Assembly (NCBI GenBank): GCA_030704615.1
Contig: CM060732.1
Coordinates: forward strand, 18,848,001-18,912,000
DNA: 64,000 nt
Reading direction: 5' to 3'
From: Takakia lepidozioides
Lineage: Eukaryota > Plantae > Bryophyta
Shown here: positions 1 to 64,000 of the stretch, in pieces
How the letters are laid out: each line of letters begins with the position of its first letter
How positions within the stretch are numbered: the stretch's first letter is position 1
The notes under the pieces: generated by a model
Databases searched by the model: none
Told to the model about the DNA's origin: nothing
The model's input: only the letters and a program-made list of their open reading frames with translations
Position numbers and translations under genes: made by a program

Positions 1-410
1 TCCACGACACCACATCTCGTTCAGCCATACTGTTGAACACTCCCTGCTGTCTCCGCTCTAAAGCTCCCATATAGCACACGTCGCACGACAATGGCCGACA
101 CAACAAGAGCAAACATACAGGTCGATCCCACAAACAGTACACTCGCTGCGCGACACTTCTCTCTCTCTATTCTCTCCTCCCCCCGCCCACCCGCTCTCTC
201 ATGTGCACACAGCAAGATACTAGTATTTTAGAAACCGCTTATCCTGGTTCGCGAACCTTAAGAAAACACATATGGTGGCACTAAGACAAACAAACGCTAA
301 GTCCCTAATCCTGCGCTCTCGAACCACGCCGACCCCAAAAAAACAATAAGTCCCAGCCAGGCTACACACTGCGACCTAGCAACCTTAAACTCGAGCCAAA
401 TGCATTTTCA

Positions 411-520
411 TTCGTTCAGACGTTCATACAATAGTTGCCAGCAAGGCGTTTTCTTTATCGTTTGTTCATACGTTCATCCAATAGTTGCCAGCAAGGCGTT
501 TGTTTATCATTCGTTCATAT
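411..520. repeat. 50-bp tandem repeat, ~2.2 copies
   Basis: The unit ttcgttca(g/t)acgttcat..aatagttgccagcaaggcgtt occurs at 411-460 and 461-510, with a partial third copy. Confidence 0.85.
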
Positions 521-619
521 AATTCAGTTGTTTTGTTTCACTAACCTTAACCAGCACACGATTAGTTTCACAGCGTAATAACCCACAGGTCTCCTCAGCT
601 CATACGCGTGCCATTGCTT

Positions 620-812
620 AACTGGTTGTCTCAGTCAGCTCATTTTAGGTAGTCAAAGTCTCTCACTACAGTCAAAATTTTCGCGGTTGTCTAGCACCTC
701 GAATATTTTAATATAAATTTTGACTGCAAAATGGTTGGAACAGTCAAAAGTGACAACAGTCAACGCCAGTGTCAAACTAAATCGTCGAAATTACATAGGG
801 TGTGTTGTAGTG
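620..812 (+). mobile_element. CACTA (En/Spm) right end with subterminal repeats
   Basis: TGTAGTG terminus at 806-812, preceded by clustered AGTCAAA/TTTGACT motifs (651, 670, 719, 742, 758). The repeat family starting at 813 is truncated exactly here compared with its copy at ~3236. Confidence 0.6.
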
Positions 813-2330
813 TCTCTCTTGCAGCGGGAAACACTGCTGTGAATGCAGTGGCATCTTCCCTCCTCTGGCTTTTAAGTTTAGCAAGGGCATTTGTGCTGGG
901 AAGTCTCTCTCCCTCCTTTCTGGTGCCTTGCGTTTTTGCCTGTTTTGCTTCATTGCTCATGTGATTTGTGGAGGCGGCTTGCTGTGGGTGGTGATGGCGC
1001 ATAACCCTCTTCCCCAATTGCTTAAGGTGCCTTTGGAGTTTAGGGATCCTCATGTTCTTATCTTCTTCTCTTGCTTTTGATTTCTTTGTTGACATCGATG
1101 ACAAGTGTGAGGGTCTGTGATTCACTTGGGGTTCCACAATCCTCACTAATCTGTTGATTTTGTGGGGGCTTGTGATGGGAGTAGGTGAGGATCCTCACCT
1201 ACTTTGAAATTTCTTGAGCATGCAGTTGGGATATGGGCTGAGGAGACATGTTAGTTATTGCGCTTTGAGGTGGCTGCTGCCTGCAGCCCCGATTTCAACC
1301 CGACTACTCCTAGTTTGGCATGCTACAGCCTATGTTTGGCTTTTGTCGTTCTGCCGTCGATGGGCAGCTCGACCTGTCTGGCCTGTTTCCTAAGGCCTGC
1401 ATACAAACCATACCCTATCTTTTGATCTTTGACAGCAGGGCCTGTGGATTATTGAGCTACGTTGTAAGTTCTTTGGGCCATAGAGGATCTGGTTTTATGG
1501 GGGCTGCTTCGGTAGGTTTGGGGCTCTAAGGACATGGTGGCCTTGAATGTTATGGCGGCAGCCTGATAAGGAACCGAACTGCTCCTTTTTGGGCCTGTTT
1601 CTGGTGTGTGATAGATCATAATGAGGTGTTCTTTGCAATCTTTAGCATGGATCTCGTAAGCTGTAATGGAATCCTACCTATAGTTTTGGCCTTGTCATGA
1701 CATCAGGCCTATGACCTGCAATCTGAGTTTTCAAGATGCTTGTGTGTACATGTCTTGAATTTGCAATATGACAGGCTGATCTTACATTCCCTTGACGCCT
1801 TGTATGATTACACGTCTTGGGGTGATTACAAATGGTATGGAATCTGTTTTATCATGCCCAAGTGGATTGCTTGGAGGCATGTCCTGATTCTGAAATATTG
1901 CAGGTTGGTCCTTATGCTTTGCTTGATGCATGACCTATGCTGATAAGGTAAGGTGTTGCAATCAGTGATTCTGACTTTGTCATGACACCAGGCTCGTAAC
2001 CTGCAATTTAATGATTCATTGGCCAAGATGGCCGGATTTCGGGTGTTTAAGATGCTTGCATCCCCTACAAGAACAAACCCCGCCCTCCCACCCTGTTTTA
2101 TCATGACTGATTGGGTGATGTCAATTCATGGGAAGCTATGACAAGAATGGAAATGTTAGATGGTGCCCTGTTTTGGGCTGTTTATGTCTTTAATTGACAA
2201 TGACCCTAGTAGGGTCTTGTCCATGTTTTGACATGACATGAATATCTTCCCACTCTCTCCTTCTCTTATTAACTTTTTCTTCCCCCTCTTTCCCTCTGTG
2301 GTTTTTTTGGTTTTGTGAGTAGCACAAAAG
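813..2330 (+). repeat. Dispersed repeat, copy A (probably DNA-transposon internal sequence)
   Basis: Colinear with 3237-4420, e.g. tctcttgcag.gggaaacac and gacatcgatgacaagtgtgagggtctgtgattcac. No credible ORF. Confidence 0.8.
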
Positions 2331-2559
2331 AGAGGAGAGAGAGAGCGAGAGAGGGAGGGAGAGGGAGAGAGAGAGGGAGTGAGAGGGAGAGATCAGGAAA
2401 CAAAAAGAAAAAGAGGAAGGTGGGGGGGGGAGGGGGTGACTGAGCAGCAGCTGCTCAGTCACTCCCCCCCACCTTTTTGTTTTTTCTTTGTTGCCCCCTC
2501 TCTACTGGGAATTGGCAGGTTGCTATCGGTGTTGATTCTTTGTTTTCTCATCCTCTATC

Positions 2560-4420
2560 AGGCTTTTTCATCCATACCGAATGAGCCACCAGGATGGACA
2601 CTGAATTACCTCTAGGATGGCTCTTTTGGCCTTTTCATTCCTCCTCTATTGACTCTCATCCATACCGGATGAGTCACCATGGAAGAAAAGAATTACCTCT
2701 ATGGAGGTTGCCAACAACATCATGTTTTTCCATCCGTACCGGATGAAAAACTACCAGGGTGATAATTTTTCATTCCTCTTTTATTGACTCTTTTTATCCA
2801 TACCGGATGGTCTGGTAAGGAATGATAGAATTACCTAGATGGAGGTAAGGCGCTGCCACGGATGATATTCCCTACTTTTTCATCTTGACACAAATGATCT
2901 GTCTATGGATGATATGATTATGGCCTGGAATTGATCTTTACTATCCCTAATTATGATTAATTACGGTGGAAACCCTAACCCCTATCCCAAAACCTATTTT
3001 TAACCTTGCTGCGGATGAAATCCGTCAGGGTATGTGGATTCGTCCTACTGTTTTTCATCCACGGATGAATAATCGGGGGACAACCCTATGTCGTCTCTCC
3101 TGCTGTCAGAAGCACGCGATGTGCTTCTGAGCTTGCGAGGAGAGTGTTATGGCGGGCGTGCTTCGGTGGCTGCCCTGTTTGTGGTGTCGTACCCATGCTG
3201 GACGAGCGCCTAGGGGGGCGCGAAGGCGGCGCCTTGTCTCTCTTGCAGTGGGAAACACCGCTATGAAAGCAGTGGCATCTTCCCTCCTCTGGCTTTTTCT
3301 GTGCTTAGCAAGGATGCTTATGATGGGAAGTTCTCTCCCTCCTTTCTAGTGCCTTGCGATTGCGCCTGCTTTGCTTCATTGCTTATGTGCTTTGTGGAGG
3401 TGGCTTGCTGCGGGTGGTGATGGCGCATAACCCTCTTCCCCAATTGCTTAAGGTGGCTTTGGAGTTTTGGGATTCTCATGTTCTTATCTCTTTCTCTTGC
3501 TTTTGAATTTCTTAGTTGACATCGATGACAAGTGTGAGGGTCTGTGATTCACCTGGGGTTCCACAATCCTCACTAACCTGTTGGTTTTTGTGGGGGCTTG
3601 TGATGGGACCGGGTGAGGATCCTCACCTACTTTGAAGTTTCCTGAGCATGCAGATTGGGATATGGGCTGAGGAGACCTAGGGTTGTGCGCTCTGTGAGGT
3701 GCTGCTGGCTGCAACCCCCGATTTCAACCCAACTGCCCTTGACTTGATATGCTCCAGCCCGCGTTCTGGCCTTTGTCGTTCTGCCGCCGATGCGCAGTTC
3801 GGCCTGACGGGCTTGTTTCCTAAGGCTTGCATACAAACTATACCCTACCTTTTAATCTTTGACAGCGCAACCTGTGGATTACTAAGCTAGGTTGTAAGTT
3901 ATTTTGGCCAAAGAGGATCTGGTTTTTGGTGGTATGTTTTTGGTGGTTTTGGGTAACTATGGATCTGATGGCCTTGAAGTTTAAGGCGGCAGCCTGGTAG
4001 GGTACTGCCCTGCTCCTTGTCCGGCCTACTTCTGATGTGTACTGGATCGTAGTAAGGTGTTCTTTGCATGTCTTAGCATGGAACTCTTGAAGGATGAGGA
4101 TGGTAAGCTGCAATGGAATCCTACCTATTGTCTTGGATCTGTCATGACATCAGGCCTATGACCTGCCATCTGTTTTTTATACAAAAGAGGATGGATCTCG
4201 GCTGTTCATGCTGTTTGTTGGTACAAGTCTTGAACCTGCAATCTGACAGGCTGCATTCACATTCCCTTGATACCTTGTATGATCACATGTCTTGGGGTGA
4301 ATACAAATGATATGGAATCTACTTCATCTGGCCCAAGTTGGACTGCTTGGTGGTATACTGAAACTCTGACAAAATACAGGCTGGTCCTTATGCCTTGGCT
4401 GATGCATGACCTGCCATAAT
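2560..4420 (+). repeat. Dispersed repeat, copy B, with a TTTTCATCC-Nn-GGATGAAAA palindrome array at its left end
   Basis: Homologous to 813-1950. Palindromic motifs at ~2565, 2656, 2726, 2794, 3013 and 3051. Confidence 0.8.
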
Positions 4421-4421
4421 T

Positions 4422-4849
4422 CAGCAAACAGAAGCAAAGAGGAAAGGGAGAGTGCAATTGGCCGTTGTGTGGGCAATCTAAAGACAATACTCATTTTCTG
4501 ATACACTGTCCGGGGTTCTCTCACCAAAGAGAGACTCTCTTCACATCTATCAAGGGAATTGTGCCTGTACCTCTGTTTACCAACTTTGAAAGTCTCAAGG
4601 CTGAGCCAAAAGCCCAGGCCCTCCTAAGGCCTAGTTATTGGGCAAATCACACACAACAGATTGATGCTTGTGTGAAGGGATTTCTAGAGGATATCTGGAA
4701 AACCCGGATTAATTCTATAGATGAAGGTAAGTCTTACTACCAACGTCAGCCCCTGACAGAGGCAGGTTCTGTCCCTTTTGTTTCCGCTCAAACTGGGCGC
4801 GGGGTCAATGGCCACAAGGCTACGGCAAACAACGTCTTATGAGTACAAT
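4422..4849 (+). mobile_element. 5'-truncated LINE 3' end (C-terminal CCHC zinc-knuckle region)
   Basis: Reads CNWPLCGQSKDNTHFLIHCPGFSHQRETLF (ORF 4465-4842 plus upstream codons). Same family as 46499-46943, and both copies end in ttatgagtacaat. Confidence 0.75.
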
Positions 4850-4948
4850 CTTTTTAACTTTTTCTGCACCCTCTCTCCCTTGTGGTTTGTTTATTTTTGT
4901 GAGCAACAAAAAAGAGATGGAAGATACTTTTTGTCATGTCAAGACAAA

Positions 4949-6243
4949 GACAGGACCCCTAGGGTCGTTTTTATGAAAGAATAATCAGACATATCAGCCA
5001 CTTCACAGTGGCACCATCCATCAATCATCAAGCTTAGAAAATCCAGAATTACATCCATGCACAATAATGTGTTCATGTCAGTATTATTCATAACCCAAAG
5101 AGTATGCCACTGATGCTGATTTAGGGGGATCATTTTTGGTCCGAAGAGTGATATTGTCCCCTTTGTCACATAGCTTATAATAAAATATTTTTAAGGGCCA
5201 TGCAACTTTGATGGGCTCCTTTTTGAATCTCTGGAAACCATCTATAGCATCCTGATAACAACGTAGGTGTTCAACATCAGTGATGTTACCCCACTTCATC
5301 CACATCTCGATGTAGATGGGTGCTAAGAGGTTGATGTTGGCTTGCAGGTGCCACATCATGTGCTCGTTGTTGGCCACGTCGAGCTCAACGGAGCGAGGGG
5401 GCGTCCAAGGGACAAATTGCTGATTCCCCAGGGTAGCGCCTGCTGCCCTGTCTTGTTCCACCTGTGACATTTCCACATGCCACAGAAATCCTTCACCACA
5501 TCAATTTCATGTTCGGGGAGACACATGTGACTTAAAAGCGGGTGATTGGTGACGGAGGGGGTAAAATCCTGCTCAGCATTGGAGAACGATTTCTGGGTGG
5601 AAGGGACCTGTACGTCTTCAGGGTTAGCTAGACGTAGTGCAGCCTCAATCTTTTCTCCTTTAAGACCACATTCCGTGAGTTCTTTGGTATCCTCTTCAAG
5701 GATAGTAGGCATACGTTCATGATAATCAATCAGCCTGATCATGTACTTGCCATTTTTATTTGCAGATAGGGACAGCTTAACCCAGTCCTCTAGGGCCAAA
5801 GTCTCAAGCAACAGGATTGGATTGTCATCACCTGAATCAATAGCTGCTGAGTCCAATGCTTGTACTTTAGCATGGAAGTCCGTTGGCTTTGTTTGTGCCA
5901 AAACAACCTGAATAGCAGGGATTGGAGGGGGCAGTGGTGGCTGATATCCCATGGCCTGCAGCTCAGCAATCCATTCCGGAGTCTGTTTGGTGGAAATTTA
6001 CCCTGGTAACCAATGGATAGTGTATGCAGAAACCACTAAGCATACTGGACAGTGAGAGAGGGAAGATACAGACAGGACCCCTAGGGTCGTTGTCATGAAA
6101 GAATAATCAGACATATCAGCCACTTCACAGTGGCACCAACCATCAATCATCAAGCTTAGAAAATCCAGAATTACATCCATGCACAGTAATGTGTTCATGT
6201 CAGTATTATTCATAACCCAAAGAGTATGCCACTGATGCTGATT
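4949..6243. repeat. 173-bp near-identical direct repeats (4949-5121 and 6071-6243) bracketing a ~950-bp segment
   Basis: gacaggacccctagggtcgtt...agagtatgccactgatgctgatt is present twice with only a few substitutions. Confidence 0.9.
5084..5952 (-). pseudogene. Frameshifted ORF remnant of unknown family
   Basis: Overlapping ORFs 5356-5952 (198 aa) and 5084-5476 (130 aa) have protein-like composition and suggest one frameshift. No motif recognised. Confidence 0.35.
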
Positions 6244-8400
6244 GACCACCAGTCATGATCATGATATACATTCAGAGGTCAGGGTGGGATGGCGGGTACT
6301 TGGCCATATTTTGGCATTGATGTGGTGTAGGTCAAATAATCATACAGATTTACTATCTGCAAGCTGTAATCCAAGCATACTTACTCAAACCCCATGGGTG
6401 TCACGGAGGGTTTTTTCTTAAAAGAAACAAAAAGAGCACTTGGATATCACAGATTTAAATACCTTGCCCTGCCAGTATTTGTTTAGACTGGTCTGCAGCA
6501 AAGCTTGCCCCCCATAGGGGAGGTGGATATGTTTGGTAAGTTTTCCAGGATACCCATATACGCCTTTATTTCTTGCTACAGCTGAAAATCAAAGTTCATG
6601 ACCCAACAAGGTAAAGATAAAGGACTGCATACACATCATGTGACAGTATATAATACTGTGAGTACACCCTATTCACATCATTCCACATTTGACCATGTCA
6701 TTACACCATGTCCAGGGGGTATTTCCACTTGACCACCCTGGTTGCCTCAAAAACCAGTTACCAGTTATATTTTGCTGCCATATTTCATTGTCAGCCGAAT
6801 ATCCACAGGCAGAATCTTCACCATACCCTGGCCTAAGCATCTAGCTAACAGAGCCATCCGGGTTGGAACATAATAGGGGCCAACAAGGGTACCCGAATAG
6901 CTGCAACAAACAGTTCCTTGCAGCCTCTCAAATTGTTTCCAACTACCATAAGGTAAGCAAAGCAAACTAGGGCCTGGAAAACAGATGTGTGTCTCTCACA
7001 CAAGCCATCATAAACCCGGATGTCACAACAAAGCAGCTCAGGTCTTCCACTGGCTAGGCCGAAAATAGCCCATCGTAGAAAGCATTACACTTGTTCTTCA
7101 AAAATAAAGGAAGGAAAGAGGTAGGATCAAGAAAAACCATAGAGTAGTTTAGTTTTTCAACATTTTAAGATGAGTCATTGGCAAGCGATTCCTTCCCCTG
7201 CTCTGCAATCCCACTTGGCATCCAGCAGCACCTAGACATCATAATATTAAGTGGAAGCCCTCACCTGCGCCCGTCCCAAAAACAACCACAACGCATTGTG
7301 AGTTAGTGAGGATGCACGAGGTGAGTAGCAGGCTTCCACACTTGCTATCGAGGTCAAATACACTTCAATCTAAGCGCAGAGAATGCCAAAGAAAGCAGGG
7401 AAGCAAGACAAACGGAAAAAAGAACCTTTTTTTACCGTTTGGGGGAGAGTCGCCATCTCTCCACAAGCCTAACCGTGCAGGGAGGTCTCCGCCAGCACCA
7501 CAACACTGCTACCTTAACCAAAGCAAAGTCTTGCCAAGCACAAGAAAAAAGAGCTTGGTCTCAAAAGGTAGGGTTTATAAAGGGAGGGAGAGAGACTTCC
7601 TTGTTCTACCAAGATGCCGCCATTCATCAGAGATCCGGAGGAGGGCTCCTAGGAAACTTCATAAGCAGGCTAGTGGTACCTCCGCCATCACTGCCGTGGT
7701 TCCCTTGTGCAGCAAAAAAACAGACAAATGAGACAGTGAATCTTCCCTCATCTCTAAGCCACCGCTATCGCCTTAAAGAGCCCGCACAGGCGGCACTCAC
7801 AGGAGCCATAAACACTCAAAGATTGGCAGCTCATGGTATCTGCAGCACGAGCACCATCGCTCCTCCCAAGCCATCGCGCGCGCTCTGGCACTGCAAAAAG
7901 AAAGAACTTTAGGGTTGCGCAGGGTTTTCCCTTGTCTAGCCCGTCAATCATCCTTCTCAGGATGAAAAACATCCGCCAGCCTGTATGTCCGACAGACTTT
8001 GTCCGTTTCTCATTCGCGGAAGATGAAAGACATCGTGCGTTCATCCTGTCTTGAACTCGACGGATGTAGTCCGATTTTCATCTAGGTTAGATGAAAAACA
8101 TCGGGGGTTTTATTTTTATTTTTATTTTTTTAATACTTGTCTTGCCCCGTATTTAGGTCCTGTCAGATGAAGTCTTTTTTTCATCCAGGTTGGATTGAAA
8201 AAATAAAAACTGACGGGAGTTTTGCAAGTAGTATATTCCGGATTGATTGTTCGGATGAAGCAAAAAACCTCACAGGTATTAGTGAAGAAATGTTTCACTA
8301 GGAAAGAAAATATTTTGGATGAAAAACATCCAAAATTCACTACAACCCAATTTTTCAATTTTTTCAATTTTTTAAAAGATGGAAGTCGGGACAACAATTC
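6060..8400 (-). repeat. Dispersed repeat, copy C (diverged, inverted relative to A and B)
   Basis: 7302-7400 (gttagtgaggat...cacacttg..atcga.gtcaa) and 7581-7600 (ggagggagagagacttcc) match the reverse complement of A/B. The same CATCC/GGATG palindrome array occurs at 7970-8330. Confidence 0.7.
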
Positions 8401-8691
8401 CAGAAACCCAGTTTCCAGAGGGAGAGAGAGGGAAACAAAAATAAATAAAAATGGGGGGGGGGTGGTGGGGTGACTGAGCCCGTGGTGCTCAGCAGCTGCT
8501 GGTGATGCTCAGTCCCCCCCCCCCCCCCCCCCCCCCAACCTTTTTCTTTTCTCTTTGTTACCCCCTCTCGAGACCCGGAGCACTTGCTGCTCTCAGCCCC
8601 CGACATGCTTGGTTTTTTTGTTTTTGATCTGGAATGTAGAGGTTGTTTCCTAATGAGGCCAACTTGTGGGTTTGCATGACAGGTGCCAGCT

Positions 8692-10049
8692 TATGGGGAA
8701 AGAGAAGAAGTCCCCTGCCCCAAAGAAAGGGGCGGACAATCCGTTTGCTCTGCCGGCACGTGTGACGCGCCAAGGCGTCTCACGGTTAACCAGCCCTGTC
8801 GACAGCCGCAGTCGGAGGGCTCGTCTACCCCCCGAGGCCAGTTACCCCCCCAGGGGCCGGCTCAGCCCGCTCTCCTATTCGGGAGGTTGTTGCTGAGCCG
8901 GATGCTCAGTTGAGCACACCCCCGGCCACCAAGACGGGTGAAATGTACCTTGGCAAGCACATCACCCGTTCGGGGCCCCGGTATGGGCAACTTTTGGATG
9001 TCACCCCCCACTTGTGTGTGGATTCGTGCTTGTCAAGGCGGACTGTTGTTGCTTCGCGTGCCCGGTCAAATAGGAGCAGGGGAAGGAGGCTACAAAGAAG
9101 GGAGAGGGTGGGAAGAAGAACATGGCCTTGGCGATACATGACGTGGAGTTGGCAAAGATCGTGGTGCCACCGGTGGAGGTGAATCGCCATGGTGACCCCC
9201 GCGGTGCGTTCTGGGAGGCCATAAAGAAGCCAGCCTTCGAACTCGCAATGAGGTGGTTCCCTTTGCACATCGAGTGGGCTGATCAGCACTTTGGCACGAA
9301 GCGGGCGTATGCCCGTGAGTTAGACCGCCGGTTTTTGGGCAATTGGAGTGACACAAGGGTGATGGAGATGGTGGGGCGAAACTTGAAGGACAGGAGGTAC
9401 CGTGCCAGACAGATCATTCGGAGGGCAATGGAAAAGGGGGCCATACCCAAACCACCTTATGGAATTACACAGGTTGGCAAATCCTGAATCATTTCACCTT
9501 CCATTTGTCGCATGTGCATTAATGAGGTGGATTCGATGCAACGAATGTGTGTAATTCACTAATTGTTGGGGGGGGGGGGGGGGGGGGGGGCATAGGTATC
9601 GTGGGATGCACTCATTGCGGGAGAGAATGATGCCGCAAACAAGGGCGCCGACGGATCCAAGGGTTTTATCTTGCGATTTGTAAGTCGTACGTCCCTATGG
9701 ATTTTGTTATGTCTTCTTTCTGGCTCCATCATCGCGAAGAACTGACTTTAATTTGTGGCATGTGTAGCAACACGCGTTTGAGTGGAAGCCATCTCCAGTA
9801 GAGTACAACTACGCCAAGGAGCATGGTTGGCAATCCTTCATGAAGAACATGGCCAACACGGAGGGGATGAGTGCACTACATGGCATTAGTATGGATGAGG
9901 TCAGGGGTCATGGCCAGGGATTGGATGAGAGCTCTGTGGGACTTAGGGGAATGCCGCCTCATTTAGGTGCTCTGGCAAAGGGCGCAGAGTCATCAGGCTC
10001 ATCGGATAGCTCTGAGTCCTGCACTGAGGATGAGGATGAGGATGACTAG
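8692..10049 (+). pseudogene. Degenerate spliced transposon-associated gene, possibly CACTA TnpA/Ptta-like
   Basis: ORF 9122-9487 (..FLGNWSDTRVMEMVGRNLKDRRYRARQII..PKPPYGITQ|gt) continues after ag at ~9595 (VSWDALIA..) and has an acidic tail. It lies just inside a CACTA right end. The family assignment is inference. Confidence 0.35.
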
Positions 10050-10339
10050 TCCTAGTCCATGTAGGTCCCAGGGTCAGCCTACTGAACCCTTGTGAGCTTT
10101 TCAGCTCATTTCCTATAAATATATTTCCATCTTTTCATCTTCCATCTTATTCATGTGTCGCACCGTCCTCACCCTCGATTCATGCTTGCTCAATTGTGTA
10201 CCTGCTAAATCAGAGAAATGGAAGCTGTAAGGTCTCCCATCCCCAAAAATCAAAACCAGGCAAAAAACAAAAACCATCCCCAATTCACCCCCAAAATCAA
10301 CCCCCAACCCCCCCCCCCCCCCCCCCCCCCACCAGGCTG

Positions 10340-11037
10340 CCCTCGCGACTGCAGGACGTCGCAATTGGCGACGTGTTTTTTGGGTGGGGGTCGCAAGCCG
10401 CGATGGTCGGGCGTCGCAAATCCCATTTGCGGGCGGCAATGCCCGACACCCCTTGCGACGTGTTTTTTTTGGTCCGAGGGTCGCAAGCCGCGACGCCCGG
10501 ACGTCGCGGAGCCCGCCACCCTGCCTGCGCCACGTCTTTTATTTTTTTGATTAAATATAAAACAAGCGATGCTAGATCGTCGCGAAAACCCACGCCCGGG
10601 CGTGGCGGAGCCCGACTCCTACTCCTGCTGTTTTTTTTTGGCACGCACTGGCGTCGCTTGGCGTACCACCCGGCTTACGCCACGTGTTTTGGGTTTTAGG
10701 ATGGGACTCCCAGGCAGGTTAGAAAAAAAAGGGGATGCGACGCCGCGCCGTCGCCCCCACCAACTCTATCGGCTGGAGGGCAGCGACGGCGAGACGTCGC
10801 TCGAAGGAGGCCCCTGCCATCGGCGCGGACGGCCCGAAAAGCCACGTCCGGCAGTCGCGGGAGTTGGGGCGGGGGCCTGTGACCCCCATACGTCGCATTT
10901 TTGCGACATCTTTTTGGCGACGCCCATGCGACGGCCGGGCGTCGCAAATTCGGCGCCTGCCTCGTGCCCAAAATGCGCGTTTTCCCGACGCTGCGGCATG
11001 GCCCGAGCGTCGCAAAGGCCCCCCTGTTCCTGTAGTG
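10340..11037 (+). mobile_element. CACTA right end with GC-rich (G)CGACG/CGTCGC subterminal repeats
   Basis: Ends ...ggcccccctgttccTGTAGTG at 11037, preceded by many gcgacg/cgtcgc motifs in both orientations. Confidence 0.75.
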
Positions 11038-11511
11038 CCCAAATACCCTTACAATCACTATATGAACTTTCAAGCAGCCACCATGGGATTGGATCTTGGT
11101 GGGTTAAGGCTAGCTTTTGACAATATTCATGCAAGTTCGTCGAGGGCTCCATCCAAAGCCACATCACGAGAAACAAACAAACATGTCCAAATTTAAGATG
11201 CTGAACAAACTTGTGCACAGGGCTGCCCCTCTCATCAAGCTCATTAAAATTCGTATTCACTTCCATCTTCAAGCCTTGGAGAAGCTCCACCACCCAAACC
11301 CAGAATTAGGACAACACTCTGAGTTCCATCCACTGTCACCAAAATCAGTCAAAAAACACCATTTCAGTCAAGTGCAATTATGGGCTGACTTCCCACCTAT
11401 GCCGGGTAGACCCCATGATGGTCAATACTCCCAGAATGGTGGATGGTCTGAGTAGCTACACAGATCAATGAATGAAGCAAGACACTCGCATCTTTCCAAG
11501 AAAACATCCTT

Positions 11512-12030
11512 TCACCAGTAATCACCACAAGAACAAATCCCATCTTCAAAGTGGTGAAAGCGGTTAGCGTCCCGTACAACAATTGCTCGGCCAACAATCT
11601 TTGAGATGAATTTGGTGGAGGTGTGGCAGTCACCACACACTGGAAGATTCTTGATGAGACGGAGAGGCGTCCTAGGGGTCGTCTGATCAGCCCAAAACCA
11701 ATGGCCAGCTTCTCACTGTGATGGCAAAGAGAAAATTCTTTTTCCTCCTCCCCACATCATGCAATACAAAGTGCATGTCAGGCACATACCCCACCTCCTT
11801 CATCTGCCCAGACAATCTTCTCAGCTCAGCATGGATTTCCTTAATTCTGGGATGCAACTTGTCATCTACAATGAAGGTGTGCACCCTGTTGCCAACCTCA
11901 ATGCAGTAGCGACCTGGCTCCTTTTTAACCCCTCTCACCTTCATCATTCTTCTCACCTGTGCAGTATCATCCCACCCGCCAGCTGCAGCATAGATGTTTG
12001 ATAGCAACACATAGGTCGCGGCATCCTGTG
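11512..12030 (-). pseudogene. PLS-class PPR E2/DYW domain pseudogene (organellar RNA-editing factor fragment)
   Basis: Reads QDAATYVLLSNIYAAAG..VKKEPG..HP...[26 protein letters not shown] and [20 protein letters not shown] (TGA at 11514-11512). Two frameshifts (~11750, ~11680) and no upstream PPR array in this orientation. Confidence 0.9.
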
Positions 12031-12559
12031 TGCCGGAGAAAAAAACAAAGTAACCCTAAACCAAAATGTATCCTCCGTAAACGAAGTCCCATCATCCAAG
12101 TCCAACTGAAATCCCCAACTCAAATATATCATAGAATGAACGACATGTGTCCCTCGCCAGTCTGGCACCCCTATCTGTAGTTGTAAAAAATATGTAATCG
12201 GAGAAAATATTCCCAATCTTTTTTATTTAAATGCGGTATCCGCAGAATAAGGCCGGTAACCTAGGTGCGTCATAAAACTATACAAAGACTACTGGATTCT
12301 CCAACAAACGCACAAATGTCATACATGTCAATAAGCATTCTTTGAAGAGAAGGAACAGAAGAAAAGAGTGTGTGCTAGATGCTTCATCGCCTTCTTACAA
12401 CAACCATAAGGGACTGAGACGGAAGACCAGTTCTTGGCAACCGAAGCTCTGAGACACGCTGATTCAAGCAAGTTACACCTCTCCAGCTACAGGGAGTGTT
12501 GCCTATGAAGTAAGACCAAGTTCATGAGCTTATTATCCTAGGTCGGAACAAGCTGATAG

Positions 12560-12634
12560 GCCTTGCTTGGTGCCTACAGAATCCATGGCAATGTGGAGAT
12601 GGCTAAACGTGTGGCAACATCTATCCTCAAGTAA
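12560..12634 (+). pseudogene. PPR E1-motif fragment
   Basis: Translates ALLGAYRIHGNVEMAKRVATSILK*, matching the E-motif consensus ALLGACRIHGNVE. Confidence 0.75.
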
Positions 12635-12859
12635 CCTTTGGTCGTCGCTAGAAATACAAGTAAAATAAACTTTACGTAGAGTGCAAAATATTTCATTATT
12701 TGTTTGATACAAACTCATTGAGAGCTTTAGCATTAGCACCATTCAAGGTATGAACATTCTGAGCTCTGTCATACATCATAGTCTCCTTCAGGGAGAGTCC
12801 ATCAAGAGGGGTTGTCTCTGTTAGTTTAGGATAGGGCGATGTCATCTAGATTCTTCTCT

Positions 12860-15150
12860 TGCTGTCATCCGTACATACTACAACAAAAACCATCTTGAAA
12901 GATCTAACAAGGTGTGTCATGGCCACCTTGACCCGGATTCAATTAACATCCATTCTGCAATACACGCACCTCACCTTAATGAAGAGGTGAAGATATGGAT
13001 AATGGATAGTTTACGTACGTAGTCTGTCGCATGCCAAAACAATGTCCCAACATGAGCAATGGGTATTTGAGAGCAAGCTAAAAGGAGAGAAGTGGTGTCG
13101 TGATGATGTTGTGCTTGAGCACGATATTGAAAACATGATGGAAAAGCCTGCATGCAGTGGGACTTTCAAGTGACATAAGGACAAGGGGACGAGTCTAAAG
13201 ATGTTGAAGCTGGATGTCCATCCAGAGAATGTCTTCTTCTATCAAGAAGACACTTCTCATACCCCTGCTAGAGGAAAACTCAAAAATTTGTTGACCTCCA
13301 ATTTGCCATTGGCATACAAACATAATTCTAGAAGCAAACAATGCTCAAATTAGGTCACAAACAAATCGTCTCTTTTGCGATGTGACCTTCTGAACCAGGT
13401 GTGGCTTGAACTCCTAGGAGCATGAGAGCATAGCATAATCAGATATTATGATGGGTGACTGATTCTGTGGACTGTGGCGGATCAATACAACTTGTGGTAC
13501 CGACTTGGGCCATCACCACATATTGGGGATCATATCTGGGGCTGATGGCAATTAGCACAGGGCTATTGCTTGTTCATTGGGGTTTTTACATTATGGTGAT
13601 GGAGGGATCAAGGGATCAGTGGCATGTGGGGCTGTTGTTTTTTAGCCTACTTGTTCATTATGTATGCAACCTGGGGTCACAATGTATGCATGGAATTCAA
13701 CACATAGTGAAGGTGGAATTAATTAGGGCCAACCATGGACATACTAGGCTGGAATTCCACTTGGTAGGGGTGGGCAGCCGGCCGGCCGGGGCATACGACT
13801 GGCAGCAAAGCAAAGGCAAGGTGATTAGGGGGATAGTCCCATCCACATGAGGGAGGGAAGGGGGGGGGATATTATCTGGCGGAAGTTGCAGGGAGCATAG
13901 AATAGATAAACTGCAGTGGATGCCATTTGTAGTGGGGGATGGAATGGACCCTTGGGGGGGATCAATGTTGTGGGGATTGACACAAGTAACATGGGAGAGC
14001 ATAGATGGGAAAGCATGCACATAGATCATATGGAAGTAGTTGAAAACAACCTAGGGGTGATATTCATGTAAATGTAGTAGTTTACATAATTGAATAGTAC
14101 ATTGTATTTTAGGTACTTTGTTTAACATCATTGAAAGTGAAAAATGTGTCCCCCTTGAATATACTCACATTGCACAATTCCCCCCTATGTGCAATACGCC
14201 ATGTACATGTGGCTCACCGACATCCCTATTGCATACATCATATCTTTGAGAAACAAAGCTACTTGACCCTTTGGACGTTGGCTTGTCGTAAAAAGATCAG
14301 TGCGGCTCAATTGGATTAGCGTCCTAATGCATTCATCATGGACGGTGCGGATGCGGAGATCAATGCCATACGGTTAGGCGTTCATCCTTCCTTGCCTTCA
14401 CATGTGCACGGAGCTTAGTTCTTCCTTCCATGCATGCCAGATTGGGAAAATGGATCAGTCAATTGAATTGTGGTCAGCTCTTTTTGGTCCGGGTGTTGGA
14501 GGGGATCAGTCACATGGATTGGCTCCTTAACCTGAAAGTGCACGTTGCTTCAGAGATACCTTTGTGGATGTGCCCATTTTCCTATGCCTTTGGCCTGTTC
14601 GAAGGGCGTGGTTGAGGAATGCCATAGAAAAGATCAAGGATGCCCAACTCCAGTCCCATGTCTTGCAAGGTATGGGGGACATAATGTACAATAAAGGTGG
14701 TCCCATTGGGCAATCCTCCTCAAGCATGGGTTGTAATTCAATTGTACGAGTTGGAAGCTAAGTACCCTGCAGCGACATTGTTTTTCCACTACATACACAT
14801 AGGGTGGATTCCTAAAGTGGGCATGTAGGTTGTTGGAGCTCGCAACCTCCCACATGCTGGCCATGATACAAATGCGGGGATTGAGGCCTATCATTCAAAC
14901 CTGAAGAGACAATTGTCACAAACCCGAGAGAAAATGGATGGACGTCGACTGGATTGGCTGGTGCACATCCTCACAGGCAGCTGCCTCGACTTGACCCAAT
15001 ATTACATCTGTACCTTGAAAGTTGAAGGCTTCATTTGCAACACCGGTATGGAACACTTCATGCAAAATTGTGTATGGTTGCTGGTCAAATTCCAGATGTC
15101 AACGTCCAATTGCCCGAATAGCATGGGGGTCCAACCAAGTTATCAGGAAT
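12860..15150 (+). pseudogene. Decayed MULE-type transposase / SWIM zinc-finger family gene
   Basis: Ordered fragments YYNKNHLE..VCHG, APHLNEEVK, HPENVFFYQED, FAIGIQT*, PNAFIMDGADAEINAI, LCLWPVRRAWLRNAIEK and HAGHDTNAGIEAYHSNLK..GRRLDWLVHIL, with stops and frameshifts. Confidence 0.7.
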
Positions 15151-17103
15151 AAGAGACCCCTCAAATAACCGAAATCCTAATTTGTATTATACGTATTAAT
15201 TTATATTATTTGTATTATCCTAATCTATATTTATAATGACCTGCTTACTGAAGGGAGGAAAGCCTGGGGTATTATGTCTGCAGCTGTTGACAGGGCTTCA
15301 CAACAACGCGGGACCCAGCTCTTCAATCGTTTTCTGCAGTCCTGGGGCAAAGATGGCATACTCGGCACCAGTTTACCCCCTATGCGCTTCACTTGGCAAG
15401 AAAACATCCCCGCTGCTTGGGATGTCTCCTGGTGATGGAGAAGAAGGGGATTACAATCGGAGACATAAGAAGGCTCGTGTGACTAAATTTAGAACTCAGC
15501 TGCAGTTTTAGTTTGATTGGTTTTGCTTGTCACCTTTGAGCTTCCAGGGAATCAAGGAGGCTCGAAATGATTCAAGTATCACTACTTAGAAATTGGCTGT
15601 AGTTCTAGGATCCACGCCCTTGCTCCATTCGTGCTTCTGGCGGGCTGGCTGGCCAATAGAACTCTTTCTTCACTACCTTCCCTGCTCTGTTTTTCTCAAT
15701 CTCTTTCCCCCATCTCAGTTCCTCCCTATGCTTCCTCCTTTGGTTCTGCTCGCAGCGTAGCTAGTATGCTCAGGTTTCGGGGACGTTTCCCCTCGGTCAG
15801 CCTCACGGCCTCTCTAGGTGGTTATTTTTTCCACCTTTTGTGACTTTTTTTAATTTATTTAGAGTAAAAAGAAGGTTGAGTTGGGAAAAAAAAAAAAAAC
15901 AAATATACGTGAAGACCCCATGAGAAATCCTAGTACCCCCAACTTAGGGTGGACAGTGCTATCAGGGATAACCCTGCTGCACTGTTACTCAAATTTGGGA
16001 TGGGGTTTCCACCCAACATCACTAATCTTCCCGGAGGTTCTGTAGAGACAAAAAAATAACAACTCTTGCTCCCAAAAGTAAACCTCTCAGAACCAACAGT
16101 CTGGGTACTCCAACAGTGATCCATCTCTACACTTTTCTTTCCTCTTCGGATGGAGGACAAACATGAAACATAGCTCTGAAGGTCTGTCTTGTTATAAAGG
16201 CCAATTCACATTGATCAATCGGACTAAGCCCTTGGCTGATGCAGAGGTCGACAAAGTTTGTGCTACTAACAACTGTGCTGTAATTGCTGCACCATGAATC
16301 CACAACTGTCCTACAACCTAGCTACCACTACATATCAGTACTTCAACTAAATTTCTACAATGTACATCTGGATTGCTTAGAACACATTCTTGCAGGCTTG
16401 AATGCAGCTGCTGCCATTGCAAAGCACTTCCATGGCCTCTCACAAACATACAATACATCCCTAACCCTCTGCTTTCCGAAACTGCGACCATACCATGATG
16501 TTCTTGAGAAAGGGTGCAAAGCAAAGGTATCAATCTGCCCTGTGAGCAACCCCTGCTACAAATACAGCCATGAACTGTCAATTGAAGCTGCACACAGTTG
16601 TTCTCTACCAACATTCTGTGGATTGGAGTATCTACCTCAACCAGGCAGGCTCATGACTAATGCACCTCCCATGGCAGTCAGCTCGACTGAGGAAACACAT
16701 TCAATGTTGCCAAGGCATAATCCACCAGTGTCATATCCGCACTTTGAAGCACAGAATCAATTCATGCATCTGCCCCCTTAGCTGATGCAGCGAAGGCAAA
16801 TCAAGGAGAACATAAGAGCAGTGCCAATGAGCACTAAGAGATATCCTCCACACTCGTCTCCCGTACACTGCTCAGAATCATTGACTATCTTTCACAAGTT
16901 CTCATTGCAACCACAATTTTGATAGGCAGACTACAGACCAGCACACACCTCTTCTTTTTCCTAGGGGACCCATTTTTCATCATAAAAAATTTCGCCCCTA
17001 GGAATGAACGGGCCGATATTTCTGTAAATACAACTATCAACCATCCCCCCACCCTATAAAATCACCTCTTTTTGCTACCATGGCAAAGAGTTTCCTTCCC
17101 TTC

Positions 17104-20100
17104 TTATACAGGTTTGACTGCTGGTTTGGCTGACACTAAGTTGCCCCCACTTTGCCTCAACAGAAAGTCTCTCATCTCTCGGTACCCCCTCAGCTCCTCT
17201 AAGGCATCAGCTGCTGTTTTTGACCCAGAAAGCCTCATTCCCATTGGAGGGGATCCGACCACAGTTGACTGTGGCGAGCTGAACGTCAATCCAGAACCCA
17301 ATGGGGTGTCCACTGATCGACCCCTGGGAACATTCCAACCAGTGGCTGCAGGCTTAGGTGGGCTGCCTTTCAACTTTCCAGTGCCAGAAGCCCCTGCAAA
17401 TCCTATGAGCCCCCCCTGGCCTCCAGATGCCATAGCACCGGTGATGGGTCTGACTGCTGGTGTTGACAAAGGTGGGTCAAAAAATGTTCCAGGTGGAGCA
17501 CTCATCTGCCGAAGTGGCGGTGCAGACTTAAGGATTCTGACCAATGCTCCAACAGCTGCGTCTTGGAAGCGCGGGTGACCCACCACAGCCCCTGGCTGGC
17601 CTATGGGGTCCAATGCATCAGGAGCCTTTGGCCTTGAGCCTGGGCTCTCAATCCTGTCAACAACCAACAAACCGCATATTTGGACAACTTGGAAAACTTG
17701 AGATTGCTGTATGAATCCAGAGAAACTTTCAATTTACAACAACAGGTGACTTAATCTCACATTGTGGGTTTTAAAAGGTTCCATCACCAGACAAACTCTG
17801 AATCCACGACTGAATGCCTTTAATAATAGTTGTCAGGAGATGGAGGGATCACCTGCTGCGATATTCCTCTTCCTCGTCATCAACAGCAAATGGGCAAGCA
17901 AACTCTTCCTCGTCATCAGTGTCCTCATGGCTCTGGCTGCCGGTCTTGGAAATGGCTCTCAAACCCCCAAGTACAAGGCGTGGAGGACCGTACAATGACC
18001 TCTTCACCCCAGAAGGAGGTCCCTCATCCCCCTTCTCATTTCCAACCACCTATACCCCAACAGAATGAGCAAATTATAGACTGAGGAATGCATGCTGAGG
18101 TTGCTAAGGTTCAGAGGGTGAAGGTTGGAAACCTCTTTGTTGAAAGACAACTAACTAAAGCCTCACACACAGAGTACTAGGGTAGGATATGTTCATTTTT
18201 GAAAATGACGATTGGGAGACTACCTTAAATTATAATATAGAGTGATTCCGGTGACTGGATAAATTCATCTCATGAACCGCAATTTAGTTATGATCTGATT
18301 TTTGGATTTCCCACATAGGAAAATTTGGACCCCCAACACGTTTACTCTGGGGTGCATTTCCTGCTGCACCTGATGGAGGAGCTTCTCTGCATGGAATACC
18401 ATTCTAACCTTATGGCTGAAGAGGTTCCCACCATTTTACAAGTTCAAGGAATTACTAGACCATCGTGTAGATGACATCCATCTCTTGAGGGAATGTTTTA
18501 TCATGCACTATATCCTTGCACTTGTTGAAACTTGATTCAGGTCTGTAGCTAAATTGCAATCATACCCTGACTTGGGAAAGTCCTGCCGAAAAAGCATTTG
18601 AGTTGCAGTGTCTTGACGCACTGTAGGCAGCTGGAGTTTGGTCAGATGACACCCTGCTATGTTCCAAATTGCCCAGGCTATGAAAAGAATAACACAAGGG
18701 TGGTGCAGACCTGATGGGCGTGAAATGGGTGCGGAGGAGACATGTGCAGTGAAGACTCAGCCAGCATGGAGATGGAGAGCCGAGCCGCAACCTTGCCATC
18801 CGATGACAAGTTAGATCCCTGACCAGACCCAGGCCGTGAATTGCAAGGAGCTGCTTGTGGCAACATCTCCAGATATCGGCTCGGAGGAGTTGGGGGGGGG
18901 AGCGGTTTCCGGCTTTGAAGAGCCTCTGACGTAAGTATGCGGGGGCTGGCCCCGGCACTTGGGTGAACATTGGAAGGACGTGGAATACTGACAGGGGCAC
19001 TGCTACCGCGGATGCGACTGTCTTGCTGTGCATGTGAAGGGGTGGGGGGAGAAGGCGAGGGAGAGGGGGAGAAGGGTGGCGATCGTCGGCGCTCATGAAT
19101 AGTAATGGGTTGAGATGCATTCCCAGTCTGATGGAAGGAAGAAGGTTGATGAGATGAGAAGTTGCGAGTGACAGGGGAGTTCCGGGGAGAGAGATTTGAA
19201 GGGGCATGTGCAGATGGAGAAGAAGGATGGTGGAAGGAGAGAGGGGGTTTGGGAGGCGAAGAGTGGAAATCTGAGGGCTGTGAGGGAGAGGGGGATGCAG
19301 ATCGAAAGAAAGGAGAGGACCGGGGGATTGAAGGTGGTGCCTGTACCTTGTTCCCGCCCCCACTCCAGCTATGGCGGCGTCCAAAACCAGCTGATGGAGA
19401 ACTTGGTACTGATCCTGGTAGTGAAACCACATGGACCCCCCTCCTTCCAGAAATGCCCCCACTAGGCATGGAGCCCACACTTGAGAAGCGCCGCAGCGGA
19501 TCTGTGGTGGGGCTTCCCACATAATCAGAGATGATGCGAGGAAGAATAGGGGGCATTACTTCGAGTGCGGTCACCGCTGTTGTGTTCCTATATGCCACTG
19601 AAATGCACAATCTACCCCACAGAGTCTCAACAGGTGTCAGGTCGCAGGTCATCATTGCAGCTTTCTCGGCATCAGTGAGAGGGGTTGGGGTAGCTGAAAC
19701 TGCATAGGAAAGAGAGAAGCTCCGGCTATGGGAAGATGAGTTGGCAAGCCTGAAGAGCCGATGTGCTGGCAGGGTGCGCACTGTGCAGTACAGAGAACGC
19801 AGCATGATCACTGTTCTCTTATACACCACGGGCCTTTCCACCACATGCGTAGGGGGAACAGGCATTGGAGGGCCCCCTCCTGCTTTTCCACCTCCCCCTG
19901 AAACAATCCCAGGGCTTCCACCTTGCCAGCCCCCTGCAATTGGAAAACCCCCTTCTGGCATCCCACTGGCTCCCTTTCCATGCCCCGAGCCACTCCTTCC
20001 AAATCCTTCTTTGGCACTCCCCAACCCTAACCCTCCACTGCTGGACCTCTTCCGCCGTTCGTACTGAAGCACCCATCTCTCCAGCAGTGTGCGCGAGACC

Positions 20101-20546
20101 CCTCCCTGTAAGGAAGAGCTCTCTGCGTCGTGGCCACTCCACGATCCACCACTGAAAGTGGCACCCCTCGAAGGAGAGCTTCCTTTCATAATTCGTTGCC
20201 CGGCTGCTCCTGAGAATGAAGGGGCCTCAACACCTCCACCCATTGGCTGCTGCAGCAGAACGTCCACCACCATCGGCTCTTGCACGACTCCCCTCCGCCA
20301 TGGATCCACACTCTCTTGGACTGCGCTGCAGTTATCCATCTCCAAATTAAACCAACGGTTGGTCGGACGGGACCCTGACGGCGATGCTGAGAGGGGTGGC
20401 GTGTCATCACTACCACAGCTTTGGCTTTGTGTCGATATGAAGGGGATGCGCGACTCAAGAATAATGTGCGAGCTTTTGGCAAAAAATTCGGAGACAATCT
20501 GGTCAATTTTGACCCTCTCAGTCTGCATTGTCGCAAAGGATGCCAT
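17104..20546 (-). CDS. ATG13: Autophagy-related protein 13 (HORMA domain plus Ser/Pro-rich disordered region)
   Basis: HORMA motifs IVSEFFAKSSHIILESRIP, RWFNLE, LLERWVLQYE, VYKRTVIMLRSLY..RTLPAHRLFR and IISDYVGSPTTDPLRRF. C-terminal plant motifs FACPFAVDD, DAAVGALVRILKSAPPLRQ and KTAADALEELRGYREMRDFLL. Exons: 20546-18792 (or 18711), a possible extra exon ~18710-18566, 18049-17853, 17653-17104. Confidence 0.93.
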
Positions 20547-21399
20547 TGCGGAGTCTCCAGTTTCACCAACTCACACTTCGGCCTTCCATTCACAACACCA
20601 GGTACGTACCTGGACGGGATTATTTAGCCATACACAGAGCAATCAGATAGGGTACACAATGGCTTGTCAATCTTGTCCTATCTCTGTCCACACGTACAGT
20701 CACAAACAAGTGAATCAGGGCTTATTTGACATATATTTTAACTTGTGTTTGCAGATGCCACAGATAGGGTTTCACCTTCGCTTCTGAAAGGACATACTTG
20801 GCATCGGTGCCAAGCTTCCTCCAAGTCAGCAAGTTTCTTGCAGGTCTCCATCGGTACCCAGTTTCCTGCTGTATTCAAGCCTTGGTCCAGGGCGCGTGGC
20901 GAAGTCAGAAATCTCACTTTGTGAGTTTAGTCTCCGCTGTTCCAAACTTCTAAAGATCAACCATTGGAAGATCTCTAACGTATTCCTCTAAATGATGTGA
21001 ATCTACATTCTGTCCTGCCCCTCTGTAATCAGTTCCAAATACTAAAATGCACAATATCCGGCTAGATGGTACGTGCTTTGGATTCTTGCAATTCATGCTC
21101 AAGCTTCCCTTTCCGTAGGACGCAAACAAACCTCCCCGTACTCAAGCTTCAGCCCTCAAACTTCATTCACTAGAAAGCAAACAAAGCCAGTCCGCTACCT
21201 ACATCTTCCTGGAAGCCATGTCGAGGAAGAACCTGCAGTGAAGAAACCATGGGCTATGCACATGAGGTCCCTTTTACCACAGCGGCCTTTCCCCTGTCTA
21301 GTAAAAACCACTCAAAATAGCAATTTCCCATTTACTCGAATTCACGGGGATAAGAAATCTGCAGCCCTAAGCACTTGCGAAGCCCTGTAAAATACAGGC

Positions 21400-21560
21400 T
21401 TTCTGAAACCCTAAACCCCTGAAAAAACGGGCGGGACCGGAAAAAGAGTTGGACGGAACGGGCGGGGATCACGACGTCGGCGGTGTATAGGCCCCGACAG
21501 GAGAGAGAGAGAGTGGGTCTGGGACAGAGAGACAAAGACCCTGTATTAGGGTTGGAATTC
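21400..21560. promoter_or_regulatory. Putative shared (bidirectional) promoter core of ATG13 and TRRAP
   Basis: GC/CpG-rich patch at 21428-21500, a telo-box-like AAACCCTAA at ~21406, TTAGGGTT at ~21546 and a GA-repeat. The divergent start codons are ~1.1 kb apart. Confidence 0.5.
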
Positions 21561-21658
21561 TTCATGTTTCACTCGTGTTCTCACATTGAAGAGAATGGTC
21601 GTGACTGACGCAGAGATACAATATGTGACAGGCAGTATGAGATAGACTGGCAAGCATC

Positions 21659-24600
21659 ATGATTCCAATAGCCAATTTTGAGCAACATGCTCGCAAGTTT
21701 CTGGAGCCTGACCTATGTATGTTTCTCCACCTTTGCTAGATCGTCCTGCCTCTCTGTCTTGCAGGGAGGATTTTCAATAGGGTTGGGTGTTTCAGCTGAT
21801 TGGGTTCTGTTGGAAGGATGGCTGGAATTTGAGGTCTCATGTCAGGCCTAGTCCCTCTGTTTCTTGGAGATCTTGAAGACGGAAGCTAAGTATCACGTGG
21901 CAGGTTCTTGTCATGGTTTCCGCACTGTGTATACGTCAGGTTAGGTCAAGGAGTGTTTGAAGAGGTTGGGGGCATGGTGTTGGTTAATCAAGCTCTCTTG
22001 CTATGTCTAACGTCAAATCCCTGGTTTGTGCAGCTATGCAAAATCGGTTGATGTTTGCCACCGAGGTGCGGGACAGTATTGAAATTGTGCACACGTCAGA
22101 GTACTTGAACTTTTTGAAGAGCTACTTTCGGGTATTTTCGACACTGTTGACGCAGCTCACAAAGCCGCAAGGAACTGACAGTCCAGAACACAAGCTTCGA
22201 AATGTGGTGATTGAGATCCTGAATCGGTTGCCTCACAGTGAGGTGATCCGACCATTTGTCCAGGACTTACTGAAGCTCTCCATGCATGTTCTGACAAGTG
22301 ACAACGAGGAAAATGGATTGATATGTTTGCGCATCATCTTCGATCTCCATAAGAATTTTAGGCCTGCTCTTGAGCCGGAGGTGCAGCCATTCCTGGACTT
22401 CGTATGTAAGGTAAGACTCTCTGTACAATCAGTTTGCAGTGCCGCCTGTGAATTGCTTTGGGCATGTATGTTGAAGCATGGGACTAGTGCTCACCACCAA
22501 CTCTGGGGGGTGGTTCCTGAAGTGGCAGTTTGCATGTTTTAGCACATCTGGAATTTCAGGTTGCAAAATTTCAGCTGAAAGGAGGCTACCTTAAGATAGA
22601 GCTGGAATTATTGCACATAGCGCAAATAGCACACTGGTGTCCATGAGAGAGATATGGCCGGTCGCCAACTTAATTGTCACCCAATTGAGAGGCCATCGTT
22701 TGGGGTGTCCAGGCTACCATATCTTTTTGGGTAGGGATCAAAGAACCTGATACAGACATGGCGAAGGTGTAGTTATAGAACTTAAATTTTTTTCCTGAGG
22801 GTTTGAAGTTTTGAGTTAGATGAGTCCTCATGTGCAGATATACCAGAATTTCAAGGCAACAGTAACCTATTTCTTCGATGACACGAGTGTGGCCGATGCC
22901 CAGCTGGCGGCTGCACAACACAACATGGGATATTTGGGACAACAAAGGGCGCCACCTGGAGGGCCCCTGCCGGGGCAGCTAAACCCTAGCACACGGTCAT
23001 TCAAAGTAGTGACTGAGTGTCCTTTAATTGTGATGTTTCTTTTCCAATTATACCCTCGCTATGTCACCACCAATATCCCAGTTTTGCTTCCACTTATGGT
23101 GAGCGCCATCTCCATCACGGGTCCTCCACAAGTGGCACCGAACTTAAAAAATGTCTTTGCTGAACTCAAAGGAGCCCAAGTGAAGGTATGCCAATCATTT
23201 CCGGTCTCTTTCTATATCAGTGGTCACTTGGGTGCCCGCTCTATCTCCACCCAATCCTCCGTTTTTCTATACCTGTCCTCCCAATTTTCCCTTTCCGAAA
23301 AGTTGTGGACTTTCAGGTCAGGCCACGAGGTTATTCAAAGTGCATTTAGTGAGTAAGTATCACAGTCTATGATATCCCTTATTTGCTGTGGATCTTTTGA
23401 AGTTGTGCAATTCGAATGGGCTTACACGTACTTTTAGGTTATGCAGGGCAAGAGATAGGGTTGAAGATTTCTTGGAAAATTTCTCACTAGTGGGATGTGT
23501 GCAGACAGTATCTTTTCTCACTTATCTGTTGCGGAGCTTTGCTGATTTCATTCGGCCCCATGAGGAGAGCATTTCAAAAAGCATTGTCAACTTGCTTGTT
23601 AGCTGCCCCGACTCTGTCTCCATACGCAAGGTGGGCCTGCTGACCAAAGGAGGCCATTGCAATTTTGAGAACCTAACTGCAAGCTATTGTACATCTACAA
23701 AATCCACAAAATCTCTTGGAATTGACTGATGCAATGTCGCAAGGTCAACCCTCTACACTTCTTGTTAGCTGATTAGCTTTTCCATGGTGATGGGGCCAAC
23801 TGATGGAGTTCTTGACTTGTTGGATCCTTTGGCAAAGATGAACTGTTGTAGTAAGACACCTTTTTCTTGGACATTTGTTACCTTGAAAGGGCAATAAGTT
23901 TGGTCATGACAATCTATCAAGAGCAGGTTCGGGATCTGGCACAACACGGACTTCTTGGCCCCCATCATGCGCCTTTTATCCAAAGTTATGCTAGAGTTGT
24001 GCTTTGTTGTTAGCATGGCGCACTGATGCACCTGGTGGTGTTCTACTCTCGGTGGTACTTTGTATGTTTATGTTTGGTAATTTGGTGACTCAATGCTTTG
24101 TAATGGTCGCATTCAGAGTGGGGATAGTGCATGAGGTGGAATTGAATGAGATGAAACTAACTAAGAAGGGCTGAAGCATAGTCACAAGCCAAAATTATCT
24201 ATAGATTTCAGTGCCCTGAGCTTGGTCCGGTCTCAGACAACGAGGAAGTGTGTTCAGAGTTGAATGGTACTCTGTTGGTGAGAGCAGGGAATTCTTTGAG
24301 AGAGTCCTTTGTACTCATCCTGTCCATAGGGATTTGTACGTTGTGAGTGTATAAAAGTGTTCTTATCTTTCCAACGGGTGACCTTGCTATTGGGATGCAG
24401 GAATTACTTGTGGCCACTCGCCATGTTCTGGCCACAGATTTTAGGAGGGGTTTTTTCTCTCAGATTGACACATTGCTGGATGAGAGGTGTGGTTCCCTTC
24501 CACTTTTGCTTGTCCTTTGCTTTTTGGAGGGAATTATGTGCTTCTATCTAGAAGTGAGTGGGATATTTATGACTTGTCAGTTTGCTAGATTTGGCTTGTC

Positions 24601-27600
24601 TATGACCATCCTTTCAACTATGTCCAGTGACAGATCATGTATTAAGTGGGCATATGAGCTTGCTTCCAGAAACATCGAAGTTATAATTTTTTGTTTTCTG
24701 TTGGCGTTTTGCAGGGTCCTTGTGGGAACTGGGAGGGCATGCTATGAGACACTCAGGCCTCTAGCTTACAGCCTTCTTGCAGAATTGATCCACCACGTCC
24801 GCCTTGATCTCTCTCTTCCACAGGTTCTGTGCCTGTATCATTGAGCTCAACCTCGCAACATATATTCTCATAAACCAAAAGAAGAACTCTGATATTTCGT
24901 AGGCATGCCAAGGTAGGTCTTACTAAATTCTTATGTTTTTATGGCTGCAGCTCTCAAGAATTGTGTACTTGTTTTCGAGGAATGTGCATGACTCATCTCT
25001 TCCTCTCAGTGTGCAAACAACATGCGTTCGACTCATGCTGAATCTGGTATGCCCTAGAGTTTTCTCTCTGATTTGGATGTTGTTAGTCCTTCATTATCAC
25101 CCAAACTTAATCAGCATTAGTCTGCCACATTGATGAGGCTAAAGGTAGTGTACCAATCATTCTCACGGAAACTTTCTCAGAAGGCTCATAGGAAAGTGGT
25201 TGCAATTCTTTTAGTAACATAGCGTTCACTCTAGGTTGTTTTTTGTAGTATGTGATTCTCTCTGTGATTGTTGTTTAAAGCCCATAACATGGTGCCCAGT
25301 TCTATTGGAAGTCAAGTGAACTGGTGGGAGTGGAGGACAGGTGGAAACTATTTTTAGTCGACGAGTTGATCACTCCAGTAAAGAAGAAGGACGAGCACTT
25401 CTGGTGAAGCCCTTCTCATCTTGTCTTTGCTGCAATTAGAGACTTTTCTTGGTGCAGTCATAATAATTTGCGCCAAGCATTTCAGGATCAGCATAAGACT
25501 TGAAAAATGAAATGAGGTTATATATGTGTATGTGGTATAGTCTGTAGCAACTCAGGGTAGTCCCTTATAGCCAATTGTACTTCCTCACTGAGCTTCATGT
25601 TGTCTTGGGCTATAGGGGCGCATCTTGGATGCATTTGTGAGCAAGTTTGGGACCCTCAAGCACAGCATACCTCAGGTACGCTTGATTTTATCCAAATTCA
25701 AATGGAGACTATCTTTCAGTATAGTGTCTGTACATGGACAACTCTGGATGGTCACCAGTTGCATTGGCATTCTAGGGTTCTGTCGGACTGCTGTACAGTC
25801 AACAGACATTCTGAAACCTCTGGGTTACAAGAGTTAGCAGAGTCTCCTATCTTGATTAAGTGTTCACTGCCCTTGTTTGATAGGAATGTCACTTGGTGAG
25901 AGAGAGGTGAGCCTCTGAAGGTGGTCACAGCTTTTCATCTGTACAAAACCTCCGCTCCATTCTGAATTAATTTTCGCCACCTGTACCTACAGACCCTGGT
26001 CTCCCTGAGTTTCAGGAGGGAGGTTGGTAGTCAAGGAGAAGCGGTTGTTGAGAAATCATCATTCATTCATGTGGTATTCACTTCGTGGTATTCTGTATGT
26101 CGGTTTTCTCTTCCTCTGACAAGTAAGGTGTTAATTGTGAAGTTGCTTGAGGTGGAGGACGGCGAGGACGGGAAAGAGAGGCCCAGTCTACGGTCAAGGC
26201 TGGAGCTTCCTGTACAGGTCTGTGGCTTTACGGTATCCTGCTTCCTAGTTTGGTTCAAAAGTTTCTCAGGTGGATCGGTTGTTGTTGTTCAGCCCAAAAT
26301 CCAGGCCCCAAACTGCAGTTATAATGTTATAACTACAGACTCAGAATTTTTTCTCATTTACATACTGTTTTTTAAAACACACATTATTCATGGTATTTTG
26401 AAATGTGTCCTTGAAAGACCGTGATTCAGACATTATTGGAGCTGTGGTATTCAAACACTCCCTTCTTATTAGTGAACCATCACTGATGTCTTTGGTCAAT
26501 CTTCAATGCTTGTTTCTTGGCTCTATGAGTTGACTTCTGCTACCTACTGTTGGAATCAGGGCACTGACAGATTTCTTGGTTGGCAGGCGGCACTGAACTT
26601 GCAGGTGCCACCAGAGCACTCGAAGGAGGTCAGTGACTGCAAGCAGCTCATCAAGACGCTGATTATGGGTACAAACACTCCTTCCCTCAGCCTCCCCGTC
26701 TCCTCTCATTACTTGAAGCTGACTTCCTACTTTTCTGCCAGATGTGAAAGGTCTTTCATTTCTTGGTTCTCTCTGTCTCTGGGACTAAGTGAAGTGTAGG
26801 TTTTGGGCAAAGTAAAGATCTGTGCAAGATCGGCAAATTGTAGGAGTCTCAATATGTCAAAAGTCTATTATGAAGTTTGTCATGGTTTACTGCTCAGGGA
26901 TGAAGACATTGGTTTGGAGCATCACACACTTCAATGTGACTCAAATACAGCCACAACCACCAGTGGCTGCCAGCCCTGGCGGCCCGAAAGGAATGAGAGA
27001 GGATGAGGTACGCTGGTTTATCTAATCGAGGTCCCTCGGCAAGTTGTTGCTGAACGATATGTTCTTAATCCCACCTGAGTCACAACCTCAAATGCTCATG
27101 CCATTGAACATCTACGAATCATCCATAAAATGTTCAATTTTGTGCTGCATTTACTCAAGGAAATAGCTAGTGGTCAAGAGTGACTGTCATCTGAAATCGT
27201 CTTTCATATAAATGAGAAGCATATCAGTACTCACAATGATGAAGCTTGCCCTCCCTGATCAAATTCAAGGAATTGACCAAAATGCTACACAAGAAGTTGG
27301 AAATCTTATCAATCTTTTCTCTTGCCAAACTGTCATCTGCTAGTGAAGTCCCTCCTCCTTTAATACAAACAGCGCTGCATGTCTGCTTGTCTGTATACTT
27401 GATTTTGGTAAACGTAGCCATTGCACATGTGTAATACAGTAGTTCTCTTTATGTGCAGGTTCGGCTTGCATCAGGGATATTGAAGAGTGGGGTACATTGC
27501 TTGGCCCTCTTTAAGGAGAAGGATGAAGAGAAGGAGATGTTTTCTCACTATTCGTCAGTTTTCGCTGTGATGGAGCACCGGAACCTCATGGATATGTTCT

Positions 27601-30600
27601 CCCTTTGTATGCCCCACCTCTTTGACTGCATGCTTGGCAACACCCAGCTTCTCCAGATCTTTTCTAGTCTTCTCACCACACAAAAGGTAAGTTTCTGTAG
27701 TGCGTCTATTTCCTTAGGTTGACATGTCTTTTGCAACTAGAGGGCCAAAGTGATTCAGTGCTTTAGTGGAACCTTATGTTTCAGTATGATGTCAATGCAC
27801 CGTTATGAACACTCAATTGTAACAAATTATGGTCGGCTTCGTGCGAGCATTCTGTTAATTTTTGCTGAGTTTCATATACCCTAGTGGACTGACACCCCAC
27901 TGAGACACTCTGGGAAGGGTTGTATCCTGCTGGAACTGTCCTCAAGACAACATATTAAGGGAATGGTCGGTGTGCATTGTATGTATGTACATATGTGGAA
28001 GATGCTGAAGTTGAGTACGCAGATTTGAGATAAATTGAGGCCCAGGTAAGTTATGGAATTGGTGTCCTACAACTTATCATTTCATGTGCCTTTTAGCTGG
28101 TGCAGGTGACACGGCATTTTGCGGATGTTCTGGTGAACTATTTAGTTACAAGCAAACTGGAAACTCTAAAGCAGCCAGATTCACCGGCAGCAAAGTTGGT
28201 GTTGCAGCTTTTCCGGTACCTTTTTGTGGCAGTGACAAAGTTTTCAGCAGACTGTGAACGGGTTCTACAACCACATGTGACAACATTGATGGAAACTTGT
28301 ATGAAGAATGCAGTTGAGGTGGATAAGCCACTGGGGTACATGCAACTCTTGCGTACCATGTTCCGGGCACTTAATGGTGGAAAATTCGAGCTCCTCTTCA
28401 GGGAATTCATACCGACCCTGCAGCCGTGCCTGAACGTGCTACTGGGTATGGTGGAAGGCCCCACGGGCCTTGACATGATAGACCTGGTGGTTGAGCTGTG
28501 TCTTACTCTACCTGCCCGATTAAGTTCCCTTCTCCCACATCTGCATCGTTTGATGAAGCCGCTTGTGCTGGCACTGAAAGGGAGCGATGAGCTCGTGGGG
28601 CTAGGCCTGCGGACTCTTGAGTTTTGGATTGACAGTCTGAATCCTGAGTTTCTGGAGCCTAGCATGGCAACCGTAATGTCGGATCTGATACTGACCCTAT
28701 GGTCGCACCTTCGGCCAAAGCCTTACCCCTGGGGTGCCAAAGCTCTGCAGTTGCTTGGGAAACTAGGAGGCCGGAACCGACGGTTTTTGAAGGAACCACT
28801 AGGGTTGGAGTGCAAAGAAAATCCTGAGCACGGACTACGTCTCATTTTGACATTTGAGCCAACTACATCATTTCTTGTGCCATTGGATAGGTGTATCTAT
28901 CTGGCCCGGGCAGCTGTCATGGGGTCACAGCCAGGGGTTGATACTTTCTACCGCAAACATGCACTAAAGTTTCTGCGTGTATGTTTGGCCTCGGTGCTCA
29001 ACTTGAAGGGAAATATTGGGGGGGAGGGTGTCACACCAGGGCAGCTCAGCACAATGTTCATCACATCAGTCGATCCTTCAAGGCGGAGGGCAGAGACATC
29101 TAACATGAAGGTGCATAGCAGTCTACATGATGTCCACGAGAGGAAGGGTAAATAGACAGAAGAAAGAAAGAAAGAAAGAAATTTAATGACATCTACAGGG
29201 TGCACGAGGATCATGGCACAAGGTAGAACAAACCAAAGAAAGAAGAAAATGTTATCTAACAGCGGGCCTAAGGGACGAAGAAAGAAAGTTTTGACACATT
29301 GGGAGAGGGGGAGAGAGAATGTACCCATCCAGCTGTGCTTGCTGTGGGGTATCCTCTGTGCTGCTTTGACCAGATAAGTTGAGAAAAAAGGGGTAGGAGA
29401 TTAGGGCGGGATGGTATACATTTTGGGTTGTGAGAAGAAATGAAGAAAGAAGAAGAGCAGTAGGTATATGCATGGTATCAAGGTGTGGTCTGGTTACATT
29501 CATGTGTATCAATGTGAGGTTGCTGAACTTTGACAGGTTGACTTGGGAGTGAAGACCAAGACTCAGCTAATGGCAGAGCGAAGCGTGTTCAAAGTGCTTC
29601 TCATGACGGTCATTGCAGCAAGTGTAGAGAGTGAGCTGCAAGAACCCAAGGATGATTTTGTTTTGAATGTGTGCCGCCACTTTGCAATGATTTTTCATGT
29701 GGATTCCGCCTCCAGTAATCCGACGGGACAATCTGGACAGCTCAGTGCGGTGGGAGGTTCCGGGGGCACAACTGGAGGATTGAATGCCAAGGCTCGCAAT
29801 AATCGTTCCCAGGCAAATTTGAAAGAGCTTGACCCTCTTATCTTCTTGGATGCCCTAGTGGCGGTCTTAGCTGATGAGAATCGAGCTCATGCAAAAGCGG
29901 CTTTGAATGGGCTCAATGTATTTGCAGAAACTCTACTTCTTCTTGCACGCTCCAAGCATACAGGGATCCTAACTCCCCGTGGGGTTAGCACACCAGGAAC
30001 ACCCATGATGGTGTCGAGCCCATCAATGAACCCAGTGTATTCCCCTCCTCCAGGAGTTAGGGTCCCAGTCTTTGAACAACTTCTTCCACGACTTTTGCAC
30101 TGCTGCTATGGTAGCACCTGGCAGGCCCAGATGGGAGGTGTCATGGGGCTTGGAGCATTGGTTGGCAAGGCCACGGTTGACACTCTCTGTCAATTTCAGG
30201 TATATTTGTATAGGGACAATTATTGCTGGATGTTTTGTTTGCACTGTTATGAACAAAGTACTTCATGTGTAAGAATTGAACTTTATTTACTTGTCGGGGC
30301 AATAGGAACTACAATTTTTCTGAGTGGGATATTTGATTCCATTTGGGAAACATGGAAGTGGTAGTTTTGCAGCTGTCTCCGCTTCATTGTTCCATATATG
30401 CTGTATATATAACACCGGGTGTTTGGAGTCATACTTTCCTGTACAGAACTAACTGAAAGTCCCCTTAAGCACCTTGGCCCAAATTGAGGAAGGGAGCAGC
30501 ACTGGGCAAGGGCCATCCAAGAAATACCTCCCCTACATTTCAAGTTGGTAATTGTTGTGATTCCTGTGCAACAATAGCGGGCATATTTTGGCCATGGAAA

Positions 30601-33600
30601 TATATTCAATAATTCTCGCAGCGGGTGAGGTAAGCCTAGAGCTGGGAGAAGGGAAGGCACAATGTAGTGAATCTGTTATTCTACTCCAGGTACGGGCAGT
30701 GCGGGCGCTGGTGTATGTTCTAAAGCGATTGCCACCACATGCCAACAAAGAGCAGGAGGAGGCAAGTCAAGTCTTGACTCAAGTTCTACGTGTTGTCAAC
30801 AATGTGGATGAGAGCAATAATGAGCCAAGGAGGCAGAGCTTTCAGGGGGTGGTTGATGTGCTAGCAGCTGAACTATTCAACCCAAATGCGACGTACATTG
30901 TCCGTAAAAATGTGCAATCATGCCTGGCCCTGCTGGCAAGCCGCACAGGTAGTGAGGTATCAGAGCTGCTGGAGCCCCTCTACCAACCATTGTTAGTGCC
31001 TTTGGTGGGTCGACCTCTCAGAAGCAAGCATGCTGAACAGCAGGTGGGTTGATTTTTAGGGGCTACGCATTTGGAATATACAAAGTTGGACTAGGTAATG
31101 AAGCAATTCACACATGCCACCTCTTTGGTAGTTAGCCATGGTTTTATATTTGATAGGACCTTCGTAACTGGGAGGATCCTGGATCCTGGACACTTGTCAA
31201 CTGTGCTGTCTTTTCTTGTTGGTTACTTTCACTTGTTCTGACGTCTCGCTTTATATTGGTTGATAGGTTGGTGCAGTGATGGCACTCAACTTCTGCCTTG
31301 CATTACGACCACCGCTCTTGAAAATGACACCCGAGCTTATTAGCATTCTACAGGAGGCGCTTCAGATTGCTGAGGCTGATGAAACGGTGCTCAATGGCAA
31401 GTTTATGAATCCCAAGATGGCAGCTACATTAACAAAGCTGCGAACTGTTTGCATTGAGCTTCTGTGTACAGCTATGGCATGGGCTGATTTCAAGACCCAA
31501 AGTCATGCAGACTTGAGGTCACGTATTATTGCCATGTTCTTCAAGTCTCTTACTTGCCGTACCCCTGAAATTGTTGCTGTTGCAAAGGAGGGCCTCCGAC
31601 AGGTTTGTTCAGTGCCTTGTGAAGCAAATATGCAATGCCACTTATCCCTTCATGCAATTAAATAGAGTGGAACTTTCCCGGACACATTGAATGCCAGCAG
31701 AGATGGTCGCCCATCATACGGCTCTCCAATTTGACCATTGTTTGGATTTCAATTCGTTGCCCTAGCTGGTGTCACTTGCTGGCTTATATTTTGATCTTCA
31801 GTTCTTTTTCTGGTTGTAATTATAGAGTGGGTTTTTGAGACATTCCTATCCTAGAGTTTTGTCTTGCCTACTTGCATCCTCTGCCTTGGGAGGTCTGTAA
31901 TACATTTTTTACGACCTCAGGAGGGTGACAGAAATCCATGCACGGTGCTGCTTGCTGCAGATGCGGCACATCTTATCCCATAGTTTTGTAGAACATACTT
32001 TTAGCAGGATGGGTCACGTGCAGACATTCACAATGTTACTATTATATTTTGTGACGGAGGTTGTGTGTAGTCGGTTAGATACTTCCAATTGGGAAGGATA
32101 CTCATCTTGGAAGTGAAACTTCATGTGTACAGGTCATCCAACAACAGAAGATGCCAAAGGAGCTGCTGCAGAGTAGCCTACGGCCAATCCTGGTGAATCT
32201 GGCACACTACAAAAACTTGACTATGCCGCTATTACAGGGTCTGGCTCGATTGCTTGAGCTTCTCTCTAACTGGTTTAATGTAACCCTGGGCGAGAAGCTC
32301 ATGGAGCACCTCAAGAAATGGTTAGAGCCGGAGAAGCTGGCAGCGCAGCAGAAATCATGGAAGGCTGGGGAAGAGCCTAAGATTGCCGCAGGTAGTGAAG
32401 GAATTCTGCACGCTCTATCTTATACCTATCAATCAACTTGAACAGAAAAAAGACATTGGAGGTTGAGACGACTTCTGATAGCGATAGTAGTAATTTGTCC
32501 TAGGTGAATCTGCAGTTTGGTGTCCAGGAATTTTTTTCCTTTCTTGGGGAGGGGGGGCAGTGGTTCAAGTGGAGCTAAGAAGATATGTGGGAGTGTTGCA
32601 GCCATCATAGAACTGTTCCATTTACTACCGGCAGCAGCAGGCAAGTTCCTGGATCAGCTGGTGGGGCTGACAATGCAGCTGGAAGCAGCCCTCCCTGCTG
32701 GCCAGGTTTACAGTGAGCTTAACAGCCCATATTGTCTCCCACTCACCAAGTTTCTCAACCGCTATGCCACTGAGGCCGTGGATTACTTCCTTGCTCGTCT
32801 CACCCAGCCAAGCTATTTTCGCAGGTATGGCTTCTGCTGTTGTCTTTTGCTTCAGTCTTGAACCTAGACAGGAGAGTTCTTTCTTGAGCGACTAATGTCA
32901 AAGAGTGTTTAGTATTGAAAGGTTTTGATCTGATCTTTTGTAGATATGAGGCCATTGCTATCATCATCAGCTGTGCACTGTTGGTGATCCCACTTGCGGT
33001 TTACATCATAAGCAAATGTTCTTGAAGGTCACAGCATGGTCAGAAAACGAGTGATTGCTTTCATCCAGTTCTAGATGATCTGAATTGAACCAATGGGTTC
33101 CCTTTCTGTTGGAGTGTGCCCCTAAGTTCCAACCAGAAATGAAATGAAATGAAATGGTGCTTTATAACGTCCGCGGAAAGCTCGTAGAGCTTATGGGACA
33201 AAATGGAAGAAAACATGAGAGAGGAACAAATCCAGAAACCACAATTAATGTTCTAGCGATTGTCTAAGGGTGAAGGCCTCGTGTAGGTAGGCTGCCAAGC
33301 ATTTTTGATCCTCATAGTGAAAGACATCAGTGAGAGTTTGGGTTCCACTGAATAAACAGTGGAATCTCCCACGGATCTCGTAGTATAGAGGGCAGAGAAA
33401 GAACATCATTTCAATATTTGTTAGGTACGGGGCTGGCCGCACCTGCCAGTTAGTGAAACTGCATTTGCCAGCTATTATAAAATGATAGGGTACCAGCAGT
33501 CATAGGTCAGTTAAGATTGAATTGGCTTGTCCTCTAAGATTGACCATCCAAGATAAAGTCATAGTTGTTCTCGCTTTTGTTTTGAGTTGTTTAACATTTT

Positions 33601-36600
33601 TCAAAAGCTCTATTGTTTCTTCTTTCAAAGAGCATCTGTTGTTACCTTGGATGTGGTCCATCTTTCTATGGATCGGTTGCTATGAAAATGTAATTCTGGA
33701 GTTTCCATCGGCTTACATATGTCCTGGCCCTGACCATGCTATAACAGGGCCCAGAGGGTATAGTACTTGTCAGAATGTTTCGGATGATGGGACGAGGCTT
33801 TTTGTTGACTGAAATGTCTTCACATTTTCACCAATAGTGAGTCACAGCACTGATTATGCCTGATGAAGTGCTATGCCAGATGAATGGATTCTGATTTGTG
33901 CTTCATTGAAATTAAGGTCTTAAGTTTGTCCCAAACTTGTCTCCTAGAAAAGGGTTGTTTCCAATTGAAGGTCAGTTAGTAATGGACTTCAAATCCAAGC
34001 TTATGAAGAACAATGTGCCATCCTCTTTTCTGGTTCCCTCAAACTATTCTTAATAGAGGATCTCGATTGGTTCATATCTCTGCCTTAACCAGGTCAAGTC
34101 CACCCTGCTACTGGCTTTTGCAGCAAGACATCTCTGGCAGTTTCCATGACAGTTCCTGGTTAGTATGAATTTTGAGCAGTGGCACTGAATTTGGTTAGTG
34201 TTGGAATGTCAACAAAATTGAAGTGCAGAAGTTCTTTGGATTCATGGCAGGTTGATGGATATCATTCGATCTGAAGCGGGTCAGCCACTGCGTGAGGAAC
34301 TGTCTCGCTCAGCTAACAAGATTATTGCATGTGCATTTCCACTGCCACAAACTTCGGATGACCCCTCTGCAGTGATCGGACTTCCAGGGGCCTCTGGTGG
34401 GGCTGAAGGTGGCTACATGGGGATGAATGCTGGGGGTTCAAGCCCTATGCAGACATCAGAGGTGCAGTTTCAAGGCATAGCGCTTGTGTCAAGATTGGTG
34501 AAACTTTTGCCTGACTGGTTGCATCAAAATCGGCCAGTCTTTGACGCGCTGGTGTGGTTATGGAAGTCCCCTTCTCGGCAGGCCCGTCTCCGTAATGAGC
34601 AGGGCCTTAGTTTGAGCCAGGTAGTTCCTTCTGTTCCTCGGTGTTGCTTGTTTCGATTCGATGTGTTTTATGAATGGGACTGATAACAAGCCTTGTTGGG
34701 GTCAGCAGGTGAAGGAAAGCAAGCGGCTGGTAAAGTGCTTTTTGAACTACTTGAGGCATGACAAGAACGAGGTTTCTGTTTTGTTTGAGATGCTGTCCAT
34801 CTTCTTGTTGCGGACACGTATTGACTACACCTTTCTGAAGGCGTTTTTCATGGTTGAGGTTGGTCCCTACCGTTCGACCCTGATTGCGTATTGGTTCCAG
34901 CAGTGTTAGCTACCTTATAAATGAATTTTTCTGTGCCACTCACCGTTGATGGTGCTTCCAAGGTGACTCACCAGTCACAACGGCAAATCAGCTGAGGTTG
35001 TGAGCAGGACACTGGGGACTGACATGAGATTGTAGAATGGAGCAGGATTTAAATTTTCAAAAGAAGTGAATACTTCCTTTGGAAGCTGAAATTGGATTTC
35101 CACTTAGATCGTCCCACCCAAACCAAAAGTTAGAAGTTCTGATTGTATTTGTAAGTTCCTGCCTGGGGAGTGAGTGCCTCATTCAGGTATGTTGCGCAAC
35201 ATGTTAGGTCCTCATGAATTAAGGCCTCTGATAGCGATGAGCTGTCTCGAAAAAGACAAAAGCATCCCCCTCTGATCTCAATAGGGTGTCACATAGGAGA
35301 CTGGAAGTTGCTTCTTGTATAAACGAGGTATTCTATCTACTCGTATTGATCTGTAGACTGCGCACACCAACTTAGATGATCAAGTCCTGGTGAGGGCATG
35401 AGGATTTGATTATCTCTGGTGTCTGTCTGACTGTCTTCGTAGAACTGGAGCTTTGGGTGAGGTGAAAACTAGTCTTCATGATGCTTGCACATATATCTTT
35501 ATTACTCCCATCAGCCTGTTTGTGTCCTGCTGAATGAGAAAGACAATTAAAAATTAAAAATTGAGAACTTTATTATGTGCACAGGGGCCCCAGAGGTTCC
35601 ATGGGAAAGTTAACCTAATGTACATACAAGCTGTTGGTGGACACTTCTAGTATGCTGCATCCCTAATGGGCTCCCGGAAAGTTCTTCATCCGTTTATTGT
35701 CAAGTCACCATCACTGTTTGGGTTTAGGCGGTATTGCATGTTCCTTCTTGGCATTGGTTTCCCAACATTACAACAGGTGCTGGGCTTGCAAATTCGGAAG
35801 CTGACTAGATGTCAAGATAATTCCAGCCATGAAGCTTGTATGAAGTAAAGGAGAGTATTCATTAATTGAAGAGTCTGTCCAATGAGTTAATGGGACAGAA
35901 ACGTTTTTTTCTGAGAGCTTAACCATTGCTTGTGGCTGATGGCATTGTAGGTGTAAAGAAACACGTAACAAAGATGAGAGAGAAGTTTTACAACATCCAC
36001 ACAGAGAAAGTGGTGATGGATAAGGGTTCTTGTGTAAACAAGCTGGGCAGACATATATAAGTGGTAAGTCCGAAAATTTAAACTGATTTGTAATGCCATT
36101 ATATCGAGGTTGTGGACAGGTTGGGGAGGGGTACACGCCAGTCGAGAAGAAGAATGTGCTGCTGTGCTTTCTGGAGCTCTTTCAGAGCAAAAAGTTGTCC
36201 CAGGACGTGCTGGTTGTGGCCATGCAGATGCTCATTCTACCCATGCTTACTCATGCCTTCCAGCACAACCAGAGCTGGGATGTTGTTGATGCTGGCATCA
36301 TAAAAACCATTGTTGAGAAGCTTCTGGACCCACCTGAGGAGGTATGCTGGATCCCTGCTTGCAATCAGTATTGTTTGCTCTCTTGAGACCTGTGGCCTGC
36401 TTTAGGCCGGGAGTGTGGGCATGGATGCTCCTTTTTTTGCATCAATTTGGTTTGTACAGTATATATGGGTGATGATGTGTGTACTTCATGGCCTAAATCT
36501 GCCCTTAACCCCATTTTTTTGGCATGATTTTTCGCACTGGTTTCTGCTCCTGTGATCCTTTCTTCTTATCTTTCCTCCTCCTTCCCTTCTTGGTCCATGC

Positions 36601-39600
36601 AAACAGTGCAGACTATCTATGGTACCCAGCTAAGGCAGTACTTTTCCTCATGCAGAAGGAAATGTAGATGAGCAATGTGCATGTTAAGCTGTTTTGAGAT
36701 TGCAATCAAGTCTGATGCCAGTGCCGATTGACCATGCTGCTGTTCTGAGGATGGAAGGTGGATTCGATGCTCAGTACAGTCAGTGAATTCCATTTGAGGA
36801 AATCAAAGTACCCTTCTTAGAACCGGACATACTGTCCTCCTCTTTCAAAATTCTCTTATGTCGTAATTCTGTGGCAGGTGAGCGCCGAATATGATGAGCC
36901 ACTGCGAATCGAGCTCCTCCAACTGGCTACATTGCTGCTCAAGCATTTGCCTAGTGACTTGGTCCACCACCGTAAGGAACTTATCAAGTTTGGCTGGAAC
37001 CATTTGAAGAGGGAGGAAAGTGCCAGTAAGCAGTGGGCATTTGTCAATGTCTGCCATTTTCTGGAAGCCTACCAAGCCCCAGAGAAAATTATTCTGCAGG
37101 TTTGTCACTTCCTTCGTCACCTAGGACGTATTACTTACAACTAGATTCAACCCACACTTCCATTTACACAGGCTAAGTACGAAGTATGGGGAATTATCGG
37201 GGTCGTTTGATGCAAGGCCTTCACAGGTTGTTACTCCTGGAAAGGTTTGGTCATAACCTGAGATAGGAATTTAGATAGACAGACAATTCATTTCCCTAGT
37301 AGAGGGGGTCACAATTCCACTCAATTTCACTCAATGTAGGCCTGTTAAGTTTCTGGTCAAGACCCGATGCTAACCTTCCATTCTGCACATGTGTCAGAGT
37401 CAGCTGATCGCAGGTCCTGTCTTTAAAGAGGAAAACATTGCTGTTGTGATATAGGTGTTTGTTGCACTCCTGCGAACGTGCCAGCCAGAGAATCGTGTGC
37501 TGGTGAAGCAAGCGCTTGATATCCTCATGCCAGCCTTACCCAAACGCCTCCCGTTGGGCGATAACAAGATACCTATCTGGATTCGCTATACTAAAAAGAT
37601 ACTGGTGGAAGAGGGACATTCTGTGCCCAACCTTATCCACATTTTCCAGCTTCTTGTCCGTCACTCCGACCTCTTTTATGCATGCCGAGCCCAATTTGTA
37701 CCCCAAATGGTAAATTCACTGAGCCGTCTTGGGTTGCCACAAAATACCCCTCCCGAAAACCGACGGCTTGCTATTGATCTTGCTGGTTTGGTGGTGGCCT
37801 GGGAGAAGAGGAGGCAAGCTGAAGCAAAAGGGGGTGTCACTGATGGAGACTGTCAGAGTGTCGTGACAGGACCCTTAGAGGCACAGAATCCTGGTAGTGG
37901 TGGAGAAGTCTCCGTAGGTGGAGGAGGAGGTTCAGGGTTGCCAGTTGTGGGGGTGAAGCGCACAGCTGATGCTGCAGGCCTGACAAACATTGGAGAAGAC
38001 CTGAGTAAACGAGTGAAAGCAGAATCTGGTTTGCCAACCCTGGCGGGAATGTCTCCAAATCTGCCAACTGCAGGCAGTGTCCAGATACCCAATATTGGGA
38101 CACCCGGCTCAATTGGCCAGCCTGATGAGGAATTTAAGCCAAATGCAGCAATGGAGGAGATGATTATCAACTTTTTGATTCGCGTAAGCTATTTGATGTG
38201 CCCCCAGTATTGCAGATGATTTGAGTTGACCTAAGACCTGATGAATTCCATGCCAAGTTTTACTGGTAGATCTGAAAGATCGGCGGCTTCATGCATATTT
38301 ATCTCCTCCGTTTGAGAGTGTCCGTGCCAAGTTTCTTCACCTTTTGTTGCAAGTTGCATGAATGAACATTGGTATTGATGAAACTCTGCTGTCTCTCTGA
38401 AGTCTTCAGTCACATGTTTCTCTTTCTTCTTCATTCTGTCTGATTCGCTTCATCTATTCCTCTTCAGGTGGCTTTAGTTACAGAACCAAAGGATAAGGAA
38501 ACAGCGGCGATGTACAAGCAGGCACTGGAACTCCTTACACAAGCATTGGAAGTGTGGCCAAATGCAAACGTAAAGTTCAACTACCTTGAGAAGATTCTGT
38601 CCTCTCTGCAGCCAGCTGGGCAGAATAAGGACCCATCAACAGCCCTTGCACAAGGTCTGGATGTCATGAATAAAGTACTGGAGAAACAACCGCACTTATT
38701 CATTCGCAACAATGTCCAGCAGATGATCCAGGTAAGTTGCCAGTCCCAGTCCAATCAACAAATTAGTGACAGTAATACAATAATACGTGGCAGTGGATTG
38801 ACAAAGTATGCAACATTGCAGGTGCTGGAGCCATCTTTTAACAGCAAACTGCCAGATATTGGTAAGTCGCTTTGCACCTTGCTGAAAATGGTCTTTGAGG
38901 CTTACCCAGTGGATGCAATAAGCACCCACCAGGATGTAAAGGTGCTGCAACAAAAGGTTGAGGAGCTGATTCAAAAGCAATTAGCAGCAGTCACTACTGG
39001 TCAGACACCACCGGTTCTCGAATCTCGGGCTGTGAATGTCATCATAAGTTTCACACTCAACGTTTTGAAGACCCTGACAGAAGGGAACAAGAGCTATGTT
39101 GACCGGTTCATGATGCCTCTCGTCCGTTTAGTGCAGCGTCTTGCCCGCGAGATGGCTACCACATCCACCCAACTTGCACGACAGGTTGGATTTTTTTCTC
39201 TTGTGCATGAATGAACACTGCTTTGTTTGCTCATTGCAAGCTCAAAAGACCACGGAGGATAATACCAAATGGTAGAATCATATCAACTGGTTATCTTGCC
39301 CACTTGCATTCTCGTTTTTGGGAACCTTTTAGAGATGAATTTCACAGTTGTTGGATTGTAATGTGACTGCAGGGGCACAGACTGGAACCAGATGCAACTA
39401 CTCAAACTGCGCGGTTGATGGGTGATCTGGCCTTGATCATATCGAATCAGAAAACACTTTTGAAATTGATAAGTGGACGTGTGCTCGTAATACCAGATTG
39501 CAAGCGTGTCTTTGGTCAGGCATTGCAAACTATACTTGGTGAAAAGGGCACTGACACAGGGGTCCTTCTTGCCATTCTGGACTTAGTGAAGGAGTGGGTG

Positions 39601-42600
39601 GAGAATGATTTCAAGGGATCAGGCCAAGGCACCAGCACAGGTGCTCTTAACAACAAGGACGTTATCACATTCCTGCAACGCCTGGCGCAAGTTGACCGGC
39701 AGAGTATGAATCTGGCTGTGTTAGAGGAGTGGGAACAAAAATACCTTAATTTGCTGCACCGCCTTTGCTCTGACACTACCAAGTAAGTGTCCTTCCTCTT
39801 TAAGTGTTGAACTCACTACTGTACAGTTTTGGTCAGAACAATAGGCAGGTGGCATTAGTACGAACAGACTAAAGGACGTGTGTGGCTGATTGTTTTCAGG
39901 TACTCATTGTCAGTGAGACAAGAGGTTTTTTTGAAGGTGGAGCGACAGTACATGCTGGGATTGCGGTCACGAGACCCAGAGATGCGCCACAAGTTTTTCA
40001 CCCTGTACCATGACTCCATCGGGAAAACCTTGTTTACACGACTGCAGTACATTATTCAAACTCAGGAATGGGAGGCCCTGAGCGATGTGTTTTGGCTGAA
40101 ACAAGGCCTGGATTTGCTGCTGGCTATCCTTGTGGAGCACGAACCTATCACACTTGCCCCGAACTCTGCTCAGGTAAATATTATGTGGGGGAAAAGTGTC
40201 AGATTTGCTTTAGGAAAGAAGGGAACGGAACAATATACCCCAAAGGCTATATAAAGTAGCCACAAGGGCCTGCAACAGGAGGAGCATCTTTTGTCAGCCT
40301 TGTAGGCCAAAGTGGCTAGCCCGATCTTCTGAGGAGATTTCCTATGGGCCCTCTTTGTGAATTGAAAGCAGGCAATTGGCAAGTGAGTCAGTAACATGGT
40401 TTCACCCTTAGACATCTGGTTAGAAAGTGATGAAATAAAGAGAGAGATGAAACAATACGCTTTCTCCACCTTACCTGTTGTAACCAGGGAAGATCCTCTC
40501 TTGAGAGGCTGTGTCATCCCATCTTCCTATCTCAGTGTGGAGATTGTGGGAACCAACTCTGACATTGTCCAAAGCTTGTCCAAAGACATGGAGAACTTAG
40601 CAGTGGTAGAAAGGCATAATGATGCAGTTGTCTCAATGGCAAATTGGTCCTTGTAGAACTGATTATTTGCGGTGAGGTTTGTTGGTCCCCATGTCCGGTT
40701 AATGTGGAACTTCCTGAAAGCTTCCCTGATCAGCCTCTATTCATTTCCCTTGGTGAGGTTGACCTCTGGTGGTTGATCAGAGGGGGACAGAGGCTCTAAT
40801 CCGTGTCATGTGAGAAACTTCTGCACTCTTGGATCTCTCTCCAGCCAATCTTTGGTTGTTGCAAAAAGCTGGCAACCAACATGAGGGTAACTAGCTGTAA
40901 TTGAGGGTGACTCATATTGAAGAGGAAGAGTGTCAATATAGCTGCAGACCTAGTGCACTTAGCATCATTGTTCTAGCTGTGTTTGCCACTGATTGGCTGT
41001 AATTATAGATCCCATGTCTCTCAAGCATATAAGGCAGTGGGTGTGAACTGAGTTCACAGCTCTTTCTAGGAGGTTGACATTGCAATGTGTGGTTGATTGC
41101 CTTGCTTTACAGGCAGAGATGCAATGATCCATGCGTGCAATGTTCCATGGACAGAGTAAAACCATTGAAAGCAAATAAGAAATGAAATCCCATGATGATG
41201 TAGTGCCTCGTGCAGGCAAGTTGCAGAGCAGTTCCCAGAGTAATATTCAAAAACTTAGAAATGACGAAATGATGAACAAGATTGCTATCATGAAATACAG
41301 TGAGGTCTACTTACACAGGCAGTCAATTTAGGCAGAAACAGAGAGCCGGTTTGGTGCTGGAGCTACCGCTATCGTTCAAATCTCTACAACGGCTACACTG
41401 CTAGTGTTTTCGTTCGTGTTTGCGCTCAGATTCTGCTAGTGTCTAGTTGCAAATTTGGACGTGACGTGGCGTTGACGCGTCAGCGTCACGTCCGACGTCA
41501 GCAACGGACGTGCGTCACGTCACGTCCTAAACGGACGTTACTGTACATAAATATGTTTATTTTTTAACTTCATTATTGACTATTTACTATGAGAACCGAC
41601 GTGGCAGCCGATGTGGCCTCATTACGTGGACTTCCTTATTTATCTGTAAAATTCATATATTATGATAAATGTATATAATAGATATTGTTTGCAGTAGCCT
41701 CATGGCCCCTACAGGGCACCCAAGTTTGGACAGAGCTGATATGGGTTTGCTGTAACCTTGTTGCCATAGACCCCTCTTGAAGAGAGAGAGGCAGAGACTG
41801 GTCCCTGCCAATGTTGGCCATGGCATACCCTAGCCATGTATCATCCCTCCTGCGGTAGTGTTTCAACCCACGGGGTACTGAAAGTCAGTCCATAACTGCA
41901 TCAACCACTACTAAAAGCTTTAGGAATTCAAGTCTTGGAAGGTGCTCGACCAGACATTGAGGATAGGGTCATGCTATTGACCAAGTTACTATGTCAACGT
42001 CATGTGGGGATCTTGTGGCAATCTAAAGTCCTACAGCTCCATGGAGGATAGACTTCAAGAGCCACAGTGAGTGATACTGCTAGCAACTAGCAACGAAAAA
42101 CCTGGTATTGACATCACATTAGGGAGTGAAATGTTCATGATGGCACAGTGATGTTGCCTGTGCTCTAACATAGGTGTGACTTGTGTGGCCAGTAAGAGGT
42201 GCACCACTTAACAGTCCCAGTGCTTTGATGGTTCTCTGGGTGTCTTTGGCTTTCTGCTCGGTTGTCTTTTCTGGGAATCTGGATTGCCTGACTTTTTATC
42301 CCCAGCCTATCTTCACTGGGTGCTTCTTCGCCTCCTGGTCCTGTGGAGGATTACTTTTCTTGGCTTGCCACGGTTATGTTTGTGGTCTTCATTTAGGAGA
42401 TGTTCTGCATGTGTAAGGTTGTCATCTAGGAAAAGGATGGAAGGTTGTTAATCTGTAAAGATGTTAATATCTCCTTGATTTGTGTGCATGACAAGTGTGT
42501 CTCATGGTCTTTGCAGTCGGAGGTCTTGTTGCTTCACCCTAGATTGACTATAATCAGTTGCTGAATCCAGGTGCCCCCTCTGATGGCGTCAGGCGGTGTT

Positions 42601-45600
42601 CCTGAAAGAGCCGGCATGCAACAGCAAGTCTCTGATGCACCAGAGGAACCTGATGGTGCTCCCCCCACTTTCATTGGTATTGTGAATAAGCATGCAAGGT
42701 TCCTGAACGAAATCAGCAAGCTTCAGGTTCTCATTTTTCTTTTTCTTAATCCCTTTTCCAGATTCCTGCAAGTGGCACTTCATATTTGGGTGTTGCATTT
42801 CTCAAAGTGGGTTGCTGTTGTGCTACATTGTCCATGGGCCCTTGGGACCCTCTGTGGACACTACAAGGTGTCTTTTAACTTTCCTCCTCTCTGAGTACCA
42901 CTCTGTTTCTCCTGTCCTACATACTAAAAGATCCAAGGCAGATAATATTGTCTCTTTCAAGGGTCTTTGGCAGGGCTTTTGGCTGCCAAAGCGGTCTCCC
43001 AGCATTCTTAAAATGGTTTCTGTTGCTCTAATTTGTTCCATGGGCCCTTGGGGCCGCTGTGGACATTCCTCTTGTTTATAGAGTTTCTGTCTGTTCTTCT
43101 TTCGTTTTGTCTTAGGAAAATATATGAGCATGTCACTGTAGAAATCTTCACTGGCCCAATGCTTTGAGAAAGTTGTCCCATGGGCCCTCAGGGCTTCTGT
43201 TCATGTTGTAAAGTTTGGCCTTTTTTTTATTTCTCTCTACTTCTCAGGAAAGGGACATGCCCTTCATGTTAAGGCTTGGATTCTAACAAGTGAACCTCAC
43301 CTGCAATCATTCAACCCTCCTGGTAGGTGCAACAGATCCTAAGTGGCTGTAGGCATTATGCATAGAACTCTGGGACATGTGACACAACAAGGTAAAGATT
43401 GGATTTGATTCTATGGTTCAGGTGGCTGACCTTGTCCTTCCTCTGAGGGAACTTGCACATACGGACGCGCACGTAGCATACCATATGTGGGTTTTGGTGT
43501 TCCCGATTGTTTGGGCCACGCTCCAGAAGGAGGAGCAAGTTATGCTAGCAAAGCCAATGATTACACTCTTGTCCAAAGACTACCATAGCAAACAGCTGGA
43601 CAAAAGACCCAATGTGGTTCAAGCACTGCTGGAGGGTCTGTCCCTCAGTCAACCACAGCCCAAAATCCCCAGTGAGCTCATCAAATTTCTCGGAAGGACA
43701 TACAATGCATGGCACATTGCGATCTCGCTGCTGGAAAGCCACGTGATGCTGTTTCCACAGGTACCGTGCGTACCATGTCTATTTGGACACAGCATGTAGT
43801 ACATAGCTTCTTGTGTAACAACATTGCTCTAGCTTGACGGATGGCATTATGCTTAGCTTGACTGCAGTTCTGAATGGTTGGGCCTGGTGAAATTGTACAC
43901 ACTGTTGGGTTGGAGACATATCTTGTTGTCCTTCTGGTTTGTGTGTTGATGTGTCTTCCACTTTCAAAGATCGCTGGCAAAGACATCAGAAATCTCTGCT
44001 GCATGACTAGGCGTTAGTTACAGCAGTATGGCAGGACCAAGACAGGTTGTATAACTACACTGCAAGTGCTGCAGGAGACACGGTGTTTTGATGCACTAGC
44101 GGAGCTCTACAAGATGTTGAATGAGGAGGATGTCCGCTATGGGCTATGGAAGCGGCGCACCATCACTCCTGACACACGTGCTGGCCTGTCATTGCTCCAG
44201 CATGGTTTCTGGCAGAGGGCTCAGGACAGTTTTTACAATGCCATGAACAAGGCGACACAGGTATGGTCACTTGATCAAACTCGTTATGAGAGGGTAGCAG
44301 TTACATGGGCTGTTTCTGGTTCCCTGCATGAGGAATGTTCAGCAGCTACCCAGTCACTTTCATATGATCAAATGAGCTTCCACAAGATTAAGCTGGCCTG
44401 CACAGATACCTTAGGCTGTAAGGAGCTGTAGGGAGTAATTTTAATGTGGCTGTGCATTCATGTGGAGAAAGGGGAGCCTCTTGGATGCAAAGGATCTTTG
44501 GGATCTGATTTGTTTCTTCGTTCCTCTAGTTTGACTTTCCTGTTCTGTTGTGCCTGTGGTATACTTAATGAACATGTTTCTCCATTGCCCTCTCCTCCTT
44601 TCCTTCTTTTTTGGGTTCTGGAACTGTTGATATTCTGCAGGGATCTGACATCATAATTGACGTTCACATGGAATGATCATTTCCATACACTCTGTATTTG
44701 TTCTGGCTTCAGGGTACATACAACAGTGGAGTTGTCTCCAAGGCAGAGATGTGTCTATGGGAGGAGCAGTGGATAGCTTGTGCCCGACGGCTCAACCAGT
44801 GGGATGTCCTGGTTGACTTTGGTCGCAGCGTGGAGAACTACCTCTGTCATGATCTTGTTGACCCTCCAACCGGGGCAATTGCACTCTCGGATTTCCCTCT
44901 GCTGATTCTGTTTTGCTGTTCAAAGGTAGGTCTTCCGTGCCCGGATTTTAAAAATTTCAGGTTGCTAGTTGTCCGAGTGGTGGGTAGACCCTTGAGGTCA
45001 GTGCCAAGATTTTGCCTCGGGTCCCCCCCCTGTCCAGACTGGAAACAAGTTCAGGGAAGTTTTCTGCCTAACCTTCATTTTTCACAATCTAGACAATCTA
45101 TCTCATGGCAACAGACATGGCTGAGGACACTACAGCCTCTAAGTCCAGATTTATTTATCCTCAGCAGGGTCAAGACTTGGCGGATCCAGGTCCAGGTCCT
45201 TGAGGATCTCCTTTTTCTACTCTTACCTCGTTCTGCATGACTTAGCCATGATTTGAACAGGCGGTCCTGTTTTTCAAGATATAGAGTCGATTAACTTAGG
45301 ATATCTGGTGTTGGGCCATATGTTGCAGCTGACCCCACCATCTGAACCCGTTTGAATTCATCTCGTCCGGGGAAGGTTAAGGACGGAATGCCAAACTCAC
45401 ACCCCGAACAGCCCACATTGGCTGTTTTGGAGCATGCTGACCATACACTCCTAAGCCCGCACCCCCACTTGAATGGATTCTAGAGACTTAGCCTGGTTTG
45501 GAGTTATCAACCCATATAGCAGATCCGTACTCCAAGGCAGGTTTCTAATAACGCGACAAAGCATGGTTTTCTTAACCTCAGAGTTGACCCCTCTGCAGTG

Positions 45601-48600
45601 GAAAAATGAGTGAAGCCCCAGAGCTTTGCCCTTGCCAGTTTTTGAACAACTTTCCGGATATGTGCATCCCCAGTTACAATTGGAGGAGAACTCAGCGCCC
45701 AGGTTAAGTGTAGGAAGGGAGGACCGGGATCTCTTGCCATGATCCCTTTTTATAGACAGATGGTCCAAGGCACCTTTGCAAGTGAGTATGGGTTTTCACC
45801 ACCATTTTTTAGCCAATCCAGCTATAAAAGGGTGTGACTGGATTAACTTGCTATCTAACCTCAGAGGGGTCAACTCTGAGGTGAAGAAAACCATGCTTTG
45901 TCGCGTTATTAGATTAGACCTGCCTTGGAGTACGGTCTGCAATATGGGTTGATAACTCCAACCAGGCTAAAGTCTCTAGAATCCATTCAAGTGGGGGTGC
46001 TTAAGGAGTGTAGTCATCATGCTTCAAACCGCCAATGTGGCTGTTCCGGGGTTGAGTTTGGCATTCCGTCCTTAAGCTCCGACGAGATGAATTCCAAGGT
46101 CAGATGGTGGGGTCAGCTTGCCCCAAAATATGTCCAACACCAGGTAATCCTAGTTAATCGACATCTATATCTTGGAAACAGGAACCGCCCCCTGTCCAAA
46201 CAAGCTAGGAGTCCCTGGCAGAAGAGAGTAGAAGAGACTTCTCAAGGACCTGGAACCGCAAGTCTTGACCCCTGCTGGCTAAATCTGACGTAGAGGCTGT
46301 AGTGTCCAAAAGCCATGTACGGTGTTTGCCATGAGATTGTCTGATGAAAATGAAGATAGGCAGAAAACACTTCCCTGAACTTGTTTCCAGTCAGTGACAT
46401 GGGGGGAGGTGACGGGCTTGGATGAAACCTCAAGGGTCGTACCCACTCTCGGGCACTAGACTGAAATTTAAACTCAGGGCAGGAAGCCTACCTTTGAACA
46501 GCAGAACAGAACGCAGAGACGAAAGGGAGAGTGCAATTGCCCGTTGTGTGGGCAACCTGAAGACAGTATGTCATTTTGCCTTGATACACTGTTCTGGGTT
46601 CCTCCACCAAGAGACGCTCTCGATTCAATTCTATCAAGGAGGGAATGGTGCCTGTACCTCTGTTTACCACGCTTTGAAAAGTCTCAAGGCTGAGCCAAAG
46701 CCCAGGCCCTCCTGAGGCCTGTTGTTTTGGCAAAATCACACCAGCAGATTGATGCTTGTGTGAAGGGGATTTCTAGAGGATATCTGGAAAACCCGGGATT
46801 AATTTCTATAGATGAAGGGTAAGCTCGTACTACCAACGTCAGCCCCCCCTGACAGAGGTAGGTTCTGTCCCTCTTGTTTCCGCTCAAACTGGGCAGGGGT
46901 CAATGGCCACAAGGCTATGGCAAACAACGTCTTATGAGTACAATATGTGTGGGTAGGTGTGGCCTTTCGAGTTATTGAGGGAAGGATAGATAACAATGTT
47001 GCCCCTGGTTACACCCATGAGAAGGTGTCCACCTCACAAATAGGAGCCAGTTGTCCTATGGGGTGCAAATACACCATAGTACATGTTTGCTTTGGCATTC
47101 ACTCTCCTTTTTCATCGGCTTTTCTAAGGAGACAGAGAGGATGTCAGGCAAAGCCAGCATTTTAAAAAGCTTTCATCCCTTGCAGCCATGAGGGCAGTAG
47201 TGGATCAAGAGAAGTAAAATATAATTAGATTGGATAGGTGGAAGCCACTCACAATAATTCTGCCTTACAAAGTAGCATTTTTAGGTAAAGAAATCATGTT
47301 AAAACTGTGCTTTCAGGATGTTCCTACCAGCCTCCACAGCCCTCATAATGGAGGAGTCTCACATGTCGGGAATCCTTGCGGTTTCTTCCACATTTCTTAG
47401 TTAAGTCCAACTGTGATGCAGGTAGAGGAGTCGCCCAAGTTCCGGATGGTGCAAGCTTATGCAGCCCTCAATGAGGGTAGCCTAACCAGCGTGGGTGAGG
47501 CTGATATGCGTGTTGGACAAGGAGTGGATTTTGCGCTGCATCAATGGTGGCAACCTCCCGAGATGGCAGTGCAGTCTCACATCCCCCTCCTCCAGCAGTT
47601 TCAGCAGTTAGTTGAGCTTCAGGAGTCGGCTCGAGTTCTCTTGGAGATAGGGAATGGGAGCAAACCACAGCCCCAGGGGTCTGGACAGCAGCTTGGAGGA
47701 GTGCAGGTACTGCACATGGAATATCTATCTGTGGTTTTTACTCCATCTACGATCTACATTAAGCAGCTTCTTTGAGTGGCCAGAGTGAGCTGTAAGATTT
47801 GCATCTGTTGAATTCAAGATACAGTCTCCTGACTGTCCAGTGGAAACAGAATAGAGCAGCTTCCAACGTGGGACTAATAAATGATTGTATTGCTTGCAGG
47901 GGCCTGCAGGGCAATATGTTGACCTGAAGGATATCCTGGAGACTTGGCGATTGCGGACGCCAAATGAATGGGATGAATTGACTGTTTGGAATGAGTTGCT
48001 GCAGTGGCGTAACCATATGTATAATACAGTAATCACCGCATTCAAGGGCTTTTCAGAGACTAACCCACAGCTGCACCAGCTAGTTTTTCGCGATAAAGCA
48101 TGGAGTGTGAACAAGCTTGCCTTTGTTGCCCGTAAGCAAGGTCTGTATGAAGTCTGCGTGAATGTGCTTAACAAGATGTATGGCTTCCTCACAATGGAGG
48201 TGGCAGGTGGTCCCTTTCCCAACTATCTCGTCTGTTTTTGTCTGTCTTTTTTTCCTTCCTTTTCTCTGTAATATATCTGCTTTTCTACCATGTTTGCAAG
48301 TCGTATCTGTGCAAGTTGTCTGCATTCATCACTCATACTAACCAGTCACCAGAACTGGTTAACGATACTTATCCTGTGGTTTGAAATTCAATCTTTTTAC
48401 ATACTCATTACGCAATAGTACAGTACCTGAATTTGCTCCAGTGGGGCTGTCTCTGGCTTACAGGAGGCATTTGTCAAGATTCGAGAGCAAGCAAAGGCAT
48501 ACTTGGAGATGAAAGGAGAGTTGGTGAATGGGATGAATTTAGTCAACACCACAAATTTGGAATACTTCCCGTTGCAGCACAAGGCTGAAATCTTTAGGCT

Positions 48601-51600
48601 TAAAGGCGAGTTTTTTCAAAGAATGATGATAGTTGAGATGCAAACCCGGGGCGTGTCTTTCCACGCTGCCAGTCTGTGGGGGGGATCCCGCCCAATTTCG
48701 ACGTCTCTCTAAAAAATCAGAAAACACCTACCTAAGGGCTGAATAAGCTGGGGCAATCACTGTGATCAGGTAAGCTTACCTTTTTAGTAGACCTGGCTCT
48801 GCCCTACAGTGTTGAGTTCTGTATTGAGTCTCAAAAGGCTACTTCATATGTCTTTGTATTTGCTGTCACCCATGGGACACAGGACCTTCCCATGGATATC
48901 ATGGTAGTGTGCTTCATTTCAAAACCGATGACATGCTATCTAGTAGCCTGCCAGTGTCAGAGTTCGGGTTGAAAATTTGGTATTGTTCATTCAAGCTTTG
49001 TTGGCTATTGAATGTATTCTTGACTTGATTTGACTCTGCTGCAGGTCTACAAGGAGACTGGTGAGGAGCTTTGGCTTGAGTATGCAGTGAGCTGTTTCTT
49101 GCAAGCCATTAAGTATGGCAGCAAGCATGGGCGCAACCATCTAGCACGAGTGCTCTACTTGCTGAGCTTTGATAACCAGACAGGGGCTGTTACTAAGGCA
49201 TTTGACAAATATGGCGATTCTATCCCCCAGTGGGTGTGGCTTGCCTGGATTCCGCAACTGTTGCTCTCACTGCAGCGACCTGAAGCTGCCAGCTGCAAGA
49301 ATGTCATCCTCAAGCTTGCTGCTGTCTTCCCCCAGGTCCAACTGTGCCTATGACAATGTAGCAGGGAATAAATCTGAAAATCATTGGGGAGGCAGGAAGA
49401 GAGGAGCGAGAGAGGAAAGAGAATCACTTTTTGACTGTGGAATGCAAGTCATACTCCAAATGTAGTGCATCTGTATGATTTTGCTCGCACTTGTTTCTAT
49501 TTCAAAGAACTTAGGACTGAGTTCTATTTTTCTCTCAATGCAATGCAGGCATTATATTACTGGCTGCGCACCTACTTATTGGAGCGTCGGGATATTGCTA
49601 CAAAGACAGAAATGGTCAGAGGGGCAGCCAACCGTGTCCAGGCCCAGTTGGCTGTAGCAGCAGCGGCAAATCCGGCTAACTCCTCGGATAGCAATATGGC
49701 CCCCACAACTTCCAACAACAGCAGTGACGCCACTCCTAGCAACCAGATGGCTATACCCAACCAGGGCAACCAGGTACATGTTTCAGACTAGGTGTTGTGC
49801 TCCTCCTCCTTTCGATGGTTTCAGGTATGGAGTTCTGATGTTGGGGAAGCCTTGCCACTGCTAATCGCTGAGATAGAGTTGCCAGTTTCGAGTGGAAACC
49901 TATCTTTAGTGATGATTATCTTGAACACTTGTTTTGACATGTAGAGGAAACTGAGCTTCTATTTATGGTGGCTGGTCAGAGTAACCAGGGAGGGACTGCT
50001 TCCCAATTGCAAAGTGGCATGGTGAACGAGGGCTCCAGTGCTGGAGGACAAGAGGGAGAGAGGGGAAGTGCTGGTGGGGATGCAAATATGGGAGCTGGAC
50101 CAGAGGTTTCCGGACAATCAGGACAGGGAGACTCTCAGACAGGATTGCGAAGGATAGCAGGTGGCCCATGGCAAACAGGTTCGTCTGGACCATTGCCAGC
50201 AATGACAGCATTTGACAGGCATTCTAAGAGGCAGCTAAGGCTCTGGAGGCAGGACCATTATGCTCATCTTCCGGACCACATGGCAAGAGCTAGGTAGGCA
50301 TTTACGCACTCTCACACTTAAGCACCATTAAGTCTATATACACGGGAACAAGTCTTCTCAATTGCAGCTCTCCTCCCATACCCTTCCGCCCTCCACCCAC
50401 ATTTTGTACTCTCTCTAAGTGACGTTGGATCTATGGCTACAAAATGCTACAGCTACTGAACCCTAATGAGTGCCAAAGACAAGGACACCTGTTCACTCAA
50501 TTGGCACCTCTGGATTTGCTTACAGGTGATGCTAACAGAGATAGGGGCCCGATTTGTCCCACTTCCTGAAGAGAGACTCCTGGCAGTTGTCCATGCACTG
50601 CTGCACCGTTGCTACAAGTACCCAACAGCCACGACAGCCGAGGTGCCCCAGTCTCTAAAGAAAGAGCTAGCTGGTGTTTGCCGGGCATGCTTTTCAACAG
50701 ACACAATCAACAAGCATGTTGACTTCGTAAATGAGTACAAACGTGAGTTTGAGAGGGACCTTGACCCTGAAAGTGCGGGCACATTTCCGGCAACACTAGC
50801 AGAGCTCACCGAAAGGCTTAAGCACTGGAAGGGAGTGTTGCAAGTACGTTTCTCGATTTGACTCTGGATTTCCAGTTGAGTCTAACTAAAGAGTCCCCAT
50901 AAGGAAACTGTGTGGAAGTGTATATGGGTAAGATCAGCAATCTGTTGCTGTGAAAAAGTGTTCAGTATTTCTTTTGTCTTCTGTCAGTTTTCTTACTTCA
51001 GTGGTTTGTTTTTCATTATATTTGGTCTTCTTTCCGTCAGAGCAATGTGGAGGACCGGCTGCCGGCAGTGTTGAAGTTGGAAGAAGAGAGCCGTAGCCTC
51101 CGTGAGTTTCATGTTCTTGATATCGAGGTCCCTGGGCAATACTTCAATGACCAGGTACTATGAAGTTTTGCGTATACTTTAGGCTGGGTTCATTGGATGT
51201 GTGGAATCTCCTCACACCAACAATTTGTGGAAGCACTTGAAGCTCTTGCAGTTCTGATGGAAGTCCACCTAGGAGGCCTGGAAAGTGCCTCTAAGTTTAA
51301 AGCAATAAAATGAAGCATATAGAATCATATTGAATGTGAGCAATCTTCCACTCACTCGACAGTTCTTTAAGACTTACAATTGAAGGTTTGAAGACTTTCA
51401 TACAATTCGAAGTGTGGGCACTGCAAGGCTGAGCATGGACATCACCCACTGAAAGATTCTCAAATATGTAGTTTTCTGTGTACTGCATAACAGGAGGTGG
51501 CCCCAGACCACACAGTGAAGCTGGATAGGATTGGTGCGGATGTACCAATTGTGCGGCGCCATGGTAGCAGCCACCGCAGACTCACCCTGGTTGGCAGTGA

Positions 51601-54600
51601 CGGCTCTCAGCGTCACTTTCTGGTCCAAACCTCACTTACCCCAAGTGCCCGTAGCGATGAGCGCATGGTCCAGCTTTTCCGTGTGCTCAATCGCCTGCTC
51701 GACAAACACAAGGAGTCACGGCGCCGCCACCTCGCATTCAACACCCCCATCATCATTCCTGTCTGGCCCCAGGTATGCCATTGACAATACTTCAGAATCC
51801 TTCATTGCTGAGAATAACAGCTAAAGGTCAAGAAGCTCTCAGCACAACTTACTCTTATGGCGAGATTGTATGGATCCAGAGAGTTTGTATGGATGACAAC
51901 CTGATGTTCTGACTTGCATTCTCATCTTCAGGAGCATTTAGCACCTTGTATAACACAAGATCTTATGCATTTAGTTGTTGCGTCAGCGAGGATCGTAATG
52001 GTTAAATTCAATCACACTGGCTGCCGAGGTTGTTCTGATTGTCCTGAAGGCTGCCAAGGTTAAAACAGTGCCATGAAGTTGTAGGGAAGGAAGGGAAGGA
52101 AAGGAAGTTTAATTTCCACTGTCCAGGGTAAAAGTAACTTATGTCGTTTGGTTGTCGAGTTTGAAGTGGTTGTCAAATTTGCAATAAGACTGTAGAGGTT
52201 AGTCTTACTTTGCAATAGCCCTTTCAGCATTGAAACAACTTCTAAGTCTTTAAGTTGCAAGTGCATTAGCAAGCAGGGTGAATGTTGCCTGAGGATTTGA
52301 GCATGGTTGTCTCATCTCTCATATTCATCTCGTGCTGCATAGTTTGTATATGAACGGACCATTTGGTTTATTTTCAAATGTGTCTCAACTGCTTCATCTT
52401 TGTGGTTCCAGCTTCCAGAAGACCCAAGGGTGTCGGCATGTTCACATCATTAGTCTTTGTGTTTCGGAGCAATGCATTATAAGTGTGAGGGTCCAATAAA
52501 GTTATTTGAGTAATGGCAACTTCAATGTCAAGTCATGGGTTTAGGAGTCAAGGAGTTTCATGGATGTGTCAGTTACATCAAAGAGTGACACATGTAGTCT
52601 ACGTAAGCCTGGTCTTTGTACATATCTGTTGTGTCCTCCTATTACTTCATGATTGTTTTTATTGCAACGTTTTATATTTTTAAGCCATGGTCTTTGAGCA
52701 TAACTGTTGTGTCCTCCTATTACTTCCTGATCATTTTTATTCCAATGTTTATGTTCAATTTTGCACAAATGTGGAGGACCTGCACGGATAGAATTTTGCT
52801 CTAATATTCCTTTCTAAGCACTAGGTTTGAAGCGCATAGTTTGACTGAACACATGGAACTTCAGGTGCGGCTGGTAGAGGATGACTTAATGTACAGCACA
52901 TTTGGGGAAGTCTACGAAATAAACTGTGCGCGCTATGGGCGGGAAGCAGACCTGCCAATCACACATTTCAAGGAGCGGCTTAACCAGGCCATCACTGGAC
53001 AGCTAACCAACGATGCAGTGGTTGACCTGCGTTTGCACACATACAATGAAATTACTAACAAGTTTGTCAGTGAGAACGTGTTTTCCCAGTACATGTATAA
53101 GACTTTGCCCACCTGCAATCATCTCTGGACTTTCAAGAAGCAGTTTGCCGTCCAGCTGGCACTGTCCGGCTTCATGTCCTTTATGCTCCAGATTGGGGGG
53201 CGCTCACCTAACAAGATTCTCTTCGCCAAAAACACCGGCAAGGTCTTTCAGAACGACTTCCACCCTGGTATGCAGGTTGACAGTCCCTTAATGCTCTATT
53301 TATTTCAAAACTTCTCGCACTATAGTCAAAGGCAGCTGGAAGGATGCATATGGATGAGTCAGCATTCAAAGCAATAGCCCATCTGTCTAATACATTCTAA
53401 TCTTGTGTACATGAGCAGCTTATGATATGAATGGCATGGTGGAGTTTGCGGAGCCTGTGCCTTTCAGGCTGACACGCAACCTGCAAACATTTTTTACTCC
53501 TTTTGGTGTGGAGGGATTGTTTGTGTCTTCCATGTGTGCTGCAGCCCAGGCCATCGTTGCTCCCAAGGTCTACTCTTCCCCCTCCCCCTTCCCCTCCTCT
53601 GTGCGTCAACTCTGAGGGTAATATGGACACTAAAAAGTTGCTTGCTCGCTTACTCTGTTGCTCCTTCCATGGTGTTTAAACTGGAAACATTTTGGGGGAT
53701 ATTTTACCGCAATGCCCTGACTCAATTCACAGGGTGTGAGACCTGGCTCTGAAGTGCACAGAAATGTGGAGAGGGGATGTGGAGAGCTTCCCAGAGAGGT
53801 TAAACCTTCAGATTTCAATTGGTTCTCATACCCTGTGGATTGACACTGGGCATCAGAGCTAAACAAATCCTCTGAGGCTAGAATTTGACCTCTCCGTACT
53901 ACCCAGGAAGTAGAGACAGAGTGCCATTTCTTCTGTTCTCCTACATACTACGAGGTCAGCTGCCTATATTATTTGAATCATCAGAGGCTCCTAGTCTTTG
54001 GCAGTGACTTTCAGCTTCAAGGACCTAAAAGTGTCTCTGAAGCCTATTTTCATGAAGCACACCGTCTTCCGCACTGATAGGTGTTTTCTGAAGTGGTGCT
54101 TCTAGTTCTACTTTACCCCATGGCCCTTGGGGCGCTTGTGGTTGTTATTAAGTTCCTGTCTCTCTTCCCCTATGAGCCTCCCCTGCAGAGATGTATCGTT
54201 TTTGCCTTCTTTCTCCCTCAGGACCCCACCCACCCCCCTTCTTCTAGGTAATGACACCTTGGCCAACGTTTTGGCTGACACCCTGACCGAATTTCAGCGT
54301 ATGCAGTGCCTTTCTTGACATTTTTTTTTCTTCAGACTCTCTTCTATCTGTCCCATGGCCCCCTCATGCATGCTGCGAAGTTTCTTTCTTTCTCCCTCTC
54401 ACAAGCAGTCCTCGGCAGCTTACTTACATATGGCTGTTCTTATTTCTTCCCACTCAAAGAGGGTAACTTCTGCTCTCAATGAAGTGGTTCCGCTGCAAAA
54501 TCAAAGGTCCTGGCACCAAGTCAAAGAGTGTGACCGCTCTCTATTGTCAACTAACTTCTTTTCCTTGTTGTGGAAAATCAAAGAGGGTAACCTTCTTCTG

Positions 54601-55988
54601 ATCTCAACAAATGGCTCCTGCTGCAAAATCAAAGACTGTAACCTCTCTCTGTTCTCATCAATTTCTGTATTCTGTTCTTCATGCAAACTCCAAAAGGTAA
54701 CCTCCTCTAAATGAAATGCTCCTGCTGCAAACTCAAAGAATGTTAACTCTCGTTGCTTGGCCCTTAACAGGGGAGTAAAATATTCCTTAAAGACACATAA
54801 ACTGACAATTTGATGTGCAATTGGTGCAGAATCAACACATGCAGCACCAGCTGGCAATGTTTTTTAGGGATGAGCTTATCTCATGGTCATGGCGTCGACC
54901 ACCAGGGATGCCACAAGCACCAGGCAGTGTAGGCATCAGCTCCAATGAGCTCCAAACAAAAGTAGCTGCCAATGTGGAGCAGGTTATGGCACGCATTAAA
55001 ACTATTGCACCTCAGAGTTTCCATGAAGAGGTAAATTGCTAAACAAAGCAAGAACTCTATGTCCATAGTCATGTGAAAGTGGTGGTTGTAGGTACTACAG
55101 GGAAGAGGTATGGTGCTAAACGAAGCAAGTTCCTCTCTTGTCCTACTCATTTGGATGAGGTGTTTGTGGGTGCTATAGTATCAAAAATTGAATGGTTTGC
55201 ACTGTTGACTTTTGTGATCCTCCTTTCATGTGTCTGTGTGTGTCTGTCTGATAGACACAAAAGAACTAATTCCGGCGTACTTGCCAACAGACACACACAT
55301 GGAAACTTCACAACACTCACTAGGAACCCAAGGGCACAGTAGACCAAGAAAGTACTTCGTAGAACACTATACGACTCCGAAGATGAAGTGCCGCATGCAG
55401 GTAGGCTGCTAGGCACTTCCGATCCTTAAAGCTGAAGGCTTCTGCCAACGGATGTGGATAAATGATGGGTATTTTCCTCTGATCTTGTAGTATGCCAGAA
55501 AGGAGGAGTGATGGTGTACTTCCTGGGTGGTACAAACAGGATAGGTTCTGTCCTCAATTGGAGTGTCACCCTAGGGCCTCAGCTCAATCCGCAGGCTGTA
55601 AGATCCAACTCTGCAGGAGCCCAAGGTCCTGGTGAGAGATGCAGAGAGAGAGCTTCCAATGGTGGTAGGAAAGCAGAATATACGATTGTCTCTTATGACC
55701 ATGGAAGTCTCTTTGCAGAATCACAGTTTGGCTGAGATTCGGCATTGAGACCCTGATGTTCATCGCACCTCCTGAGAAGGGAAGAAATAGCACCCAGCTA
55801 GGGTAAGTGTGCAAACAGATTGTCAGAAAATGAAAGGATTTTGTAAACAGCGTTGTGCGGTTGTGCAGGAGGAGAATTCAGCAGAAGCTCCGCAATCAGT
55901 GCAAAGGGGAGTTACGGAGCTGGTAGAAGCAGCCCTACGTCCCAAAAGCCTGTGTATGATGGATCCAACATGGCACCCTTGGTTTTGA
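21659..55988 (+). CDS. TRRAP: Transformation/transcription domain-associated protein (Tra1; SAGA/NuA4 scaffold, PIKK pseudokinase), ~45 coding exons, lesions at 44.8-50.3 kb
   Basis: N-terminus MIPIANFEQHARKFLEPDL, then EVRDSIEIVHTSEYLNFLK, LGKLGGRNRRFLKEP, FAT-domain WRLRTPNEWD, pseudokinase LQIGGRSPNKILFAKNTGKVFQNDF (no catalytic DRH..N) and FATC ..MDPTWHPWF*. GT-AG exons: 21659-21716, 22034-22410, 22838-23185, 23505-23630, 24401-24486, 24715-24823, 24951-25046, 25341-25403, 25616-25675, 26143-26217, 26587-26668, 26898-27007, 27459-27686, 28106-29110, 29537-30199, 30690-31043, 31267-31602, 32133-32391, 32602-32824, 34251-34620, 34709-34858, 36120-36341, 36878-37099, 37455-38183, 38468-38731, 38822-39184, 39373-39782, 39900-40173, 42571-42726, 43422-43760, 44075-44260, 44713-~44841 (truncated), 47422-47706, 47900-~48206, 48464-48769 (garbled), 49045-49335, 49549-49773, ~49947-50292 (garbled end), 50526-50843, 51041-51154, 51494-51772, 52865-53267, 53419-53567, 54830-55030, 55869-55988. 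Confidence 0.96.
33137..33480 (-). mobile_element. Intronic LINE 3' fragment with (CATTT)n tail
   Basis: The minus strand reads FLCPLYYEIRGRFHCLF...DQKCLAAYLHEAF. Tail gaaatgaaatgaaatgaaat at ~33137-33156. Related copy at 55230-55560. Confidence 0.65.
41670..42130 (-). mobile_element. Intronic LINE 3' fragment related to 4422-4849
   Basis: The reverse complement of 41682-41730 (caaacttggg...ggccatgaggctactgcaaacaa) resembles the LINE 3' end at 4790-4832. The far boundary is approximate. Confidence 0.5.
44843..46943. mobile_element. LINE RT C-terminal region present as an inverted duplication (minus 45860-44843, plus 45861-46943)
   Basis: The minus strand reads, with indels, LGAEFSSNCNW.DAHIRKVVQK.ARAKL..KKTMLCRVIR.ALEYG, which is a LINE RT thumb. 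The plus arm ends in LKFKLRAGSLPLN, a zinc knuckle and ttatgagtacaat. Arms 44843-45595 and 45861-46565 are reverse complements. Confidence 0.85.
52608..52752. repeat. ~78-bp tandem duplication in a TRRAP intron
   Basis: tggtcttt..ca.a.ctgttgtgtcctcctattacttc.tga...ttttatt.caa.gttt occurs twice. Confidence 0.8.
55230..55560 (-). mobile_element. Intronic LINE 3' fragment (family of 33137-33480)
   Basis: The minus strand reads DRKCLAAYLHAALHLR, with shared DNA gtaggctgc.a.gca and a simple-repeat tail at ~55230-55250. Confidence 0.6.
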
Positions 55989-56911
55989 TTTCCACTTTAT
56001 ATGCTAATGGGCCACGGGCTAGTTCAGCTTCTGAATTGGGAAAAACCATCACATCTGGTTTTACTTGGGAAATTGTTGCTCTCAATGGATTTCTATTTGA
56101 TGGGAGGGTTGCTGCTGGACACTTCGGCAAGCAGTGTCTGGAGAGACTGGAAGAACACAACTTTAATATATTTGCTGTAGGGAGGATGATGCCCTCTGCC
56201 AAAATTTTGCTGGAATCAGGAGCCAGTACTTGTAATTAGAATGCAAATTTGAGGGAGCTTGCGCTGTGCCCTCCCACATACAACCCCATTTTACTGTAGA
56301 TAACAACACATTATTTGTGGTGAACCATGTAGGCGGACCATTTTTGTTAGGAAGAGAGAAGGCATGCCAGAGCCTGGTTAAGCATGATGTGAAGGCCAGC
56401 CCACCTTGGTAGGATGGAATTTATATAATAAAGATATGGGCCTGATGGTCAATTTGTAGCTCCTCACTTCATCATCGACTACCAGTTGTCCCACCTTTGA
56501 CCATTGAGCGACGTGTAAATGTGGTTGTCAGTGAATCCTCCCATATTGACAGAGTGTCGTATCTTGTGTTTCTTGGGTTAGCATCTTATGTATCTTGGGT
56601 TAGTAGTTACTTTGTTTCTACCCCAAGTTGTCTACTCATTTATGTGATTTATTCGTCTTGCCTTTGTCTTGCTCACAATTCTCTAGCATATTTGTATCCC
56701 TAGGGTCACAGACTATTGGGGGGAGTTATGTTGAAGCGAGAAAGGCATCTTGTCTGTTGTTTTCTTGGTACCCCCCGTGTCCTTGGCAATCATGTAATTC
56801 TCTTTGTGCACCTTTCTACTGTTGCTGTCGGTAATCCAACATACATACATAGTAAGTCCCATGCATTTCTTTCCAGAAGGGAGATGGCTTGACAAGATCA
56901 AGTGGATAGAG

Positions 56912-58020
56912 CACTACTGCAAAAAGGGGCCCTTAAACAACGCCCGTCCGTCGTGGCCCCAAATAGCCTGCGACGGAGGCATCGGGGGATGACCTACGAG
57001 ACGGTCGCGGCTACGACGGCACAGCGTCCCCAACAGCGCTGAATGCCTCCTGCGGCCATCGCCTTGCCTGTGATGACTGCTGCTTGCAGCTGGCTATGTC
57101 AACTCCGTTGTGGGGTAGGCGGCGCTGTGGCGTCACCCTGGTCGCTGCGACGCCAAGGGGTCGCAACGGGAGGCATCAGCTTTTGGGGGGGTGGGGGTTT
57201 GAAGGTGATCAGCTGGGGCTTGGAGTACTGGGTAATGAAGGGCAGAAAGGCAGGGGGAATCAGGGGAGATGGAGATAGAGGGAGAGATGCTAGAGTAGGT
57301 GCCGGGAGAGGGATAGGGAGGTCAAAAAGCGAGGGTCCTCTTGAGCGGCATAGGCTAGAGGGCATACTAGTTGGATGGGGGAGGGGGAGAGCTGGATAAA
57401 ACACTTTACAAAAACATTAACAATTGAGAGTTCTCTATAACAATTTAGAGAATGTCACATTATATATACAATTAATGTCAAGTATTTTGTGAGGGCTAAA
57501 TAAATGATCATTCATCCGGAGGTTCTTCATCCTCATCAAGCTGCAAAACCTGTTGGTTATCACAGTCATCTTCACCAATGGGCTTGTTTGCGAAAGGGAA
57601 ATGTGAATATGATTCATTATCTCCGCCACTTGCATCTTCCATCTCATAGTCGGTGGCCATATCTTCATCTCCTTCTCCAACATCCATATCAGACTCCCCT
57701 TAATATCCATCGTTATTGGCTGAGGCAGCATCATTATCATCTACCCATCCTCCAATATCATCAATACTTGATTCATGATGTAGTGTGTGACGTTTACCAT
57801 TGTCCGCGCATCAGTCATACTGCGGTTGGCATCGGGCTCATTATCATGACCAGTCTCTTCCTCTTCCGCATTTGGTTCACCCCATATAGATCCGTGACCA
57901 TGATAGATACGTCTTCATCTTGGCTGGGTTAACTTGCTATTCCGAGCTGGTCCCTTCTAACATTGATTTGAAATTCTCTGTTTCTTTTTCTAGCTGAGCT
58001 ATCAAATCATGACCCTATCA
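56912..58020 (+). mobile_element. CACTA left end with CGACG subterminal repeats and a decayed acidic ORF
   Basis: CACTACtgcaaaaaggggccctt at 56912 resembles the reverse complement of the 11037 end (cactacaggaacaggggggccttt). cgacg/cgtcg repeats follow, then a D/E-rich minus-strand remnant at ~57500-57900. Confidence 0.6.
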
Positions 58021-58031
58021 TGGGTTGTTAC

Positions 58032-59847
58032 GGGGGAATGCTAGATCATGAGCCCAGCCCCGTGAGCATGTCAGCCCAGGCAGGCTCACATAAGCTTATG
58101 AGCCCAGTCAGCTAGCATGAAAGTGGTCGAAGATGTAGGGCCTATGACCGCGGTCAACCACCCATTTCCGCGGAAATGGGACTATTCAAATAAGCTTCCA
58201 ACATAGAAACAATGGTGACTAAACTGATTGCCCAATTGTGGTGCAGACATGTATCACGATGGTGAACCGAATTTTGGTAAAAAATACAAAACATTTGAAG
58301 GTCGAAACTATAGTGAATGCAACAAGGAAACAAGGTTTTCTCTTGAGCCCCTCTCCAAATAGCATCATTGGACCTCCTCAAACTCCAGTTTGAATCAACA
58401 TACTTATAGAGCATGTCGTCCATTTGAGGCCCACTATACAATCAATGAAGCACCACATATCATAGATCTGAAAGTTCCTAATAAAAGAAGAAGCAAATTC
58501 TTTACGAATCCTAGAGACGCAATTTGCATCCAACATCATAGTCTATAGAGCAATAACCACGATCTAGACATGCACTGGGCATGGGGAAATGTGATGATCA
58601 TCAACGATCATCACATTTGCATATCAAACCAAGGTTAAGAAAAAAAAAAAAAAACTTAAAAAAAAATTTAACAGATTCGAGATGGAGGCAAACGATCATG
58701 ACATTTTCCCTATCTAAACTATGATAGCATGACGTTATATTTTTTTATAGTAGTGTATGGTTGTCTATAGCAAAGTGATGTCCATCAAATAAGCATGTGG
58801 AGCAATGTAGACGTGCAGTGGGCATGCAGAAATGTCAACGATCATGACATTCGCATATCGAACCAGGGAAAAAAAATAAAAAACAAACAAACAAACAAAA
58901 CAAAAAACTTTTTTTTCTTAAAAGTCACTTCGGGCTCTGTTCCTCAAGACAAGGCGTATCAGGTTACCGATCGTGACATTTTCCCTATCTGAACTATGAT
59001 AGTATGACATTATATTCTCTATAGTAGTGTATGGTTGTCCATAGCAAAATGATGTCCATCGAATAAGCATATGGAGCAATCTAGACGTGCAGTGAGCATG
59101 GGGAAATGTCATGATCGTTCGTATATCGAACCAGAAAAAAAAAAAAAAAAAATCTTAAAAGTCACTTTGGGCTCTATTCTTTAAGACAAGGCGTATCAGG
59201 TTACGGTTGGTAATTTCCCGGATTGCACCTGTCCTAGTTTCATAAGCATGCGTGAGGGCAGTCTCGAAAACCGGAGGAAGTGGATCCCATGCAAGCAGCT
59301 GTACTACACATTTTTACGCAGGATGTGTTGTGACCCCAAAAGAGACCAATATATTCACGAGGCCACGCTAACTTTTAGCGAAGTCCATGCTCATCTGCAA
59401 CGTGATAGGTTTGAAACAAATTGAGGAGTACCCTACGTACTATTTGGGAGCTACGTCCCAACTACTTCTATGCGTTCTTACTTTGCACGGATGTTTAGTA
59501 AAAATGCCATTACATTACAACAGCTGCCTATTTCACTTAATGTTTGTTTTGAACCTCACATTCTTGGGCCGGTCCAATGCCAATTAAGCAATACATGTTC
59601 TTCTCTTTCATGCCATATGCATGTTGTAATAGGCAGTTCCTTTTGTAATTCTACTCCACATTTTCATATTGTAGTGTGTCATTTCTGCTCGTATTGGTCT
59701 TTCCAACGGTAATAGGCCCTCGTTGTCATGTCCTCGGGTATAGGGCATGCTTCTACTATACTGCAAACCCTGGGCTCACGCTTTCTGGATAAACCGTGAG
59801 CCCAGCTCCCAGGCTCATGGGGCTGGGCTCATGACCTAGCTGCCCTC
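58032..59847. mobile_element. Non-autonomous or decayed hAT DNA transposon
   Basis: ~35-bp TIRs (..gctagatcatgagcccagccccgtgagc / gctcatggggctgggctcatgacctagctgccctc) and an 8-bp TSD GTTGTTAC at 58024-58031 and 59848-59855. Confidence 0.8.
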
Positions 59848-61778
59848 GTTGTTACGTCATGCCTCCATGAGTTGGACCCTCAGTTCTTGGAATATTCGAG
59901 GTATCGGGTCGGACACTTCTATGCCTAAGCGAAGACATATTCAACGTTGGGCATCTTATCTAGGAAAATTGCGGCATTGGGAAGCGAGTTCCTTTCATCA
60001 CGTTGCAACTTGGCTACTTGGCAGAGTCCAATGTGCATTCACTGTTCCTACTGCTATTTTTTATGTTTGACATGTTTTTTTAAATATTTACCCTTCCAAT
60101 GTCACCTCAGAACGTATTGACCTTTGGTGTCTCATATTACGTTATAAAATTCTCACCTTCCTGCATGATGCACATTGCATTGGGTCTCAGTTGGTGATCT
60201 TAATATGGTTGATAGTTCTTGTGATTGTTTCGGGATGACGGTTCAGTCTCTGTCTACTGAAGAGCAATCGGCTTGGGATTCCCTTTGTTTTACTGTGGGC
60301 TTCTTTGACATCCATGAGCTTGATCGGAACTCTCTTGGGACTCTCTTAGGTATACTTGGTCCAATAATATAGGATAGGATATATGGCACAATTCTTGCGA
60401 AGACTTGGGCGAGAACTTTTCCCCAGTCCCCAATTCTGCTGGACTTCGACCATGCACAAGTCTCCACCATTTTCAAACCTCCCAGGGTTCATGCCAAAGG
60501 ACTAAGTATCTTTAAATTGAACCCTACTCTTCTATGCTCAGCCTTTTTTATCCGCTGGCCAATGTTTGGCCGGCCGCTAGATCCATTGTTCAATCTCCAA
60601 CTTTGAAATTTTTGCAAAAATTAGCAGCGGTCAGAAAAGCTGCCCAATCCATCTCCATGACTAGTGCTGCATTGTAGGAAAGATCTAGGAAAGAGCATAC
60701 CTTGCTCAAATGCATCTCACATTGTCAATGGCTCATTGAAATTAACGTGGTGGGTCCCCAATGACTCGTTGATGACTGGAAAAAAGAACTTGGCAGAGCT
60801 CAATAGTATCAAGGAGCAGTCGCTCAATAGGAAAGCGAGGGTTAATTGGTCTCTCAAAGGAGAGAAAATGACGGCTTATCTATTTCAAAAAGCTAAGCAA
60901 AGACAGACAGCTATGTCTATCTGCTCTCAGCTGCAAAACAAAGAAGGTGTTACGCAGACCAAGCCAAAAATCATGGCTGGCATTACAGCACAATATTTCA
61001 CAAAACTTTTTGGCCGGCCCCGTCCTCACCTTGATTACACCTCCTGTGCTCGTGCTTCTCTCATAGATACAGTTCCCAACATCCTCTATGCTGTTGATCA
61101 AGCTTGACTATCTGCCCCCTTTACCACTCTGAAACTTCTATTGGCAATAAAATCTCTTAGCTTGAACAAATCTCTAGGACCTGGTCTAAACGGCCTATGG
61201 ATAAAGCTGTTTAAAGCCTTATGGCTTCATATTGGATATGCCTTTTTGGCTATATTGGTCAATGATGTCCTAGCCAAAGGAGATCCGTCCCAAATCTCGC
61301 AAGGAGTTATTACCCTCATTCACAAAAAAAGTGACAGAGGGGTCATAACGAATTATTGACCTATCACGTTGTTAAATTTCATCTTATAAAATTATAGCTT
61401 TAAAGGCTCTTGCTCTTTGATTACAGCCCATGTTGGGCAGGCTTATTCGTCATGAGCAGTCAAGCTTTCTCAAAAATTAAATGATTCTGGATAACATCCT
61501 CCTGGCTCATGAAGCATTGTTTCAAGCCCAGGCCTCAAACCAGCCGCTTGCCCTCTTTATATTGGATTTTGAAAAGGCCTTTAACAATGTGGATTGGCCC
61601 TTCCTCTTATGTGTTTTGGAAAAGTCTGGTATCAACGGACATTTTCTTCCATGGATTCAAATTCTGTTGTTTTCTGCTTCCAGCAAAGTCATCGTGAATG
61701 GCGCTCTCTCCTCCTCATTTGCTCTTCACAGATCTGTTTGCAAATCTGTTAGGCAAGGTTGCCTGTTTACCCCTTTCC

Positions 61779-62235
61779 TGTTGGAAAACCACGGGCGTGT
61801 GGTCGGGCTAGGGATTGAACCTAGGACCCCCCCATTCCGGTGGGGTGCTCTACCACTGAGCTACCCGTCCCGTTGTGTTCTCAGAGTGCCGTGCAAGGGC
61901 TATAGCCTTGACACCTCCAACACTCCCCCTCAAGGCATAGCCCTTATGCTAATGCCCACCCATTCTGACCACCGCCCCAACCTTGGCTCTGATACCATGT
62001 AAGATTCAGCATACTGGAATACTTTACTAAGGAGGAACATCAGGAATACAGTACCCTTAACGGGTTCCCTATTTATCTAAGAGCTAGCATTGATTGCCGG
62101 TAGGTGGCACTAAACCCGATTAGCTGGAATTCACCTAATGCTTACCAACTGGATGACTCCTACTTAATAAAGAGATAAAGCAAACAAGGTGTCACCCTGG
62201 TGGGACCAAGCTGATATAGCTTTCTAAATCTAACA
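61779..62235 (-). mobile_element. TRIM-like miniature LTR retroelement with non-identical LTRs (3' LTR tRNA-derived, Helenus-like)
   Basis: TSD TTTCC at 61774-61778 and 62236-62240. 5' LTR 62235-61998 (plus strand TGTAAGA..TCTAACA). PBS TGGTATCAGAGCC at 61997-61985 (tRNA-iMet). PPT TTGAGGGGGAG at 61933-61923. 3' LTR 61922-61779 (TGTTGGA..TCCAACA). Confidence 0.88.
61800..61870 (-). ncRNA. tRNA-like cloverleaf (pseudo-tRNA, Pol III type-2 promoter) inside an LTR
   Basis: GGACGGG TA GCTC AGTGGTA GAGC A CCCCA CCGGAA TGGGG GGGTC CTAGG TTCAATC CCTAG CCCGACC A. Acceptor stem 6/7 bp; D, anticodon and T stems perfect; A and B boxes intact; anticodon loop only 6 nt. Confidence 0.85.
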
Positions 62236-62523
62236 TTTCCTGTTTTTGATTGTTGCGGGCACGCTAGGCCATCTTCTCTTTTCCCCAATGTTTGAAAATC
62301 GCATGGAAGCCTGCACTTGTACATGAGATATAAGCATTCCAAAAAGGTTTGGTCTAATATATTGGCCAAAGTTAGGGACCATAGGAAAAATTGTCTGTCT
62401 TTTTTGTTTCGAAGAGGGGGACAGGCACTCAAAAGACCTCTTGTTCTGTCAGACAGAGCAGCGAGGTCTCTGATCACAGTGATCAGGCATAGTAACTATT
62501 GACTTTCACTATTCAATAAACGT

Positions 62524-64000
62524 TGTTACACTACACATTCATATCTAATCATACATGCAATCACCATTCAACGCTCCTAGATTCCACTCTCGTCTCATTT
62601 TCTGCATATAGTGTCATACAACGTGTTCCTGCTCTGCAATTAAAAATCAATACGCACAGAGAACCATCACACACTATATGTCACAGTACTTTTGGCGGGC
62701 AATTGCATAGTTCAAATCTCACTGTTCCCAAGAACTAGTTCACTGTTCCCAATACTTAATATTCCCACTTAGTGAGATTGAACTATAACATCTACAGGTA
62801 ATCTCCCACTTTCAATTTCACTGATGACAATTTCCCAACACATCTCTGAAACGCTTGAAGGTGTGTACTGGAAGTGCCTTCGTGAATAAATCAGCGATCT
62901 GTGAATTGGTAGGGACATACAGAACTTTGAGCTCCCCTTTCTCCTGATTTTCTCTGATGACATGATATGCAACGTCCACATGTTTTGTCCTCTTAGGATA
63001 TTCAGGATTGTATGCTAGACGTATAGCACTTTGGTTGCCAGAGAACAATAGAGTAGGTTCCTACAGCGAAACTCCAAGACCGTGAAGCAGCCTTCGAGTC
63101 CAAAGAATCTCTTTTGCCGTTACAAAGGCAGCAATATACTCCAACTCTGTGGTGCTACTTGTTGTGCAGACTTGTTTTCTACTGCCCCACACAATAGGGC
63201 CCCCATTGAGTAACAACAAGTAGCCAGATCTGGATTTGCGATCATCGCCAGAATTCTATTTGCCAAGATAGATACGTCCAGAAGATCATTTCAGATTTCA
63301 GACTTGTTGATGCAAATCCAGTCTCCGTGCCAGCTGATCCGGCGAGCCATCTGGTATCTTTTTCCACGAGTACAGATGATGAACCTACAACTTCATTTCC
63401 CTACAAAGAGTTGGTGGGCAGTTTAGCATATCTTGCTATGTGCACGAGACCCGACATTTCATATGCTGTCAATAATGCAGCCAAATATTCTGCCAATCCG
63501 ACACAGATACACTACATGGCTCTGAAGAGAATTTTGAAGTACTTGATTGGCACACCGCACATGGCTATATGCTATGGTCCAACATCACAAATCATGCAGA
63601 TTATGCTAACGATCCGATTTCTAACCAAGTGAAGCCCTACATAGACTTCAGGATCATTCTTGGTGATAGTGAAAGCTTCACCCATGTAATCAAGAACATC
63701 TGTCACCTTCTGTGTTTTGACACTGCAGGCAAGACCATCATCGACAAAGATAGTGAGGATCAAATGTGTGCCTTTGCTGCTAAAATAAACACAAGGATCG
63801 GCGTCACTTGCTGTGAGATCGTATTTAGTCAAGAAAGAGTCGAATTTCTTGTTCCACGCTCGAGAGGCCTGTCGAAGGCCATAGATAGACTTTTTGAGTT
63901 GCTTAGGGGCTGGCGGATCTGTGAAGCCTAAAGGCTGATCCATGAAGATTTCCTCTGCTAAATCTCCATGGAGAAAAGCAGTTTTAACATCAAATTGGGT
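62524..64000 (-). mobile_element. Ty1/Copia fragment: RT, RNase H, PPT and probable 3' LTR (~62761-62524), with an internal inversion at ~63250-63612
   Basis: Minus strand: QFDVKTAFLHGDL.EEIFMDQPLGF, LKKSIYGLRQASRAW, IFVDDGL, NQSAIRLAYNP..RTKHVDV and QIADLFTKAL. The segment PYKELVGSL..TRPDISYAV is on the plus strand. Confidence 0.92.

Follow-up and report, generated by a model that had tools for sequence, protein, structure and literature searches.

A TSD-flanked miniature LTR element with two unrelated LTRs, probably integrated as a chimeric cDNA

We found that a miniature LTR element inserted in a LINE relic carries two LTRs that are unrelated to each other, and that it entered its target as a single unit. 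Its origin is probably a single integrase-mediated integration of a chimeric cDNA, in which strong-stop DNA of one LTR element (B) had been transferred onto the minus strand of a Helenus element through a shared PBS. What is new is the pairing of two unrelated LTRs within one intact TSD; the Helenus half is of a known kind. The insertion measures 457 bp (61779-62235 of the window, that is, of the whole 64-kb stretch of DNA that was analysed), starts with TG and ends with CA. On the minus strand it consists, in this order, of LTR-B (238 bp), an iMet PBS, a 75-bp interior, a PPT and LTR-A (144 bp). When the sequence was re-read, coordinates and anatomy came out as the sequence-only reading of this DNA had given them. 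The features are as follows.

61481 to 61778, plus strand: degenerate LINE RT frame, left of the insertion (RVT_1, E 1.4e-5)
61774 to 61778: left TSD copy, TTTCC (direct sequence reading)
61779 to 61922, minus strand: LTR-A (144 bp), the 3' LTR, Helenus-type, with termini TGTTGGA..TCCAACA (loose ends at both borders; depth; match to Helenus-1_SMo)
61785 to 61788, minus strand: run of four T just past the tRNA-like sequence, in the TTTTCCAACA end (the same 10 nt close the Helenus-1_SMo LTR)
61800 to 61870, minus strand: tRNA-like sequence within LTR-A (Rfam tRNA, 54.9 bits, E 1.4e-10, model positions 1-71)
61895 to 61945, minus strand: hairpin with a 16-bp main stem, in whose loop lie the PPT and the start of LTR-A (-24.6 kcal/mol, z -4.4)
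61923 to 61931, minus strand: PPT, GAGGGGGAG (direct sequence reading)
61923 to 61997, minus strand: Helenus TRIM interior, 75 bp (depth; both ends align to the Helenus-1_SMo interior)
61984 to 61997, minus strand: PBS, TGGTATCAGAGCCA, that is TGGTATCAGAGC(CA), adjoining the CA of LTR-B with no spacer
61998 to 62235, minus strand: LTR-B (238 bp), the 5' LTR, with termini TGTTAGATT/TGTAAGATT (TGTTAGATT..AATCTTACA), without similarity to A or to Helenus-1_SMo
62070 to 62076, minus strand: TATA-like motif ATAAATA in LTR-B, ~80 bp from the end of B
62089 to 62096, minus strand: CAAT box motif in LTR-B, ~100 bp from the end of B
62236 to 62240: right TSD copy, TTTCC (direct sequence reading)
62241 to 62326, plus strand: the same RT frame resumed, (L)FLIVAGTLGHLL.., right of the insertion (collinear with P0121, P0126 and P0129)

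The target was examined on both sides of the insertion. The left RT piece found 6302 RT homologues, and in three of them the two pieces follow each other directly: the left piece ends at residue 147 of P0121, 187 of P0126 and 220 of P0129, the split codon corresponds to residues 148, 188 and 221, and the right piece starts at 149, 189 and 222, respectively. The codon cut by the insertion is C|TG (Leu). Because the pieces are collinear in all three homologues, taking out 457 + 5 bp gives back an RT with neither a missing nor an extra residue. This is one insertion event with a 5-bp duplication into a LINE RT, and the claim that the insertion had entered as one unit is upheld by the perfect TSD together with the restored collinearity. 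The interrupted frame had rightly been assigned to a LINE RT, but its reading across the junction, PF|FLFLIVA, has to be corrected to ..TPF|LFLIVA. The right-hand piece is short (27 aa) and matched nothing in BLASTP or in a Pfam search; in a Smith-Waterman comparison with shuffles its signal was weak (P0121 scored 38, against a shuffle maximum of 35), and the expected position was hit exactly in the three proteins. The contigs bearing the closest LINE RT (P0121; Logan SRR327433 and SRR327455) contain neither A nor B. A repeat tool reported a direct repeat of 9 nt (TTTCCTGTT) at the ends of the insertion, longer than the 5-bp TTTCC, because the target by chance goes on with TGTT; the family border at 61779 is set by about 20 contigs that have unrelated flanks there.

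The two LTRs had been called unrelated, and the comparison of A with B agrees: the longest match is 8 nt, and outside its tRNA-like sequence A does not resemble B. Derivation of A from B by insertion of a SINE was rejected for the latter reason. No further copy of any part of the insertion occurs within the 64-kb window. Like a TRIM, the insertion has a PBS after its 5' LTR, a PPT before its 3' LTR, a 5-bp TSD, no coding capacity and a total length below 1 kb; unlike a TRIM, it lacks two similar terminal direct repeats, the likeness of A and B ending at those 8 nt. The PBS TGGTATCAGAGCCA is presumably of the plant initiator tRNA-Met type, and the only exact copy of the 12-mer TGGTATCAGAGC in the 64 kb is this PBS. 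A separate TSD of LTR-B, as expected of a nested solo LTR, was looked for and is absent, B being flanked by TACCA/TTTCC. LTR-A is flanked by TTTCC/CTCCC and thus has no TSD of its own. No remnant of a 5' LTR-A is left at the locus, and with the flanks of B this led us to reject a solo LTR-B nested in a TRIM. The 73-aa translation of A plus interior gave no candidate in a protein search, and for three ORFs of the window, two of which cross the outer junctions, no record was found.

LTR-A and the interior belong to a kind that the sequence-only reading had not recognised as already published. Helenus, with a tRNA-derived sequence in its LTRs, was described in 2024 and grouped with Cassandra and Ajax as TRIMp3 (Kojima 2024, PMC10886601). 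Its sole plant record at that time was Helenus-1_SMo of Selaginella moellendorffii, with an LTR of 120 bp, an interior of 85 bp and a TSD of 5 bp (PMC10886601); we used the consensus from the supplement of that paper. LTR-A matches the Helenus-1_SMo LTR with 79% over 82 nt (E 9e-15) in the tRNA-like part, a likeness that could in part stem from a common source tRNA. In the interior, 18 of the first 21 nt match, and the PPT matches as well. The two elements share an A/B-box tRNA-like sequence in a short LTR, the LTR end TTTTCCAACA, a PBS directly after the LTR (TGGTATC.GAGC.A.GGTTGG), a G-rich PPT, a 5-bp TSD, a short interior (75 bp here versus 85 bp), a hairpin round the PPT and the start of the LTR, and the outer-end pair TGTTAGA.. 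/ ..TCCAACA. They differ in the length of the LTR (144 bp here versus 120 bp), and no alignment is obtained over the remainder of U3 or in the central part of the interior. Judged by these sequence likenesses, A plus interior is a member, or a close analogue, of the published Helenus / TRIMp3 kind. The difference that matters here is that this copy has the Helenus LTR at its 3' end only and a foreign 5' LTR, whereas the canonical copies in this genome carry it at both ends.

The tRNA-like part of LTR-A has its A box at 61853-61863 and its B box at 61811-61821. Its anticodon loop is degenerate, and ARAGORN gave no assignable anticodon. It is the sole tRNA-like match in the 64-kb window, and LTR-B contains none. 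A tRNA-derived SINE was considered and rejected, since the tRNA-like sequence is enclosed in a TG..CA repeat, no A-rich or simple-repeat tail is present and the TSD is 5 bp. The T run past the tRNA-like part is a possible Pol III terminator or a possible R/U5 border. LTR-A ends at 61783-61790 (minus strand) with GGTTTTCCAACA. If the T run acted as a Pol III terminator, the R/U5 border would fall 6 nt from the LTR end, and readthrough would be needed in the 5' LTR. Contigs over 61779-61997 also join other U5 variants, ..AAAATTTACCATG and ..GATTTCTTTTTTCAACA instead of ..CCGTGGTTTTCCAACA, to the same PBS and interior. Such variants may have been left by former exchanges of LTR or U5. A TRIM subfamily ending in ..TTTTTTCAACA was seen as a loose end at 62000 in contigs. 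At the equivalent place, Helenus-1_SMo has a 13-bp hairpin with other stem letters (z -5.1). Since the hairpin spans the border between interior and A and its architecture is kept in Helenus-1_SMo, interior and A co-evolve; the predicted structure may serve in PPT selection or packaging.

Copy numbers were compared through contigs of five sequencing runs that hold this stretch, four from one sample and one a plant metagenome with a small share of it; all depths are summed contig depths and are valid as orders of magnitude only. In X1, the summed depth was ~57 in the flanks, 420-1670 in B, 13,000-55,000 in the interior and 55,000-147,000 in A. A thus stands at ~1000-2500 times the depth of the flanks, A plus interior at ~1000-fold and B at ~10-fold, and the step at 61998 between the two halves is ~100-fold. 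Both borders of A (61779 and 61922) are marked by many contigs with unrelated flanks. The A-interior-A arrangement was looked for and is present: joints 61998->61781 and 61960->61782 in contigs represent canonical A-interior-A copies. In the plant-metagenome run, which comes from another study, A plus interior is present, and B and the flanks are absent. These joints, the depth that follows A and the conserved hairpin show that the interior goes together with A rather than with B.

B is a separate repeat, ~100-fold rarer, that has the same borders in other copies: records 3, 4 and 5 keep the borders at 61998 and 62235. The depth of 540.6 over 62044-62145 is the exact sum of three contigs, one of depth 423 that differs from this copy at two positions and two single-copy ones that differ at ~10%, which indicates a B family of ~10 copies, several of them young. 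Two diverged copies (records 3 and 4) start at 61998 or 62004, and the next 190-196 letters of their contigs are unlike the interior. In neither of these two listed copies does a PBS match follow, so that they are 3' or solo LTRs, or B elements use another PBS. With its CAAT box and TATA-like motif, LTR-B has the look of a Pol II promoter or LTR. A conserved 22-mer of B had no match in viral contigs, and in metagenome contigs it had a chance match only, in a contig of 65% GC without further similarity.

In the finished DNA of an LTR element, plus-strand strong-stop DNA supplies the 5' LTR, and everything from the PBS through interior and PPT to the 3' LTR stems from the minus strand. The body of the present insertion (PBS, 75-bp interior, PPT hairpin and 3' LTR-A) would accordingly come from the abundant, tRNA-carrying Helenus / TRIMp3 TRIM, and its 5' LTR (B) from an unrelated, low-copy LTR element. 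The proposed course has four steps. RNAs of both elements would have been packaged together in one virus-like particle and both reverse-transcribed there. Plus-strand strong-stop DNA of B, comprising U3-R-U5 and the copied 3' end of the tRNA primer, would then have annealed to the complement of the Helenus PBS, which presupposes the same PBS on B elements. Extension of both strands would have given B-PBS-interior-PPT-A, with the CA of B set directly on TGG. Finally, integrase would have inserted the product through its two TG..CA ends, with the 5-bp duplication as the result.

The inner join fits this course. The CA of B is followed by the PBS with no spacer, as in the LTR/PBS of Helenus-1_SMo, and a seamless join of B and PBS is what a plus-strand transfer mediated by the PBS predicts, which supports the chimera. 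The outer ends are the same pair as in Helenus-1_SMo, so a single integrase may plausibly have served both. A chimeric cDNA had already been proposed by the sequence-only reading, and it is retained as the best reading, at the strength given at the outset, with the single unit, the unrelated LTRs, the pairing of the interior with A and the seamless join in its support. The chimeric product is a replicative dead end: its RNA would differ in R at the two ends, and it therefore cannot reproduce itself. The reciprocal product (A, interior of B, B) was not seen, and the known hetero-LTR copies amount to one specimen. In retroviruses, plus-strand transfer is mostly intramolecular. An intermolecular event at this second transfer would therefore be rare. 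That co-packaged RNAs recombine while being reverse-transcribed is well established. A review traces such recombination to the first strand transfer and to internal template switches, and gives the plus-strand (second) transfer as a move within the same minus-strand template; recombination at plus-strand transfer is not among the sources that it lists. If the chimeric cDNA is real, the locus is a rare natural case of a second strand transfer between molecules.

Considering that the autonomous movers of TRIMs are not known, a chimera formed inside a particle is of interest because it records which RNAs were packaged together. For Cassandra there is no indication of a helper, and no shared LTR sequence serves as a guide (Kojima, PMC10886601). 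If LTR-B proves to come from a coding element that has the same PBS, a candidate helper is identified by this locus. We suggest tentatively that LTR-B is the LTR of an autonomous Copia-type element that packaged and mobilised the Helenus TRIM here, an identification that is possible rather than probable. Should B be a helper's LTR, hetero-LTR chimeras with an intact TSD would be natural fossils of intermolecular strong-stop transfer, and genome searches for such chimeras could pair TRIMs such as Cassandra and Helenus with their helpers. To the right of the LINE relic, pol fragments of Copia type, some in one orientation and some in the other, make up a mosaic at 62330-64000 (..VGSLAYLAMCTRPDISYAVN.. 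on the plus strand, ~63400). No fragment of this mosaic resembles A or B.

A chimeric cDNA could also have been formed between two non-autonomous sister families with the interior in common (A-interior-A and B-interior-B), by a switch in the interior or the PBS, and B would then not be the LTR of a helper. B is short (238 bp), LTR swapping and TRIMs with LTRs from other TRIM families have been reported, and a homology of 75 bp would ease a switch as compared with a PBS of 14-18 nt. However, the two other listed B copies (records 3 and 4) do not run into this interior, and the depth of the interior tracks A, not B. Moreover, a switch in the interior alone cannot yield two different complete LTRs: since the 5' LTR is built from plus-strand strong-stop DNA, a cross-transfer is needed even between sister families. 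We therefore consider this origin unlikely.

An error of assembly, with the inner part mis-joined and a true locus of different structure, has to be weighed mainly at the junction 61997/61998. This junction is spanned by none of the listed contigs, the region is made of repeats, and the runs share one sample, which is perhaps the assembled one. On the other side, short-read contigs from three runs of one sample contain both outer junctions free of mismatches, the one between LINE and the end of A in records 1, 8 and 15 and the one between the start of B and LINE in records 6, 13 and 20. The end of A and the start of B thus lie at one TSD within a single collinear RT frame, so that the insertion has heterologous ends regardless of its inner sequence. 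The inner join is also base-perfect as an LTR border (CA|TGG), and an artefact is quite improbable.

Recombination of LTR elements after integration is common, and an inserted A-interior-A copy might later have had its 5' LTR replaced by B through conversion or ectopic recombination, or the present structure might have been left by nested insertions and deletions. Neither course agrees well with the locus, where no 5' LTR-A is left and B has no TSD of its own. The homology between A and B that would drive conversion is absent, ectopic exchange between loci would break the matching TSD and the collinearity of the RT, and deletions would have to be placed to the exact base at both ends. A change after integration is thus very unlikely to have produced the element.

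The TG..CA ends and the 5-bp TSD would fit a solo LTR of this size as well. That the 457 bp as a whole are such a remnant of a larger element, or one copy of a hetero-LTR family that replicates, is hardly credible in view of the ~100-fold difference in depth between the halves, the A border at 61922 with its diverse flanks, the B copies that end at 61998, and the exact PBS and PPT at their correct places. In canonical replication one set of U3, R and U5 is the source of both LTRs, which come out alike, so that a hetero-LTR family cannot propagate. An undescribed family of that kind had been offered as an alternative to the chimeric cDNA; it was discarded on the copy-number gap and because its structure is not heritable by canonical LTR replication.

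Other recombinant elements resemble the present one in part. Template-switch 'complex' LTR elements arise from two co-packaged RNAs, enter the genome in a single insertion and keep a complete 5-bp TSD (Sabot and Schulman 2007, PMC1950507). The present element resembles them in its single insertion and 5-bp TSD and, if the chimeric cDNA is correct, in its origin from two RNAs. Of their criteria the TSD is the one that is found here: those elements have three LTRs, two interiors, near-identical outer LTRs and close parents, in contrast to two unrelated LTRs and one interior. According to a 2026 survey of sugar beet, two chimeric TRIM-08 copies have LTRs donated by TRIM-01 or TRIM-05 (PMC13570524). 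LTR swapping in soybean is cited in PMC6894440. LTRs and interiors of different families are combined in both plants, as they are here. The TRIM-08 chimeras differ in that they are described with 'additional' LTRs (PMC13570524), and the swapped soybean families have matching LTRs after more replication, whereas here a first-generation hetero-LTR product was kept with its TSD. Such first-generation hybrids are the expected intermediates of LTR swapping, and it is through LTR swapping that non-autonomous elements acquire new LTRs. Cassandra, too, is a miniature LTR element, and its LTR contains a small-RNA module of Pol III type; its module is 5S rRNA-like instead of tRNA-like, and its copies have matching LTRs.

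Two ordinary host genes lie in the same window. The exons of a Tra1/TRRAP-like gene (Pfam Tra1_central and Tra1_ring) extend over 28100-39214 on the plus strand. For an ATG13 gene (18678-20546, minus strand), the nearest matches are proteins of liverworts and mosses (56-62%), and the protein of Selaginella moellendorffii reaches 49%. The DNA thus seems, by one gene, to be that of a bryophyte-like plant, and a Helenus-type TRIM at ~1000-fold the depth of the flanks would extend this kind of element beyond its single plant record, Selaginella.
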